NCBI RefSeq assembly: GCF_004010195.1
Contig: NC_057719.1
Location: 56,997,137 to 57,061,136, forward strand
From: Chiloscyllium plagiosum
Taxonomy: Eukaryota
DNA length: 64,000 nucleotides
Reading direction: 5' to 3'
The notes under the pieces are model-generated. The model worked only from the letters and a program-made list of their open reading frames with translations. It ran no database searches and was not told the DNA's origin. The translations under genes were made by a program, and so were the position numbers. How positions within the stretch are numbered: position 1 is the stretch's first letter; the number at the start of each line of letters is the position of its first letter. This document shows positions 1 through 64,000 of the stretch, one piece after another.

Positions 1-278
1 GGGTGAGAGGGGAAAGATATAAAAGAGATCTAAGGGGCAACTGTTTCACGCAGAGGGTGGTACGTGTATGGAATGAGCTGCCAGAGGATGTTATGGAGGC
101 TGGTACAATTGCAACATTTAAGAGGCATTTGGATGAGTATGAGTATTTGAATAGGAAGGGATTGGAGGGATATGGGCTGGGTGCTGGCAGGTGGGACTAG
201 ATTGGGTTGGGATATCTGGTCGGCATGGACGGATTGGACCAAAGGGTCTCTTTCCATGCTGTACATCTCTATGACTCT
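1..278 (+). mobile_element. CR1 LINE 3' end
   Basis: FTQRVVRVWNELPE...FKRHLD plus 3'UTR ending ctctatgactcta. Confidence 0.92.
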
Positions 279-1247
279 AGATTTGAGTTTTTCACATTAT
301 TCCATGTTCTGTTCCTCTCTGATGCTTGTCTTGGCTTTTTCTGTATTTAATTTTGCTCATTACTTTTCTACTTACTGTTACCAATTTTGCTCCTCTAATT
401 TGAGCCCCTGCTCACCTTTCCATCCTTTGCCAATCTAGGTTCCACCATCCACAGCAGCACCACTAATTCTCCAATAATGTTAGCATTGGCTTTGCTAAGA
501 TAAATCCTGTCTTGTACAAATCCTATGAACCCCAGAACCACTAACATGTTTTAGAAATCTGACAGACTCCCTCCTACACCAATTCTCCAACTATGTGTTC
601 AAATCACTTAAACCTCCCACTCCTGTTTCACTGGCATGTAGCACTGAAGAACCTGACTTTGAGGTCCTGCTTTTCAGTCTCTCGGCTCTGGCACCAGTGA
701 GGCAACAAACCAGCCAAGAGTCACATCTATAGCTGCACAAATCCCTATAGTTCCCCAAACTAACAAATTCCTCATTGTTGTTGCTCTACTGCTCTTCTTT
801 CTCTCCTCCTCTGCAGCTAAGCAAATTTTGGCATCAGGGACTTGGTGCTGGTTCCACTCCTCATCAGTGTCTAAAGTAGAAGCCCAGTTAGTGAGCAAGA
901 TTATCTCAGGGAATTCCTGTAGTACCTCAGACTGCCTAATGTAACCTGATCCCTGTCTCCAAGCTCATAACCTTGGTTTTGGGGAGGGGGGAAGAGTGTT
1001 GTCTGCCTGCCTGTAGAAACAACAGATGCATTGGTGGTAAGCATCAATAATTGCCTAGATTCTGGAAAGGACATGGATAACATCTTCTCAAGACGGTAGA
1101 GAGGATGAATATTAAAAAAAAGTAGTGGTAGGGGCTAGGGGACAGGATGAAGCATCCCTGTTTTTTTGTCATGTCGCAAAGAAGGTTGTGGGGAGGATGC
1201 CAAGAGTTTATAAAGGGCTGTAATTAAGTTAAGTTAATGTGTGTTAA

Positions 1248-1560
1248 GGGCAGCACAGTGGCTCAGTGGTTAGCACTGCTGCCTCACAGCACCAGGCTCC
1301 CAGGTTCGGTTCCAGCCTCGGGCAACTGTCTGTGTGGTGTTTGCACATTCTCCCCGTCTCTGTGTCTGTGTGGGTTTCGTCCCACAATCCAAAGATGTGC
1401 AGGTCAGGTGAATTGGCCATGCTAAATTGCCCATTAGTGTTAGTGTTAGGAGGGAAATGGTTCTGGGTGGGTTACTCTTCGGAGGGTCAGTGTGTACTAG
1501 TTGGGCCGAAGTTTCATGTTGCAGTTTCCACACTGTAAGGAATCTATCTAACCTAATCTA
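1248..1560 (+). mobile_element. HE1-type tRNA-derived SINE
   Basis: A box TGGCTCAGTGG, B box GGTTCGGTTCC, CR1-like tail with (aatct)n. Confidence 0.9.
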
Positions 1561-2301
1561 AAAGATCTTTCAAACTGTGTTTTAGATTTAGACAGCTTGG
1601 GGTTTCTCTTGGCTTTCTTTTGTGTAATCAATATTTGTTATGCTGTCAAAGAAACTCTGTAGTCTCAGGATGGTGTGTCGTGACGAGCCACCACATTATC
1701 TAAAATAATGTAGAATCTGTCAAACCAGATTCTGGCATTTGACTTGTTCAACAGTACCATCAGTTGAGATAACAAATGAGTTGAGTATGAATCAATTTTA
1801 GGAAACAAAATTTTAAACATCTAGCTCTGTATCCTTTTTTTCCAAAAAAACAAAAGGAGAAAAGCATCCCTCAACAAACTTCCTTCAATTTTGCTTGCAA
1901 CCAAGATATATTCAACTTTACTTCTGGTGGAAAACATACAAAAGGAGACCAAAGTAAACTGAAGCAAGTGAAAAAAAACTTGAAAGTACATTAGATTTTC
2001 TTCCAAGGTAGTGAGAGATTGAATTGGAAGATATACAGTTGAATGGAAAAAGGAGTACTATGTAATGCAATCTTCACAAATCATGGTCACTGACTTCAAA
2101 GTGACTAAGTTAGTCAAATTCTCATCTTAGTGTGATAGACTAAGACATCAATCAATAAACTGGAGGCAAAAATGAAATCAATATTTTTAAAGTAAGATAA
2201 TGTTTTTGCTTTTCTTGTGTCTTCTCTGCTCTTGATTCTTCAAATTTCATCTTCCTGCCTTAAGTGCATTTTACCCTTTCAAAAAAGGAATACTTCAGAT
2301 G

Positions 2302-4970
2302 AACATAGAACACAGATCATTACAGCGCAGTACAGGCCCTTCAGCCCTCGATGTTGCGCTGACCTATGAAAGCAATCTGAAGTCCATCAAACCATTAAAA
2401 TGCTTTTAAATTTGGCAAGTCTACTACTGTTGCAGGCAGGGCATTCCATGCCCTTGCTGCTCTGAGTAAAGAAACTACCTCTGTCATCTGTCCTCTATCT
2501 AATCACCCCTAAATTTAAAGCCATGCCCCTTTGTGCTAGCCATCACCATCTGAGGAAAACGACTCTCACTATCGACCCTATCTAATCCTCTGATCATGTT
2601 GTACGTCTCTACTAAGTCACCTCTCAAACTTCTCCTCTCGAATGAAAACAGCCTCAAGTCCTTCAGTCTTTCCGATAAGACCTTCCCTCCATACCAGGAA
2701 CATCCTAGTAAATCTCCTCTGCACCCTTTTCAGTGCTTCAAAATCCTTCCTATAATGCGGCAAACAGAACTGTGTGCAATACTCCAGGTGCGGCCGCACC
2801 AGTTTTGTACAACTGCAACATGACCTCATGGTTCCGAAACTCAATCCCTCTACCAATAAAGACTAACACATCGTATGCCTTCTGAACAACCTTATCAACC
2901 TGGGTGGCAACTTTCGGAGATCTACGCACGTAAACACCGACATCTCTCTGCTCATCTACACTACCAAGAATGTTACCATTAGCCTTGTACTCTATATTCC
3001 TGTTACTCCTTCCAAAAAGTGAATCACTTCATGCTTTTCCGCATTAAACTCCATTTGTCATCTCTCAGCCCTGCTCTGCTCATTATCTACGTCCCTGTGT
3101 AACCTGCAACATCACTTCCACACTGTCCACAACTTCACCGACCTTAGTGTCATCCACAAATTTACTAACACATCCTGCTATGCCTTCATCCAGGTCATTT
3201 ATCAAAATGACAAACAGCAGTGGCTCCAAAATAGATCCTTGTGGTACACCACCAATAGCTGAACTCCAGGATGAACATTTCCCATCAACCACCACCCTAC
3301 CGTGGGGAACTTTATCAAACGCTTTACTGAAATCCATATACACCACATGAACCACTTCACCTTCATCCACCTGTTTGGTCACCTTCCCAAAGAACTCAAT
3401 AAGGTTTGTGAGGCACGACCTACCCTTCACAAAACCGTGTTGACCATCCCTAATCAAGCTATTCCTTTCTAGATGATTAGAAATCCTATCTCATTTAATC
3501 CTTTCCAGCAGTTTACCCAAAACCGAAGTAAAGCTCACTGATCTATAATTTCCAGGGTTGTCTCTAACTCCCTTTCCTGAACAAGGGGACAACATTTACT
3601 ATCCTCCAGTCTTCTGGCACAATTCCTGTTGACAATGACAACATAAAGATCAAAGCCAAAGACTCTGCAATCTCCTCTTTGCAGAGAATCCGAGGATAAA
3701 TCCCATCCAGTCCAGGGGACTATCTATTTTCATATTTTCCAGAATTGCTAACATCTCATGAACCTCAATCCCATCAAGTCTAATAACCTGTATCTCAGCA
3801 TTCTCCTCAACAACACTGTCTTTTTCCTGTGTGAATATTGATGAAAAGTATTCATTTGGTGTTTCCCCATCTCCTTGGACTCCATGCACAACTTCCCACT
3901 ACTGCCTTTGACTGGCCCTAATCTTACTCGTCATTTGTTTATTTCTGACATACCTTTATAAAGCTTTGGCGTTTTCCTTGATCCTACCTGCAAAAGACTT
4001 CTAACGTCCCCTCCCGGCTCCTCTTAGCTCTCTGTTTAGGTCTTTCCTGGCTAACTTTTAACTCTCAAACGCCCTAACTGAGCCTTCACATCTCATCTTT
4101 ACAAAAGCCTCCTTCTTCCTCTTGACAAGAGATTCAACTTTAGTAAACCACAGTTCCCTTGCTTGACCACTTCCTCCCTGCCTGACAGATACATACTTAT
4201 CAAGAACACGCAGTAGCTGTTCCTTGAACAATCTCCACATTTCAATTGTGCCCATCCCCTGCAGTTTCCTTCCCCATCCTGTGCATCCTAATCTTGCCTA
4301 ATCATATCATAATTGCCTTTCCCCAGTTATAATTCTTGCCTTGCGGTATATACCTATCCCTTTCCATCGCTAAGGTAACCGTAACTGAATTGTGGTCACT
4401 ATCACCAAAGTGCTCACCTATCTCCAAATCTAACACCTGGCTTGGTTCATTACTCAGTACCAAATACAATGTGGCCTCGCCTCTTGGAGGCTTATCTACA
4501 TACTGTGTCAGGAAACCCTCCTGCACACATTCGACAAAAATTGACCCATCTAAAGTACTGCAGCATTTCCATTCAATATTTGGAAGGTTAAAGACCTGGA
4601 ACCACCCTGTTACTTTCGCTCCTATCCAGAGTCATCTTTGCAATCCTTTCCTCTACATGTCTGGAACTTTTCGGAGGCCTATTGAAAACTCCCAACAGGT
4701 GACCTCTCCTTTCCTGTGTTGCACCTCAGCCCATACTCCCTAAGTAGATGAAACCTCATCAAATGTCCTTTCTGTCACCATAATACTGCCCTTGACTAAC
4801 AATGCCACACCTCCCTCTCTTTTACCACGTTCCCTGTTCTTAATGAAAGATTTAAACCCTGGAATCTGCCACAACCATTCCTGTCTCTGCTCTATCCATG
4901 TCTCCGAAATGGCCACAACATCGAAGTCCCAGGTACCAATCCATACTGCAAGTTCACCCACCTTATTCCT
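2302..4970 (-). mobile_element. CR1 LINE ORF2 (APE + RT), degenerate, internally deleted
   Basis: VVAISETW, GDSDH, QHGFVKGRSCLTNL, YMDFSKAFDKVPH, KFVDDTK. Confidence 0.93.
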
Positions 4971-5088
4971 CGCTCCTCTGAGTTACTTCGTTTGCTGTTT
5001 TTCAAACAAAATTTTTAAAAATTCTTGCCTTAAAGATATTACAGCAGTTAATGGAACATCAACAGCCAACAAAATCTAGCATTCTTAC

Positions 5089-5138
5089 CTCAAATATAAA
5101 AAGGATGGAATCCAATTCTTCCCTCTGTGATTTGTGAC
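5089..5138 (-). CDS. RALGAPA1: RALGAPA1 exon 3 (50 nt); gene continues off the left edge
   Basis: (G)HKSQREELDSILFIFE; ttccag acceptor, GAG|GTAAGA donor. Confidence 0.93.
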
Positions 5139-5282
5139 CTGGAACACAAAATACATCAAGTTAATATATAAAATACCATGCAATCTAAGATATTCCAACC
5201 ATTCTGGTCCACACAAGAACTGAATTTCACAACACAAATTTCCAAAACAATCAACAAAAATAATTAAAGAACTGGATTGACA

Positions 5283-6148
5283 GTTTGTGCGAAGATTTGT
5301 AGCTCGGGTGCTCGTTGTTGTGGTTCTGTTCGCCGAGCTGGAAGTTTTTGTTGCAAATGTTTCGTCCCCTGGCTAGGCGACATCATCAGTGCTGGGTACC
5401 CAATATACCAACCACGACAGCGGACAGCTGAAACTGACAACCAGAAGCGGCAGGGACAGACCACTATAAACACCAGAGGAAACATCAAAGAAGCGCTTCG
5501 CAGGAGGCTCCCAAGCACTGATGATGCCGCCTAGCCAGGGGACGAAACGTTTCCAACAAAAACTTCCAGCTCGGCGAACAGAAACACAACAACGAGCACC
5601 CGAGCTACAAATCTTCACACAAACTTCGTGGCTGTTGGTTTGTGTGCCGTTATGAGTCCTAGGGGTCGCAGTAGTCTGGCTGTCAGTTCCGAGATGCTCG
5701 TGATGTATGGTAGTGTGGCTAGTCCTTTTGGTTGTGGTATGTCCTCGTTCTGTGGTCTTTCTCTTAGGCATCTGTTGATGATGTTGCGCGGGTATCCGTT
5801 TTTGGCGAATATCTTGTATAGGTGTTCCTCTTCTTCTTTTTGCAGTTCTGGTGTACTGCAGTGTGTTGTAGCCCTTTTGAATAGTGTCCTGATGCAGCTT
5901 CGTTTGTGTGTGTTGGGGTGGTTACTTTCATAGTTTAGGACTTGGTCTGTGTGTGTGGCTTTCCTGTATACCCTTGTAGTGAATTCTCTGTTCGGTGTTC
6001 TGGGGCGGCAGGGACAGACCACTATAAGCACCGGAGGAAACATCAAAGAAGCGCTTCGCAGGAGGCTCCCAAGCACTGATGATGTCGCCTAGCCAGGGGA
6101 CGAAACGTTTGCAACAAAAACTTCCAGCTCGGCGAACAGAACCACAAC
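5283..6148. mobile_element. Penelope-like element, rearranged, with three terminal-repeat (pLTR) copies
   Basis: Minus ORF VYRKATHTDQVLNYESNHP...NGYP...LPYI (PLE RT thumb/linker); inverted and direct terminal repeats; 13-bp TSD aactggattgaca (5270-5282, 6149-6161). Confidence 0.9.
6073..6112 (+). ncRNA. Minimal type I hammerhead ribozyme motif in PLE pLTR (family A; further copies at 5518+, 5389-, 23940+, 23364-, degenerate 50909+ and ~50471-)
   Basis: GCA-CTGATGA-T-GTCGCCT AGCC AGGGGAC-GAAAC-GTT-TGC. Confidence 0.75.
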
Positions 6149-7054
6149 AACTGGATTGACATTTTAAGACTTTTACTGGGAAAAAAAAAGACTTTTTGCT
6201 GTTAAGTTGCCTGTAAATTCCTTTGAAATGGGTGTTACAACCTTTTTAGCTGCACATTGTACTTCAAATAGTATTACAAGAACAATGCAAACTTGTTCTC
6301 TATTCTCCAGCAGACTCACTTCCCCCTGTTGTACTGGATCACAATATGTAGTGAAAATTTTCCACTCAACCAAAGTTTTCCCAACCCACTTCCAACAGCA
6401 AGTGTGTGTTCTTAAATCTCCAAAAAAGGTCCTGTCCTGTTGCAAAACTAAAAGTCTGGAGAAACTCAGCAGGTTTGGCAGCATCTATGGAAGGAAGAAG
6501 AATGTTTCAAGTCCAGTGACCCTTCATCAAAACCAAAGCACTGAAAGTTTATCATGGCTTTTCTAGTTAGGACCCTCTGAACTATTAGACTTTACATAAT
6601 TGCTTATTGCAAAACAAGAATATCAGATGGGCCTCCAGGCCCCATCAATGAACTAGACTGGCAGATCAATCTGATGATGAGTCATTGAATTCAAAATATT
6701 GGCTCTATTTTTCTCTCCATTAACACTGTCAGACTTGCTGAGTTTCCCCAATGCTTTGTGTGTCTCAGATCTCCTCCATTTGCAGGTCTTTGTTCTGTTT
6801 TACCGGTCTGTTCTGATCCCTTCCTTCTGTACAGGAAAGAAGTTCTGAAAGTGCCCCACTTCACCAGAACGGTGTTTTTTTTGTTACTCCACACAGCTCT
6901 GCCTTCTTCTCGCTGTGCAACCTCCTTAGCAGGTGTCTTCTTACTAAGAGTTACTGTATACACCCATGAAAGCTTTCACTTGATTTTGATAGGTTTCAGT
7001 TTCACTCCACCCATACCACAGATGGTCTTACAGCTCAAAATATGCCTAAGACCA

Positions 7055-7735
7055 GAAATAGGAGAAACAGAATGAGGCCATTCAATCCTTTGAGCCTACT
7101 CCACCATTCAAGAGGATCATGTCTAATCTAACATTCTAGACATTTGCAGTTCTGCCTTCTCCTTGTAACCCTTGATTCCTTTACTGATTAATAACCTTTC
7201 TCAGCCTTAAATATACACAAAGACACAGCTCTCTGTGGCATGGAGTTCCAAAGAGACTCAACTCTCAGATGAAAGTCCTCACCTGTCTTACGTTGGTGTC
7301 CTTCAATTCTGAGACTATGCTTTGGGGTCCCAGACTCTCCCATGAAATAAGGGCCAACATTTCATTAGACTTCCAGATTATAACTATTTTTGTGTTGGCT
7401 GCAAATCTGGCTATAGTACATTCACTTCTTTCTTCCGGGTCATTAATATGTACTGTAAACAATTGTGGTCCCGCCACTGATCCCAGTGAAATGGCACTCA
7501 TTAGGGATTGCTAACCTGAGAAAGAAACTCTTATCCACACATGCTGTTTCCTGTATGTAAGTCAACATACTACGTCCAACACCACGAACTGTCATCTTAT
7601 GACTTTTCCTTTTGAGAGTTACTTTGTCGAGTGCCTTCTGGAAGTCCAAATGTAACACATTTATAGATTCCCCTCTATCCACTCTGGTTGAGACTTCCTT
7701 GAAAGACTCTCCCAAATTAATCAAACATAATTCCA
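7055..7735 (-). mobile_element. Old CR1 RT/3' fragment
   Basis: LDFQKALDKV, SVAGPQLFTVHIND, RFAANTK. Confidence 0.75.
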
Positions 7736-7957
7736 AGATTCTTAATGCCTCAGGTTGAAAGGAGAAATGTTTAAATTATAAACTTAACAAAAAAAGTGTT
7801 AGTAACACGTTTACTACCTTTGCAAACAAAAATTAAATGAAAATAAGAAAGCTTGATCATAGTGTTATGGAAAACGAAATCAACACTATCAAAACAAAAA
7901 TCACAGAACTGTGAATGTTTCAAATATCTTACAATAAACACTACAGATAACATTTGT

Positions 7958-8165
7958 ATCCCAGCAGGTCTGGCAGCATTTGTGGGGAGAAAGCAGACTT
8001 AACATTTCAAGCCCAGTGACTCTTGAGTTCTGAAAGAGGGTCACTGGACTAGTTTAACTCTTTCTCTTCACAGATGGACAGAAGAGAATATAGCTGCCAG
8101 ACTTGCTCAGTTTTTCTAGTAATTTTTGATTTTGTTTCAGATTTCCAGCACCAGTAGTTCTTTGG
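7958..8165. mobile_element. Old degenerate pLTR-derived hairpin repeat (related pieces ~6455-6535, 6700-6795, 29825-29960, 45470-45582, 45780-45915, 62700-62790)
   Basis: Recurrent ...ctga(a/t)gaagggtcactggact...cacagatgctgccagacctgctgagtttctccagc motif related to family B. Confidence 0.6.
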
Positions 8166-8427
8166 TCTTTTGTAAAGTGTCATCATTAAAACATTCTGCA
8201 TCTCAAATATAAAACCATAAGTAGTAGGTGCGGAACTAGCACCAGCACACTGATGCTGCCATGCCATTTAATGAGATCATGGTTTAACTGATAAACCTCA
8301 ATTCTACTTTCCTGGCTTACCCCATAACCATCAATTCCCTTTCTGATTAATAATCTTATCTTTCTCAGCCCCTTGAAAATACTTACTGACATAGCCTCAT
8401 CAACCTTCTCTGGTAACGAATTCCACA

Positions 8428-8750
8428 GATTAGATTAGATTAGATTCCCTACAATGTGGAAAAAGGCCCTGCGGCCCAACAAGTCCACACCTACCCTCTG
8501 AAGAGTAACCCACCCAGACCAACTTCCCTTTGACGAATGCACCGAACACTATGGGCAATTTAGTGTTGCCAATCCACCTGACCTATACATCTTTGGACTG
8601 TGGGAGGAAAGCGGAGCAGCTGGAGGAAACCCATGCAGACACGGGGAGAATGTGCAAACTCCACACAGACATATGCCTGAGGCTGGAATCGAACCTGGGA
8701 CCCTGGTGCTGTGAGGCAGCAGTGCTAACCACTGAGCCACTGTGCCGCCC
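8428..8750 (-). mobile_element. HE1-type SINE nested in a minus CR1 3' end (~8215-8950)
   Basis: Reverse complement of 1248-1560 family. Confidence 0.9.
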
Positions 8751-10013
8751 ATAGATTCACTACCCAGAGAGAAGAAATTCCTCCTCATTTCGGTCATAAA
8801 TGGGTGAACCCTTACTCAGATAATGCCCTCAATTCTAGAGGGAAAACCTGGACAAAGGGAAAACAACCGCTCTATATGTTCCCTTTCAAGTGTCCCAAGA
8901 ATCTTGTATGGTTCAATCAAATCGTCTCTCAATCTCTTACAACTGCAACGAATACTGATCCAACAATGAAGTTGAAGCCTTGTGGTCTGGAAAGGCCAAA
9001 CAGATAAATGAAATAAATGACACGTCAGAGCCGAAGAAGATGAGATTAGTTCAAAAGTCAAGCTGATGCCACGTGATGAGGAAAGGGCATGCAGAGAGAA
9101 AAATAAACGAATCACAGAGCTAAATGAACACCTTCCTTTGATCTTCATGCTTGCAGCTGCCAGGCCAAAACTCTTGGACATCAGGTAAAGGGGGAATTGA
9201 AACAACACACAAACGAAACAGGTTTTAGAAGGAACACATTAGTTTATTTGCATCTGGAATTGTGAAAAATATAGAGGTAAAAAATTTTCAAAGATGTTAG
9301 TGCCTGGGAACCGCAGAATTTTCTTATTTCTGTTAAGAATATTGAATTATGAGAAGATAGAAACAGTGAATGTGCTTCTTTTTGAGAGCATGGTACAATT
9401 GACAGGAATTAAAAGAAATTTCTACAAGCTGGATGCAGGACGCAGTTTAAGGAAGAAAACTACAGCTTCTTTAATTTCAGTAGTTAAGCATTTGTATCAA
9501 AGTGCTAGTAATTAAGAATTAGCAGCAATTTCTATCAGTGATGTAAAGAGACAAAAAAAAAACCTGCAGATTCTAGAATCCAAAGCAGACAAGCAGGAGG
9601 CTGGGAAAACACAGCAAGACAATCTGTGGGTGGAAAGTATCACAGATAATAAATAGTGACTATCCATGTCTTCAAGTGTGGAGGAGAGATGAAATAAAAC
9701 CTTTGAAAACAAACTGTAATGTTGTGTACAGATTAGCACACAGCAGAATAACATTGGTTTAGATATTAGGTAAACCTTCAAGGTTTTATATGGTTATGAT
9801 TAGATTCCCTACAGTGTGGAAACAGGCCCTTCGGCCCAACAAATCGTTATATATAACATGAAGTTGAAGACTGTATATCATCTCAGGAGAAGGGCATACA
9901 CAGCATGAAAAAATAATTAAGAAATTAGTGGAAGCTTCGAGACTACCACTAGAAGCAGCAGCAATAAAAGTAAAAACACAACAGAAGGGAACAGATCTAT
10001 TTAATTATGTAAT

Positions 10014-10880
10014 GGGGCAGTGATGGCCTAGTGTTATTAACAGTGCTCTGTTAATCCAGAGATCCAGAAATGTGCTGGGCACTCGGATTCGAAATTTAAA
10101 TTCAATAACAAAAACAAAATTGGAATTAGAAGTCTCATGACGGCCAGGAATCCACTGTTGATTGTCAGGAAAAATCCAACTGGTTCACGGAAGTCCTTAA
10201 GGGATGGAAATTGCCATCCGTAGCTGGTCTGGTCAACATGTGACTTCAGACCCACAGCAATGTTGCTGACTCTTAGTTATATAATGAGAGATGTACAGCA
10301 TGAAAACAGACCTTCCAGTCCATGCTGACTAAATATCTTAAATTAATCTATCCCATTTGCCTCCGCCATCACCTCCACCTCTGGCAATTCATTCCATGCA
10401 CGCACCACCTTCTGTGCGAGAAAGTTGCCCCTTAGGTCCCTTTTAAATCTTTCCCCTCTCATCTGAAACCTATGTCCTCTAGTTTTGGACTCCCCCTAAC
10501 TAGGGAAAAGACTTTGGCTATACATGCCCCTCATGATTTTATAAACCTCTACAAAGGTCACCTCTTATCTCTGATGCTCCAGGGAAACTAGCCCCAGCCT
10601 GTTCAGCCTCTCACTATAGCTCAAACTCTACAAACATCCTTGTAAATCTTTCCTACAGCAGGGAGGCCAGAATGGAATGTAGAATGGAAGGTCCTGAACA
10701 GCCGCAACATGACTTCCCAACTCCTATACTCAATGCACTGACCACTAAAGGCCAAACGTACCATATGCCTTCTTCACTACCCTGTGTACTTGCGACTTAA
10801 CTGCCCTTTTGGCAATTAGGGATGGGCAATGAACGCTGGCCGAGTCAGTGACACCCTCATCTCATGAATGAATTTTTCAA
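10014..10880 (+). mobile_element. tRNA-headed SINE distinct from HE1, split by CR1 (related copy ~25275-25560)
   Basis: A-box-like tggcctagtg, B-box-like ggattcgaaat; tail ggcaattagggatgggcaat...catgaatgaa. Confidence 0.6.
10285..10795 (-). mobile_element. CR1 3' fragment nested in a SINE
   Basis: Similarity to the other CR1 3' ends in the window. Confidence 0.85.
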
Positions 10881-13800
10881 AAATCCAATGGGCAGATGAG
10901 ACAGGCCCAAAAAGTTAGCTGGTAGAAGTAGCAACTGGGGCAGAGAAAACAAACATGGCGAATTTACACCAGGATATGTGAGGAGAGATAAGGTGGTGGG
11001 ACAAGCAAACATCAATAAAGGGCCCTGGTGGAATTTCGCAAAAAGCAGATAGCACCATACATTCAGCATAACCACATGAATGTATACCACAGAAATGCAT
11101 ACTATGGGAGGGAAGCCATGTTGTGGAGGACTATGTGGGAGCTAACAAAGAAAGACAACCTGTCACGGTTAAGTGAAGAACACTCAACGCTTACAAAGAC
11201 TGTGGTAAACAAAGATAAAATGGGACACAAGGATACTAAATGTGGGAATTGAAATATGCAAGCTGTAATCAGTATAAAACTTGAAGGAATGCCATAATTC
11301 ACCAAAGTGAGCTTTGATCCTGTCATAAAGCTTCTGTCCATATGTGCATGAAATAAATGATCATCTGTTCTCCTGGAATCCTCTATCAATTTGACAAGTG
11401 GCTCTACTTCAGATCCATAGGTAAAAAGCACCAAACTGATGACAGTATTCGAAGTGTGATCTGACTACTATATAGCTTCTATAGTTTGGGCAAGTCATCC
11501 TATTTGTGTACTTAATCCATAACAACTGCATGAATATGTCAAGTAAGATTTAATGTCAGGCTTACATGAATTCAAGTTCCAACTCTCTTCCAAACATGAG
11601 TTTATTTTAGTACTGGTAAAGGCATTTTCTTTCAAACTTTCCAGAAAAAATATATTTTTCCTCCCATTTTGAATAGTATGGACTGCATGGCCTACATGCT
11701 CAGTATGTATCATGGTTTTGGAACTTCATTTAGCTTTTTAAAATGCATCTTTGATTGATTACAATTTGGATTCACAATAGCACTTGTGAAGGCCCAAAAG
11801 GTTTCACAATTTGTTTAATCTTGTGGATACTGACATTGCTGGTGAACCATCTGGCTTTTGGGTACTAGCAGCTGTGAACTACACGTTCAAGAAGAAATCC
11901 TGTCACAATTTATTATATTCTCTGGATTCAGCAATTTTCTTTGTTCTTTCTTAAAGTCTGAAACCAAATTTACACAATTTTAATTTATTTAAAAAGAAAG
12001 ACTCCCTACAGACTTCATTCAGATTACAACTCCTGATCTCCATTTTATATCTACGTGTCTTGAATCTCCAAGATTTTGAAGAATGGTTAAACTGAAGGTC
12101 AGAACTGCGATGCATAAACAACTTAAATTCACTTAATCTTAAATTCAGAATCAATCCTAATTTGTACAGTTCATAATCTTTCACATTTCTTTTAACTTTT
12201 CATCCTCCCATCCAGTTTGAGCTTGTCAAATTCCTTTCTTCCAAACCTGATTGCTCTGTCAACTTGAATGTAAATTGAAACCTCAAAAACAACATCCTCC
12301 ATGGCTCTTCAGTGCCAGCATTGGACGTAGCTGTTCCACTCTCCAAATTATTTGTTACCTATGTTTCATTATTAGTTTGGAATACTGTTACTATCCTTCC
12401 TGCCACACCTTGCTCTTGCTTCTCCGCCATTCTGACTGCAAATGGTCCAAGTGCAATGAACTCTCTTTTCAGACTGGTGTGCCAATGTCTTTTAAAATTA
12501 GCAGAATTAGGTTTCTGACTTTTGGGAAACATTTTTTTTCACAATAGGGTTATATGGAACCACATTGACCCAAGTCACTCTTTTGCTTGTACAACTTCAA
12601 TGTCATAGCATCAACAGGTTATTTTTCTGAAAACACTTGACATAGCATTACCTTATCCTCAGCTAAAGTAATTTTCTAATAGGAAAAACTGCCCCAATCA
12701 TAGGAAGATCTGAAACAACCCCACCACAAAATAATTAATTAGGTTCAATTTTACATTAATCTTCACGATGGGATAGGCATACAATTTCCATCAATTTCTG
12801 GTAATGATTTTTATTTAGTCGCCTTTTCATAGGGAAATCTTCCCTAGTCTTCCAAGTCCAACTTTTATCAAGTCCGACCTTGGTGATTCCTTATTCCTTG
12901 AACATTGAGGTTTATTCTGTTTCCTTCTTTTCTAATTGAAAATAACCTCAAGATAGCATTTTTGCTTCTCCACACTCAAGTTGCATACTTCCTTCACACA
13001 ATAGTAGTTGCTTTCTATTGCTCCCTCTGCAAGTCTTCCAAAGCAGCTGTCTAATTACTCTGAGTTACTGTATACGCATGTGAAAAGAGATCCATCCCAA
13101 TGGCAACCAGATCAGAGGAATTACTGTGAACCAGTGTGCTTCCAGCATACTTAGTTTTACCACAAATTAGAGATGACATTTTAAAACATAATCATCTGGA
13201 GAGTAACATCAAATAAATATTTTGCTCTGCCACTATCCAATACTGCAACATGAAACACTAAATATGGCACTAATGTTTTGACCTCAGGGAAACTAGAACA
13301 GCACTTTCATTTTGTACATTACTTAATGGGTTTAAATTCTCATTCCATCAGCTAACTGCTAGAAAGCCACATACATATGAGACAGTAGATTTATTGTGCA
13401 AATGTAAACATGGCAGTGGAAAAGTTGGACTTGTGCTGCTCACAAGTGAACTGTGCATACCTATGCATTGCATTAGTAAAGCAGTATTTTATACTGGAGC
13501 ATTACATTGGACAATAGCCATTTACAAGTTACAGCAATAAGTTATTCATTTTATTGAGTAAGAATAGACTATCAAAAGTGAATTACTGTTGTGTGACAGG
13601 GATTATGTTGAAGAAGGTAATGGGTAAAAAAGATTTAAGGGGGTAAAACTGAAGAGGCTTAATTACTGAACCAACTGTGAAAGTGGAAAATCATGTATTT
13701 TCTGAGAATTGAATTTTGGCAACAGACTGTTAAGTTACATCGAAGGTGCTCATTGACAAATATAGACTGCTTTATTATGTAGCAAAGTGGAAAGGAAATG

Positions 13801-14828
13801 CTAATACCACTGATAATGTGTGCCATGTTTTAGGGTGAGGAAAGTTGTTGTAAAGTATTCTATGTATCACTTTAGGGGACAATCCCCAGAGAAGAAAACA
13901 TCTCTTTGACCCATTATAACAACTGTTTAAAATCTATAGTAAAAATCACTACAGGAATGCTTTCATGCTGAAATGCCCAAACTTAGAATATATTATTTCA
14001 TCATGATTACGTAGTAGAAACTAAAACAAGGCTTTATACTGACTGACACTTGCTAAAAATTAGCAATGTCTAAGAGATAGCTACCTTTACTTTGGTTTCA
14101 ATTAATGACTAAAGATGAGAAATCAGGTTTGATGAGTGTACAAAAGCACATACCATTCTCAGCACGAAATATTTCATCTGATTCTAAGTGCCCAACTGCA
14201 TGCTGGATGTGTTGTAGATTAAGATCATGAAAATGTTCAGTTGTTATTCTGCAGAAATTCTGACCCTATCTTCGCCAAACAGCCAGTCTTAAAAGGACAT
14301 GGAATAAGGGGACCTTCACCATTGGAAAACTTGAGTGCAAACATTACAGTTCTCAATGACAGGAACCCCCTCACAATCTGTCAAAGAATGCCAATCAGAT
14401 GCCATGCTGATTACGTGATTCAAGCACTTTCTCCACCCAAAGGTTTGAGGAAACAGAAAATTCACAGTCCAAAGCCCTCAATCCATCCCCAACACTGTCC
14501 CTCAACCCTTCTCCATTCTACCACCACCAGAACAGGTCTGAGATTCAAACATTAAAATATCAAATTCAATAAACTGTTATGATCCAGTTAGAAGTGGATT
14601 GATTTGTTTCCTTGTCCTATTCCTCCACTGGCCACAAGTTTAAACTTCGAAAGGGAGGTGAGCTTGTCAATCATATTATACTTGCATATATTAACAGACA
14701 CATGCACAGCCACATCTGTATCTAGTTCAGAATCAGAAACAAGTCAGTCATATATTAAAATAACAAAATAAAAAAAGTATTCAAAGATTGTCAACAATAG
14801 GGTTAAATGTCCATATGCATCCAATTCG

Positions 14829-15042
14829 AGAGTGTGGTGCTGGAAAAGCACAGCAGGTCAGGCAATATCCGAGGAGGAGAATCAAAATTTCGGGCATAAG
14901 CCCTTCATCAGGAATTCCTGGTAAAGGGCTTATGCCCGAAACATTGATTCTCCTGCTCCTTGGATGCTGCCTGACCTGCTGTGCTTTTCCAGCACCACAC
15001 TCTTCACTCTGATCTCCAGCATCTGCAGTCCTCACTTTCTCC
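14829..15042. mobile_element. Head-to-head pair of family B PLE pLTRs forming a ~175-nt palindrome
   Basis: 14829-14914 is the reverse complement of 14915-15003 around GGAATTCC; same unit as 27606 and 42336. Confidence 0.85.
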
Positions 15043-15539
15043 TATATTTTTCCAACTACTAAAATTAAAAAGGTAAGATCTCCACAGTCTTACCAGACCA
15101 TAGGCTGCACTCTCATGAGTGAGAGCGATGACTGATGGTGGTTTAACCTGAGGGTCACCACGCCTCAGGCGAGGAGGGAGATTGAGAAGGAGAGTCCTTA
15201 GTGATAACCTCAGCCAGTGTTTGCAAACTAACACACTCACACCCTCTTTCAAGCCTGGGTGAAAATATGCAATTCTGTAGAATGTTATCGTGAAAGAACT
15301 TTGGCTAAGTAAACTGCAAGTTTCGCAAAAAATAATTATTCACAGTTGTGTAATTGCTGGGTCTGATGGCTGAAGTCATTTTGCACACAAGTTATTGGCA
15401 TTAACATTTCTCTCTAATCAGTTCGGCTGGTTGAATACTTTTTTTCTGGAGATAATGGTACAGATGTAACATTTCCTTTAAGGACTGTCTATTTACAGCA
15501 ATAAGCCTTTCTCACTCCAACTTTGGCAAGTTTGGGGTC

Positions 15540-15722
15540 AGGGAAAGAGAGCCAAACAGTGAGAATGAGGAGAGAGACAGAAGGGAGGGGGCAGAACAGA
15601 CAGAAGGAGAGAGCGCAAGAGTGAGCACGAGAGAAAAACTATAAGACAGACAGACAAAAAGACAGAAAGACAGACAGAAAAGAAACAAAGAAAGAAAAAG
15701 AAAAGAAAAAAAGAGAACAAAG
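15540..15722. repeat. Purine-rich (GA/GACA) low-complexity tract
   Basis: Composition. Confidence 0.8.
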
Positions 15723-17213
15723 ATGTGTTTTCAAAGCTATATACCCACAAACTGGATCATGTATTTTCTCCCTGAAAGCTTTGCAGATTGGGATCAATTC
15801 AACCAACTTGTGTTTGCTGCAAAGACAACATTTTTGTTGTATCCGATTTCCTCTGTTCAAAAATGGCTCTTCTGAAAAGATTTGTATGCATGCCTAGTCA
15901 ATTACATGTTTTCTGAGACATTAATTTATGATATTTTCATATCAGAATTTTTTCAGGTTATCAAAAAATCTGAAAATTAAAACAGTCACAATTAAGACTT
16001 TTTTGTAGAATCTGTTTAATTTTTTCTTTTGTATTATTGACTTTCAAAAGTATAATTATGGAAAAATAACTTGTAAATAGAAACCTGAAAATACTTATTG
16101 CCTCAAGTGAGTTATATATTTCAATTGTTATGCTAAACTACTGTTGTGTGGCAAATAAATATTTACCCAGTAATTCTCGCACACTGCATTAGATAGAAAC
16201 AGCTAGCATTGTGATGCACATTGACATAGATTTATTGTTATATTTTCCCCACATTTATCATCTTAACATTTAAATATATGAATTGTTTTGCAGGTTTCAG
16301 CTAGGTTGTTTTGACTGTGCAAAGCCATACATATCAGTGTTTTGGTTAATTCATTGAATGTGGCACTGTATAGGCCTGTACTTATCATCTATCCCTAAAT
16401 AACCATGAGGTAGAGGGTAGTGGCAGCAGCGCTGGCAGTGAGCTACCTTCTTGAATGGTATAGGGACAGTCACAATGTAATTAGGAAGGGAGTTCCACGA
16501 TTTTGAACCAGTGAGAGAGAGGGAACAGCAATGGAAATGCATTAAGAGCTAAAGTAAGTGTGCCTTGGCTTAAAGGTTTCTTTGAAACAGTACGTGGGCA
16601 ATACAATAAAATAACATTGAGATGTTTCAGAATTTTGATTTTCTACTCTCACACTCTAAGATAGCTCCAGAACTAGAACCTCATTCACAAAAATTGCACA
16701 CATTTCTGTAAGACCAAAGTAGTACAGAATTGAAAGAAGAGAATTTCCTGCATGAGAGTCAAAATACACACCTGTCAGAATCAAGATGCTAAAGGTATTG
16801 TCATGAGTGTTTGTTAAATTCAGATTGTCGTGGTTACTAATCAGAGCATTGATCCATGTGTCAGCCTTTCATATGCCAGCAACTAGAACTAAAAATATCT
16901 CCTAAGAAGTGGTGAAATGTTGGTTGATTTATTCTCTTTATTGTTTCTCTGGATGAATACAGAATGTGCTCAATCAGCAACGAGGCTGCCTCTGCACTAA
17001 GAATAATTAACAATTTTTAGGAGATCTTACACTGTTCTGTGTAAAGGATGATACTATTTGGAGGTAATATGCACAGCACTTCCATGGGAATAATATTTCA
17101 CTGGCTGCTGAACACTAAGTTTACACCTTGTTGCAAATGAAATGAAGCTCTTCACTCCCCTCCTCTTTTCTCCCACTTCTTCCCCTCCCCTCCCCTCCCT
17201 CCCTTATCCTTAC

Positions 17214-17324
17214 CTTTTTGCTTTAGGCTTGTTTCAATGGCCACAAAATTTTCAAAGAAAACATAATATATGTGCGAATATGTTTGATCAAAGAACGGCT
17301 TCAAATCACTTGCTTCAGAGTTTT
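17214..17324 (-). CDS. RALGAPA1: RALGAPA1 exon 2 (111 nt)
   Basis: (E)[36 protein letters not shown](G); ttgtag acceptor, G|GTAAGG donor; phase matches exon 1. Confidence 0.95.
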
Positions 17325-18217
17325 CTACAATTTAAAAAAAAGAAAAGATATTAGGATAATCAATAATTTAAAATTTAGATTAATTAAGCCACCAACTACA
17401 TATTTAAGTTTTCTAACCTTATTCATACAAATGAATACAAAAAGATGAACTAACTCCCAAATATGGATCAACCAACTTAGCTCAAATCTTGAAACATGTA
17501 TTCCTAGTTCAGATGTAGGTAAAAGCTCACAGGCTTGTCAGAGAGGCAGGAATCCTTCATATCTCTCCTGATTATAAATAAATGTCACAGTCATGCAAAT
17601 ATATTAGTCATCCACTAGATATTGTAAAAATCATCAGAGATAAGGTTGCATAAGTCAAAACTTACAGTAAAGTAGAACAATAAATATTTCAAAGCTAATT
17701 CAGGCTGCTAACAATACCACAGTCAAATATTACATTTGATGACATTTTTATATCAACAGCTCTGTTTGAATTTCTATAATCACCATCTCTCAAATTGGCA
17801 GCCACACACGTGGGTGGCCTCCCTAGGTAGTTGCCAATGCTGCTATGGAATTGCTGCTCAATCAGCCACAGGATAACTTCATGTCTTATTTTTCTTAAGA
17901 GAGTATCTGATTTTTAGCTGTTGTGAAATCACAAATACTTTGAGCAAGTTATAAAGAAGAAAAAAATGCCACCATGATACATTCGAGATGAATAAAGAAG
18001 GGTAAAATTGAAATCCAAGGGGGAGAAAAAGTACACATGAAGTATATATGACAAAGCAGCAAATGACAGGAGAGAAAATGAAACAGTCCGGGAAAAGAAA
18101 AAAAATTAGGAAGACAAAACGTCAAAATGAAATCAGGAAGTACAAAGATAATAAACTTTTCCACAGTCCATATTAATTAAAGAAAAATACAGGTGAGAAT
18201 ATGCCACGCTAGATAAA

Positions 18218-18475
18218 CTCACAGACATTGACATTACCCCTATTTGGTAAGCACAGGGCTGGGTGGATGGTGTGTGTGTGTGTGTGCGCGCGCGCGCGCA
18301 AGAGAGAATTAGAAGATACGATATAATGCTGATATGAGATAATTAAGATTCTCACAGACATTGACATTACCCCTATTTGGTAAGCACAGGGCTGGGGGGA
18401 TGGTGTGTGTGTGTGCGCGCGCACAAGAGAGAATGAGAAGATACGATATAATGCTGATATGAGATAATTAAGATT
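18218..18475. repeat. Tandem duplication (133 + 125 nt) containing (TG)n(CG)n
   Basis: Two adjacent near-identical units starting ctcacagacattgacattacccc. Confidence 0.95.
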
Positions 18476-19031
18476 TGGCCTGTGACCAGGGCCAGGCACG
18501 TGACACTGCAGGTGAAGCAGGTATGTGAATTCAAGAGATAATTAGAGCAGCCTTAGCCTCTGCAATTATCAAATAAAAACAAGGTTTTGCAAGGCATGGA
18601 GAGTGGGGACTGCAGAGAGAAAATGAGTGACCTGACCAGAGAACAGTAGTACAGAGAGGCATTCCTCTACCTATGTGTTTTAGATCTCCAGCATTCCCAA
18701 TTTCTGTGTATATTAATATGGAGGAATGGGTTTTAGTTAATGAGGCAGTTGGCACCATACTGCAGAAAAAGGAAGCTTCTCCAATAGGATCCATTTCACT
18801 TGAACAGTGTGGAAACTAGTGCACTGACAGATCAAATAACTCGGGCTTTAGAATGGGTTTTGAACGAATTAGATCTAAGGAGAGATGTCGAGAAGGATAC
18901 GTAGGCATACAAAGCAAAATAATATGACAGCCTTGCCAGACAACTATTTCAGTAATGATACCCGGTGTGGTACAGGAAGGGACACAGAGTATACAAACCT
19001 GGAAAAATAGCAGCAATTAGGATCAAACTGA

Positions 19032-19095
19032 AAAAAAGGCAAAATTAACAGCTCATTATTTAAAAAAGGCAAAATTAACAGCTCATTATTTAAAA
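19032..19095. repeat. 30-nt tandem duplication
   Basis: aaaaaaggcaaaattaacagctcattattt x2. Confidence 0.9.
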
Positions 19096-20483
19096 GCATG
19101 ACACACCTATTGGGCATAATCATAGTTAGGAGATCAAAGCTGAGAACTAAATATGCAGGGGTACACAACTTTTCAAAAGGACAGGAGAAAGGAGAAGGTG
19201 GGGAGGTAGCTTTCTTAGTATGGAATGGAATGAATGCAATAGCAAGAAACTACCTTGAATCACCCATATAGATTCTACAAGAGAAAAACGTTAGAGGTGA
19301 GTAGGTCACACCTCCCTTTCAGTAGCTATACTGTGGGATAGAGAATAAATCAAGAGATATTGAGGGCATGTAAAGAAACACAGTACATTAACTATGGGTG
19401 ACTGTAATCTTCATGTAGAATGGGAAAATCAAATTAGCAGAGGAAGGACTCAAAGTGTGTATGCCAGAGTTTCCTAGAATCCAACTAGAGACAAGCTATT
19501 TTAGATGTGGAAATGTGTGGTGAAGCAGGTTTAGTCAATGATCTCAGAATAAAAGATCCTATATTAAACAGTGAGTGGTAGAATGTAGCATTCAGTTTTT
19601 AAATGAGGAAGGTATGTTAAAAACTGTGCTAAACTTAAATAAGGGAAGCTACATTGGTATGAGGGCTAAAGTGGCTGCAGTGGACTGGGGAAGGAATTTA
19701 ACAGAAAAGGTGGTTGATAAACAATGGCAGATGTTTATGATTTAAAACAAAAATTTCTTCCTGTGAGCAAGAAGATTCTCTGAAGAGGATAAGCCAACCA
19801 CAATTAACGAAGAAAGTTAAGGATAGCATCAAATTGAAAATGAAAACAGATGTTACAAGGATTAGTGATAAACCAAAAATTTCAGAATGTCCTAAAAGTT
19901 AACAAAAGTTGACCAAAGAAATAATAGAGGGAGAAATTAAATTACAATGGTAAGCTTGCAAGTAAATATGAAAACAGATAATAAGACCGTCTTCAAATAT
20001 AGAAAAAGGAAGAGAGGCACCAAAGCGAACACAGGCCACTTAAGGAATTAGTTGTGAAAATCATAACAGGAAGCCATGAAGTGGGACAGGAGTCAAGTAA
20101 ATCCTTTTCGTCATAGAGATGTACAGCATGGACACAGACCCTTCGGTCCAACCCATCCATGCCGACCAGATATCCCAACCCAATCTAGTCCCACCTGCCA
20201 CCACCCAGCCCATATCCCTCCAAACCCTTCCTATTCATATACCCATCCAACTGCTTTTTAAATGTTGCAATTGTACTAGCCTCCACCACTTCCTCTACCA
20301 GCTCATTACATACATATACCACCGTCTGAGTGAAAACGTTGCCTCTTATCTCTCTTTTATACCTTTCCACTCTCACCCTAAACCTATGCCCTCTAGTTCT
20401 GGTGTCCCCGACCGCAGGGAAAAGACTTTGTTTATTTATCCTATCCATGCCACTCATGATTTTATATACCTCTCTTAAGTCGC

Positions 20484-20551
20484 NNNNNNNNNNNNNNNNN
20501 NNNNNNNNNNNNNNNNNNNNNNNNNNNNNNNNNNNNNNNNNNNNNNNNNNN
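20484..20551. other. Assembly gap (68 N) inside a CR1
   Basis: Run of N with CR1 RT sequence on both sides. Confidence 0.99.
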
Positions 20552-23256
20552 GGACCTTGCCATTAAGTGTATAAGTCCTGCTAAGATTTGCTTTCCCAAA
20601 ATGCAGCATCTCGCATTTATCTGAATTAAACTCCATCTGCCACTTCTCGGCCCACTGGCCCATTTGGTCCAGATCACGTTGTAATCTGAGGTAACCCTCT
20701 TCGCTGTCCACTACACCTCCAATTTTGGTGTCATCTGCAAACTTACTAACTGTACCTCTTATGCTCGCATCCAAATCATTTATGTAAATGACAAAAAGTA
20801 GAGGACCTAGACTTCATGGTAACGGACACTAACAGCATTCTGGAAACGTTAAATTAAGGTCAAACACTGTGGAGGAAATAAACACCTGTATTATCACCAG
20901 GGAAAGAGTACAAGAGAAACTAATGGGCTAAAGTCAAAATATCCCTGGACCTGCTGAGTTGAATCCTAGGATACTAAAGGAAGTAGCTGCGGAGATAGTG
21001 GATGCACTGGTAGCAATATTCTAGAAGGTAAGGATTCTTGGAAACGTCCAAGGCAAAAGCCTTATTCAAGAAAGAAAAGAGACAAAACAAAAGATATATA
21101 GGTCAGTTAGCTTAAGGTGTGTCATTGAGAAAACATGAGAGCATGATATAAAGGATTCAATATTAGACATTTAGAAATGCATAAAGTAATCAGCAGAATC
21201 AGCATGGTTTCATAAAAGGGAAAGCATGTCTGAAAAAGTTATTAGAATTAGTTATGATGAAGTAACAAACAGAATAGTTAAAGAGGAGCTAGAAGGTGTC
21301 AAATATATGGATTTATGTTATATAAAAGGCAGAAGATAAGTACTCCGTATAAGGCTACTTAATGAAATGAGAGCCCGTGATGTTGAATGTAGCATATTAA
21401 CATGGAAAGAAGATAGGTTAACTAATCAAAGGCACAGATTTGGGATAAAGAAAGTATTTTCAGAATAGCAATCTGTAATTAGTGGAGTGCCAAAGAGATG
21501 ACTATTAGAGCTACAATTATTGACAACGTACATTAATTACTTTGATGAAGAAATTGAATGTACTGTCATCAAGTTTGCAGATTATGTGGGAAGGCAAGTG
21601 GTGAAGACTACACAAAGAGTCTGCCGAATGATGTAGACAGGTGTGTGGGCAAAATCTTGGCAGGAAGAATAGAGGAGCAGATTATTTTATTTTATTGAGA
21701 AACATTGCAAAAAGCTACAGCACAGAGAGATTTTGGAGTCCTTGTGCATGTATCACAAAAAGCTGGCATTCAAGTTCAATTGACAATAGGAAAGGCAAAC
21801 ATAATGATAACCTTTATTTGAGGGGAATGAGGGTGGGTTTCTTTCAAAATTTTACAAGGCAATAGCTAGATTACACCTACAATACTGTGAACAATTTTGG
21901 TCCCTTTACCTAAGGAGGTATTGGACACAGTCCAGAGAAGGTACACTAGATTGATCATAGACATGAAGAGATTTTCTTTGAGGAGAGCTCAAGTAGTTTG
22001 GGATTAGAATTTAGAAGGACAAGAGACCACTTTATTGAACCATACCAAATTCTTAAGAGGCTTGACAGGGTAGATATGGAAAAGTTGAGTTTCCCCTTGG
22101 AGTTTCCCCTCTAGAACCAGAATGCAAAATCTCAAGAGTGGGAGCACCAATTTCAGACAGTAAGAGGGAGGAATTCTTTTCAAGGTAGACTGATGTTTAG
22201 ACAATCAAGAGGCACGGGGGGGGAAAACGAAGAAAAACTGAGTTGACGATTATCAATCAGCATGATTCACTGAATGGCAAATGTGACGATGTATCAAATG
22301 ACCGATGCTTGCACCTACATAAGGCTACTGGGGGCTCACTTCCAAAGGGCCAGGATATTAAACACCTATCAAACCCAAGTTGGAACACACTTGAGAATAC
22401 TAAACAGTTCTGGTGTCCTTGTTTATAGCTAAAGAATGTAGGAAGCACTGGAGAAAGTGAAAACAAGATTTGGTGGAACAATACTGGAATTGAGAGATAA
22501 TATTCAGAACTTTGAAGCTTTAAGACTTTGAACAATCTTGTTCTTCTTTCTAGAAAGAGAAAACTTAGACATGACCTGACCAAAATCTAAGATTATGAAA
22601 GGGGCAGTTGTAGAGAATTTTGTAGACCTATTCACTTGCAGGCTCAGAATCCAGAACGTGACAGTATAAACATGACACAATCATTAACAAACTCAATAGT
22701 AAACTCAGGAGAGAAGTCATTACAGGGTATGGTTGGAATATACCTATCACAACAAGCAGTGATGCCAACTAGCATTAATGCATCTAAGGGAATATGAGAT
22801 AATTACAAGGAGGTAACAGATGGAAGATTCTGACAAAATGATAGAATATAACAAATGCAATGTGAAAATCTTTGTTTGGAACATAAAGACTGGCACGGAC
22901 TATGGTCCAAACAATTCAAATCATACTGTCAGTATTATGTAATACTTATATTATATAATACTTCACAATCTGTTAGAACGAGTATAGTTGAAAAAAGTTT
23001 TATTTGAAGATTTTTGTTTGGTACACATCAAGACAAAATTACAAGTATCCAAGAATACCAAATTTCAAAGTAAGTTATGATGTAGCTCTTAAAATGAGAG
23101 CTATATCGACTTCAGCAAAGCACTCGACAAATCTTCCACATGGTATGCCGGTTAGTAAGGTCAGATCGCATGGGATCCAGGGGAGCTAGCTAATCAGACA
23201 CAAAATTGACTTGAAGGAGGAAGGAGAAGGTTATAACAGAGATTTGCATTATTGAA

Positions 23257-24048
23257 TTTTGAGAAGATTTGTAGCTCAGATTGAGGTTTTGGATGTAGGT
23301 TTGCTCACTGAGCTGGAAGGTTCATTTCCAGACATTTCATCACCCTGCTAGGTAACATCTTCAGTGGGCCTCCAGGCAAAGCACTGCTGCTGATTCCTGC
23401 TTTCTATTTATATGTTTGGGTTTCTTTGGATTGGTGAAGTCACTTCTGGTTCCTTTTCTCAGGGATGGTAGATGGGGTCTAGCTCAATGTGTTTGTTGAT
23501 AGAGTTCCGGTCGGAATGTCATGCTTCTAGAAATTCTCGTGTGTGTCTCTGTTTGGCTTGTCCTAGTATGGATGTGTTGTCCCAGTCGAAGTGGTGTCTG
23601 TCCTTATCTGTATGTAAGGATACTAGTGAGAGAGGGTCATGTCGTTTTGTGCCTACTTGATGTGCATGTATCCTGGTGGCTCATTTTCTGGTGGATAAAC
23701 AGGCAGAAAAACACATCCATCCTAGGACAAGCCAGACAGAGACATGCATGAGAATTCCTAGAAGCGTGGCATTCCAACCGGAACTCTATCAACAAACACA
23801 TCGAGTTGGACCCCACCTATCACCTCCTGAGAAAAAGGACAGGAAATGATGTCACCACAGGAAATGACATCAACCCAAAAAAAACCAAACATAGAAATAG
23901 AAAGCAGGAATCAGCAGCAGTGCTTCGCCTGGAGGCCCACTGAAGATGTTACCTAGTAGGGTGATGAAATGTCTGGAAATGAACCTTCCAGCTCAGTGAG
24001 CAAACCTACATCCAAAACCTCAATCTGAGCTACAAATCTTCTCAAAAT
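23257..24048. mobile_element. Penelope-like 3' fragment as inverted (hairpin) pair, inserted in a CR1
   Basis: GIY-YIG C-terminal remnant (HHFDWDNTSILGQAKQRHTREFLEA) on both strands plus pLTRs. Confidence 0.88.
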
Positions 24049-24196
24049 TCAATAATGCAAATCTCTGTTATAACCTTCTCCTTCCTACCTTCAAGTCAAT
24101 TTTGTGTCTGATTAGCTAGCTCCCCTGGATCCCATGCGATCTGACCTTACTAACCGGCATACCATGTGGAAGATTTGTCGAGTGCTTTGCTGAAGT

Positions 24197-24750
24197 GTAT
24201 AGGAGTTGGGTCATGTGGCAATACAGGACAATCGTGAGGCTACTATTAGAATACTGCATATAATTCAAGTCGCCTTTCTATAGGAAGGATGTTGTGAAAC
24301 TTGAGGGATACAGAAAGGACTTACAAGGTTGTTACTATGACTCGAGTTATAGGGAGAGGCTGAGTTAGCTGGGGCTTTTTTCTCTGAAGCGTCAGAGGCT
24401 GAGGGAGTAACTTCATAGAGGTTTATAAAATCATGAGGGGCATGGATAGGGTGAACAGCCAAGGTCTTTTTCCTAAGATGGGTCAGTCCAAAACTAGGGG
24501 GGATAAGTTTAATGTGTGAGGGGAAAGATTTAAAAAGGACCCAAGGAGTAACTTTCTTACACAGAGGGTGCTGAGAGATGAAGTGGTAGAGATGGGTACA
24601 ACATATGAAAGACATTGGGAAGGGCATATGAATAGGAAGTGTTTAGAAGAATATGGGCCAAATGCTGGCAAATAGGACTAGGTCAGAATGGGATGTCCGG
24701 TTGCTGCAGAGGAGCTGGACCGAAGGGTCTGTTTCCACGCTGTATAACTA
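24197..24750 (+). mobile_element. CR1 3' end (5' part at 23100-23250)
   Basis: IEVYKIMRGMDRVN and CR1 3'UTR. Confidence 0.85.
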
Positions 24751-27100
24751 TGAACAGACTACAATAATCAAATATTAAGGGGAGTTAGAGGAGCGATCCA
24801 TTGCTGGAAACTGAATCCAGCCATGAACAGAATTTTAAAACAAGTTTTCTGTTTAACAGATTTTAATATTCCACTATTTTCGATGATTCTGAATTTCTAG
24901 ATTGGTCATTAAATTGATGTGTAAACCAGCAGCAGTGGTACGAATACACATCCTTCAATTACAATACATAAAGATAATATTTTACAAATTATTAAATGCA
25001 CTTACAACTCAAACATTTGATCCAGCTAAGCAAGTCCATGGTTTTGCATTCCATTGTCCTCCAAACTTTTTTCATCTAACTTCATTAAGCAAATCCTTCC
25101 AATCCTATCTATCTCTTGTGCTTACCTAACTTTCTTTTGAATGCATCTTCACTCACTGAGGTAACACAGCCCATATTCTAACTATTTTCTGGGTAAAGAA
25201 GTTCCATCTTAAATCCCTGTAATTAAGTATCTTAATTTACGATGTAAAGTTTTGGTCTTGCCAACAGGCAAAGTTAGTGGCTAGGTGGTGGATAGTGACA
25301 AATTCACCAGCCTACTAATCCAGAGCCCTGGGCTAATGTTCAGAGGACCACAGATTCAAATCCCATAGCAAGTGGTGAAATTTGAATTTGATAAAATTCT
25401 GCAATCAAAGTTCGTCTAATGGACACCATGTAACTACTACCAATTGGTATAATAAATAATGTTCTTTGGAGGAAAGGAATCTGCCAGATCTATATCTGCA
25501 GCATGTGGTTGACTCTTAACTACCCCTGAAAACCACTCAGTGAAGGGATGAGGGATGATCCCACTAACTAATTGAGAAAAGATAAACAGGTAGACAGTGA
25601 ACAGGTATGAGCCAGTGTAATAAAGTTAGCCAACATAAAAATCAATCAATTCATGCAATGAAACAGAAGCATTTCTGCCAATCGGGCACTTGATCAAACC
25701 AAGGATGGGCCTACTTTTGGTTTGAGGTGCCCGAGTTCAATTCCATCTGCTCTAGAAGTGTAAAATAACATCTCTGAAAAGCTTGATAAGAAAAATGGGT
25801 CAAATCAAGGATGCAAGAGTAAACTAAAATATCAAAATTAATTTTTAAATGATGGTACACAGAATCAGAGTGCAGTAAAAAGGAGAATTAAAGAAGTGAT
25901 TACACTCAAAGCGTCTTATAATCTGTGAAATTAAGAATTCAATTTCCATACAAATGCAAGAATTCCACACGTTCATTCATTCATTTATCCAGTAAAGTTC
26001 TGTAGAATCTTTTGATATTATTGCAAAATATTAAGCTTCTTTTCACTTATGAATAATATTAGCTCAAACTCACATAAACATGATGGTCAGATGCATCATT
26101 TTTCACCTGTTCCATTCCATTGTTAATTGACAATCAAGGATGTCTTTCAGAATTATCAAAACCGAAAGCTAAGGATTACAGAAAGAAGCAAGCATTGGGG
26201 ACAGACGAAGGCGAACATCAATTATATCAAAATTATGGCAAGATTAGATGCAGGAAGTATGTTCATTTTCGGGCAATTAACAAGAAAAAAACCCAATTAT
26301 CCAAAAGTTTAAATTAAAGTTACAGTTTCCGTAAGTTATATGCAAAGAAGATTGATAAACAACAGCTAACATTTAGTGTCTTTAACCTAGTGAAATGTTT
26401 CAATGTAATTACTGGAAAAAAAAACAAACATGCACCAAGTCAAAGCTGGAGGAATTAGAACAGATGACAAAAGAATTTCAGAATTTAAGGCTTAGGCTGG
26501 GTTGGAAAGTTTCAGTTTTTCCTCTGGGCAGAGAAGATTTATACATGCTTGAGATGTATAAAATTATGAAGTGCGTAGACAGGGAAGACAGAAATAAAAC
26601 TTTTCTAATTGATGGAATGATCAATGACTAGGGAGCACAGATTAAAGGTAAGGGGCAGGCAGTTTAAGGAGCTGAAGGAAAAACTTTGTCATCCAGAGGG
26701 TGGTGGGAATCTGGAACACACTGCCTGTAAGGGTGATAGAAGCAAAAACCATTAAATCATTTAAATTGTATTTAGATGTGCACTTGCAACATCAAGGCAT
26801 ATAAGTATATGGGCCAAGGTTCTAGAAAACTGGACTAGAATAATTCAGCAATTATTTTTAACCAGTGTGAATGAAATGTACCAGAGGGCCATTTTCCATG
26901 CTGCAGATGTCTATGATTCTGAACAGCTAAAAGCATGGCCACCAAGGCAAGAAGTCAGCACTGCAGGTTTGTGGGCCTCAGAGAATTTAGAAAGAGAGAG
27001 GGACAAGATTTGAGTTACTTGAGCAATGAGCAAACATTTTTCTGACTGTACAAAATTATGTCGTGGGGAACACAAGATTAGGACCATAACACCTCTTGTT

Positions 27101-27731
27101 TCTGATGAAGGGCTTTTGCCCGAAACGTCGATTTCGCTGCGCCTTGGATGCTGCCTGAATTGCTGTGCTCTTCCAGCACCACTAATCCAGAATCTGGTTT
27201 CCAGCATCTGCAGCCATTGTTTTTACCTCGTTGATTTTAACCCTACTGCGAATCCTCTTGCAAAGATGCCTACCTTGAAGAAGTTTTCCTCCTCTCTCTA
27301 CAAGAATCTCAGAGAGTCCCTCTCCCACTGCAACTCCCAGGTCATTTCCTCTGCCCTGAAGCTCTTCAACCATGTCGTGAAACAAACTCGCTACCACAGC
27401 CACATTTGCTTCCTCAGTGCCTGCCTCTGTAACCAACTCATCCCACACGGACTCCGGACCACCTTTAAACCAGCAGAGTTCGGACCCGAACAGGACAAAC
27501 AGTACAGACTCCAGACTACAGATTCAAAAACACCAGCAACAGTTCTCCTTCAAGATCCTCCGCTCCACGCTTGCAGCAATGCGCCGGCACCTAACAGCTT
27601 TATTCCTGATGAAGGGCTTTTGCCCGAAACGTCGATTTCGCTGCTCCTTGGATGCTGCCTGAACTGCTGTGCTCTTCCAGCACCATTAACCCAGAATCTG
27701 GTTTCCAGCATCTGCAATCATTGTTTTTACT
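27101..27731 (+). mobile_element. Penelope-like element: two direct pLTRs flanking the ORF 5' end
   Basis: Direct repeats 27102-27227 and 27606-27731; MPTLKK...RYHSHICFLSACLCNQLIPHGL typical of PLE N-terminus; 17-bp TSD with 2 mismatches (27084-27100, 27732-27748). Confidence 0.85.
27602..27637 (+). ncRNA. Minimal hammerhead ribozyme motif (family B; identical core at 27102-27129)
   Basis: CTGATGA-A-GGGC TTTT GCCC-GAAAC-GTC; stem I weak. Confidence 0.7.
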
Positions 27732-29969
27732 CCATAACCTCTCTTGTTTTATATAAAAGATCTGGATTTGGTTGCTGGTGACAAAACTTGGTAAAATGGT
27801 AAATTGTGAGCAGGATAGGCACAGGATGTAAACAGTTGGATTGAATAGTGTAAGAAATATGTATTTTTATTTTTGTACTTTGTAAAATTTTGTACTAAGA
27901 AAAGAAAGAATTGTTTTCAAAAACAGTGCTTTGAATGGTGGTTGCATATTTTGAAAAGCAAATAACCCAACACCCATGTCTAACATCAAACCAATTGAAG
28001 TGGTTGTATACGACAGGAGCCGAGGAGTTGTGTACATACTCAGCTGGGTGGCAACTGAAATTGATTGATCTATTGACTCGTAATGAGAAGTCTACTGCCT
28101 CCCAGTAGCAGCAAGATTGCTTGTCAGGTAACTGAATAGCTTGGAACTAGGAAGAAGTAACAGAGATGGGATTTGATCCTCACTAGTTCAGAAGCTGTCT
28201 CTGTTCTCTGCAGTCAAAACTCACTTCAAACCTGAAGAAAACCAGTTCATCTTTCTTTCTACAGTTACTGTAAGCTGTGACTTTTAATTAATATCTGTGC
28301 CTCTTGCAAACCAGTAGAAGCATTCAGAAAAAGAGAATGCTAGAAAGAAATGTCCAGATAAGCAAGTACCAGCTCAACAAAATGCTGTACAAAGAGGTCT
28401 CCAGTTCTTTCCTCTGTCTATCTGTAAGGAAGAGTTCAGGGAGCAGTTTTAATTTATAGTGTTATTCGCTGATGATTTATCTGTAGTTTTAGTCAAATTA
28501 CTTGTAATAAATACTAATTCTTGCTAAATACAGAGACCTTGTTCAAAAATTGGGAAATATTGAAGATTTTAAAATAAGTATACAATGTTTGAGACAACTC
28601 CAGGGAATAGTGGCCCCAATGAATTAAGACAATAGGCAGACATAATTTATTGCAGAAATTTGTGATGTGCCACACTTTGGAAGAAACAACATAAACTGAC
28701 AAGATAATCTAAAAAGTATTGTGTTGTTGAGGGACTGGAAAGCCCATGGAAATAAATATTCACAAATCCATGAAAGCTTGAAATCTACATGTGCAGAACA
28801 AATTGACAACGCGGTTAAAGCATATAGGAAAAATGGCTTTATAAATAGGGGCATTAAATTAGTTAGGTACCACACATTAGGAAAGCTGTGGAAAGGGTTT
28901 GTCAGTATGACCAATCATGGTTACATGAACAGAAAAGTTGGGATTGTTCTGCTTGGAGCAGAGAAGGTCAAGGAAGACTGAGGACGTATTCAAAATGTGG
29001 AAGGGTTTTAGTGGAGATAATAGGAAAAATTACTTTATTTGCCAAATTCAATTGAGAAGTTACAGTTTTAAAATTGACAAAAGAAAAGAGAAGTGAGGGA
29101 AAAAAATACTTCACACATGCTGTTAAAATTTGGAATAAACCACCTAAAGGATGGTGGACTCAGGTTCCCTAAACAATAGCTATTTCAGAGAGCTAACACA
29201 ATAGGCTGAAATGTTCTTTTTTGTGCTGCAAGATTCTATTTACTGAACTGCAATTTTGTCACAATGACATTTTCACTGAAATTAAAATTAAGCTTTCTAT
29301 TGAAATCCTCAAAATATAATGAATATTGTCAATAGCAATGAAGAAAAATAACTTGCATTAATATAGCATCTCTCACAGCCTACGGATCTCCCACTAATGA
29401 AGTATGTTTGAAACAATGAATATTGTTACATAGTAAGTACAGTGGTTTTGCACAGATTCACATAAAATGATAAGTGATCCATCTTACTGGATCTAGCCAA
29501 AGGATAGACATACAAGGGAGTTTTCCCTTGTGATTCTTTGAAACAATGTCTTGGGATCTTTTATATCCACTTTAAAAGATAGATAGGACTTGATTTTAAT
29601 ATCTTCTCCAAACAACTGAACCACAGCTGGTGTAGCACACCCTTAACACTAGACAGACTAATTCAACCTGAAACCACAACTGCCTTACTTGAAGATGAAC
29701 ATGAGCCAAGGCTGCTATATTTTGCTTTGTAAGTGGCAATCTATTCCAAAGGTTTTAATGAAAATAACTGTCACAGCTCCTACATTCAATTACGTAATGA
29801 ATATAATTTGGTTTTCGCAACCAGTTCTGCCGAAGAGTCACAGAAAAATGGACTCAAAATATTAACTCAGCTTTCTTTCCACAGATACTTCCAGACCTGC
29901 TGAGCTTCTCCAGCAATTTGTTTTTGTTTCAGATCTTCAACATTCATAGCTGTTTTATTTTAGATTTTT

Positions 29970-30440
29970 ACGAAAGATTTACAAGGATGTTGCCAAGACT
30001 TGAAGGTCTGAGTTATAAGGAGGGAATGAAGAGACTGGGGCTTTTTCCATGGAATGTTGGAGGTTGAAGGGTAACCTTATAGAGGTTTATAAAATCATGA
30101 CCGGCTTCGATAAAATGAATATCCAAGATCTTTTTCCTAAAGTAGAGAAGTCCAAAACTAGACAGCATAGGTTTAAGGCGAGTGGCATGGAGAGAATTAA
30201 AAGGGATTTCAGAGGCAACTTTTTCACAGAGGGTGGTGCATATATGGAACCAGTTGCCAGAGGAAGTGGGAGAGGTGGGTACAATTATAACAGTTAAAAG
30301 ACATTTGGACTGGTACATGAATAGGAAAGGTTGAGAGGATATGGGCCAAACACAGGCAAATGGGACTAGTTTAGATTAGGAAATCTGGTCAGCATTGATG
30401 AGTTGAGCCAAAGGGTCTGTTTTCATGCTGTATGACTCTA
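29970..30440 (+). mobile_element. CR1 3' end
   Basis: RLKGNLIEVYKIM; CR1 tail. Confidence 0.85.
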
Positions 30441-31444
30441 GCTGTAGTTCCAGTCCTCCAGTACTTGATGTACATTGCCCAGATGGAAGTTTAATATCTA
30501 TGTTTAAGAGAAAACACTGGGCTGGAATTAAAATTCTCAAGTGTTTGAAAGTTCATCAAAACCTCTAACCCTATTTTGCTAGTATCTGGTCAGGTCCTGA
30601 TTTGAATTTATATCTTACTTTTAATGTTGTCATGGACTCTGATGATAATATTGGACACATCAGATCCCAGTAAGAAACATACCTTGATAAATCAAGTTTT
30701 ATTTTTGCAAAATTAGTTACCAATGTGACTAGTCATCAAATGTAGTCATAAAGAGTTCACATGTATTTCACAAAAGAACACAAATTGATGACTGAAATCA
30801 ACTGTATGTAATGACAATTTTTGCAAAACTTAACAGAGAGCAAAAAGATTTAACCTGTTCCTTCTTCACAGACACTTGATCCGTGAAGTATCGCTCCTAT
30901 CTGCAGTCTTCAATTTCTTTTTACTTAACTGTCTCTTTGCAGCCCTTCTCCTTTGACTGCTGTGAAACAGCTTAAGCCTTCTTTCCAATCTGATGGCTTG
31001 GAGATTTCTAACTCTCTAGAACCGAGAGACCTCTACAAAACTAAAACTACCCTTCCCTGGTATAAATTAACCCCATCTCAACTCAAAATGTTCCTATCAT
31101 CTGTTTCTGCAGTCATAAAATTCAACTTAATAAACATTCAGCATGTAATTCCCCAGGTGTTACCCTGAGTCATTGGGCTTAAGTCACACGCCTCCTGGAA
31201 AAGGCTGTTTTGACAGCATTGTTGTTAAAAATTACCTTCAGATCTATTTACAGGCATAAACTAAAAACCCACTTTCCAATTCAATTTCCCAAAATATGTT
31301 ATAAACCTTTACAACATCATGAGAAAACAATATAGCATTGCTAATGCACCTCAACTTAAATACATTTCAGCACAAGGCTGAACAGAATTTAAAAGTATGG
31401 TCTGTAAGTTTAAAAAAAAGCTTGAAAGCACTAAACAGAAACAC

Positions 31445-32142
31445 AGGAGAGCACAGTGATCAGCACTGCTACCTCAGAGGGCCAGGGACCTGGGTTGATT
31501 CTAGCCTTGTGCGATTGGGGTGACCTTATAGAAGTTAATAAAATCATGGGCAGCATGGATTAGGGTGAGTAGTCAATGTCTTTTCCCCAGGATAGGGGAG
31601 TCCAAAACTAGAGAGCGTAGGTTTAAAATGAGAGGGAAATTATTTAAAAAGGGACCTATGGGCAACTTTTTCATGCAGAGGGTGGTCTGTGGATGGAATG
31701 AACTGCCAGAGGAAGTGATAGTAGCTGGTACAATTACAACATTTAAAAGGCATCGGAATGTGTCTTTGAATAGGAAGGGTTGAAGAGGGATAAAGGCCAA
31801 ACGCTAGCAAATGGGACTAAATTAATTTAGGATATCTGGTCAGCATGGATGAGTTGGTCTGAAGAGTGTTTCCATGCTGCACATCTTTATGACTACCTGT
31901 GTGGAGTTTGTTCTCCGTTTCTTTGTGGATTTCCACCAGGTGCATTGGTTTCCTCCCACAGTCCAAAGATGTGCAGGTTAAGTGGCTTGGCCATGCTAAA
32001 TTGCCCCGTAGTGTACAGGAATGTGCAAGCTAGATGAATGAGCCATGGTAGAGTGGGTGTTGGATGTGGGTGGGAAGCTCTTTGGAGGATAGATGCAGTG
32101 TCAGTGGGCTGAATGGCCTCTTTCTGCACTGTCGGGACTCTG
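31445..32142 (+). mobile_element. HE1-type SINE interrupted by a CR1 3' end (31514-31893)
   Basis: SINE head, CR1 tail, then SINE body resumes at ctgtgtggagtttg. Confidence 0.8.
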
Positions 32143-32864
32143 AACTAATCATGAGCATCCTGGTTCTTCATACCATGTATTTTCAGTTGCTCAATTGTAT
32201 AACAATTTAATATATTTAATCTATTTTGAAAGCAAAATACAATAGTTTAATAGAACATAAAATAAAAATAGTAAGCAATATTTAGAAATCTATGATGGGC
32301 TGGATTTCCGTTACATTTTCCTGGCTAAGCTTTTAACCTTGCATAAAGAAAACCACGCGAATCTTAGACAGCCTGATTGAAGATAGCACAAGCTCAATTG
32401 TTTCCTGTTTACGAGTTGATAATCCGTTTTGCGAACAACAATTCAATTTCAATAACGGTGCGGGGCGTGTTTATTTCCAGACGCCTATGAAATAGAATAG
32501 GATACTTACATGACTGTCATTACTGACTGGGGCACAATAACCGAAATCAAACTCTCCAATGATGAACACAATACCCTTCGGCACTCCGTCAAAGAAAGAA
32601 AAATCAAATTCTCTAACGGGAAGATTTAAAAATCCATGAATATCAAAAAGGAAGAAAACTTGCGATGTGTCTGCAACCCACGTAACCACACAGCAATTCA
32701 GACAATATTAACCATTTCAACTTAGAAACAGACTTAACAACAATCAGTAAACAAAAACTGGATTAATCCCTATATAAGTGTACCCTGCCAATACTTCGCC
32801 TGTGGATAGGGTGACTAGAAATTGTTTTTAGAGTTGCTGCAATGAGCATCAGCGCGATACTGAC

Positions 32865-32970
32865 CTATGACAACCCTCAGGTGCTTCAATCTGGTCAGAA
32901 CATCCTTCTTCGGATCCAGGACTTTCTGTGTGGATTTTCTTACATCTCCGTGAGGCTTTTTAGAGAACAT
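32865..32970 (-). CDS. RALGAPA1: RALGAPA1 coding exon 1 (106 nt)
   Basis: [35 protein letters not shown] matches the recalled RalGAP alpha-1 N-terminus; ATG at 32970, donor G|GTCAGT. Confidence 0.95.
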
Positions 32971-33743
32971 TCCGCTCCTTGGGTTAAGTACCAGACACCG
33001 CTCCCTCCCCACCTTCGCAACGCCTATTACTTTTTTTTAAATGGGTCGCGGCCTAATAACAACCAAACTTGCCCAAGATGCCGACCCCATGAACGCAGCA
33101 ACTGGGTGAACACAGCCCTGAGATCAACCGTCAGTCGCCAACATGGCGGCTCTCAGCAGGACAAACAATCGGCACGCTCAATCAAAACCAGAGCGCCTAC
33201 AACACACTCAAATGACAAACGCTTCACGTTAGCGCTCATGCAGCGGCCTTGCAATCGAAGTGCATTCCATGTCAAACCGCGACTGACAAAGCACGAACTA
33301 TTTGATCTGAAAACGTTCCGTCATCCGAACATTTGTCTCCTGACAGTTCGACGATGTTTAGTCACGTCTGTTTGCCCGCTGCTACGGCAGGAACAATGGC
33401 TGCCGGGAATGGTAGTTTTAGGTGTTGAATAGTGAGCGGCCAATCAGGAGTCCTTGCACTACAACTCCCAGGGATACACAGACATGTCCGACTGCCGGCA
33501 GGGATGGATTTGCGCGCTTCCATTCGCTCACCCTTCAGCCCCAGCCCTCTGCCTCGCTGATTGGCGCTACTGCTGGTTACGGCACAAAGCGTTCCTAGTC
33601 CGGGCTTGCGAATGGCCAATGAAGCTGTCAGTCAGCTCAGGCAACTGCTCGTCCCCTTCCCGTACTCCCTATCCAGGTTGAAATGTGATGTTGGGGTGAA
33701 GTAAACCGTTCAGTGCAATTCATGTAAAACCGGCGTTTGAGAT
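32971..33743. promoter_or_regulatory. CpG-rich bidirectional promoter and 5'UTRs of RALGAPA1/BRMS1L
   Basis: Local CpG enrichment; ZNF143/SBS-like ACTACAACTCCCAG (33458, +) and ACTACCATTCCCGG (33416, -); CCAAT at 33440, 33560(-), 33616; YY1-like CAACATGGCGGC 33139-33150. Confidence 0.85.
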
Positions 33744-34243
33744 NNNNNNNNNNNNNNNNNNNNNNNNNNNNNNNNNNNNNNNNNNNNNNNNNNNNNNNNN
33801 NNNNNNNNNNNNNNNNNNNNNNNNNNNNNNNNNNNNNNNNNNNNNNNNNNNNNNNNNNNNNNNNNNNNNNNNNNNNNNNNNNNNNNNNNNNNNNNNNNNN
33901 NNNNNNNNNNNNNNNNNNNNNNNNNNNNNNNNNNNNNNNNNNNNNNNNNNNNNNNNNNNNNNNNNNNNNNNNNNNNNNNNNNNNNNNNNNNNNNNNNNNN
34001 NNNNNNNNNNNNNNNNNNNNNNNNNNNNNNNNNNNNNNNNNNNNNNNNNNNNNNNNNNNNNNNNNNNNNNNNNNNNNNNNNNNNNNNNNNNNNNNNNNNN
34101 NNNNNNNNNNNNNNNNNNNNNNNNNNNNNNNNNNNNNNNNNNNNNNNNNNNNNNNNNNNNNNNNNNNNNNNNNNNNNNNNNNNNNNNNNNNNNNNNNNNN
34201 NNNNNNNNNNNNNNNNNNNNNNNNNNNNNNNNNNNNNNNNNNN
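33744..34243. other. Assembly gap (500 N), probably containing BRMS1L coding exon 1
   Basis: Run of N; BRMS1L N-terminus (MPVHSR...SEDGDSS) not found elsewhere. Confidence 0.85.
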
Positions 34244-35158
34244 AGCATAAGAGGTACAGTTAGTAAGTTTGCAGATGACACCAAAATTGGAGGTGTAGCG
34301 AAGAAGCTTACCTCAGGATCTTGACCAGATGGGCCAATGGCCTGAGAAGTGGCAGATGGAGTTTAATTCAGATAAATGTGAGGTGCTGCATTTTGGGAAA
34401 GCAAGTCTTAGCAGGACGTATGCACTTAATGGTAAGATCCTAGGGAGTGATGCTGAACAAAGAGACCTTGGAGTGGAGGTTCATAGCTCCTTGAAAGTGG
34501 AGTCACAGGTAGATAGGATAGTGAAGAAGGCGTTTGGTAAGCTTTCTTTTATCTGTCAGAGTATTGAGTACAGGAGTTGGGAGGTCATGTTGTGGCTATA
34601 TAGGACATTGGTTAGGCCACTGTTGGAATATTATGTACAATTCTGGTCTCCTTGTTATCGGAAAGATGTTGTGAAACTCGAAAGGTTTCAGAAAAGATTT
34701 ACAAGGATGTTGCCAGGGTTGGAGGATTTGAGCTGTAGGGAGAGGCTGAACAGGCTGGGGCTGTTTTTCCTGGAGCGTCGGAGGCTGAGGGGTGACCTTA
34801 TAGAGGTTTACAAAATCATGGGGGGCATGGATAGGATAAATAGGCAAAGTCTTTTCCCTGGGGTCGGGGAGTCCAGAACTAGAGGGCATAGGGTTTAGGG
34901 TGAGAGGGGAAAGATATAAAAGAGACCTAAGGGGCAACGTTTTCATGCAGAGGATGGTACGTGTATGGAATGAGTTGCCAGAGGAAATGGTGGAGGCTGG
35001 TACAATTGCAACATTTAAGAGGGTTTTGGATGGAATAGAAAGGGTTTGGAGAGATAGGGACTGGATGCTGGCAGGTGGGGTAGATTGGGATATCTGGTCG
35101 GCATGGACAGGTTGGACTGAAGGGTCTGTTTCTATGCTGTATATCTCTATGAATCTAT
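34244..35158 (+). mobile_element. Young CR1 RT/3' end
   Basis: WQMEFNSDKCEVLHFG...RLRGDLIEVYKIM. Confidence 0.93.
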
Positions 35159-35383
35159 AACTCCCATCTCTCCCCGCTCCCCTGGCCCTGACAACACTCC
35201 TCTCTCCCCACTCTACCCACCACACCCTTCCCCCCCCCCAGACAACTCGCCTCTCTCCCCACATCCCGAGAGCATAAATTAATTTGATTCTTGGTACAAG
35301 AAACCAAAAGTTAATAGTTAACCTGTTGACTAGCCAATCTTCCTCTTGTCTGTTACTGAGAAAATCATAATGATGTCTTGCAG

Positions 35384-35474
35384 AAATGGATGATGAAGAC
35401 TGTGAAAGGAGGAGAACAGAGTGTTTAGATGAGATGTCCAATTTGGAGAAACAGTTTACAGATCTAAAAGAACA
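35384..35474 (+). CDS. BRMS1L: BRMS1L exon 2 (91 nt)
   Basis: (E)[29 protein letters not shown](Q); ttgcag acceptor, CA|GTAAGT donor (phase 2). Confidence 0.95.
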
Positions 35475-35616
35475 GTAAGTCTTAGTATAGTTTTCTATTT
35501 GGTGATACCTTATTTACAGCATTGCAAACTTCAGATCGATTTTGATTTTGTGCTAGACTGTTGGGCAACTCAAAGTTGTTTTGAACGTTTAGATTCTTTG
35601 GGTGTACTTTTGTAGC

Positions 35617-36065
35617 CATAGAGTTGTACAAAATGGAAACAAACCCTTCAGTCCAACTCGTCCATGCAGACCAAATATTCCAAACTGACATTGTCTCAGT
35701 TGGTAGCATTTGGCCCATATCCCTCTAAATTCTTTCATCATGTACCTATCCAGATGCCTTTTAAATGTTGTAATTGTACCAGCCTCCTCCACTCTTGTGG
35801 CAGCTCATTGCATACATGCACCATCCTCTGCATGAAAAATTTGTCCCTTTAATATCTTTCCACTTTCACCTTAAACCTATGCCCTCTAGTTTTGGACTCC
35901 CCTGTCCTGAGTAAAAGACCTTGGCTTTCATCCTATTCATGCCCCTCATGCCTTATAAATCTCTATAAGGTCACCTCTCAGCTTCTGACGTTCCTGGGAA
36001 AATAGCCCCAGCCTATTTAGCCTCACCCTGTAGATCAAACCCTCCGACCTCCTTGTAAATCTTTT
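35617..36065 (-). mobile_element. CR1 3' end
   Basis: AGTITTFKRHLDRYM; CR1 tail. Confidence 0.88.
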
Positions 36066-37079
36066 CAATCATATTCTTTTAAAGAAAGAAGCCATGAAAA
36101 TCACCCCTTTCTACTTGTTGTTTTACCATTAACTTGCATTCCAAAAAAAATCAATAAGAATAGTACCATGTTATAAAGGGTGCATATGTGAGCAAAATCT
36201 GTCCCCTCTGTGGGATATGATATGTATTCAAGTTGCTACTGAAGGGTGTGAAATCTCAACAATTAGAAACCCTGTGTCAGTGTCATATAAGGGTGAGTGT
36301 CAAAAGTAGGATACTGCATGTTCATGTTGGAAATCTGAAATAAAAACAGAAAATGCTGAAAATACATAACATGTTATAGGACCATCTTGGGAGATTGAGT
36401 TAATGCTTCAGGCCTTTCCAACTGAAGAACTTTAAAGAGATTGCACTTAACGTGTGTTGCTAGGTTAAATATTTTATGAATGTTTCATATCAAAATTTGA
36501 CAGGTAAATAAATAAGTTAGTAACTTGCCAACATGCTTAGTTGAAGTCTGCTTCATTGCCACAGTTGAAAGTCAGCTGTAATATTAAATTGCTGAAAATA
36601 AGTTTTGAACTATTGTAACATGGAAGTATCTAAATGCTCATCTGTTGCTATGTCTTGAACCTTTTTAACTGCTACGCAGATAAAATGACTATTACCAGAC
36701 TATGACATCCTACCACAATTTAACATACAGAAGTTATGATGGTGATGAGTTGTAGTAGTGGATATATTTAGTATATTCCACGATGCCAAGTTTGGGACTT
36801 TAGACCCCGTTTTAAGTTGCATCACTCAGTTTTATTTTGCTGTAAAGTTCTTGATGTAATGATGCCAGAATAATGCCGGTACTTCTGCTTTATGTCATTT
36901 GGTGCCCAGGCCTGTGTAGCATTGTGTGACTCAATTAGCTCCATTTGGTGCAAGGAGAGGCAACTCTTCCACAATCCAAGCAACAGCAATATTCTTAAAT
37001 TGAGCAGTTGTTTGTTTGCTGTTGTAAACAGTTTTCACACAGTATCCACTAGTGGACCTACATTTGTTTTTCATAGCAT

Positions 37080-37392
37080 CATAAAATCCCTACAGTGTGG
37101 AAGGTGACCGTTTGGTCCATCAAGTCTGCACCAACCCACTAAAGAGCGTCCCACTCACATTTACCCAATATTTACCATGGCTAAACCACTTAGTTTGCAT
37201 ATCCTTGAATGTTATGGGATAATTTAGCATGGCCAATCCACCTAACCTGCACATCTTTGGACTATGGGAGGAAACTTGAGCACCTGGCAGTAACCCACGC
37301 TGACATAGAGAGGATGTGCAAACTACATACAGTCACCCAAGACTGGAATCGAACCCGGGTCCCAGGCGCAGTGAAGCAGCCAAGTGCCGAGC
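37080..37392 (-). mobile_element. HE1-type SINE
   Basis: Same family, more diverged. Confidence 0.85.
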
Positions 37393-39019
37393 ATGAGGGA
37401 AGTAGAAAGAGTGAATACTTTTCTATGTTTTTAAGATTGCAACTTGGTATGTATGATATTTAAATTTACAGGGCATAATGTTTCCTTTCTGGGAAAGGCC
37501 CTGCGAAATCTTAGTATTACTGTTTCATTTTCTTGTCATGGGAAAATCTGATTATCTTTACATTGCATTTCTGAAAGTGCAATTTTACTTAAGGCTAAGT
37601 GTGGAATTATTGTACCTAACTGAACAAACAAAGGTCTATCCTGTGTAGTCCTCTATGGTGGATAACATGACCACATCTGCTCGAATTCTTTCTCTTGCTA
37701 TTGACTGCAGTCTTCTCTTTGCCAACTGTCTCAGACTAAACCTGATTTGTTTTCAATTTTGGTGCCTTATGTGATCTCGATTTGCACTTCATATCCATTG
37801 TATCACAGATTTTATAAAGCTGAGAGGAGTGTAGAAAGCAAAGTAAACATGAAGTTAAAAAAAGCAATTAGGTAAATGGAGGGTATGCAAAGAAACATTG
37901 GCTGAGGAAAATTCAGTAAAATCCTCTTTCTCTTATTGTACTGATAAAGGTAAAGGTTGGGTCTATTAGGTACATGCATGGTAATTCTTAAATGGGTGCA
38001 GAGAATGTGGGACAGGATTCTTAATTTTGATTCTGTCTTCACAGTGGAGAAGGATGATGTAGATATTTTAGTTGAAGAGAAGGAGTGTGAATGATTAGAT
38101 AAAATAAGCATATTTGAAACATGCAGACATGAGAAAAGATTGAATAGGCTAGCTATTTTTTCTTTAGAAGGAGGAGACTGAGGGGGTTGAATAGAGTGGA
38201 CAGTATTTAAAGTTGGTGCTTCTAGCAGAAAATAACTGCGAGGAGATACAGATTAAAGGTGATCGCTAGACACAAGGAAAATTTTTTTGTCCAGAGGGTG
38301 TGTGGAATTTGCTGTCCACTTTGGTGGTTGAGGCAGAAATCTCAACTTCGGAAAGATATATCTGGATCAGCATCCAAGATGTTGTAACCTGGAATGCTGC
38401 AGACCAAGTGCTGTATTAAAATGACCAACTAGTCTATTCAGCCAGCACAGACATGATGGGCTGAATGGTCTTTCACTGTGGTGTAACATTTCTTTCGTTA
38501 TCTTCTTACCTGCTTCTGGGATCCTCAATCATGCCTGTGTTTGTAGACATCCTTGTTCTGATTATATGACCTCTACAATCTACTGTGGGTAAGGATGTGG
38601 TTATTCAAAATCTTGTATTTGCATCAGATCCCATTCACTTATTGCCACTGTACTTGTTCAGCTATATTGGCTTCCAGTCAAACATTTTTGCATGAGAAAC
38701 TTTCTCTGGTTCTTGCAGGTTTTCTTTTAGTGCATGGCAAGTTCTTAATGCTTTCTCATATTTACATTCTGCCACTGTTACAGTTGCTTTTAAATCTCCC
38801 AATCCTCAAACATTAGAGAACCATCAGTTTGGGAATTTGGCAGTTACCCTTTGCTTCCAAAGTTCTCCTTGGCTTCCTCGCTTGCTTCACGTGTTTCTTA
38901 GCAGGTTGTGCGAAGGATTTCATGCTTTTTCAGGCTTCTGACATGAAATTCATGACAGATCCTTATTCCTATCTGGCCATCTCTATCTGAGTCTCTAGTC
39001 TTACTTTGAGTTCTTTTTA

Positions 39020-39354
39020 AGAATTAGAATTAGAATCCCTACAGTGTGGAAACAGGCCCTTCGGCCCAACAAGTTCAAACCGACCTCTGAAGAGTAACCC
39101 ACCCAGACCAATTCGCCCTGATTGATATACCTAACCTACAAATCCCTAAACACGATGGGCAGTTTAGCCTGTCCAATTCACCTGACCTGCACATCTTTGG
39201 ACTGTGGGAGGAAACCGGAGTACCAGGAGGAAACCCATGCAGACACTGGGAGAATGTGCAGACTCTACACAGACAATCAAACCCAGATCCCTGGTGCTGT
39301 GAGGCAGCAGTGCTAACCACTCAACCACCATGCCAACCACTGAGCCATCGTGCC
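39020..39354 (-). mobile_element. HE1-type SINE immediately upstream of the MHC fragment
   Basis: Same family; head partly duplicated. Confidence 0.9.
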
Positions 39355-39386
39355 TACATTCTTCCTACATTTTCAGATTGTCAAGT

Positions 39387-39654
39387 AAAGAACTGAGAGT
39401 GGTTGCCCCCATTGTGTTCTTTACCCGTCTGGGTGATTCCAACTGGCTGTCCTGTCTCGTCATTGGGTTTTACCCACAAGCCATCGAAGTGACTCTGCAG
39501 AGGGACAGAGTGTTGATTGATGAGACCTTGTCCACTTGGATCTTATCCAATCACAACGGGACCTACCAGATCTGGAAATGGGTACTGTTTGATCCGAAGG
39601 ATCAGGCCAAGTATTCCTGTCAGGTGGAGTACAGCGGGCTGGAAGTGATTTATG
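39387..39654 (+). pseudogene. Orphan MHC class I alpha3 (Ig C1-set) domain fragment; possible cassette exon 39377-39715
   Basis: KELRVVAPIVFFTRLGDSNWLSCLVIGFYPQAIEVTLQRD...LSNHNGTYQIWKW...KYSCQVEYSGL: C-x3-GFYP, N-x-[DN]-GTYQ and Y-x-C-x-V motifs; Cys pair 55 aa apart; no alpha1/alpha2/TM exons seen. Confidence 0.85.
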
Positions 39655-40069
39655 ATAAGACTGATTCTCATTGTCAGAGAGGAACCACACTCAGACTCGG
39701 ATCAGAGGAGGGAGGGTGAGTGCTGCGCATTTTCACCAGAACAGCCGAGGTTAGAAAAAGGAACAATATATAGAAAGGGGCTCGCACCATTTATAGGAAA
39801 CCATAATCAAGGCAGTTGTTCCTGGGAACTCCAGTACAACATGTATCAGTGTATCCTGGAATATTAGAGTACAGCAGCATTGGATAAATGCTGGGATATA
39901 ACAGAATGACAGGATCTGGTGTTTTGCAGGTAATTGTCACTCACTGTATCCGTGCATACACAGAATTAAGGCACCCAATGTAACCTGAAAACGCATTTCA
40001 TCCCAGTACCTGGCATATTCCAGGAATATTATAGTATTAAAGTATATGGTACATTGTACGTCTGCTATT

Positions 40070-43000
40070 GATGGTATTAGGCAAGAACTTTCGAAAGCTG
40101 ATTGGAGGCAGATGTTCGCAGGTAAAGGGACGGCTGGAAAATGGGAAGCCTTCAGAAATGAGATAACAAGAATCCAGAGAAAGTATATTCCTGTCAGGGT
40201 GAAAGGAAAGACTGGTAGCTATAGGGAATGCTGGGTGACTAAAGAAATTCAGGGTTTTGTTAAGAAAAAGAAGGAAGCATATGTCAGGTATAGACAGGAT
40301 AGAATGAGTGAATCCTTAGAAGAGTAAAAAGCAGTAGGGATAGCAGTAGGAGGGAAGTCAGGAGGGCAAAAAGATGGACATGAGATAGCATTGGCATAGA
40401 ATTAAGGAGAATCCAAAGGGTTTTTACAAATATATTAAGGACAAAAGGGTAACTTGAGAGAGAATAGGGCCCCTCAAAGATCAGTAAGGCAGCCTTTGTG
40501 TGGAGCACAGAAAATGGGGGAGATACTAAATGAATATTTTGCATCAGTATTTACTGTGGAATAGGATATGGAAGATATAGACTATAGGGAAATAGATGGT
40601 GACATCTTGCAAAATGTCCAGATTACAGAGGAGAAAGTGCTGGATGTCTTGAAACAGTTAAAAGTGGATAAATCCCCAGGACCTGATCAGGTGTACCTGA
40701 GAACTCTGTGGGAAGCTAGAGAAGTGATTGCTGGGCCTCTTGCTGAAATATTTGTATCATCGATAGTCACAGATAAGGAAGACTGGAGGTTGGCAAACGT
40801 GGTGCCACTGTTTAAGAAGGGCGGTAAAGACAAGCCAGGGAACTATAGACCGGTGAGCTTGACCTCAGTGGTGGGCAAGTTGTTGGAGGGAATCCTGAGG
40901 GATAGGATGTACATGTCCTGAGGGACAGGAAAGGCAAGGACTGATTAGGGATAGTCAACATGACTTTGTGTGTGGGAAATCATGTCTCACAAACTTGATT
41001 GAGTTTTTTGAATTGGCACCACTGACTCAAGGTGCTAGGAACCAGTGTTTGATTCCAGACTCGAGTGACTAAAAAGATGTCCTCAAGAATATGAATATCT
41101 CGATTACTCCCAGTGCTATAAGCTAGTGAGGGCAGGCATAGGAGGATAGAACAGATGAATGCATGGCTGAGGATCTGGTGTATGGGAGAAGGATTCACAT
41201 TTTTGGACCATTGGAATCTCTTTTGGGGTGGAAGTAACCTGTACAAGAAGGACGGATTGCACCTAAATTGGAAGGGGACTAATATACTGGCAGGGAAATT
41301 TGCTAGAACTGCTTGGGAGGATTTAAACTAGTAAGGTGGGGGAGTGGGGCCCAGGGAGATAGTGAGGAAAGAGATCAATCTGAGACTGGTACAGTTGAGA
41401 ACAGAAGTGAATGAAACAGTCGGGGCAGGCAGGGACAAGGTAGGACTAATAAATTAAACTGCATTTATTTCAATGTAAGGGGCAGAACAGGGAAGGCAGA
41501 TGAACTTGGGGCATGGTTAGGAACATGGGACTGGGATATCATAGCAATTACAGAAACATGGTTCAGGGATGGGCAGAACTGGCAGCTTAATGTTCCAGGA
41601 TACAAATGCTGCTGGAAGGATAGAAAGGGAGGCAAGAGAGGAGGGGGAGTGGCTTTTTGACAAGGGATAGCATTACAGCTGTACTGTGGGAGGACATTCC
41701 CGGAAATATATCCAGGAAAGTTATTTTGGTGGAACTGAGAAATAAGAAAGTGATGATCACCTTATTGGGATTGTATTATATTTGCCTGAATTGTCAGGGT
41801 GAACTTGAGAAACAAACTTGTGAGGAGATCTCAGCTATCTGTTAGAATAAGAGGGTGGTTATGGAAGGGGATTTAACTTTCCAAACATAGGCCGGTCTGC
41901 CATAGTGTTAAGGGTTTAGATGAAGAGGAATTTGATAAATGTGTACAAGAAAATTTTCTGATTCAGTATATGGTTGTACCTACAAGAGAAGATGCAAAAC
42001 TTGACCTGCACTTGGGAGATAAGGCCGGACAGGTGACTGAGGTGTGAGTGGGAGAGCACTTTAGGGCCAGCGACCATAATTCTATTAGTTTTAAAATAGT
42101 GATGGAAAAGGATAGACCAGATCTAAAAGTTGAAGTTCTAAATTGGAGAAAGGCCAATTTTGACAGTATTAGGCAAGAACTTACAAAAGCTGATTAGGGG
42201 CAAATGTTCGCAGGTAAAGGGACAGCTGGAAAATGGGAAGCCTTCAGAAATGAGATAACGAGAATCCAGAGAAAGTATATTCCTGTTCGGGTGAAAGGAA
42301 AAACTGGTAGAAATAGGGAATGGGCTTCCTGATTCCTGATGAAGGGCTTTTGCCTGAAACATCGATTTTCCTGCTCCTCAGATGCTGCCTGACCTGCTGT
42401 GCTTTTCCAGCACCACTCTAATCTAAACTCTGGTTTCCAGCATCTGCAGTCCTCACCTTTGTCCAGAAATAGGGAATGCTGGATGACTAAAGAAACTGAG
42501 GATTTGGTTAAGAAAAAGAAGGAAGCACATGTCAGGTATAGACAGGATAGATCGAGTGAACCCTGAGAGTATAAAGGCAGTAGGAGTATACTTAAGAGGG
42601 AAATCAGGAGGGAAAAAGCAGGAGGGAGATAGCTTGGCAAATAGAATTAAGGAGAATCTAAAGAGTTTTTACAAATATATTAGGGACAAAAGGGTAACTA
42701 GGGAGGGAATAAGGCCCCTCAAAAATCAGCAAGGCGGTCTTTGTGTGGAGCCACAGGAGATGAGGGAGATACTAAACGAGTATTTTGCATCAGTATTAAC
42801 TGTAAAAAGGACATGGAAGATATAGAATGTAGGGAAATAGATGGCGACATCTTGAAAAATGTCCATATTACAGAGGAGGAAGTGCTGGGTGTCTTGAAAC
42901 GCATCAAGGTAGATAAATCGTCAGGACCTAATCAGGTGAACCAGAGAACTCTGTGGTAAACTGGGGAAGTGATTGCTGGGCCTCTTACTGTGATATTTGT

Positions 43001-44446
43001 ATCATCAATAGTCACAGGTGAGGTGCTGGAAGACCGGAGGTTGGTTAACATGGTGTCACTGTTTAAGAAGGGTGGTAAGAACAAGCCAGGGAACTATAGA
43101 CCAGTGAGCCTGATGTCGATGGTGGGCAAGTTGTTGGAGGGAATCCTGAGGGACAGGATGTACATGTATTTGGAAAGGCAAGGGCTGATTAGGGATAGTC
43201 AACATGGCTTTGTGGGTGGGAACTCATGTCTCACAAATTTGATCGAGTTTTTGAAGAAGTAACAAAAGAGGATTGATGAGGGTAGAACGGTAGATGTGAT
43301 CTATATGGACTTCAGTAAGGCGTTTGACAGGGTTCCATATGGTAGACTGGTGAGCAGGGTTAGATCTCACGGAACACAGGGCGAACTAGCCATTTAGATA
43401 CACAACTGGCTCAAAAGTGGTGGTGGAGGGTTGTTTTTCAGATTGGAGGCATGTGATTCGTGAAGCGGCTCAAGGATTGGTGCCGGATCCACTAGTTTTC
43501 ATCATTTATTTAAATGATTTGGATGTGAGCATAAGAGGTATAGTTAGTAAGTTTACAGATGACACCAAAATTGGAGGTGTAGTGGACGGCGAAGAAGGTT
43601 ACCTCAGATTACAATGGGATCTTGATCAGATGGGCCCGTGGGCTGAGAAATGGCCGATGGAGTTTAATTGTTTAATTCAGATAAATGCGAGGTGCTGCAT
43701 TTTAGGAAAGCAAATCTTAGCAGGACTTATACACTTAATGGTAAGATCCTAGGGAGTGTTGCTGAACAAAGAGACCTTGGAGTGCAGGTAGATAGGATAG
43801 TGAAGAAGGCGTTTGGTATGCTTTCTTTTATTGGTCAGAGTATTGCGTACAGGAGTTGGGGTCATGTTGCGGCTGTACAGGGTATTGGTTAGACCACTGT
43901 TGGAATATTGCGTGCAATTTTGGACTCCTTCCTATTTGGAAGGATGTTGTGAAACTTGAAAGGGTTCAGAAAAGATTAAAAGGATGTTGCCAGGGTTGGA
44001 GGATCTGAGCAACAGGGAGAGACTGAACAGGCTGGGGCTGAATTCCCTGGAGTGTCGGAGGCTGAGGGGTGACCTTATAGAGGTTTACAAAATTATGAGA
44101 GGCGTGGATAGGATAAATAGGCAAAGTCTTTTCACTGGGGTGGAGGTGTCCAGAACTAGAGGGCAAAGGTTTAGGGTGAGAGGGGAAAGATATAAGAGAC
44201 CTTAGGGGCAACGTTTTCACGCAGAGGGTGCTATGTGTATGGAATGAGCTGCTAGAGAAAGTGGTGGAGGCTGGTACAATTGCAACATTTAAGAGGCATT
44301 TGGATGGGTATATGAATAGGAAGGGTTTGGAAGGATATGGACCGGGTGCTAGTAGGTGGGACTAGATTGGGTTGGGATATCTGGACGGCATGGACGGGTT
44401 GGACCGAAGGGTCTGTTTTCGTGCTGTACATTTCTATGACTCTAAC
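40070..44446 (+). mobile_element. CR1 composite: ORF2 fragment (40070-41010) followed by ORF1 end + ORF2 + 3'UTR (41011-44446)
   Basis: SGNH-esterase-like ORF1 end (DGLHLNWKGTNILAG), APE and RT motifs with stops/frameshifts. Confidence 0.92.
42323..42464 (+). mobile_element. 142-nt solo family B pLTR insertion within CR1 ORF2
   Basis: Perfect 14-bp TSD agaaatagggaatg (42309-42322, 42465-42478); CTGATGA...GAAAC core. Confidence 0.9.
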
Positions 44447-46717
44447 TCTAATTCCAACTTATCCTTTGAAACAGAAACGTTTGTTATGAATTGATCTCGC
44501 CAAAAGTGCAGAGTTTTCTTATTCTGGTGTAACTTAGATTGAATTCTGGTAAAATATTTAGTTTTGACAGCATTTTGTCGAAACCCACAGCCGTACAATT
44601 ATTACTTGATAACTTGCCACTTTTGGTTTTAGATCCGCATCAATCCAAATAAAACAGTAATTTAGAAGATTACTCCGGCCCCTTGAAAAAGTTAAGTTCT
44701 TAAAAGTGTAGAATATATCCAATTTCCAGGGAAACACATAACACTTGACTTCACCAGTCAGTTAGTAAAAATGTGTAGTTTTACCTTTATATCAAGTACA
44801 ATTTAAACAGTGCAAGTGGCACTTGTTGCAGTGCTTGAGCACAATAGTAAAGCATAGCTTAAAGCTGTGAAAATCAGATTTAGGAAAGAATTGGAGAATA
44901 TTTCTTAACATGTAGTCTGGCATTTCCCATCATCCATTATCTCCAGTGATCTTTTCAATGGATATATGTCTTTGAGTCAGATGAAAACAGGATTACACTG
45001 CTTTCTTACACCTGAACAGCTTTCTGGTGCTCGCTGCTCAGATTGTAATGCAGAATGTTAAACTTTCAAGTGGCAGCATTAGAAGAAATACCATAAAACT
45101 ATTGCTACTGGTAGAAACATACCCCTGCATTAGAGTGCCTACAGCAGGAGAGTTTTAATAAATTGCGTGGAAGGGCAGGTGAATCCAGGAGATTGGACTA
45201 ACTTATGGAATTGCAAAATGCTATATTGGGAGGATAATAGTGATAATGTAATTGGAGGATGAAATTTAATGAGTTTTTTTATACATATGAGAAGTAGCAT
45301 TTCATTTTGTTTGACTGAAGTATGCACTGTCCTCAGGGACCTATCACATTTACCACCTCCTCATTGAGTTAGATTTAGAAGCCAAATTTATATTGAGATA
45401 CTTCTGAAGTTTACATGTGTGGAAATTGTGCAGATTTCTACCAAAGTACTACATTGCACAAACCAGAAATATGGAGATCTGAAACAAAACAGAATGTTGG
45501 AGAAAATCAGTAGATCTGACAGCATTTTTGAAGAGAAAAGCAAAGTTGACTGTTGGAGTCCCATGACCATCCATCAGAACCAAAATATTCCAAGTTTATC
45601 TCTTGTCTAATTAGGCCATCTAAGCTGTAGGGTTTTACATAATTGTTTCGAACAAGAAGAATATCTGATCTATACGGTAGGTGCTCCAGGCCCTATCAGT
45701 GAGTTAGATTGGCAGATCAATTTTTTTTTAAATGTCATTACTAAAGAAAAGCTGAAAATGCTGGAAAAATTCTTTTGAACTGTTCTGAAGAAGAGTCCTT
45801 ATCAGACTTGAAGCATTAATTCTGCTCCTGCACAGATGCTATCAGACTTGCTGAGTTTCTCCAGTATTTCTGTTTTTTTTTCAGGTTTCCAGCATCTGCA
45901 GTGTTTTGCTTTTACTTGATTACTGAAGATATGTTTGAATCATGTGTTTTAATTCCTACTTTTTTTTGTTGACGTGTCTAATTACTTGTGATGTCTTTTT
46001 ACCTGCTGCCATCTTAACACCAAGGAGGGTCGTCATATGATAATTGACAACTGCATACATTACCATAATTACTGATTGGGTTTTTCTGGCAAATTGTGTG
46101 TTTGGTTAATTTAGAAAAATAGTCAGTAATAATGCAATCGTTACGTGTTCTTTATGTTCAATATTCTATATCTGAAGTGAAGTAAAAGACACATCCCACA
46201 GAATGGTTGCAATGCAAAGGGAAACCATTAGGTCCATTTTGTCCATGCTAACTCTGTACAAGATCAATCGGAATATCCTAATCATCTTCCTTTTATTTTG
46301 CAAAATGTTTCTCTAATATAGTAATCCAATATTTTGGTAGCCATTGTTGAATCTGCCATTATCACATTCTCAAGCAGTGCTTCTTTATTCGAAGTACTTG
46401 GTACATTTTTCTAAAATTAAGAACTTTTTTCTCATGTTGCATTTGGGTCTTTTACCATTCACCTTCAGTTTCTCCCTGTCACTTTCGTCCCACCCACTCA
46501 TTATTTTTGAATGCATCTATCATACCTCCAGCTAATGCACTGTTGTATCCTGCAGATGGCTGGGTCTTTAATTTGAGTCTGTTAATGAAATTTCAAATTG
46601 TGTGTAAAACATATAGCTGCAAACATAAATCTTATGCACATATAAAGTATAATAAAAGGTATAACTACCTTTGACAGTATTCATTTAATTATACTCTATG
46701 TAAATTGTTTAATTATC

Positions 46718-47018
46718 GGTGGCTCATTGGTTAGCACTACTGCCTCACAGCTCCAGGGACCCAGGTTCGATTCCAGCCTTGGGCAACTGTCTGTGTGGAG
46801 TTTGCACATTCTCCCAGTGTCTGCGTGGGTTTTTTGCAGGTGCTCTGATTTCCTCCCACACTCCAAAGATGTGCAGGTTAGGTGAAAAGACCATGCTAAA
46901 TTGCCCATGGTATTGAGTGTCAGAGGAAAATGGGTCTTGGTGGGTTACTCTTCGGAGGGTCAGTGTGGACTTGTTGGGCCGAAGGGCCTGTTTCCACACT
47001 GTAGGGAATCTAATCTAA
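46718..47018 (+). mobile_element. HE1-type SINE
   Basis: A/B boxes, aatct tail. Confidence 0.9.
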
Positions 47019-47113
47019 ATTGGATGTGAGATATGACAGTTTTGAACTATATTTGATTTGGCTGAACAAATTTCAAGGTGAATAACTTAACCAAATAGTC
47101 TTTATATTTTCAG

Positions 47114-47241
47114 GTTATATAGGGAAAGGTTAAGTCAAGTGGAAGCAAAACTTGAGGAAGTTATAGCAGGAAAGGCTCCTGAATATTTGGAACCATTAGC
47201 AACTCTACAAGAGAATATGCAAATTCGAACAAAGGTTGCAG
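47114..47241 (+). CDS. BRMS1L: BRMS1L exon 3 (128 nt)
   Basis: [42 protein letters not shown](G); canonical AG/GT. Confidence 0.95.
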
Positions 47242-47512
47242 GTAAAAATTAAATTTTAAAATTTCTTTTTCAAATGCATATTTTCATGTGCAATTTTTAC
47301 AAGTCTAAAGAGATCCACGCTATTATATTGTTCTCTAAACCCAACTTGATGCAACATTTAACAGCAGCAACGTAGCTGTCAAGGTAATTATGAAAAGGCA
47401 GTTCCACTTGATCCACTAATGATCTGAATATATGTTAATTTAGCAGTCAAAAGATATGAATAAAAATCAACCCATTTATTTTCTATTTAAATGGGTGATT
47501 TTCTGGTTACAG

Positions 47513-47592
47513 GTATCTATAGAGAACTCTGTTTGAAGACTGTAAAGAATCAATATGAGTGTGAAGTCCAGGCAGCATTCCAACACTGGGAG
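47513..47592 (+). CDS. BRMS1L: BRMS1L exon 4 (80 nt)
   Basis: [26 protein letters not shown]; AG/GTGAGC. Confidence 0.95.
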
Positions 47593-47799
47593 GTGAGCAG
47601 TGTTAACTTTACAATGGTCACTCCTGCTATTGTAACTGTAACAGATAGCTTGGTAAGGATTAGGGTGAAGACGATATTCTCTCACATTGGTTCTCTCACC
47701 ATCTGCAAAAATATCCTTCAATTAAGTGGCCTTTTTAAACAAATTGACATTTTAAGCTTCCAGATATATTCTGTGTCCATGCTATCTGCCTCCAAGTGG

Positions 47800-50085
47800 T
47801 GCTTAACCAGGAAAGTACTGATCATTTAATGCAGAGTATTGGTGATCAACTGAATTCTTCGAAACCCACATCAGATCTGATTGGATTCGGTCTCCATGCT
47901 GAGCTTTTTTCCCTGACTGTGTTAAGCTGTTTCCATAGTGTGTATGAATCTGTCAGTGGAGCAGGAATATGGAACAATAGCTGATGGCTATGATCCTCTA
48001 AGTCTGATTGTTAGTTTTTATTAATCTGTGTGATAGCACTGCCCATAGATATTTGTGAGGAGTTTTGTGATTGATTTATGCTGGGAGTGCTTTTTTTCAT
48101 ATCCTAATTTGAAGCTTGGGTGCACTATCCTCTTATTTTTCACTTTATATGGCTTCATACTAAGAATGCCTCACATGGTGTTGTGTACCCACCACTGTGC
48201 TGAATGGGATAGGTAAAGAAATGTCCAGCAGCTCAAAACTAGGAATCTGTGAGATTCTGTGGTCCAGCAGCGACAGATGGATTACATACCACCCACAATC
48301 TGCAACTCCCGTAACTTGGCATATTCCTCTGTCTTCCTTGGGTTCACTGAATGTAGAGGCACGTGGTGGGATCAGCTCCAGGCATGGAAGGCTGACCTGG
48401 TGAAGCACGCAGTGGATTAAATATATGCTACGTCATGGAAGTGACATGATATGGTTAGACCTTGGCCATCCCATGCAACCAGTCAGATCAAAACTCTGCA
48501 GTCCTGCCACGTTCAATATCCAATCATAATGGACAGTTCAGTAGCAAACTGGAGGAGCTCAGTATGAGAGTGCAAAAGCCAAGGTTGAAATGTTTGTAAC
48601 CATCTTAAGTCAGTAGTATTAACTAGGTAATCTTTCAGTCTTCTGATACAGCCACCATCACAGGTGCCAGTCTTCAGCTAATTTCCTTCACCCTATGTGA
48701 CATCAGGAAATGACTAAATGCAGTGCACACAGTAAAGTCTACAAGCTTGACAGTCTCCATGCTATTATGGCAGACTGTCTCCAGAACTAATTCTTAATCT
48801 TTAGATAAACTATTTAAGTAGAACTACTAGAATAGCTTTTTTCTGAAAAAGGTGGATAATTGTGAGAATAGGCACCATTGAGTCTATTCCCTGAGCAAAG
48901 TGATAGAACAATGCTATCAAGTGGCACTTGCTCACCCATCTTTCTTTTTGCTTCTGGGAAAAAAACTTGGCAGCACATGTCCTATACAGCTTTATTCCTA
49001 ACATGAATTAATAGATTTGGAGAGATGAGATGAGAGTAACTGCTCTTTACATCAAGATAACATTTGACTGAATGCACTCACCTAATAAGAATGAAATAAA
49101 TAGAATTCAATGGAAAAACTCTGGAGTTATATCTGAATGGTTATGGTTGTTGAAGAGCAATCATCCTGGCCTAGAATACTGAAATTCTAAGTACTTTAGG
49201 GCCCAACACAAGCAGTTGCTTCATCGATCATCATCCTATGTTTATAACTTCAGAATTGAAGCTTTTCACTAATTGAAGAGTGTTTAGTAAGACAATGAAG
49301 CAGTCTAAACCCCAGGCAGGAAAACCTAGACAGCTTCCAAGATTGGGATGTAAGTGGCAAGTATTATTCAGGCTACACCAGTATCAGAAAATTATTGCAA
49401 TTGGAGAGGTTAACCACCTTCCCTTATAGTCAATGTCATTGCCATCACAGAATACCCTCCCATCTAAAGGTGGGCATTTCCCAGAAATTAAATTGTAGTC
49501 CCAAACAATGCTGTGGCTATTAAAGCAGACCAGAGGAATAAGTATTATGCCATGAGTGACTGTCTACCATCTAAAATGCACTTTAGGAATATGATACAAT
49601 GCTTTTCACTTGCTTGGATGCTTGCAGCTCCAAAATCGCTTAAATGACTTCACACTGTCTAAAACAAAGTAGTCCATTTGACAGGCAGTACATCCATTTG
49701 TTTAAACCCAACCCCTTCACTGTTGTGATACCATGGTTGCATTGTGTACCACCTAAAAGATGCACTGCACCTTCGTGCCAAGACGTTTTTTAGATTAGAT
49801 TAGATTACTTAATCTTTGATTGCACCTACAAAGCTTCTTGATTTCCACTGTTTAGAAGGTGAGAGAAGCAAATGCATGAGAACACCGTGACCACCAAGCC
49901 ATAAACCATCTTCGCATATATTACTCTGTTATTGCAGGATCAAGATCCTGTAACTAGCAACTTTATAAAACATTGTGAACTATGGCATTGGATGTTATGA
50001 CAAAGAAGCATTATCACCATCTCAATCACAGCTATAGATGCCAGCCTTGCCAGCGGTGACAGCATTCCACGAATAATGAAATTTT
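47800..50085 (+). mobile_element. Highly degraded LINE of another clade (related piece ~59650-60250)
   Basis: Degenerate RT-like segments; 3' tail gccagccttgccagcggtgac...cacgaataatgaa resembles tail of the 10014 SINE. Confidence 0.5.
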
Positions 50086-50147
50086 AAGAAGTGGTTATGT
50101 ATATAAAATAATTCAGAAAAGTTAACCTATATTCTGCTGCTTACTAG

Positions 50148-50244
50148 AGTGAAAAGCTCCTTCTCTATGATACTGTACAAAGTGAACTGGAGGAGAGAAT
50201 TCGGCGCCTTGAAGAAGACCGGCACAGCATTGACATCACTTCAG
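50148..50244 (+). CDS. BRMS1L: BRMS1L exon 5 (97 nt)
   Basis: [32 protein letters not shown]; TAG/GTATGC. Confidence 0.95.
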
Positions 50245-50363
50245 GTATGCAAGCTACTCAGTTCACATGAAGAGTATATAATGTTCTGCAGATTAGCACT
50301 TTACAATGCTTAAGGACAATAAAAACTCTAACATTCTTTAAAATAAACACAAGAAATCTCCAA

Positions 50364-50984
50364 GTTTTGTGAAGATTTGTAGCTCAGGTTGAGATTCTGG
50401 TTGTAGATTTGCTCGCTGAGCTGGAAGGTTCATGTTCAGATGTTTCATCACCATACTAGTAACATCTTCGGTGAGTCTCCAGATGAAGCATTGCTGATGA
50501 TTCTGCTTTCTATTTATATGTTTGGGTTTCTTTGGGTCGGTGATGTCATTTCCTGTGCTCTTTCTCAGGGGGTAGTAGATGGTGTCTAACCTCATGTGTT
50601 TGTTAATCGAGTTCCGATTGGAATGCCATGCTTCTAGGAATTCTCGTGCGTGTCTCTGTTTGACTTGTCCTTGGATGGATGTGTTGTCCCAGTCAAAGTG
50701 GTCTCCTTCCTCATCTGTATGTAAGGATATTAGTGAGGGAGGGTCATGACGACATGACCAATCGGAACTTTATCAATAAACACATTGACTTGGACCTGAT
50801 TTACCACCCCCTGAGAAAAAGAACAGGACATGACATCACCAACCCAAAAAAACCCAAATATATAATAAGAAAGCAGGAATCATTAGCGATGCTTCGTCTG
50901 GAGACTCACTAAAGATGTTCCTAGTATGGTGATGAAACATCTGGACATGAACCTTCCAGCTCAGCGAGCAAACCTACATCCAGA
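50364..50984. mobile_element. Penelope-like 3' fragment, inverted hairpin pair
   Basis: Same family as 23257-24048; candidate TSD acaagaaatc (50349-50358, 50985-50994). Confidence 0.85.
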
Positions 50985-51164
50985 ACAAGAAATCAAATTG
51001 TTGCATCAGTTATAGAACTATGTTTTTGCTTCATTTGTCAACCAACAAATGTGTATAAAGTTACTATGAAACTACTAGTGGTTGATACAAAAATGATTGA
51101 ATATTTCCATGTTTAAAAACACTGCTTAAATATCTAGATTAATAACTTATTATCTATTTTGTAG

Positions 51165-51254
51165 AACTTTGGAATGATGAACTACAATCCAGAAAAAATA
51201 AGAGGAAAGATCCATTTAGTCCAGACAAAAAGAAAAAACCAGTGGTTGTCTCTG
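51165..51254 (+). CDS. BRMS1L: BRMS1L exon 6 (90 nt)
   Basis: (E)[29 protein letters not shown](G); followed by U12 donor ATATCCTTT. Confidence 0.93.
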
Positions 51255-51630
51255 ATATCCTTTTTTTAAAACTACATCTTTAGAACAAAGCAAATGCTTC
51301 AACAAAGCCCACTAGTAACCAGGCACAAACATCTCCCATTGGCTGTTATCCCTATTGGAAATCTAATAATCTTGCAGAGCTTTTGTTGAAATTAATACCT
51401 AAAATATTTAATATTTTAATGTATAATTTAAGACTAATTTCTGGTATAGAAATAGTTTTTATTAATGTTTTTAAAATATGATATTTCTCCATGATAACTT
51501 GAAAATGAAAAGATAAAACATGTCTTATTTTAAGCATTCTATTACTGTTTTAAGTATGTATATCATATTTTTAAACTGTAGAGAAACAGAATTAATTTTC
51601 AGTTTCTGGGAATTTCCTTAACCATCAAAC
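51255..51630 (+). other. BRMS1L: U12-type (minor spliceosome) AT-AC intron
   Basis: 5' ATATCCTTTT at 51255; branch site TTCCTTAAC 51614-51622; 3' AC at 51629-51630; splicing restores VVVSGPYVVY. Confidence 0.93.
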
Positions 51631-51695
51631 GTCCTTATGTAGTTTACATGTTACAAGATCTTGATATACTTGAAGACTGGACAACCATTAGAAAA
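51631..51695 (+). CDS. BRMS1L: BRMS1L exon 7 (65 nt)
   Basis: (G)[21 protein letters not shown]; donor AAA|GTATGT. Confidence 0.95.
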
Positions 51696-51764
51696 GTATG
51701 TTTCTTCATATACTATGCCCCTCATTTGTAGTAATTTTTTGTAAATTGAAATTGTAATTTGAAA

Positions 51765-54700
51765 GTGACGTTGGAGGAACCAGTGTAGGTGAGCTCACAG
51801 CATAGTTTTTAATGTGTAACCTAGCTGTAAGTCTACAGTTGTGAGTGGAGTGGGATTTTTTTCTTGATTATGTTTTATTGAGATCTGTCTGTCTGATGAA
51901 ATTTTAAAAGTATAAAACCATAAGTACTAAGTTAGCATAGAGCACTTTCTTTTAAGAGCAAAAAGGTGGTGTTATTTTCTGGGTCTATAGATTGTGAAGG
52001 AGCAAAGCTTGCCTTTAGTAGAGTGATATGCTCTTCCTGTTAGACGTGGGAGTTTAGGGAGAGTTTCCATGTTACTGATGATTATGTCTGCAGGAAGTGT
52101 CTTTGGTTGTGAATCCTATCAGTTTGCATGGATCCATTGGAGTGGTAGTTAGAGGCAGTAAGGAATTTACAGGAGCTGTGGGATAGGACGAATAGCAGTT
52201 AAAGGCAGGGAGAAAAGCTGCAGATACAGTCAGGAAAATGGGTTAACCCCAGGAAAGGTAGGAGGGGTGGGCAGGTAGTGTAGGAGTCTTCTGTGGCTAT
52301 CTCCATTTCAAACAAGTATGCTGTTTTGGAAAAGGTAGGGGATGATGGACAAGCAGCCAAGTTTCTGGTATCGAGACTGGCTCTAATGTAATGAGGGGTA
52401 CGTCAGGTTCCAAGCAATCAATTGTGATAGGCGACTCTCCAGTCAGAGGCACAGACATACATTTCCGCAGCAAGCAATGAAAAATCAGCGTTTTGTTTTG
52501 CCTCCCTGGTGCCAGGATCAAGGATATCTTAGGGTGCAAAATGTTGTCAAAGGGGAAAGGAACCAGCAGGAGGTCATTGTACACATTGGAACTAATGACA
52601 TAGGAAGGTAAAAGGATGAGATTCTGAAGGGAGAATATATAAAGTTAGGCAGACATTTAAAAAGGAGGCTCTCCAGGGTAATATCTGGATTATTTCCGCT
52701 GCTACGTGCTAGTGAGGGTAGGAATAGGAGGATTGGAGCAGATGAATGTTTGGCTGAAGAGCTGGTACAAGGGAGAAGGGTTCACATTTTTGGATCATTG
52801 GAATCTGTTCTGGGGTACAAGTGACCTGTACCCCAGAAGGAGGCATTGCATCTGAATTGGAAAGGGACTAATATTCTGGCAGGGAGATTTGCTGGTGCTG
52901 CTCAGGAGGATTTATTGAATCATAGTGTCATAGAGATGTACAGCATGGAAACAGACCCTTCGGTCCAACCTGTCCATGCCGACCAGATATCCCAACCCAA
53001 TCTAGTCCCACCTGCCAGCACCCAGCTCATATCCCTCCAAACCCTTAGTAAGGTGAGGGGGTGGGACCCAGGGAGATAGTGAGGAAAGAGAGCAATCTGA
53101 GCCTGGTACAGTTGGGGAAAAGGAGCATGTTAAACAGTCAGGAACAAAGCAAAGAACAAGGTAGGACTGATAAACTTCATTTATTTCAATGCAAGAGGCC
53201 TAACAGGGAAGGCAGATGAACTCAGGGCATGATTAGGAACATGGGACTGGGATATCATAACAAGTATGGGGATGGGCTCAGGGATGCACAGGACTGGGAG
53301 GAGGGTGTTGGTGGCGGCAGTGGTGGCAAAAGATAGGAGGGGGAGTGTTGTTTTTTAAAACTGATAGCATGACTGCTGTACTTGTGAGGGTATTCCTGGG
53401 AATATATCCAGGGAAGTAATTTGGGTGGAACTGAGAAACAAGAAAAGAGTAATCATCTTAGTGGGATTGTATTATAGACCCCCCCCCACCCCTGCCAGTA
53501 GTCAGCAGGGAATTGAGAAACAAACTTGTAAGGAGATCTCCGTTATCTGTAAGAATCAGAGGGTGGTTATGGTAGGGGATTTTAACTTTCCATCCATAGA
53601 CTGGGACTGCCATAGTGTTAAGGGTTTAGATGGAGAGGCATTTGTTAAGTGTGTACAAGAAAATTTTCTGATTCAGTATGTGGATGTACCTACTATAGAA
53701 GGTGCAAAACGACCTACACTTGGGAGATAAGGCAGGGCACGTGACTGAGGTGTCAGTGGGGGAGCACTTTGGGGACAGTGACCATAATTCTATTAGTTTT
53801 AAAATAATGATGGAAAAGGATAGAACGGATTTAAAAAGTTCTAAATTGGAGGAAGGCTAATTTTGACGGTATTAGGCAAGACCTTTCAAAAGCTGATTGG
53901 GGATGGATGCTCACAGGTAAAGGGACAGCTGGAAAAGGGGAAGCCTTCAGAAATGAAGTAACAAGAGTCCAGAGACAGTATATTCCTGTTCGGGTGAAAG
54001 GAAAGGCTGGTAGGTGTAGGGAATAGAGCCATATGGATATACAGCTTTTCGGTCTGGAGGCCTATGACCAGCGGTCTTCCATAGGGATTGGTTCTAGGTC
54101 CTTTTTTCTGTCATTATGTAAATGTAGATGACAATATAGAAGGCATGGTTAGTAAGTTTGCAGAGGACCCCAAAATTGGTGGCATAGACAGTGGAAAAAT
54201 GTTTTCTAAGATTACAAAAGGATCTTGATCAAATGGTTCAATGGGCTGAAAAATGGCAGATGGAGTTTAATCTGGATAAGTCTGAGGAATTGCATTTTGA
54301 TACAACAAACAGGGGCAAGACTTATACAATAAATTGAAAGGCCTTGGGTAGTGTTGTCGAACAGAGGGACCTAGGGGTTCAGGTACATAATTCATTGTAG
54401 TTTGTCTCACATATAGATAGGGTGGTTAAAAGACATTTAGCACGCTTACCTTCATGGCTTATTCCTTTGAGTATAGGAGTCAGGAAATCATGTTGAGATT
54501 GTATAGGACATTCGTAAGATCTCTTCTGAAATATTGTGTCCTGTTATGGGAAGGATAATGTTAAGCTAGAGGGGGTTCAGAAGAGATTTACCAGAATGTT
54601 GTCAGGGATCAGGATTTGAGTTATAAGGAAAGGCTAAGATTTTTTCACTGGAACATAGGAGGTTGAGAGGTGACCTTAGAGGTCATGAGGGGTATAGATA

Positions 54701-54990
54701 ATAATAGGTGCCTTTTGCCTAGGATGGGGTATTTCAAGACTGAGGGGCATATTTTAAAAGTGAGAGGAGAGAGATTTTTAAAAAGATATGAGGATGGTTC
54801 GCATATAGAATGAAGTTCCTCAGGAAGTGGTGGATGTGGGTGCAGTTATAACGTTTAAAGACACTTAAGTAAGTACATGAATGAGAAAGGTTGGAGGGAT
54901 ATGGGCCAGGAGCAGGCAGGTGGCACCAGTTTAGTGTGGAATTTTGCTCGGCATGGACCAAAGGGTCTGTTTATGTGCTGTACTACTGAG
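51765..54990 (+). mobile_element. CR1 with 5'UTR, ORF1 (CxxC..CxxC, esterase) and ORF2 with large deletion at ~54025; minus CR1 tail nested at 52920-53046
   Basis: ICSSC...VCRKC, IVIGDS, VIVHIGTND, VGDFNFP. Confidence 0.88.
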
Positions 54991-56161
54991 ATTTTCTTCC
55001 TTCAACTTACTTTGAGCTTCACTGAAGCACTGAAACAGACCTGAGACAGAATGTTGTCATTGAAACATGATGGTGTGCTGAAAAGACAGGCAACTGGAAG
55101 CTTAGGGTCATCTTTTACAGGTAGAGCAGAGATGTTCAGCAAAGCGGTCACCATGTCTCTGTTTTGTCTCCCCAATGTAAGGGAGACCATATTGTGAGCA
55201 GCGAATTCAGCAGACAAGATAGAATGAAGGGTAGGTAAATTACTGCTTCAACTTTAAGGTGTCTGTTTTTCTCACCAAGAAACTGCCAGATCTGCTGAGT
55301 TTTTGCAGCTCTTTCTCTTCATGTTAGTTTTACAGTATACGCAGTGCTGTTTTATGTTGTTGTTAGGCAGATACCCAAATACCCATGAGAGGCTCATCAT
55401 CTCTCAAGGGAACTTCAGAATGAGCAATAAACTCTAAGCTTGCCAGTGATATGCAGATCCAAAGAAGAAAACAAATTAAAAACTGATCCATTCAGTTCAA
55501 ATAAAAACATCTGTATAAGCTGTTCAAACATGTTTTGATTGATAGCAGTTTTTGAATTTACAAGTTACTTAAGCTCAACGTTTTACTCAGAGTATCTGTG
55601 TAAGTCTCATTTTTTCTTAAATCATGCCTCCTCAGAATTGTTCACACCATACACTTTACAGAAAAGAAAATAAACTCTTTTCCTTTCTTTTTTAAAAAAA
55701 AGTGTTTTAATTAAATTTGCTGCAAACTGTTTACTTTCTACTATTTGAGCTAGAGAATTTTAGCACATATTAGAAATGTAAACAAAATAGTGGGACACTC
55801 AGCTCGGGTAAGGTGTGAGGAGAAGTATTGATAGATGGCTGACCAGTGATCATCGACTCAAAGATACTTCAGATTGACAACTTTTAACCATGTACAGAGA
55901 CAAAAAAGTTTGACATGCTGATTATTTCCATCATTCCCTGTATTTCAGATTTCCAGCATTTACACTGTTTTGCTTCATTGTGTGTATTGTGTCACTGCTA
56001 CTTTTCACATGTTCTTGTTTTAACACGTTTGGCAGTTGAATAACGCTATGCTATACAAGGGCAAGGAAGGTTAAATAAAATTTGAATTATATTAGCTGGA
56101 AATAAGATGATTTTGCTATGAGGCTTGATATCTGAGTAACACTCTGAAATATCAGGAACGA

Positions 56162-56666
56162 GGGGTAGAATTTTCTCCTCCCTGGTTTGGTGTGGGAGAC
56201 GGTGCAAAAGGTCGGAGAATAAAGAGACAAAGAAAAAAATCAGAAATTCAATGTGAAGAAAACATTATCTTTCCTCTTGAGTCTTAAATGGTGATATCAG
56301 AATCCTGCCAATTAGTGACAATGACTTTATTTCTATGCACTTCCACTATTAAAGCCCCAACTTGCCCGATATAAACAGTACTTCCAATTGTCCCTTCCTT
56401 CCCTGAGAAACTGGATGGCACAAATTCCTGACATGTAAGTCAGAGCAGGTACCTGCCTGACTGTCAAATGCTTATCTTGCCTATCATTCAAAAACTTCAC
56501 AACATGTCCCTGCATGTTTGGTGGCCATCATCCTGTTCAACCCATGTAAGTTTGCAGAGGCAAATCACCAGCCTCACCATATCAACATGCTTGTTCTCTG
56601 GTCAACCTAGGCACCACTTCAGCCCTTCAACATTTTGCTTTCGAATTTAGGGACACCTGTGACGCG

Positions 56667-56704
<38 letters not shown>

Positions 56705-57560
56705 AGCATGCTTCTACATATGATACTTCGTATGTCTACTAGCACTTATTCATGCAGTCATTGTGGCTGACAGACTCTGTCTACTTCACATTGCTTTCCT
56801 AGCGCATTGTAGACTTCACCACTGACTTAAGCACTGTGAGCCTCTGTGTGGCACATGTTCTTCTTTGGTAGCCTGCAGCTGAGCATTGGTGTCTGGCTTT
56901 AACACGGAGGGAAAGGCAGGTAGTTTATTGTGGTGGGGAGCACTGAACACTCAGGGCGAACATGTCACTGTACCAAGCCAACATCTCCCCTGCAGCATGT
57001 GGCAGCAGTTTATATGCAAACCCAAGGTATGTGATTCACACAAGTCAGTGTGTGAAAGTCAGAAGTGCAGCAGTTCTTCGGGTGAAGGGGATATGTTCAG
57101 TCACAGGATATCACCACAGTCAGTCAAGGGGTTCATTCTATTTCAGACCAGGCAGTGTGCAGTGATCAATCAGGGTCTTGATTTTACAAGAATCCAGGGA
57201 CTTCTGTCTTTGCAATTCAACAAATGGGCCATAGTCAGTCCTGCAGGTGAAGTGCAAACAATCCAGACATTACAGATAGGTCAATCATGGTGCTGTAGAA
57301 ACATCAGTCAGGGTTGGTTGGGCCAACCTTTCCTGCAGTAAGACAGTGTGGGATTGAGTGGGGCAGATGTGAATGAAAGAACAGCTAATGTGATGCATGA
57401 GCAGGACAGGTGGTGGGTGTCGTCTGGGAGTAGGAGCCACAGACTGCAGGAAGGGTTGATGTTTTGGGAAAACCAGGTGAGAGAGAGCCATTAAGTGGAC
57501 ATGATGCATGTAATCCTCAGAGTTGTAGTCTTTGATTGGTGAGAGGCATTTGAGTCTAAA
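56162..57560 (-). mobile_element. Possible ancient PIF/Harbinger transposase remnant
   Basis: Faint collinear echoes on minus strand (HLVFPKHQPFLQ; PFV..KSL..LIDH; ESH..MLQGR); very degenerate. Confidence 0.3.
56662..56702. repeat. (CG)n(CA)n microsatellite
   Basis: Direct. Confidence 0.95.
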
Positions 57561-58319
57561 GTAACCAAGCAAAGGTAATGGTGTTTACCCATGCAGAGCA
57601 CAAAAGATCATTTACCATCTCTCTTTTTGTAATTATCCTTTTTTTAATCAACCTATTGGAGATATTATTACATGCCCCTGAAGCAGGTGGGACTTGAATC
57701 CAGCTCCTTCAGTTCATGAATGGGAACACAACTGCTGAGCCACAAGAGGGCTCCTAAAAGGGATTGAAGCCTCAACTTTCAGACTTGTAGACAAGCAGGC
57801 AATAGCACTGAGCTACGTCTCTGACTTAATTGACTATCTTACAGTATCTAGGAAATAGCACTGAACTGGCTGCAACTTAGGTCCAGGCTGGCTTTGTTGG
57901 GTATTGTGGCCTCCTGCTGTGGATCACAAGAAAAAGGACTGTCCTCTTCTTCACCATCCCATCCACCAAGACCCCCAGGTCCATGTTCACAAAGCAGGGA
58001 GAGTGAACTTTCCTTCAAACCATATCCTTTGTGTAATAATTAAACACCACAGTGTGAGGAGTCATTCTTGGCTTGTGGAATCTGAAGTGCAGCTGGGCAT
58101 TGTGAGATGCCAGCGACCTAAATGTTAGATGATCCTAGCAATGGTGAGTATTTCTACCTATCTTACTGTGTAATTTTCCACAAGAGGCCTACAAAAGTCT
58201 GTTTGTATAATTAATGAGTGGAAAAGTGGAAGATTATATGAGAAAAGTCACCTTGACATTCATTAATATAAGTAAAGATATAATTAAATGAAATAACTAG
58301 GTAGCTAAGGGTTTCAGGA

Positions 58320-59555
58320 CAGGTGATGTATCACAACTGCAGTAAGTGCAATTTCCTGGATGTCACTTTGTTCCACAGCAGACATGACTGCAGCAAGTGT
58401 TTCAAGATAGGAGTTCTGGCTCAGGTTGAACTAGAGGCTGAACTGCACGACGTCAGGGAGTGGAGGATTTATCTGAATCGCTGTACCTGGAAGCAGACAC
58501 ACCTCTTAGGATTGAGTGAGATCATAGAATCCCTACAGAGTAGAAACAGGCCATGTGGCCCAACAAGACCACACCAACCCTCCAAAAAGTGTCCCACCTA
58601 GACACGTTCCCTTACCCTATTAGTCTACATTTCCCATGATTTAATGGATCTAACCTACACATCCCTGAACGCTGTGGGCAATATAGCATGCCCAATTCAC
58701 CTAATTTGTACATCTTTGGATTGTGGGAGGAAATCGCAGACACAGGATAAATGTGCCAATTCCAAACAGTCGCCCGAGGCTTGGATTGAACCTGGGTTCC
58801 TGGCACTGAGGCAGCAGTGCCAACCAATGAGTCACTGCCACCCTTGTTTGATTTGGTCAGTATTCAGAGGCAAGATAGTATGATTTAGAGTGAGGTGGGT
58901 AAGGACAGACCTAGAGGACAGGAGTGAGGAAGCCTCATTCTTTGCAACTGTCTAGCATGTTTGAGATCTTAGCATGTTTGAGAATAAGGTGAATATGCTA
59001 ACTGATCATGGCATTATGGTGAAGGAAGCCATTCGAGTGGTGTTGGAGAGTAAGAAGGAATGTTGTGTAGTAGGGACAGGATAGTGAGGGGGGATTGACA
59101 TCATTCTCTGCAGCAAAATGTGAGAGATCAGTATTGCCCTCCCAATGCCAGAATTCAGGACATTCACCTCGGGCTGGTGAGGAACTTGCATGGTGAGAAT
59201 TCAGTCATTGTGGTCCATGTGGGTTCAATGACATTGGCAGAACAAAAAAAGGAGATGTTGCAAAATCTGTATGAGGAGCTGGGTGCCATATTAAGAAGGT
59301 GAACCTTAAAGGTCAGAATCTCTGTATTATTACCTGAGCCAGTAAAAATTGGCATAGAGTTAATCAGATTAGAAATGAATACATAGTTCACGCACCCCAG
59401 TGTGAGAGAAATGGTTTCTGGTTCATGGAGAACTGGCACAGATTTTGCAGAAAGTGGAATTTGTACCAAACAAACAGGCTCCATCTGAACAGTGCTGGCA
59501 TCAGTGTTTGTTGTCCATTGCATAACCAGGAAATTGAGAGGAATTTAAACTAAGT
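58320..59555 (+). mobile_element. Old CR1 ORF1 remnant interrupted by HE1 SINE
   Basis: CSKC..CSKC; VIVVHVGS esterase-like motif. Confidence 0.65.
58522..58843 (-). mobile_element. HE1-type SINE
   Basis: Same family. Confidence 0.85.
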
Positions 59556-60866
59556 AATGATACGTAGGTATATAATTTGGAAAATGTAGCAAATCAGTAG
59601 AGTTGAGGCCAAAGACAAAGTTATTATAATGGGAAATGATACACTGTAATAAGAAGACTTCCAGAATTGGCTGCAATCATTAGCCAAGCTGTCCCAGTAC
59701 AACTACAATACTAGCATCTACTAGGCAGTATGGAAGATTGCACAGTTTTATTTTGCTCATGAAAAACATGGCTAATGCGATCTGACCAATTGTTGCCCTG
59801 TCAACCTACTCCATCAGTGAAGTGGTGGAAGGTGTTGTTAACAGTGATGCTTGCTCTGTATTGATCTGCTCGTTGATGCTCAACTGGGTGCTGCCAGGGC
59901 CAATCAGCTTCTGTCCTCAAAACTTTAGTTGAAACATGGACCAAAGAATTGAACTCCAGAGATAGGATTTGAATGATGCCCTTATCATCAAGGACACATT
60001 TGATTTGAGTGTGGCATCAAGTAATCCTAGCAGAATGGAAATCAGTGAGAATCAGGAAGAAACTCTGGTTGGAGTCATACCTAGCATAAAGAGAAAGGTT
60101 GTGGTTGTTGGAAGTAAATCATTTCAGTTCTAGACATCTCAGTATGGGTTCCTCAGGTTAGTATCATAGGACCAACCATCTTCAGCTGTTTAATTAGTGA
60201 TCTTTCCTCCATCATAAGACCAAAGTGCAGATGTACCCTGTGCAATGTTTAGTACCATTTGTTTTGCTGCGACCAGTTCTTAACAACTGAATCCAAGTTG
60301 ATTGAAAGCAGATCTGGACATTTCTCACAAGTCTACTGCAGTCAGCAATCTAACTTAATTGACAGGAAATTTGGTGGACCTGAGGAGTCATCATATTTTA
60401 ATGTATTGTTTCTGGACCTCGATCCAGATGGGTTGGGTTTATTAATTTTTTTTCACTAAAAAGCATAAGGGTTTTCAGAACTTTATTGAAATTCTGTCAT
60501 GATGATCAGTTTAGACTTGAAGCTATCTGATTTGGCCCACCATGTATAGTGTGCCTTAAACAGGTTACGTTTAAAGTTTTTTTTTGCTGTCTTGGAATGA
60601 TTTTGATATAGTACTTGTATCATTGTTTCTCATGATGCATGTCACCATTTAAGTAATTAATTTAACTACTCTTTCATTCCAGTCAAATGCTCCAATTAGA
60701 TTTTTTTATTTTGTATACCTTAATTATTTTCACAACCCCATTCCAAATTATGGAATAAAATAGATAAACTAATGAGTTTTTCTCTGTGTGCGTGAGTGAA
60801 TGAGATATAGAACTCCTAAAATCTTTCAGCAAGTTAAATTTAATACACTGAATTTTGTTTCATCAG

Positions 60867-60906
60867 GCAATGGCTACGCTTGGACCACATAGAGTTAAAG
60901 CAGATG
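60867..60906 (+). CDS. BRMS1L: BRMS1L exon 8 (40 nt)
   Basis: AMATLGPHRVKAD; CAG/GTGAGT. Confidence 0.93.
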
Positions 60907-60994
60907 GTGAGTTGAAGTATAAAATTTTAATAATATTCTAACATTTTATTACTGCCATTAAACTGTATTTACATTTTTTTCATTTAAACTTTAG

Positions 60995-61118
60995 CATCCA
61001 AAACAGAAAAACAACTTCACAGCGCCAGATCAGAAGATGGCAGGTTATTTTACGATGGGGAGTGGTACAGCCGTGGGCAGACTATATGTATTGACAAGAA
61101 AGATGACTTTCCTATAAG
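60995..61118 (+). CDS. BRMS1L: BRMS1L exon 9 (124 nt), GC donor
   Basis: (A)[40 protein letters not shown](S); the phase-compatible donor at the expected position is AG|GCAATT. Confidence 0.88.
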
Positions 61119-63862
61119 GCAATTATGTTTTTTTTTCCTTAAATTATTGAACTATTTGCAATTGCAGCAAACTTTGTTTTAACCGGCACATTATGAACTT
61201 GCACTCTTGATAAACTAGCAAAATGTATATACTCCGAACCGGATGTTTAGTGTATTATCGCTATCTCCGCGATGTCCAAGTAGTCAGTTGAAGGTGCGAT
61301 TGAGAAGGCTCTCTGCCATTAAATTTTATTTAAGGCAAAGTTAATTTTTTTGTTGAAGGATTTAAGCTTTAAATGAAGTGAAACAGCAAAGTGCATACCC
61401 CCTGCATTACTTTTCTTTTATTTAGTGTGTATTTTGACATTAATTATGTGGACTACTTGATCAACCAGAATATTTTATCAACTGGCACACTCCTGGTTCC
61501 ATAGGTGCTGGTTAATAAAACGTTTCTTGTACTCAATTTGTTGACTAACTGTAATTTGGAGATATTGACTTAATCCATACATGAAGAAGTTGTTTCCTTA
61601 AAAATATGTTCAGCCTCATTGCTTATTTTCACCTAACAAAGGTTTGATCCTACAGTAAATGTTACAAGTTTGGCCGAGTTAGTTTCTTCTAATATAATAA
61701 TAAAGATACCAAGGATTGATTTGTGCTGCGGCGTAATAGTTTATTTTCCATATTAAATTCCCAATCTTAGATGTAGTTTTATGGAGGAGGGCCCACAATC
61801 TTCATAATTGGCAGTCTGAAATAAAAACAGAAAATATCAGGAATGCCCAGCAGGTCAATGAAAAGAAAATTAACATGCCCAATTCTGATGGAAGGCCATC
61901 AACCTGAAAAGGTAGAGGTGTAATCGTGTTTTAAACTGGCGAGGGGAGGGGTGGGGGGGGCATAGATGTTGAGTGTGAGACTAACAACAAAAAAATCTGT
62001 CATGCGCAGAGCGGGAGAAATTAAATTAGAGAAGTGTTCAAGGGACATAGGCAAAAGGAGTGGTGATGGGACCAGTAAGGAAACAAAAACATTGTTTGGA
62101 GGAGGTGTGAAAAGTCAGTCATGAATAACTGCTATCCAGAAGTCATTGGCATTCGAACATAGCAACATAAGGGCAAGAATATGCAATAGAAATGCCTGTA
62201 GGCATATTTGGCTGACATTATACTAATAGCACTATAGTTATCCCACATTTAAGACTTCTATTAGGTTTCTTTAAAAAAAACTCTAAGAAACAGTTGAACT
62301 GAGATCACTTTCTCATTACAAACAATGTAGCAATGGTGGGTTAAACTCCTGACCAATATCTTGTACAATTAAAAACATATTGGCTGCTTTGAACCTAGTT
62401 ACTCTTTGGAGAGTCTCTGTCGACTTGTTGGACCAAATGGCCTGTTTCCTCACTGTAGGGATTCTATGATTCTTTAAAATGTTAAAAATGGACTAAGCAT
62501 CCTTAGTAACCATGTGCTATAGTTCTTGGCACATGTGTGTTAAACTGAGGACAATCTACCTATTTGGTTCCTAATTTACAAGCTACATTAAAATGAAGTG
62601 CACTAAGATGTGGAGATGCTGGCGTTGGACAAGGGTGGACAAAGTTAAAAATCTCACAATATCAGGTTATAGTTCAACAACTTTACTTGAAAGTACAAGC
62701 TTATACCCTATACCCGAAACATTGACTTCTCCACCTGTTGCTGCCTGTTTGCTGTGCTCTTCCAGCCTCCTGCATGTCTACATTCCATGATAGGACAACA
62801 CTTACTTAACAATTGAGTGTGCTAAAGCTAATCTGAAAATTATTATTAAGTGTATCAATCAGTCTTGCAATGTTGGTTTTAATTTGCTAAAAGCTATATG
62901 TATTCATATGCAAGGCCATGTCCTTCGCAAACAGAAAGAACATGCCCCATGTTTCACTTTTTCAATTAAACAAAGGCTTGGTGAATATCTGTTCCTTGGT
63001 GCATGAATGATTTGACCAATCAAATCAGGACCTTTTTTTTAATATAAATTGTTGTTCCTTTTGAAATTGTGTTTTTGTTTTCCTTGATGAGTGCAAGACT
63101 CCAAGCTTGAACAACATTTCTGTTTTTCAGCTGTATTCTAGTGTAAGTAATGTCCTTTGTAGTACAGCTATATGTATATGTAACTTGGAAGACATGTATG
63201 CTGCTTCTTATTCCTCGCAATCATCCCACTTCATACACTATTTCTCACCATTCGAAAGGAGAGTCCAAAATCAGTTACTCATCTTAATGTAGTGCTGCTT
63301 GGCATTTGACCCCTGGGCTAGACATGCTGTAGGTGACTGTTACCCACACACCTTTCAATTCAGAACAATTGGTAACTTTTCTTTGTCAGTGATTATGTCT
63401 GGTATATGAGGACAACACGCTTGTAACAGACAAATTTGGAAAACAAAATTGGTTAAGTGCTGCTCTATTCAACCAAGAACAATAAGTTTAGCTTGTCAAT
63501 AATAGTTTGTAACATTATTTTCTACCTACGTCCATTTCTGCCTTTCTCACACACTATATGCAGGTGATTTACAAAATATCTTCATTTAATTTTTTTCTCT
63601 GTTTAACGTTTTTCAGGTTTTGTTGCAATTTGCATCAGATACCAATGACTCACTGGATTACCTATACTTTAAGATGAAGGATTGCAGCTGAGGCTGTAAA
63701 ATTATGGTGTGAAATTTAATAGTTTGAAACTGCTCATTCTTTATTTTGGATATTTGTGCACTCTGGCATTATCACTAAACAGAACATTAGAATGTTCTGA
63801 AAGTGTCCTAAGAAAATATTCTCAATCAAAGGAATAATTTAACTTTTTGGATTTATTTTTAG

Positions 63863-63980
63863 TGCCACAATAACAACCATCAACAACGATGAAGTATGGT
63901 TTAAGAGGACAGACAACAGCAAATCAAAACTTTACATTTCTCAATTGCAGAAAGGAAAATATACCATCAAACATATGTAG
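63863..63980 (+). CDS. BRMS1L: BRMS1L last coding exon with TAG stop
   Basis: (S)[38 protein letters not shown]. Confidence 0.95.
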
Positions 63981-64000
63981 CTTCATAGTGCTAATGTGAA

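What the first reader, a model, noticed from the sequence alone, without database searches (positions are those of the whole stretch)
5341..6112. Hammerhead ribozyme motifs in Penelope pLTRs (family A) with compensatory stem I changes across subfamilies
Seen: core CTGANGA...GAAA with stem II and an NUH triplet. Stem I covaries between copies: GCA/TGC (6073/6110), CCA/TGG (23937/23974), TCA/TGA (minus copy ~50436-50474). Stem II also varies while pairing (GTC.CCT/AGG.GAC vs GTTACC/GGTGAT). One extra nucleotide follows A9. Stem III has no loop (palindromic AACGTT), so a monomer cannot fold. Known: PLEs carry minimal type I hammerheads that cleave as dimers. Inference: structure was selected during these elements' history; I do not know whether these shark variants are catalogued.
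Basis: partly seen in the sequence, partly recalled or inferred. Interest (0 to 1): 0.7.

Follow-up and report, generated by a model that had tools for sequence, protein, structure and literature searches.

The report
Shark Penelope hammerhead, covarying stem confirmed
This is a real but already-known kind of tiny, likely self-cutting RNA motif at the ends of a very abundant shark-type Penelope jumping gene; one stem pair is swapped on both sides between subfamilies, which likely reflects selection on the RNA's shape, and the motif also holds the element's stop codon and likely start codon.

Summary
Observation largely confirmed; interpretation mostly supported, but a known kind. Window 5282-6151 is a truncated, partly inverted copy of a young Penelope/Poseidon-type retroelement with three minimal type I hammerhead copies; only 6073-6112 is intact (1 of 7 family copies in the window). 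Two genome patterns give 13,773 and 15,164 exact matches, 0 in controls. In 260 sampled copies the third stem I pair is G-C 138, U-A 61, C-G 41, wobble 9, unpaired 11; a flank-only tree puts these in separate lineages, so about 2-3 independent double changes. In stem II one pair covaries (C-G, U-G, U-A) and one is broken in the youngest subfamily. The 'extra' U is the middle letter of the likely start codon, and the frame's stop also lies inside the motif. A nearly identical hammerhead from a Clonorchis Cercyon element is already catalogued (PMC4209133, Fig. S3). No sign of cutting in genomic ends or RNA reads; cleavage untested. The scan found the same layout before on other DNA of this genome.

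The parts
5270..5282 (+). Left target-site duplication (10-13 nt; same letters at 6149-6161)
   Evidence: Read directly
5284..5396 (-). Inverted pseudo-LTR piece with tail (element positions -12 to +100 relative to A9); holds hammerhead copy 5353-5392 with CpG-decayed helix III (CATT)
   Evidence: 97.3% to natural full-length copy L160
5398..5626 (+). ORF C-terminus plus pseudo-LTR with tail (to +103); holds hammerhead copy 5515-5554 with a stem II change (10.2) and a broken middle stem I pair (TCC); predicted to be sequestered by the inverted arm
5627..6001 (-). Inverted internal fragment of the element's ORF (RT C-terminal part and linker)
   Evidence: 96.8% to L160 1717-2091; translation; no Pfam hit on its own
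6005..6151 (+). 3' pseudo-LTR without tail (element positions -76 to +70)
   Evidence: 97.9% to L160
6073..6112 (+). Intact minimal type I hammerhead: 3-bp stem I GCA/TGC, core, extra U, stem II with one G-G mismatch, GAAA, loop-less helix III, GUU triplet; predicted cut between 6109 and 6110
   Evidence: numbering as in PMC4209133
6082..6084 (+). A9-U-G10.1 = ATG, likely start codon of the element's ORF
   Evidence: Open for 245 codons in L160; residue 1 aligns with residue 1 of a fluke PLE protein, 46% over 228 aa
6090..6092 (+). TAG stop of the incoming ORF (...PSTDDVA*), at the tip of stem II
   Evidence: 85 of 89 scored copies of the young subfamilies reach it in frame
6149..6161 (+). Right target-site duplication
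   Evidence: Read directly
23255..24049 (.). Older-subfamily copy as an inverted pair; hammerheads 23937-23976 (+) and 23328-23367 (-), both CCA/TGG with decayed helix III (TGTC)
50362..50986 (.). Older-subfamily copy as an inverted pair; decayed hammerheads 50436-50474 (-, TCA/TGA) and 50906-50944 (+, TCA/TGG)

Best explanation
The motif is the minimal type I hammerhead carried in the pseudo-LTR of a high-copy Penelope-type retroelement, and its fold was likely kept by selection in the active master elements, where two copies on a tandem transcript would pair through ACGU to make helix III and cut, probably slowly and with help from the element's protein. Shown: the sequence, its place in the element, tens of thousands of copies, paired changes between subfamilies, the stop codon inside the motif. 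Inferred: selection on structure (2-3 independent double changes at stem I pair 3; C-G/U-G/U-A at stem II pair 3), the start codon at A9-U-G10.1, dimer cleavage. The window copies are dead-on-arrival insertion debris decaying neutrally; the element is copied mostly from uncut (or rejoined) RNA, so cutting is probably a side branch or late step, not the maker of the copy's ends.
For: Element identity: RVT_1 hits; closest proteins are carpet-shark and flatworm elements with RT, one with GIY-YIG above Pfam's cut-off, aligned to this family's endonuclease region; natural copies L160 and L173 with a motif at each end. Abundance: 13,773 and 15,164 exact matches, controls 0 (the two sets overlap). 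Covariation: 249 of 260 copies canonical at stem I pair 3 in three Watson-Crick states; 249 of 250 canonical at stem II pair 3; slid partners 18% and 24% against 92%; states fall in separate lineages on a tree built without the motif's letters (G-C clade 100/100, C-G clade 100/100, second C-G group 91/98). Both partners of stem I pair 3 are amino-acid-changing positions in the two overlapping frames, so protein constraint does not predict matched changes. Published match: PMC4209133 consensus and Fig. S3 Clonorchis rows; protein-assisted cleavage and start codon at stem II in Anolis PAc (PMC11167929).
Against: No cleavage was measured. RNA reads cross the predicted cut with no pile-up of ends and no drop in depth (782 reads, 2% of one poly(A) single-cell run), though that library is poorly suited to catch cut ends. 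9,736 of 9,995 genomic copies keep the two bases upstream of the cut and 0 of 105 scored 3' ends fall at it. Stem I is only 3 bp; stem II pair 4 is broken in the youngest subfamily (136 of 250 purine mismatches). The 44-nt monomer's lowest-energy fold pairs the core (-12.6 against -10.2 kcal/mol), the ACGU self-duplex is only -1.7, and in longer contexts stem I probability ranges from 0.87 to under 0.1. Neighbouring copies are mostly inverted (57 against 10 direct), which would sequester rather than dimerise them. Tree bootstraps had not converged.
Confidence: 0.8

Rival explanations
1. The fold is selected, but not for cutting: in these elements the hammerhead-shaped hairpin serves as a protein-binding or translation-start structure and catalysis is vestigial.
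For: No cut ends in genomic copies or RNA reads; in Anolis PAc, catalytic mutants did not affect insertion in vitro and no RNA-seq ends were found at the site (PMC11167929); Naiad elements thrive without canonical hammerheads (PMC8557442 passages).
Against: Core letters at positions free to vary in both protein frames stay fixed across subfamilies (U4, G12, U16.1 and the CpG palindrome in the young subfamilies); position 17 is never G as a subfamily state; PAc's motif does cut and shows C3/G8 rescue.
Confidence: 0.12
2. The covariation is a by-product of subfamily history: any two diagnostic sites travel together, and conservation comes from the overlapping start, stop and protein termini.
For: Only 2-3 independent events; the motif does overlap both ends of the ORF; sequence downstream of the motif is also well conserved between subfamilies; one stem II pair is broken without apparent cost in the most recent subfamily.
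Against: Linkage explains joint change but not complementarity: all three states are Watson-Crick, including a double transversion, and the second C-G group arose on a branch of only about 0.03 changes per site; the neighbouring unpaired position I.4 changes freely with 7% pairing; the same architecture recurs in 56 motifs of 40 animals (PMC4209133 Fig. S3).
Confidence: 0.05
3. These particular window copies act as working ribozymes in a host transcript.
For: 6073-6112 is intact and a second same-strand copy lies 558 nt upstream.
Against: The partner at 5515 has two damaging changes and is predicted to be fully paired with the inverted arm; no reads on the unique flank 6158-6421 in the 2% of the run read.
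Confidence: 0.03

Closest known systems
Clonorchis sinensis Cercyon-type PLE minimal hammerheads (Cervera and De la Pena 2014, PMC4209133, Fig. S3 rows Clonorchis 1 and 2, Table S1; read main text parts 1-2 of 4 and supplement file 2 parts 1-2 of 3)
   Same: Stem I GCA/UGC, core CUGAUGA, extra U, 6-bp stem II beginning GUC and ending GAC/GAU, 6-nt loop, GAAAC-GUU with no loop III: nearly the same letters as the focal motif. The element's protein is also closest, outside sharks, to flatworm elements (about 39-53% among the named flatworm hits).
   Different: Host; a purine mismatch at stem II pair 4 in the young shark subfamily; far higher copy number. No cartilaginous fish is among the rows of Fig. 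S3 or Table S1 that I read.
Minimal type I hammerheads (min-HHR) of metazoan PLE pseudo-LTRs in general (same paper; dimer cleavage also Lunse et al. 2016, seen only as a title in reference lists and as summarised in PMC6765202 passages)
   Same: All four hallmarks the paper lists: consensus families with compensatory changes, a nucleotide between 9 and 10.1, G10.1-C11.1, palindromic 15.2-16.2; also solo, truncated and opposite-strand pairs 100-700 bp apart.
   Different: Stem I of 3 bp is at the short end; one subfamily has fixed G-U at 10.1-11.1 (25 of 26).
Poseidon element PAc of Anolis carolinensis (Frangieh et al. 2024, PMC11167929; read parts 1-2 of 4; GenBank supplement unreadable)
   Same: [quoted passage not shown]
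   Different: Here the incoming ORF also stops inside the motif, so the 2.5-kb unit has no untranslated part; the paper's text does not say this of PAc and I could not check its sequence. The tail ends lie nearer the start codon (70 and about 105 nt against 111-118).

Membership tests
Minimal type I hammerhead of PLEs | Core CUGANGA ... GAAA ... NUH | tested here: met
   6076-6109
Minimal type I hammerhead of PLEs | Helix I closing the motif (type I topology), supported by covariation | tested here: met
   3 bp; 97/94/92% Watson-Crick in 260 copies, third pair in three states
Minimal type I hammerhead of PLEs | Helix II with G10.1-C11.1 and one nucleotide between 9 and 10.1 | tested here: met
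   G-C modal in 6 of 8 groups, tied in 1, G-U in 1; extra U in 257 of 260
Minimal type I hammerhead of PLEs | No loop III; palindromic 15.2-16.2 | tested here: met
   CG modal or CpG-decayed in all 8 groups
Minimal type I hammerhead of PLEs | Located in the pseudo-LTRs of a PLE, sense to the ORF | tested here: met
   L160 and L173 carry it at both ends of the ORF on the coding strand
Minimal type I hammerhead of PLEs | Self-cleavage as a dimer | not testable with these tools
   Indirect looks found no cut ends; energy models do not decide it
Canonical hammerhead families in Rfam | Match to a hammerhead covariance model; monomer-stable helix III | tested here: not met
   No hammerhead family among 6 matches at E<=10; helix III has no loop
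EN+ Penelope-like element, Penelope/Poseidon clade | Single ORF with RT and DKG motif | tested here: met
   RVT_1 E=1.5e-9 and 8.3e-7; PADKGR in L173; frame closes from ATG to TAG once indels private to L160 are counted
EN+ Penelope-like element, Penelope/Poseidon clade | C-terminal GIY-YIG endonuclease with CCHH | tested here: met
   No direct Pfam, NCBIfam or PDB hit, but the region aligns with homologues that do hit GIY-YIG; VVYKIPCxxC..YIGQTGR and two His seen
EN+ Penelope-like element, Penelope/Poseidon clade | No zinc-finger-like linker between RT and EN (present in Neptune and Nematis) | tested here: met
   Linker of L173 and L172 has no Cys cluster; criterion from PMC8557442 passages. 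No RT tree against named clades was built.
EN+ Penelope-like element, Penelope/Poseidon clade | Pseudo-LTRs, inverted 5'-truncated segment, optional 30-40 bp tail | tested here: met
   Segment map and bimodal 3' ends; 57 inverted against 10 direct neighbours
Non-LTR retrozyme | Non-coding head-to-tail tandem repeats with a hammerhead in every unit | tested here: not met
   The pieces are fragments of a coding element, mostly inverted; definition from bioRxiv 10.64898/2026.07.22.740005 part 1

The most novel reading that the evidence does not exclude
The hammerhead is a translation gate on an all-coding retroelement. The unit (about 2,503 nt) has no untranslated part: the ORF starts at A9-U-G10.1 and ends 8 nt further on in the next motif. 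Cutting at two successive motifs would release a linear RNA that lacks its AUG, and closing it into a circle would give the AUG back, so that a ribosome reads one full turn plus 11 nt and stops in stem II; in older subfamilies the stop is instead the UGA of the catalytic core, just ahead of the AUG, as in stop-restart signals. The circle would be both the message and the template.
Probability: 0.06. Interest if true: 0.7.

Novelty: new member of a known kind. Interest (0 to 1): 0.2.

Why it matters
What Penelope hammerheads do in vivo is still open (PMC8557442 and PMC11167929 say so). This family adds a clean natural series for bench work: three stem I states and three stem II states in subfamilies of different age, a young subfamily with thousands of near-identical copies, and a layout in which start codon, stop codon and cut site lie within 30 nt. 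It does not add a new ribozyme class or architecture, and the covariation confirms a published point. The closeness of both protein and ribozyme to flatworm elements is a lead for horizontal transfer, not tested here.

Tried and rejected
Rfam scan: no hammerhead model matches. Idea that the TCA/TGA state is a private mutation of a decayed copy (its twin arm reads TCA/TGG): rejected, 61 of 260 sampled copies are U-A. A genome-wide count spanning both arms of stem I was not obtained; the pair tables rest on 260 copies, of 313 profile hits (52 dropped as unparsable or duplicate, 1 for short flanks), and most were picked by searches that favour an intact 5' half; only 21 come from the evenly placed stretches (G-C 11, U-A 4, C-G 3, U-G 2, G-A 1; 7 intact). 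My subfamily labels were hand-made flank markers and one group (S2a) is mixed. A conserved outer extension of stem I: seen in some single folds, not recovered by the consensus fold of 61 copies; not claimed. Copies beginning or ending at the cut: not found. Reads joining the end of the reference to its start are ordinary 3' pseudo-LTR reads, not evidence of circles. The roughly 6:1 strand bias of reads may come from oligo-dT priming on the A-rich sense strand; not used as evidence of element-driven transcription. No run holding the stretch is on record as RNA (no RNA holder listed); run X17 gave no reads. Direct GIY-YIG detection by Pfam, NCBIfam and PDB sequence search failed; the Atlas gave no answer. 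Lunse et al. 2016 could not be read and may list these variants; supplements of the 2026 bioRxiv paper, which scanned one cartilaginous fish, file 1 of PMC4209133 and the PAc GenBank file were not seen. Paper searches showed no paper on shark PLE hammerheads or on a stop codon inside the motif; one search gave nothing usable on GUU rates.

Full report
Observation. The three motifs are at the stated coordinates. The focal one, 6073-6112 on +, has a 3-bp stem I (GCA/TGC), the core CTGATGA, one extra T, a stem II with a G-G mismatch, GAAA, then CGTT with no loop III; the predicted cut is between 6109 and 6110. The core pattern is enriched in the window (18 against 5.98, 0 of 100 shuffles) and in 80 evenly placed 10-kb stretches of the genome (113 against 10 reversed; 64 against 0 when stems are required). 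Two exact patterns for this family match 13,773 and 15,164 places, 0 in the reversed controls (overlapping sets). Rfam has no model that catches it. Of the seven family copies in the window only the focal one is intact; the others carry CpG decay in helix III, core changes or stem changes.

What it sits in. Window 5282-6151 is one insertion between 10-13-nt target-site duplications. Mapped on a natural full-length copy (L160), it is four pieces: an inverted pseudo-LTR with tail, a sense ORF end plus pseudo-LTR with tail, an inverted ORF fragment, and a sense pseudo-LTR without tail, all 96-98% identical to L160. The family has one RT plus GIY-YIG-type ORF: RVT_1 hits, DKG and CxxC..YIG..H..H motifs, alignment to homologues that hit Pfam GIY-YIG, and no Cys linker, which by the criterion in PMC8557442 (passages) places it with Penelope/Poseidon. 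Its 3' ends are bimodal, +65-70 in 56 and +100-110 in 34 of 105 copies, which is the published tail (PMC11167929). The best named relatives are carpet-shark proteins (82-89% for the top ones) and then flatworm elements.

Covariation. From 313 profile hits, 260 distinct copies could be scored; most were chosen by searches that favour an intact 5' half, 21 come from evenly placed stretches. Stem I pair 3 is G-C in 138, U-A in 61, C-G in 41, wobble in 9 and unpaired in 11. Pairs 1 and 2 do not vary. Slid partners give 18% and 24% Watson-Crick against 92%, and the next position out gives 7%. A tree of 76 copies built without the motif's letters separates a G-C clade (100/100), a C-G clade (100/100), a second C-G group (91/98) and U-A copies elsewhere; bootstraps had not converged. 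That is two or three independent double changes, one of them a double transversion. In stem II, pair 3 is C-G 139, U-G 70, U-A 40 (249 of 250 canonical), a full path through the wobble; pair 4 is A-U in older subfamilies but a purine mismatch in the youngest (136 of 250), which counts against tight selection on that helix.

Overlap with the reading frame. A9, the extra U and G10.1 spell ATG. In L160 it opens 245 codons, its first residue aligns with the first residue of a fluke PLE protein (46% over 228 aa), and a conserved downstream peptide is in frame with it in 101 of 117 scored copies. The incoming ORF ends at the TAG 8 nt after that A in the young subfamilies (85 of 89) and, in part of the older ones, at the TGA of the core (14 of 27 in a mixed group). 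L160 and L173 have 2,502 nt between motifs; the majority of other copies differ from L160 by a net +1, which closes one frame of about 837 codons from ATG to TAG. The unit therefore has no untranslated part. A start at stem II is published for Anolis PAc; I found no text on a stop inside the motif, but earlier notes of this scan report the same layout in this genome, a reading I had written down before the look-up.

How it most likely works. As published for minimal hammerheads (PMC4209133), two motifs on a tandem transcript would pair A15.1-C15.2-G16.2-U16.1 with each other to make helix III and cut after position 17, slowly and probably with protein help as shown for PAc. This step is inferred. 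Energy models are lukewarm: the 44-nt monomer forms stems I and II (0.95, 0.99) but prefers a fold that pairs the core (-12.6 against -10.2 kcal/mol), the ACGU duplex is -1.7, and stem I probability is 0.87 in a 102-nt context but under 0.1 in longer ones. Cutting does not define the copies: 9,736 of 9,995 copies keep the two bases upstream of the site, none of 105 3' ends falls there, and 782 RNA reads from 2% of one poly(A) single-cell run cross it without a pile-up, the same negative as in Anolis. At this locus the same-strand partner is damaged and predicted to be locked in the inverted arm, and no reads lie on the unique flank: these are fossils.

Comparison and novelty. All four hallmarks that Cervera and De la Pena list are met, including compensatory changes between families. 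Lunse et al. 2016 could not be read, and unseen supplements may list shark motifs. It works like, and is a member of, the PLE minimal hammerheads; it is not a retrozyme and not a canonical monomeric hammerhead.

Verdict. Real, family-wide and well supported, but a new member of a known kind: interest 0.2. The boldest reading left open is a translation gate in which cutting removes the AUG and circularisation restores it on an all-coding 2.5-kb circle (probability 0.06, interest 0.7 if true); nothing here shows circles or cut ends.

Noticed in passing
P0004-P0120; PMC4209133 Fig. S3: Outside carpet sharks, the named best protein relatives are tapeworm and fluke elements (about 39-53% identity), with no bony fish, amphibian or reptile named among the 120 listed, and the ribozyme is nearly letter-identical to the Clonorchis one. 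A lead for host-parasite horizontal transfer; the database holds annotated proteins only and no tree was built.
   Followed up: partly
window 14888-14911 (-), about 14915 (+), 27102, 27606, 42336 (+): A second, commoner hammerhead family (4-bp stem II, 2-bp stem I) of another Penelope-like element; it is the largest group among the 113 core matches in the evenly placed stretches, where several further families also appear.
   Followed up: no
window 23104-24201: The inverted arms of an old-subfamily copy are 97-98% identical and run about 150 nt past the element's tail into flanking DNA (I2 and I15), much closer to each other than to other copies; suggests gene conversion or a later inverted duplication.
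   Followed up: no
window about 39390-39680 (+): An isolated immunoglobulin C1-set exon-like piece (PF07654, E=5e-12), by eye like an MHC class I alpha-3 exon; the rest of the gene was not sought.
   Followed up: partly
L045, L094, L250-L252 (subfamily S5): A subfamily with one extra base in loop II, which puts the A9-U-G ATG out of frame; a second ATG in the loop region is in frame with the conserved N-terminus (read; few copies).
   Followed up: partly
L203, L211, L223, L224, L230, L240; window 23940 copy: In part of the older subfamilies the ORF ends at the UGA formed by U4-G5-A6 of the catalytic core instead of the loop II UAG (14 of 27 scored copies of the mixed group S2a): the stop has moved but stays inside the motif.
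   Followed up: yes

What the first reader, a model, noticed from the sequence alone, without database searches (positions are those of the whole stretch)
39377..39715. Orphan MHC class I alpha3 domain forms a frame-compatible candidate cassette exon inside BRMS1L intron 2
Seen: a stop-free Ig C1-set segment in sense orientation, preceded by a pyrimidine tract plus AG (cattcttcctacattttcag, AG 39375-76) and followed by GG|GTGAGT (39716). It is 339 nt (113 codons) and phase 2 at both ends. BRMS1L intron 2 is also phase 2 (CA|G). Inclusion gives ...DLKEQ-LSSKELRVVAP...SCLVIGFYP...YSCQVEYSGL...SEEGG-LYRERL with no stop. Known: BRMS1L is a nuclear Sin3/HDAC subunit with no Ig domain, and the RALGAPA1-BRMS1L locus is not part of the MHC in human. 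Inference: possible exonisation making a chromatin-factor/MHC-Ig chimera with the domain placed in the N-terminal coiled coil. Caveats: frame match can be chance, and substitutions at typical positions (CxVxH to Y, P to S, G to W) suggest decay.
Basis: partly seen in the sequence, partly recalled or inferred. Interest (0 to 1): 0.85.

Follow-up and report, generated by a model that had tools for sequence, protein, structure and literature searches.

The report
Stray MHC class I fragment in intron
A decaying, single-copy piece of a shark MHC class I gene sits inside an intron of a BRMS1-like chromatin gene and happens to look like an in-frame exon, but nothing shows that it is used.

Summary
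Window 39377-39715 is a stop-free 339-nt segment between a pyrimidine tract plus AG and GG|GTGAGT. It is in frame with the flanking Sds3-family (BRMS1-like) exons and encodes a C1-set domain whose best solved match is an MHC class I heavy chain (E 5e-22).

The segment is composite, not a native exon. It holds the last codons of the alpha2 exon fused without an intron to alpha3 (39403-39654), then 61 nt that match the start of the following intron in a Chiloscyllium gene. The native donor GT reads AT. Both candidate splice sites lie outside the native exon.

No other MHC class I part lies in the 64 kb. The piece is single copy in DNA reads. It differs at 4 of 21 highly conserved columns, where 10 of its 11 close relatives differ at none. 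It also carries a 4-codon deletion.

My reading: a partly spliced, RNA-derived pseudogene fragment of a non-classical shark class I lineage, decaying neutrally, and a fortuitous pseudo-exon. RNA runs gave no read on it, but they gave none on host exon 2 either, so exonisation is untested rather than refuted. Another first-reader note of this scan covers the same stretch. Interest is low to moderate.

The parts
35384..35474 (+).
   Evidence: Read directly. Acceptor and donor positions were listed.
39023..39356 (-). SINE copy, with its head next to the pyrimidine tract
   Evidence: 69-78% alike over more than 300 nt to 8434-8746, 46718-47018 and 1258-1551. Depth in DNA contigs is 10^5-10^6 against 11-18 for unique DNA. 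The right edge near 39356 is my reading of the sequence.
39357..39376 (+). Pyrimidine tract plus AG: candidate acceptor, outside the MHC homology
   Evidence: 16 of 20 pyrimidines plus YAG. The tblastn homology starts at 39372-39387.
39377..39715 (+).
39387..39402 (+). Tail of the alpha2 exon (K E L R V plus the first base of the split codon), joined to alpha3 with no intron
   Evidence: The tail aligns to RELRV of full-length relatives. Gene models P0004, P0010 and P0009 place the alpha3 exon start in the codon before 'AP'. The window has gg, not ag, at 39401-02.
39403..39654 (+). Homologue of the native alpha3 exon (phase 1 at both ends), with a 12-nt in-frame deletion near its end
   Evidence: 74-79% identity to shark class I alpha3. 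The alignment shows the missing EEKL/KETL block.
39655..39675 (+). Start of the intron that follows alpha3: the native donor position reads AT instead of GT, and the next six codons (KTDSHC) equal the read-through tail of a Chiloscyllium gene model
   Evidence: P0042 ends ...VVIYGKTDSHC. The window reads tat gat aag act gat tct cat tgt.
39676..40067 (+). Unique sequence, probably more of that intron; no transmembrane or cytoplasmic exon in it
   Evidence: No copy elsewhere in the window. A single-copy DNA contig spans 39325-39967. Tails of relatives find nothing better than E 0.065, and maximum hydropathy is 1.29 against 3.2-3.5.
39716..39721 (+). GTGAGT: candidate donor, inside the intron-derived part
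   Evidence: 8 of 9 matches to MAG|GTRAGT.
40068..41010 (+). 5'-truncated LINE-like copy that bounds the unique fragment
   Evidence: 85-91% alike to 42160-43252. Two other copies continue upstream of the point matching 40068. A weak RVT_1 match lies in the sister copy.
47114..47241 (+).

Best explanation
This is a non-functional, single-copy fragment of a non-classical shark MHC class I gene. It reached the intron of a BRMS1-like gene through an RNA intermediate. The source was a partly spliced transcript: the alpha2/alpha3 intron had been removed and the intron after alpha3 was retained. The copy is truncated at the 5' end inside the last codons of alpha2. Its 3' side is bounded by a LINE copy. 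Since then it has drifted neutrally. Its own donor is dead, it has a 12-nt deletion, and it has replacements at residues that its relatives keep. A pyrimidine tract plus AG in the flank and a GTGAGT in the retained intron happen to frame it as a 339-nt, frame-preserving pseudo-exon. I infer that the spliceosome ignores it or uses it at most at trace level, and that no working chimera is made. Shown here: identity, anatomy, orphan state, single copy, excess of private changes. Inferred: the RNA route and the lack of use.
For: Identity: C1-set E 3.5e-12; MHC class I chain 6lup_A E 5.4e-22. Of 482 library hits, the closest are shark class I proteins at 79, 78 and 74% identity, against 51% for the Triakis 'MHC class I antigen'. 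Spliced 5' junction: KELRV lies directly before VAP, while three gene models of relatives put an exon border there. Unspliced 3' side: AT stands at the donor place, followed by KTDSHC as in P0042. No TM or cytoplasmic part follows. Orphan: with 161 class I-related queries, nothing else in the 64 kb scored better than E 0.003. Single copy: one DNA contig of 643 nt at depth 11.3 with 2 differences. Decay: 4 of 21 columns conserved at 90% or more are changed. Of 11 relatives at 69% identity or above, 10 have 0 changes and 1 has 1 change. 8 of 10 private replacements within the alpha2-tail/alpha3 part fit a single C>T or G>A step. The open frame needs no selection. RNA: depth 0 on 39500-39899 in X5 and X7.
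Against: The splice-like sites are better on a crude scale than those of the two real host exons: acceptor 16/20 against 9/20 and 13/20, donor 8/9 against 7/9. At strict thresholds this is the only open, frame-preserving pair in the intron, 1 of 7 pairs. The frame is open and the one deletion is a multiple of three. The RNA test was void: exon 2 had depth 0 in the RNA runs and 0.69 in the DNA run (probably the human-likeness filter). 97% of the X5 reads laid ran on into unlike sequence, so they come from other repeat copies. X6 laid nothing. I had no genomic DNA of any parent gene, so intron positions rest on protein models. No poly(A) tract or target-site duplication was found. Two weak colinear matches in another frame (EPHSDS at 39682, IYRKG at 39766; E 0.4-1.0) could hint at a connecting-peptide exon.
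Confidence: 0.7

Rival explanations
1. It is a real alternative cassette exon. The spliceosome includes the 339 nt in some tissues and produces a BRMS1-like protein with an Ig domain inserted in its N-terminal coiled coil.
For: Strong acceptor and donor, and a length of 3n in the right phase with no stop. It is the only such pair in the intron at strict thresholds. Both domain cysteines are kept.
Against: No RNA read lies on it, though the test was weak. Conserved residues are lost and four codons at the start of the last strand are deleted. An Ig C1 domain needs a disulfide formed in the secretory path, and the host protein has no signal peptide and is nuclear (established knowledge). The insert would break the coiled coil that 2xus covers. 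Frame match given two sites is about 1 in 9 by chance.
Confidence: 0.1
2. It is a DNA-level copy: a segmental duplication, a transposon capture, or an in-place relic of a class I gene. The parent gene had already lost the alpha2/alpha3 intron.
For: Intron sequence is present on the 3' side. No poly(A) tract or target-site duplication was seen. TEs lie on both flanks. Human chromosome 14 holds a minor MHC paralogous region according to passages of PMC10751288.
Against: Three gene models of relatives have an exon border exactly where the window has none. 74-79% identity to living shark lineages and a shared intron start with Chiloscyllium argue against an ancient relic. No alpha1, alpha2 or TM remnant lies within 64 kb.
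Confidence: 0.12
3. It is a fully processed retrocopy. What follows alpha3 is a much-decayed connecting-peptide/TM exon rather than intron.
For: K-TDS-H-Q loosely resembles PKSHSQ / PKADS of relatives. In the +1 frame, EPHSDS and IYRKG lie about 28 codons apart, as EPKS...IYKKG do in relatives.
Against: No hydrophobic stretch exists in any frame: maximum 1.29 against 3.2-3.5. All these matches have E of 0.38 or worse in a 471-nt target. The tail of P0042 reads G-K = GGTAAG, a textbook donor read through. All working relatives have P as the first full residue of that exon, and the window and P0042 do not.
Confidence: 0.08
4. It is an exon of an unannotated nested gene that uses the Ig domain with other, non-MHC exons.
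For: The Ig domain is open with its cysteines intact, and splice-like sites are present.
Against: No RNA coverage. No signal-peptide, TM or further Ig exon was detected nearby. Signs of decay are present.
Confidence: 0.02

Closest known systems
Multicopy non-classical-type MHC class I genes of sharks (Chiloscyllium punctatum GCC37512.1 / GCC37514.1, Hemiscyllium ocellatum XP_060707073.1, Mustelus asterias XP_078073688.1 and its 11-member cluster)
   Same: The alpha3 C1-set domain is 74-79% identical. The alpha2 tail RELRV/KELRV is the same. The intron start after alpha3 matches GCC37514.1.
   Different: Only about 270 nt of coding sequence is present. There is no leader, alpha1, bulk of alpha2, TM or tail. 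The native donor is dead, 4 codons are deleted, and 4 of 21 conserved columns are changed. [quoted passage not shown] I could not assign a lineage name (UBA, UEA or other).
Processed and semi-processed retro-pseudogenes (general class; the rodent preproinsulin I example is recalled, not from a call)
   Same: One exon-exon junction without an intron, 5' truncation, single copy, neutral decay, and a location unlinked to the parent cluster.
   Different: The next intron is retained. No poly(A) tract or target-site duplication was found. The 3' end is cut by or fused to a LINE copy.
Intronic pseudo-exons and exonised insertions (general class, such as exonised SINEs; recalled)
   Same: An inserted sequence in sense orientation with good AG and GT signals and a frame-preserving length.
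   Different: No transcript evidence exists here. The insert is a gene fragment, not a transposon.
Chimeric retrocopies made by LINE reverse-transcriptase template switching (recalled from the literature, not read here)
   Same: A piece of a cellular RNA lies directly 5' of a 5'-truncated LINE copy on the same strand.
   Different: It could not be tested. This LINE copy is also cut at 41010 by another copy, so no common target-site duplication can be sought.

Membership tests
Ig C1-set domain / MHC class I alpha3 | Profile match above the curated cut-off | tested here: met
   PF07654 scores 46.9 bits against a cut-off of 21, E 3.5e-12.
Ig C1-set domain / MHC class I alpha3 | Closest relatives are class I heavy chains, not beta2-microglobulin, class II or Ig/TCR constant domains | tested here: met
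   6lup_A 'MHC class I protein' scores E 5.4e-22, and the next hits are MR1 and HLA chains. The named top library hits are shark class I proteins.
Ig C1-set domain / MHC class I alpha3 | The two cysteines of the intradomain disulfide | tested here: met
   C26 and C81 are kept (invariant or nearly invariant columns).
Working MHC class I gene | Alpha1 and alpha2 exons, TM and cytoplasmic exons nearby | tested here: not met
   tblastn with 161 proteins finds nothing else in 64 kb better than E 0.003. No tail or TM lies downstream.
Working MHC class I gene | Native phase-1 acceptor and donor around alpha3 | tested here: not met
   gg instead of ag stands before 39403, and AT instead of GT stands at 39655-56. 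The borders come from the models.
Working MHC class I gene | Conserved alpha3 residues kept | tested here: not met
   4 of 21 conserved columns are changed, against 0 in 10 of 11 close relatives. There is a 4-codon deletion.
Processed retro-pseudogene | Exon-exon junctions without introns | tested here: inconclusive
   The alpha2/alpha3 junction has no intron. The intron after alpha3 appears to be retained.
Processed retro-pseudogene | Poly(A) tract and target-site duplication | tested here: not met
   I see no A-run in 39655-40067. The 3' end is not definable because of the LINE copies, so duplications could not be sought.
Cassette exon of the host gene | Usable AG and GT, with a length and phase that keep the frame | tested here: met
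Cassette exon of the host gene | Junction reads to the flanking exons | tested here: inconclusive
   Depth is 0 on 39500-39899 in two RNA runs and a third laid nothing. Exon 2 is also at 0, so there is no positive control.
Cassette exon of the host gene | Kept with open frame and sites in sister species | not testable with these tools

The most novel reading that the evidence does not exclude
The pseudo-exon is in fact spliced, perhaps in few tissues, into the BRMS1-like mRNA. This would give an in-frame Sin3/HDAC-subunit protein carrying an MHC class I Ig domain: a domain gained by a nuclear chromatin factor from an immune gene through a retro-copied, partly spliced transcript. Even unused, it would be an MHC class I-derived sequence outside the elasmobranch MHC, where a published survey reported no MHC-Ib genes.
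Probability: 0.07. Interest if true: 0.7.

Novelty: new member of a known kind. Interest (0 to 1): 0.25.

Why it matters
If it were used, it would be a clear case of exon shuffling by retrocopy, placing an immune Ig domain in a chromatin regulator. As it stands it is a small footnote. It shows that shark class I transcripts were occasionally copied out of the MHC, despite the report that elasmobranch class I genes all map to the MHC. It is also a trap for annotation: gene predictors could add this open, well-flanked 113-codon segment to the host gene model. The fragment could serve as a neutral marker to date the parent lineage once parent DNA is compared.

Tried and rejected

Short relatives: the search for homologous proteins with the 113 aa (which sees only proteins of 62-198 aa) found 5 candidates and none at E 1e-5 or better. 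This says nothing about longer proteins, such as a host isoform with the insert.

Scan notes: the look-up by sequence was blank, and the word BRMS1L occurs in no note.

LINE ORFs: I first sent them to NCBIfam by mistake and got no hits. I then sent them to Pfam, where 1 of 4 gave a weak RVT_1 match below cut-off.

Fully processed retrocopy: considered because of loose CP-like matches. Set aside because no TM exists in any frame and all matches have E of 0.38 or worse.

LINE template-switch chimera: attractive, since a 5'-truncated LINE sits on the same strand at 40068. It is untestable here because that copy is cut again at 41010.

Ancient relic in an MHC paralogous region (MHCpara-14, passages): rejected because of the spliced junction and the 74-79% identity to living shark lineages.

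A search for BRMS1L with 'MHC class I' and 'exonization' listed 8 of 52 papers, none of the 8 holding BRMS1L. So I found no printed account of such a chimera in that library. Supplements were closed. Those of PMC10751288 may list class I fragments outside the MHC, and I could not see them.

Structure prediction was not run, because it would not separate a pseudogene from a working domain.

Full report
WHAT IS THERE. A pyrimidine tract and AG (39375-76) precede it and GG|GTGAGT (GT at 39716-17) follows. The frame is open from 39330 to the TGA at 39717-19. The upstream host exon ends GAA CA|gt at 35474. The downstream one starts ag|G TTA TAT at 47114. The intron is therefore phase 2, and a 339-nt insert read in the open frame keeps the frame. 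I read this by eye. The downstream host exon matches Pfam Sds3-like (E 1.3e-5, 25.8 bits, cut-off 25.4) and weakly matches the BRMS1 coiled coil 2xus (E 0.84). The upstream exon (29 aa) matched nothing. The host is thus a BRMS1-family gene.

IDENTITY. The 113 codons match Pfam C1-set (E 3.5e-12). Among solved structures they best match an 'MHC class I protein', 6lup_A (E 5.4e-22, residues 4-88 on chain 175-259). A HMMER scan of 1.84 billion representatives gave 482 hits at E 1e-3 or better. The closest are 79% (P0004, Chiloscyllium punctatum GCC37512.1), 78% (P0002, Hemiscyllium ocellatum XP_060707073.1), 74% (P0003, Mustelus asterias XP_078073688.1, one of 11 cluster members on one contig) and 69% (Heterodontus). 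The Triakis scyllium 'MHC class I antigen' (P0015) is at 51%. The fragment therefore belongs to a multicopy shark class I lineage that differs from the Triakis type. I could not put a lineage name on it.

ANATOMY. The segment is not a native exon.

(a) 5' side. In full-length relatives the alpha2 domain ends ...YGQRELRV and alpha3 goes on VAPxVSF. Three gene models that skip alpha2 (P0004, P0010, P0009) all join another exon in the codon just before 'AP'. That is the usual phase-1 alpha3 exon start, which is established knowledge of class I gene structure. In the window this point is 39403. The two bases before it are gg, not ag. The 16 nt upstream encode K-E-L-R-V, the alpha2 tail. The alpha2/alpha3 junction is therefore the spliced one.

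(b) 3' side. Relatives end the exon at ...VVIY plus one base G (isoforms P0152 and P0021 switch exon there). In the window that is 39654. The next two bases are AT where a donor GT should be. The next six codons, KTDSHC, are identical to the end of the Chiloscyllium model P0042...VVIYGKTDSHC. There G-K is what GGTAAG gives when a predictor reads through a donor. So the start of the following intron is retained and its donor is dead. Another first-reader note of this scan (s1-883727) had proposed both points for the same stretch. I tested them as above.

(c) Downstream of 39655. No connecting-peptide, TM or cytoplasmic part of 15 relatives' tails is found in 39640-40110 (best E 0.065). No frame has a hydrophobic stretch: the maximum 19-residue Kyte-Doolittle mean is 1.29, against 3.2-3.5 in relatives.

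(d) Flanks. A SINE copy (39023 to about 39356, minus strand) lies on the left. A 5'-truncated LINE-like copy starts at 40068 on the right. The 710 nt between them are unique in the window.

(e) Candidate splice sites. The acceptor lies in the 20 nt between SINE and MHC homology. The donor lies in the intron-derived part. Neither is native.

ORPHAN AND SINGLE COPY. tblastn of 161 class I-related proteins against the window found nothing outside this spot better than E 0.003 (a 28-residue match on the other strand). In DNA run X1, one contig of 643 nt covers 39325-39967 at depth 11.3 with two differences. These are 39485 C>T, which by my reading of the codon is ATC to ATT and silent, and 39834 G>A. 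Neighbouring unique DNA has depth 9-18 and the repeats 10^5-10^6. The contigs stop in the repeats, so they confirm the fragment itself but not its linkage to the host exons.

DECAY. In an alignment with 26 relatives (45% identity or more), 21 columns are at least 90% conserved. The window departs at 4 of them (T>I, G>W, P>S, D>N). Of 11 relatives at 69% identity or more, 10 depart at 0 and one at 1. Only one distant sequence also reaches 4. Against eight close relatives there are 10 private replacements within the alpha2 tail and alpha3. Eight fit a single C>T or G>A step, one fits G>T, and one needs two steps. Four codons (EEKL/KETL) are missing before the last strand. The open frame is no argument for selection. 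With random substitutions at 5, 10 and 15% of sites, 45, 22 and 12% of trials stay stop-free.

SPLICE-LIKE SIGNALS. On a crude scale (pyrimidines in 20 nt plus YAG; matches to MAG|GTRAGT), the candidate scores 16/20 and 8/9. The real host sites score 9/20 and 13/20 for the acceptors and 7/9 for both donors. At thresholds 14/20 and 8/9 the intron has 27 acceptors, 8 donors and 7 pairs 50-500 nt apart. One of these, this one, is open and frame-preserving. At 12/20 and 6/9 it is one of 13 among 339 pairs. By sequence it is therefore a credible pseudo-exon. This counts against my reading and I report it as such.

RNA. The run search found no RNA holder of the 339 nt. Four runs of unknown kind from one study hold 83-89% of its words. 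I laid 35300-41299, with exon 2 included as control, on X5 and X6 (single-cell polyA RNA, raw reads), X7 (contigs, RNA by guess) and X1 (DNA contigs).
- X5: 12,955,460 records were read, about 2% of the run, and 1015 were laid. Of these, 994 were only partly on the stretch, and 97% of what was laid ran on into unlike sequence. They are reads of other repeat copies.
- Depth: 0 in bins 39500-39699 and 39700-39899 in X5 and X7. X6 laid nothing.
- Joints and loose ends: none at 39377 or 39715 are among the 15 joints and 18 loose ends shown. 309 and 838 more were not shown, but with zero depth none can have real support.
- Control: exon 2 (bin 35300-35499) is also 0 in the RNA runs and 0.69 in the DNA run, probably the filter for human-like reads.
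There is thus no positive control. Exonisation is unsupported but not refuted.

HOW IT MOST LIKELY CAME ABOUT AND WORKS. Shown: a class I fragment with one spliced junction and one retained intron start, orphan, single copy, with excess change at conserved sites. Inferred: a partly spliced class I transcript was reverse-transcribed and inserted in sense orientation into the host intron. This may have happened by template switching from a LINE RNA, since a 5'-truncated LINE follows on the same strand. That idea is recalled from the literature and could not be tested, because the LINE copy is cut again at 41010. The fragment then drifted. I judge that it is not used. An Ig C1 domain depends on a disulfide made in the secretory pathway. 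The host is a nuclear protein without a signal peptide, and the insert would split its N-terminal coiled coil (established knowledge; for the coiled-coil match).

COMPARISON WITH WHAT IS KNOWN. [quoted passage not shown] They also state that multicopy UBA and UEA clusters lie within it. A dispersed fragment does not contradict a statement about genes, but it is an out-of-MHC class I sequence. The same paper mentions a class I gene in the MHCpara-14 equivalent of amphibians and reptiles. The spliced junction and the high identity to living shark genes speak against a relic of that kind here. I saw only passages of this paper. Its supplements were closed and may list such fragments. All other papers were seen as search listings only.

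VERDICT. It is best filed as a semi-processed class I pseudogene fragment that forms a pseudo-exon, a new member of a known kind. Confidence is 0.7 and interest 0.25.

Noticed in passing
window 38900-39099: In single-cell polyA RNA run X5 a pile of reads (mean depth 117, first mate on +) lies on the tail end of the SINE copy. 427 loose ends at 39040 start with a T-run. About 400 reads differ at 39075 and 39078, so they are polyadenylated transcripts of other copies of this SINE family, not of this locus.
   Followed up: no
window 46718-47018: Another copy of the same SINE family (76% alike to 39024-39329, opposite orientation) ends about 95 nt before the acceptor of the host exon at 47114.
   Followed up: no
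window 40068-41010 and 41094-44444: Two LINE-like copies lie on the + strand. The second is longer and is interrupted at 42332-42464 by a short repeat also found at 14831-15042 and 27099-27719. Many copies in the window share a 3' end near 44440. RVT_1 scores only 25.4 bits, below the cut-off.
   Followed up: partly
window 39485 and 39834: Two single-base differences between the window and DNA run X1 lie inside the fragment. The first is silent in the Ig frame (ATC/ATT). This is ordinary polymorphism or a difference between individuals.
   Followed up: no
window 35300-35499: Host exon 2 has depth 0.69 in the DNA run, where neighbouring unique DNA has 9-18. This is probably the tool's filter for human-like reads, so depth over conserved exons cannot serve as a control here.
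   Followed up: no
same genome, other pieces (notes s1-885878, s1-886197): Other first-reader notes mention a class I-like gene with alpha2 followed directly by the TM exon (no alpha3), and a decayed class I-like gene next to IgH. I saw only their titles. The second may matter for the MHCpara-14 question raised in PMC10751288.
   Followed up: no
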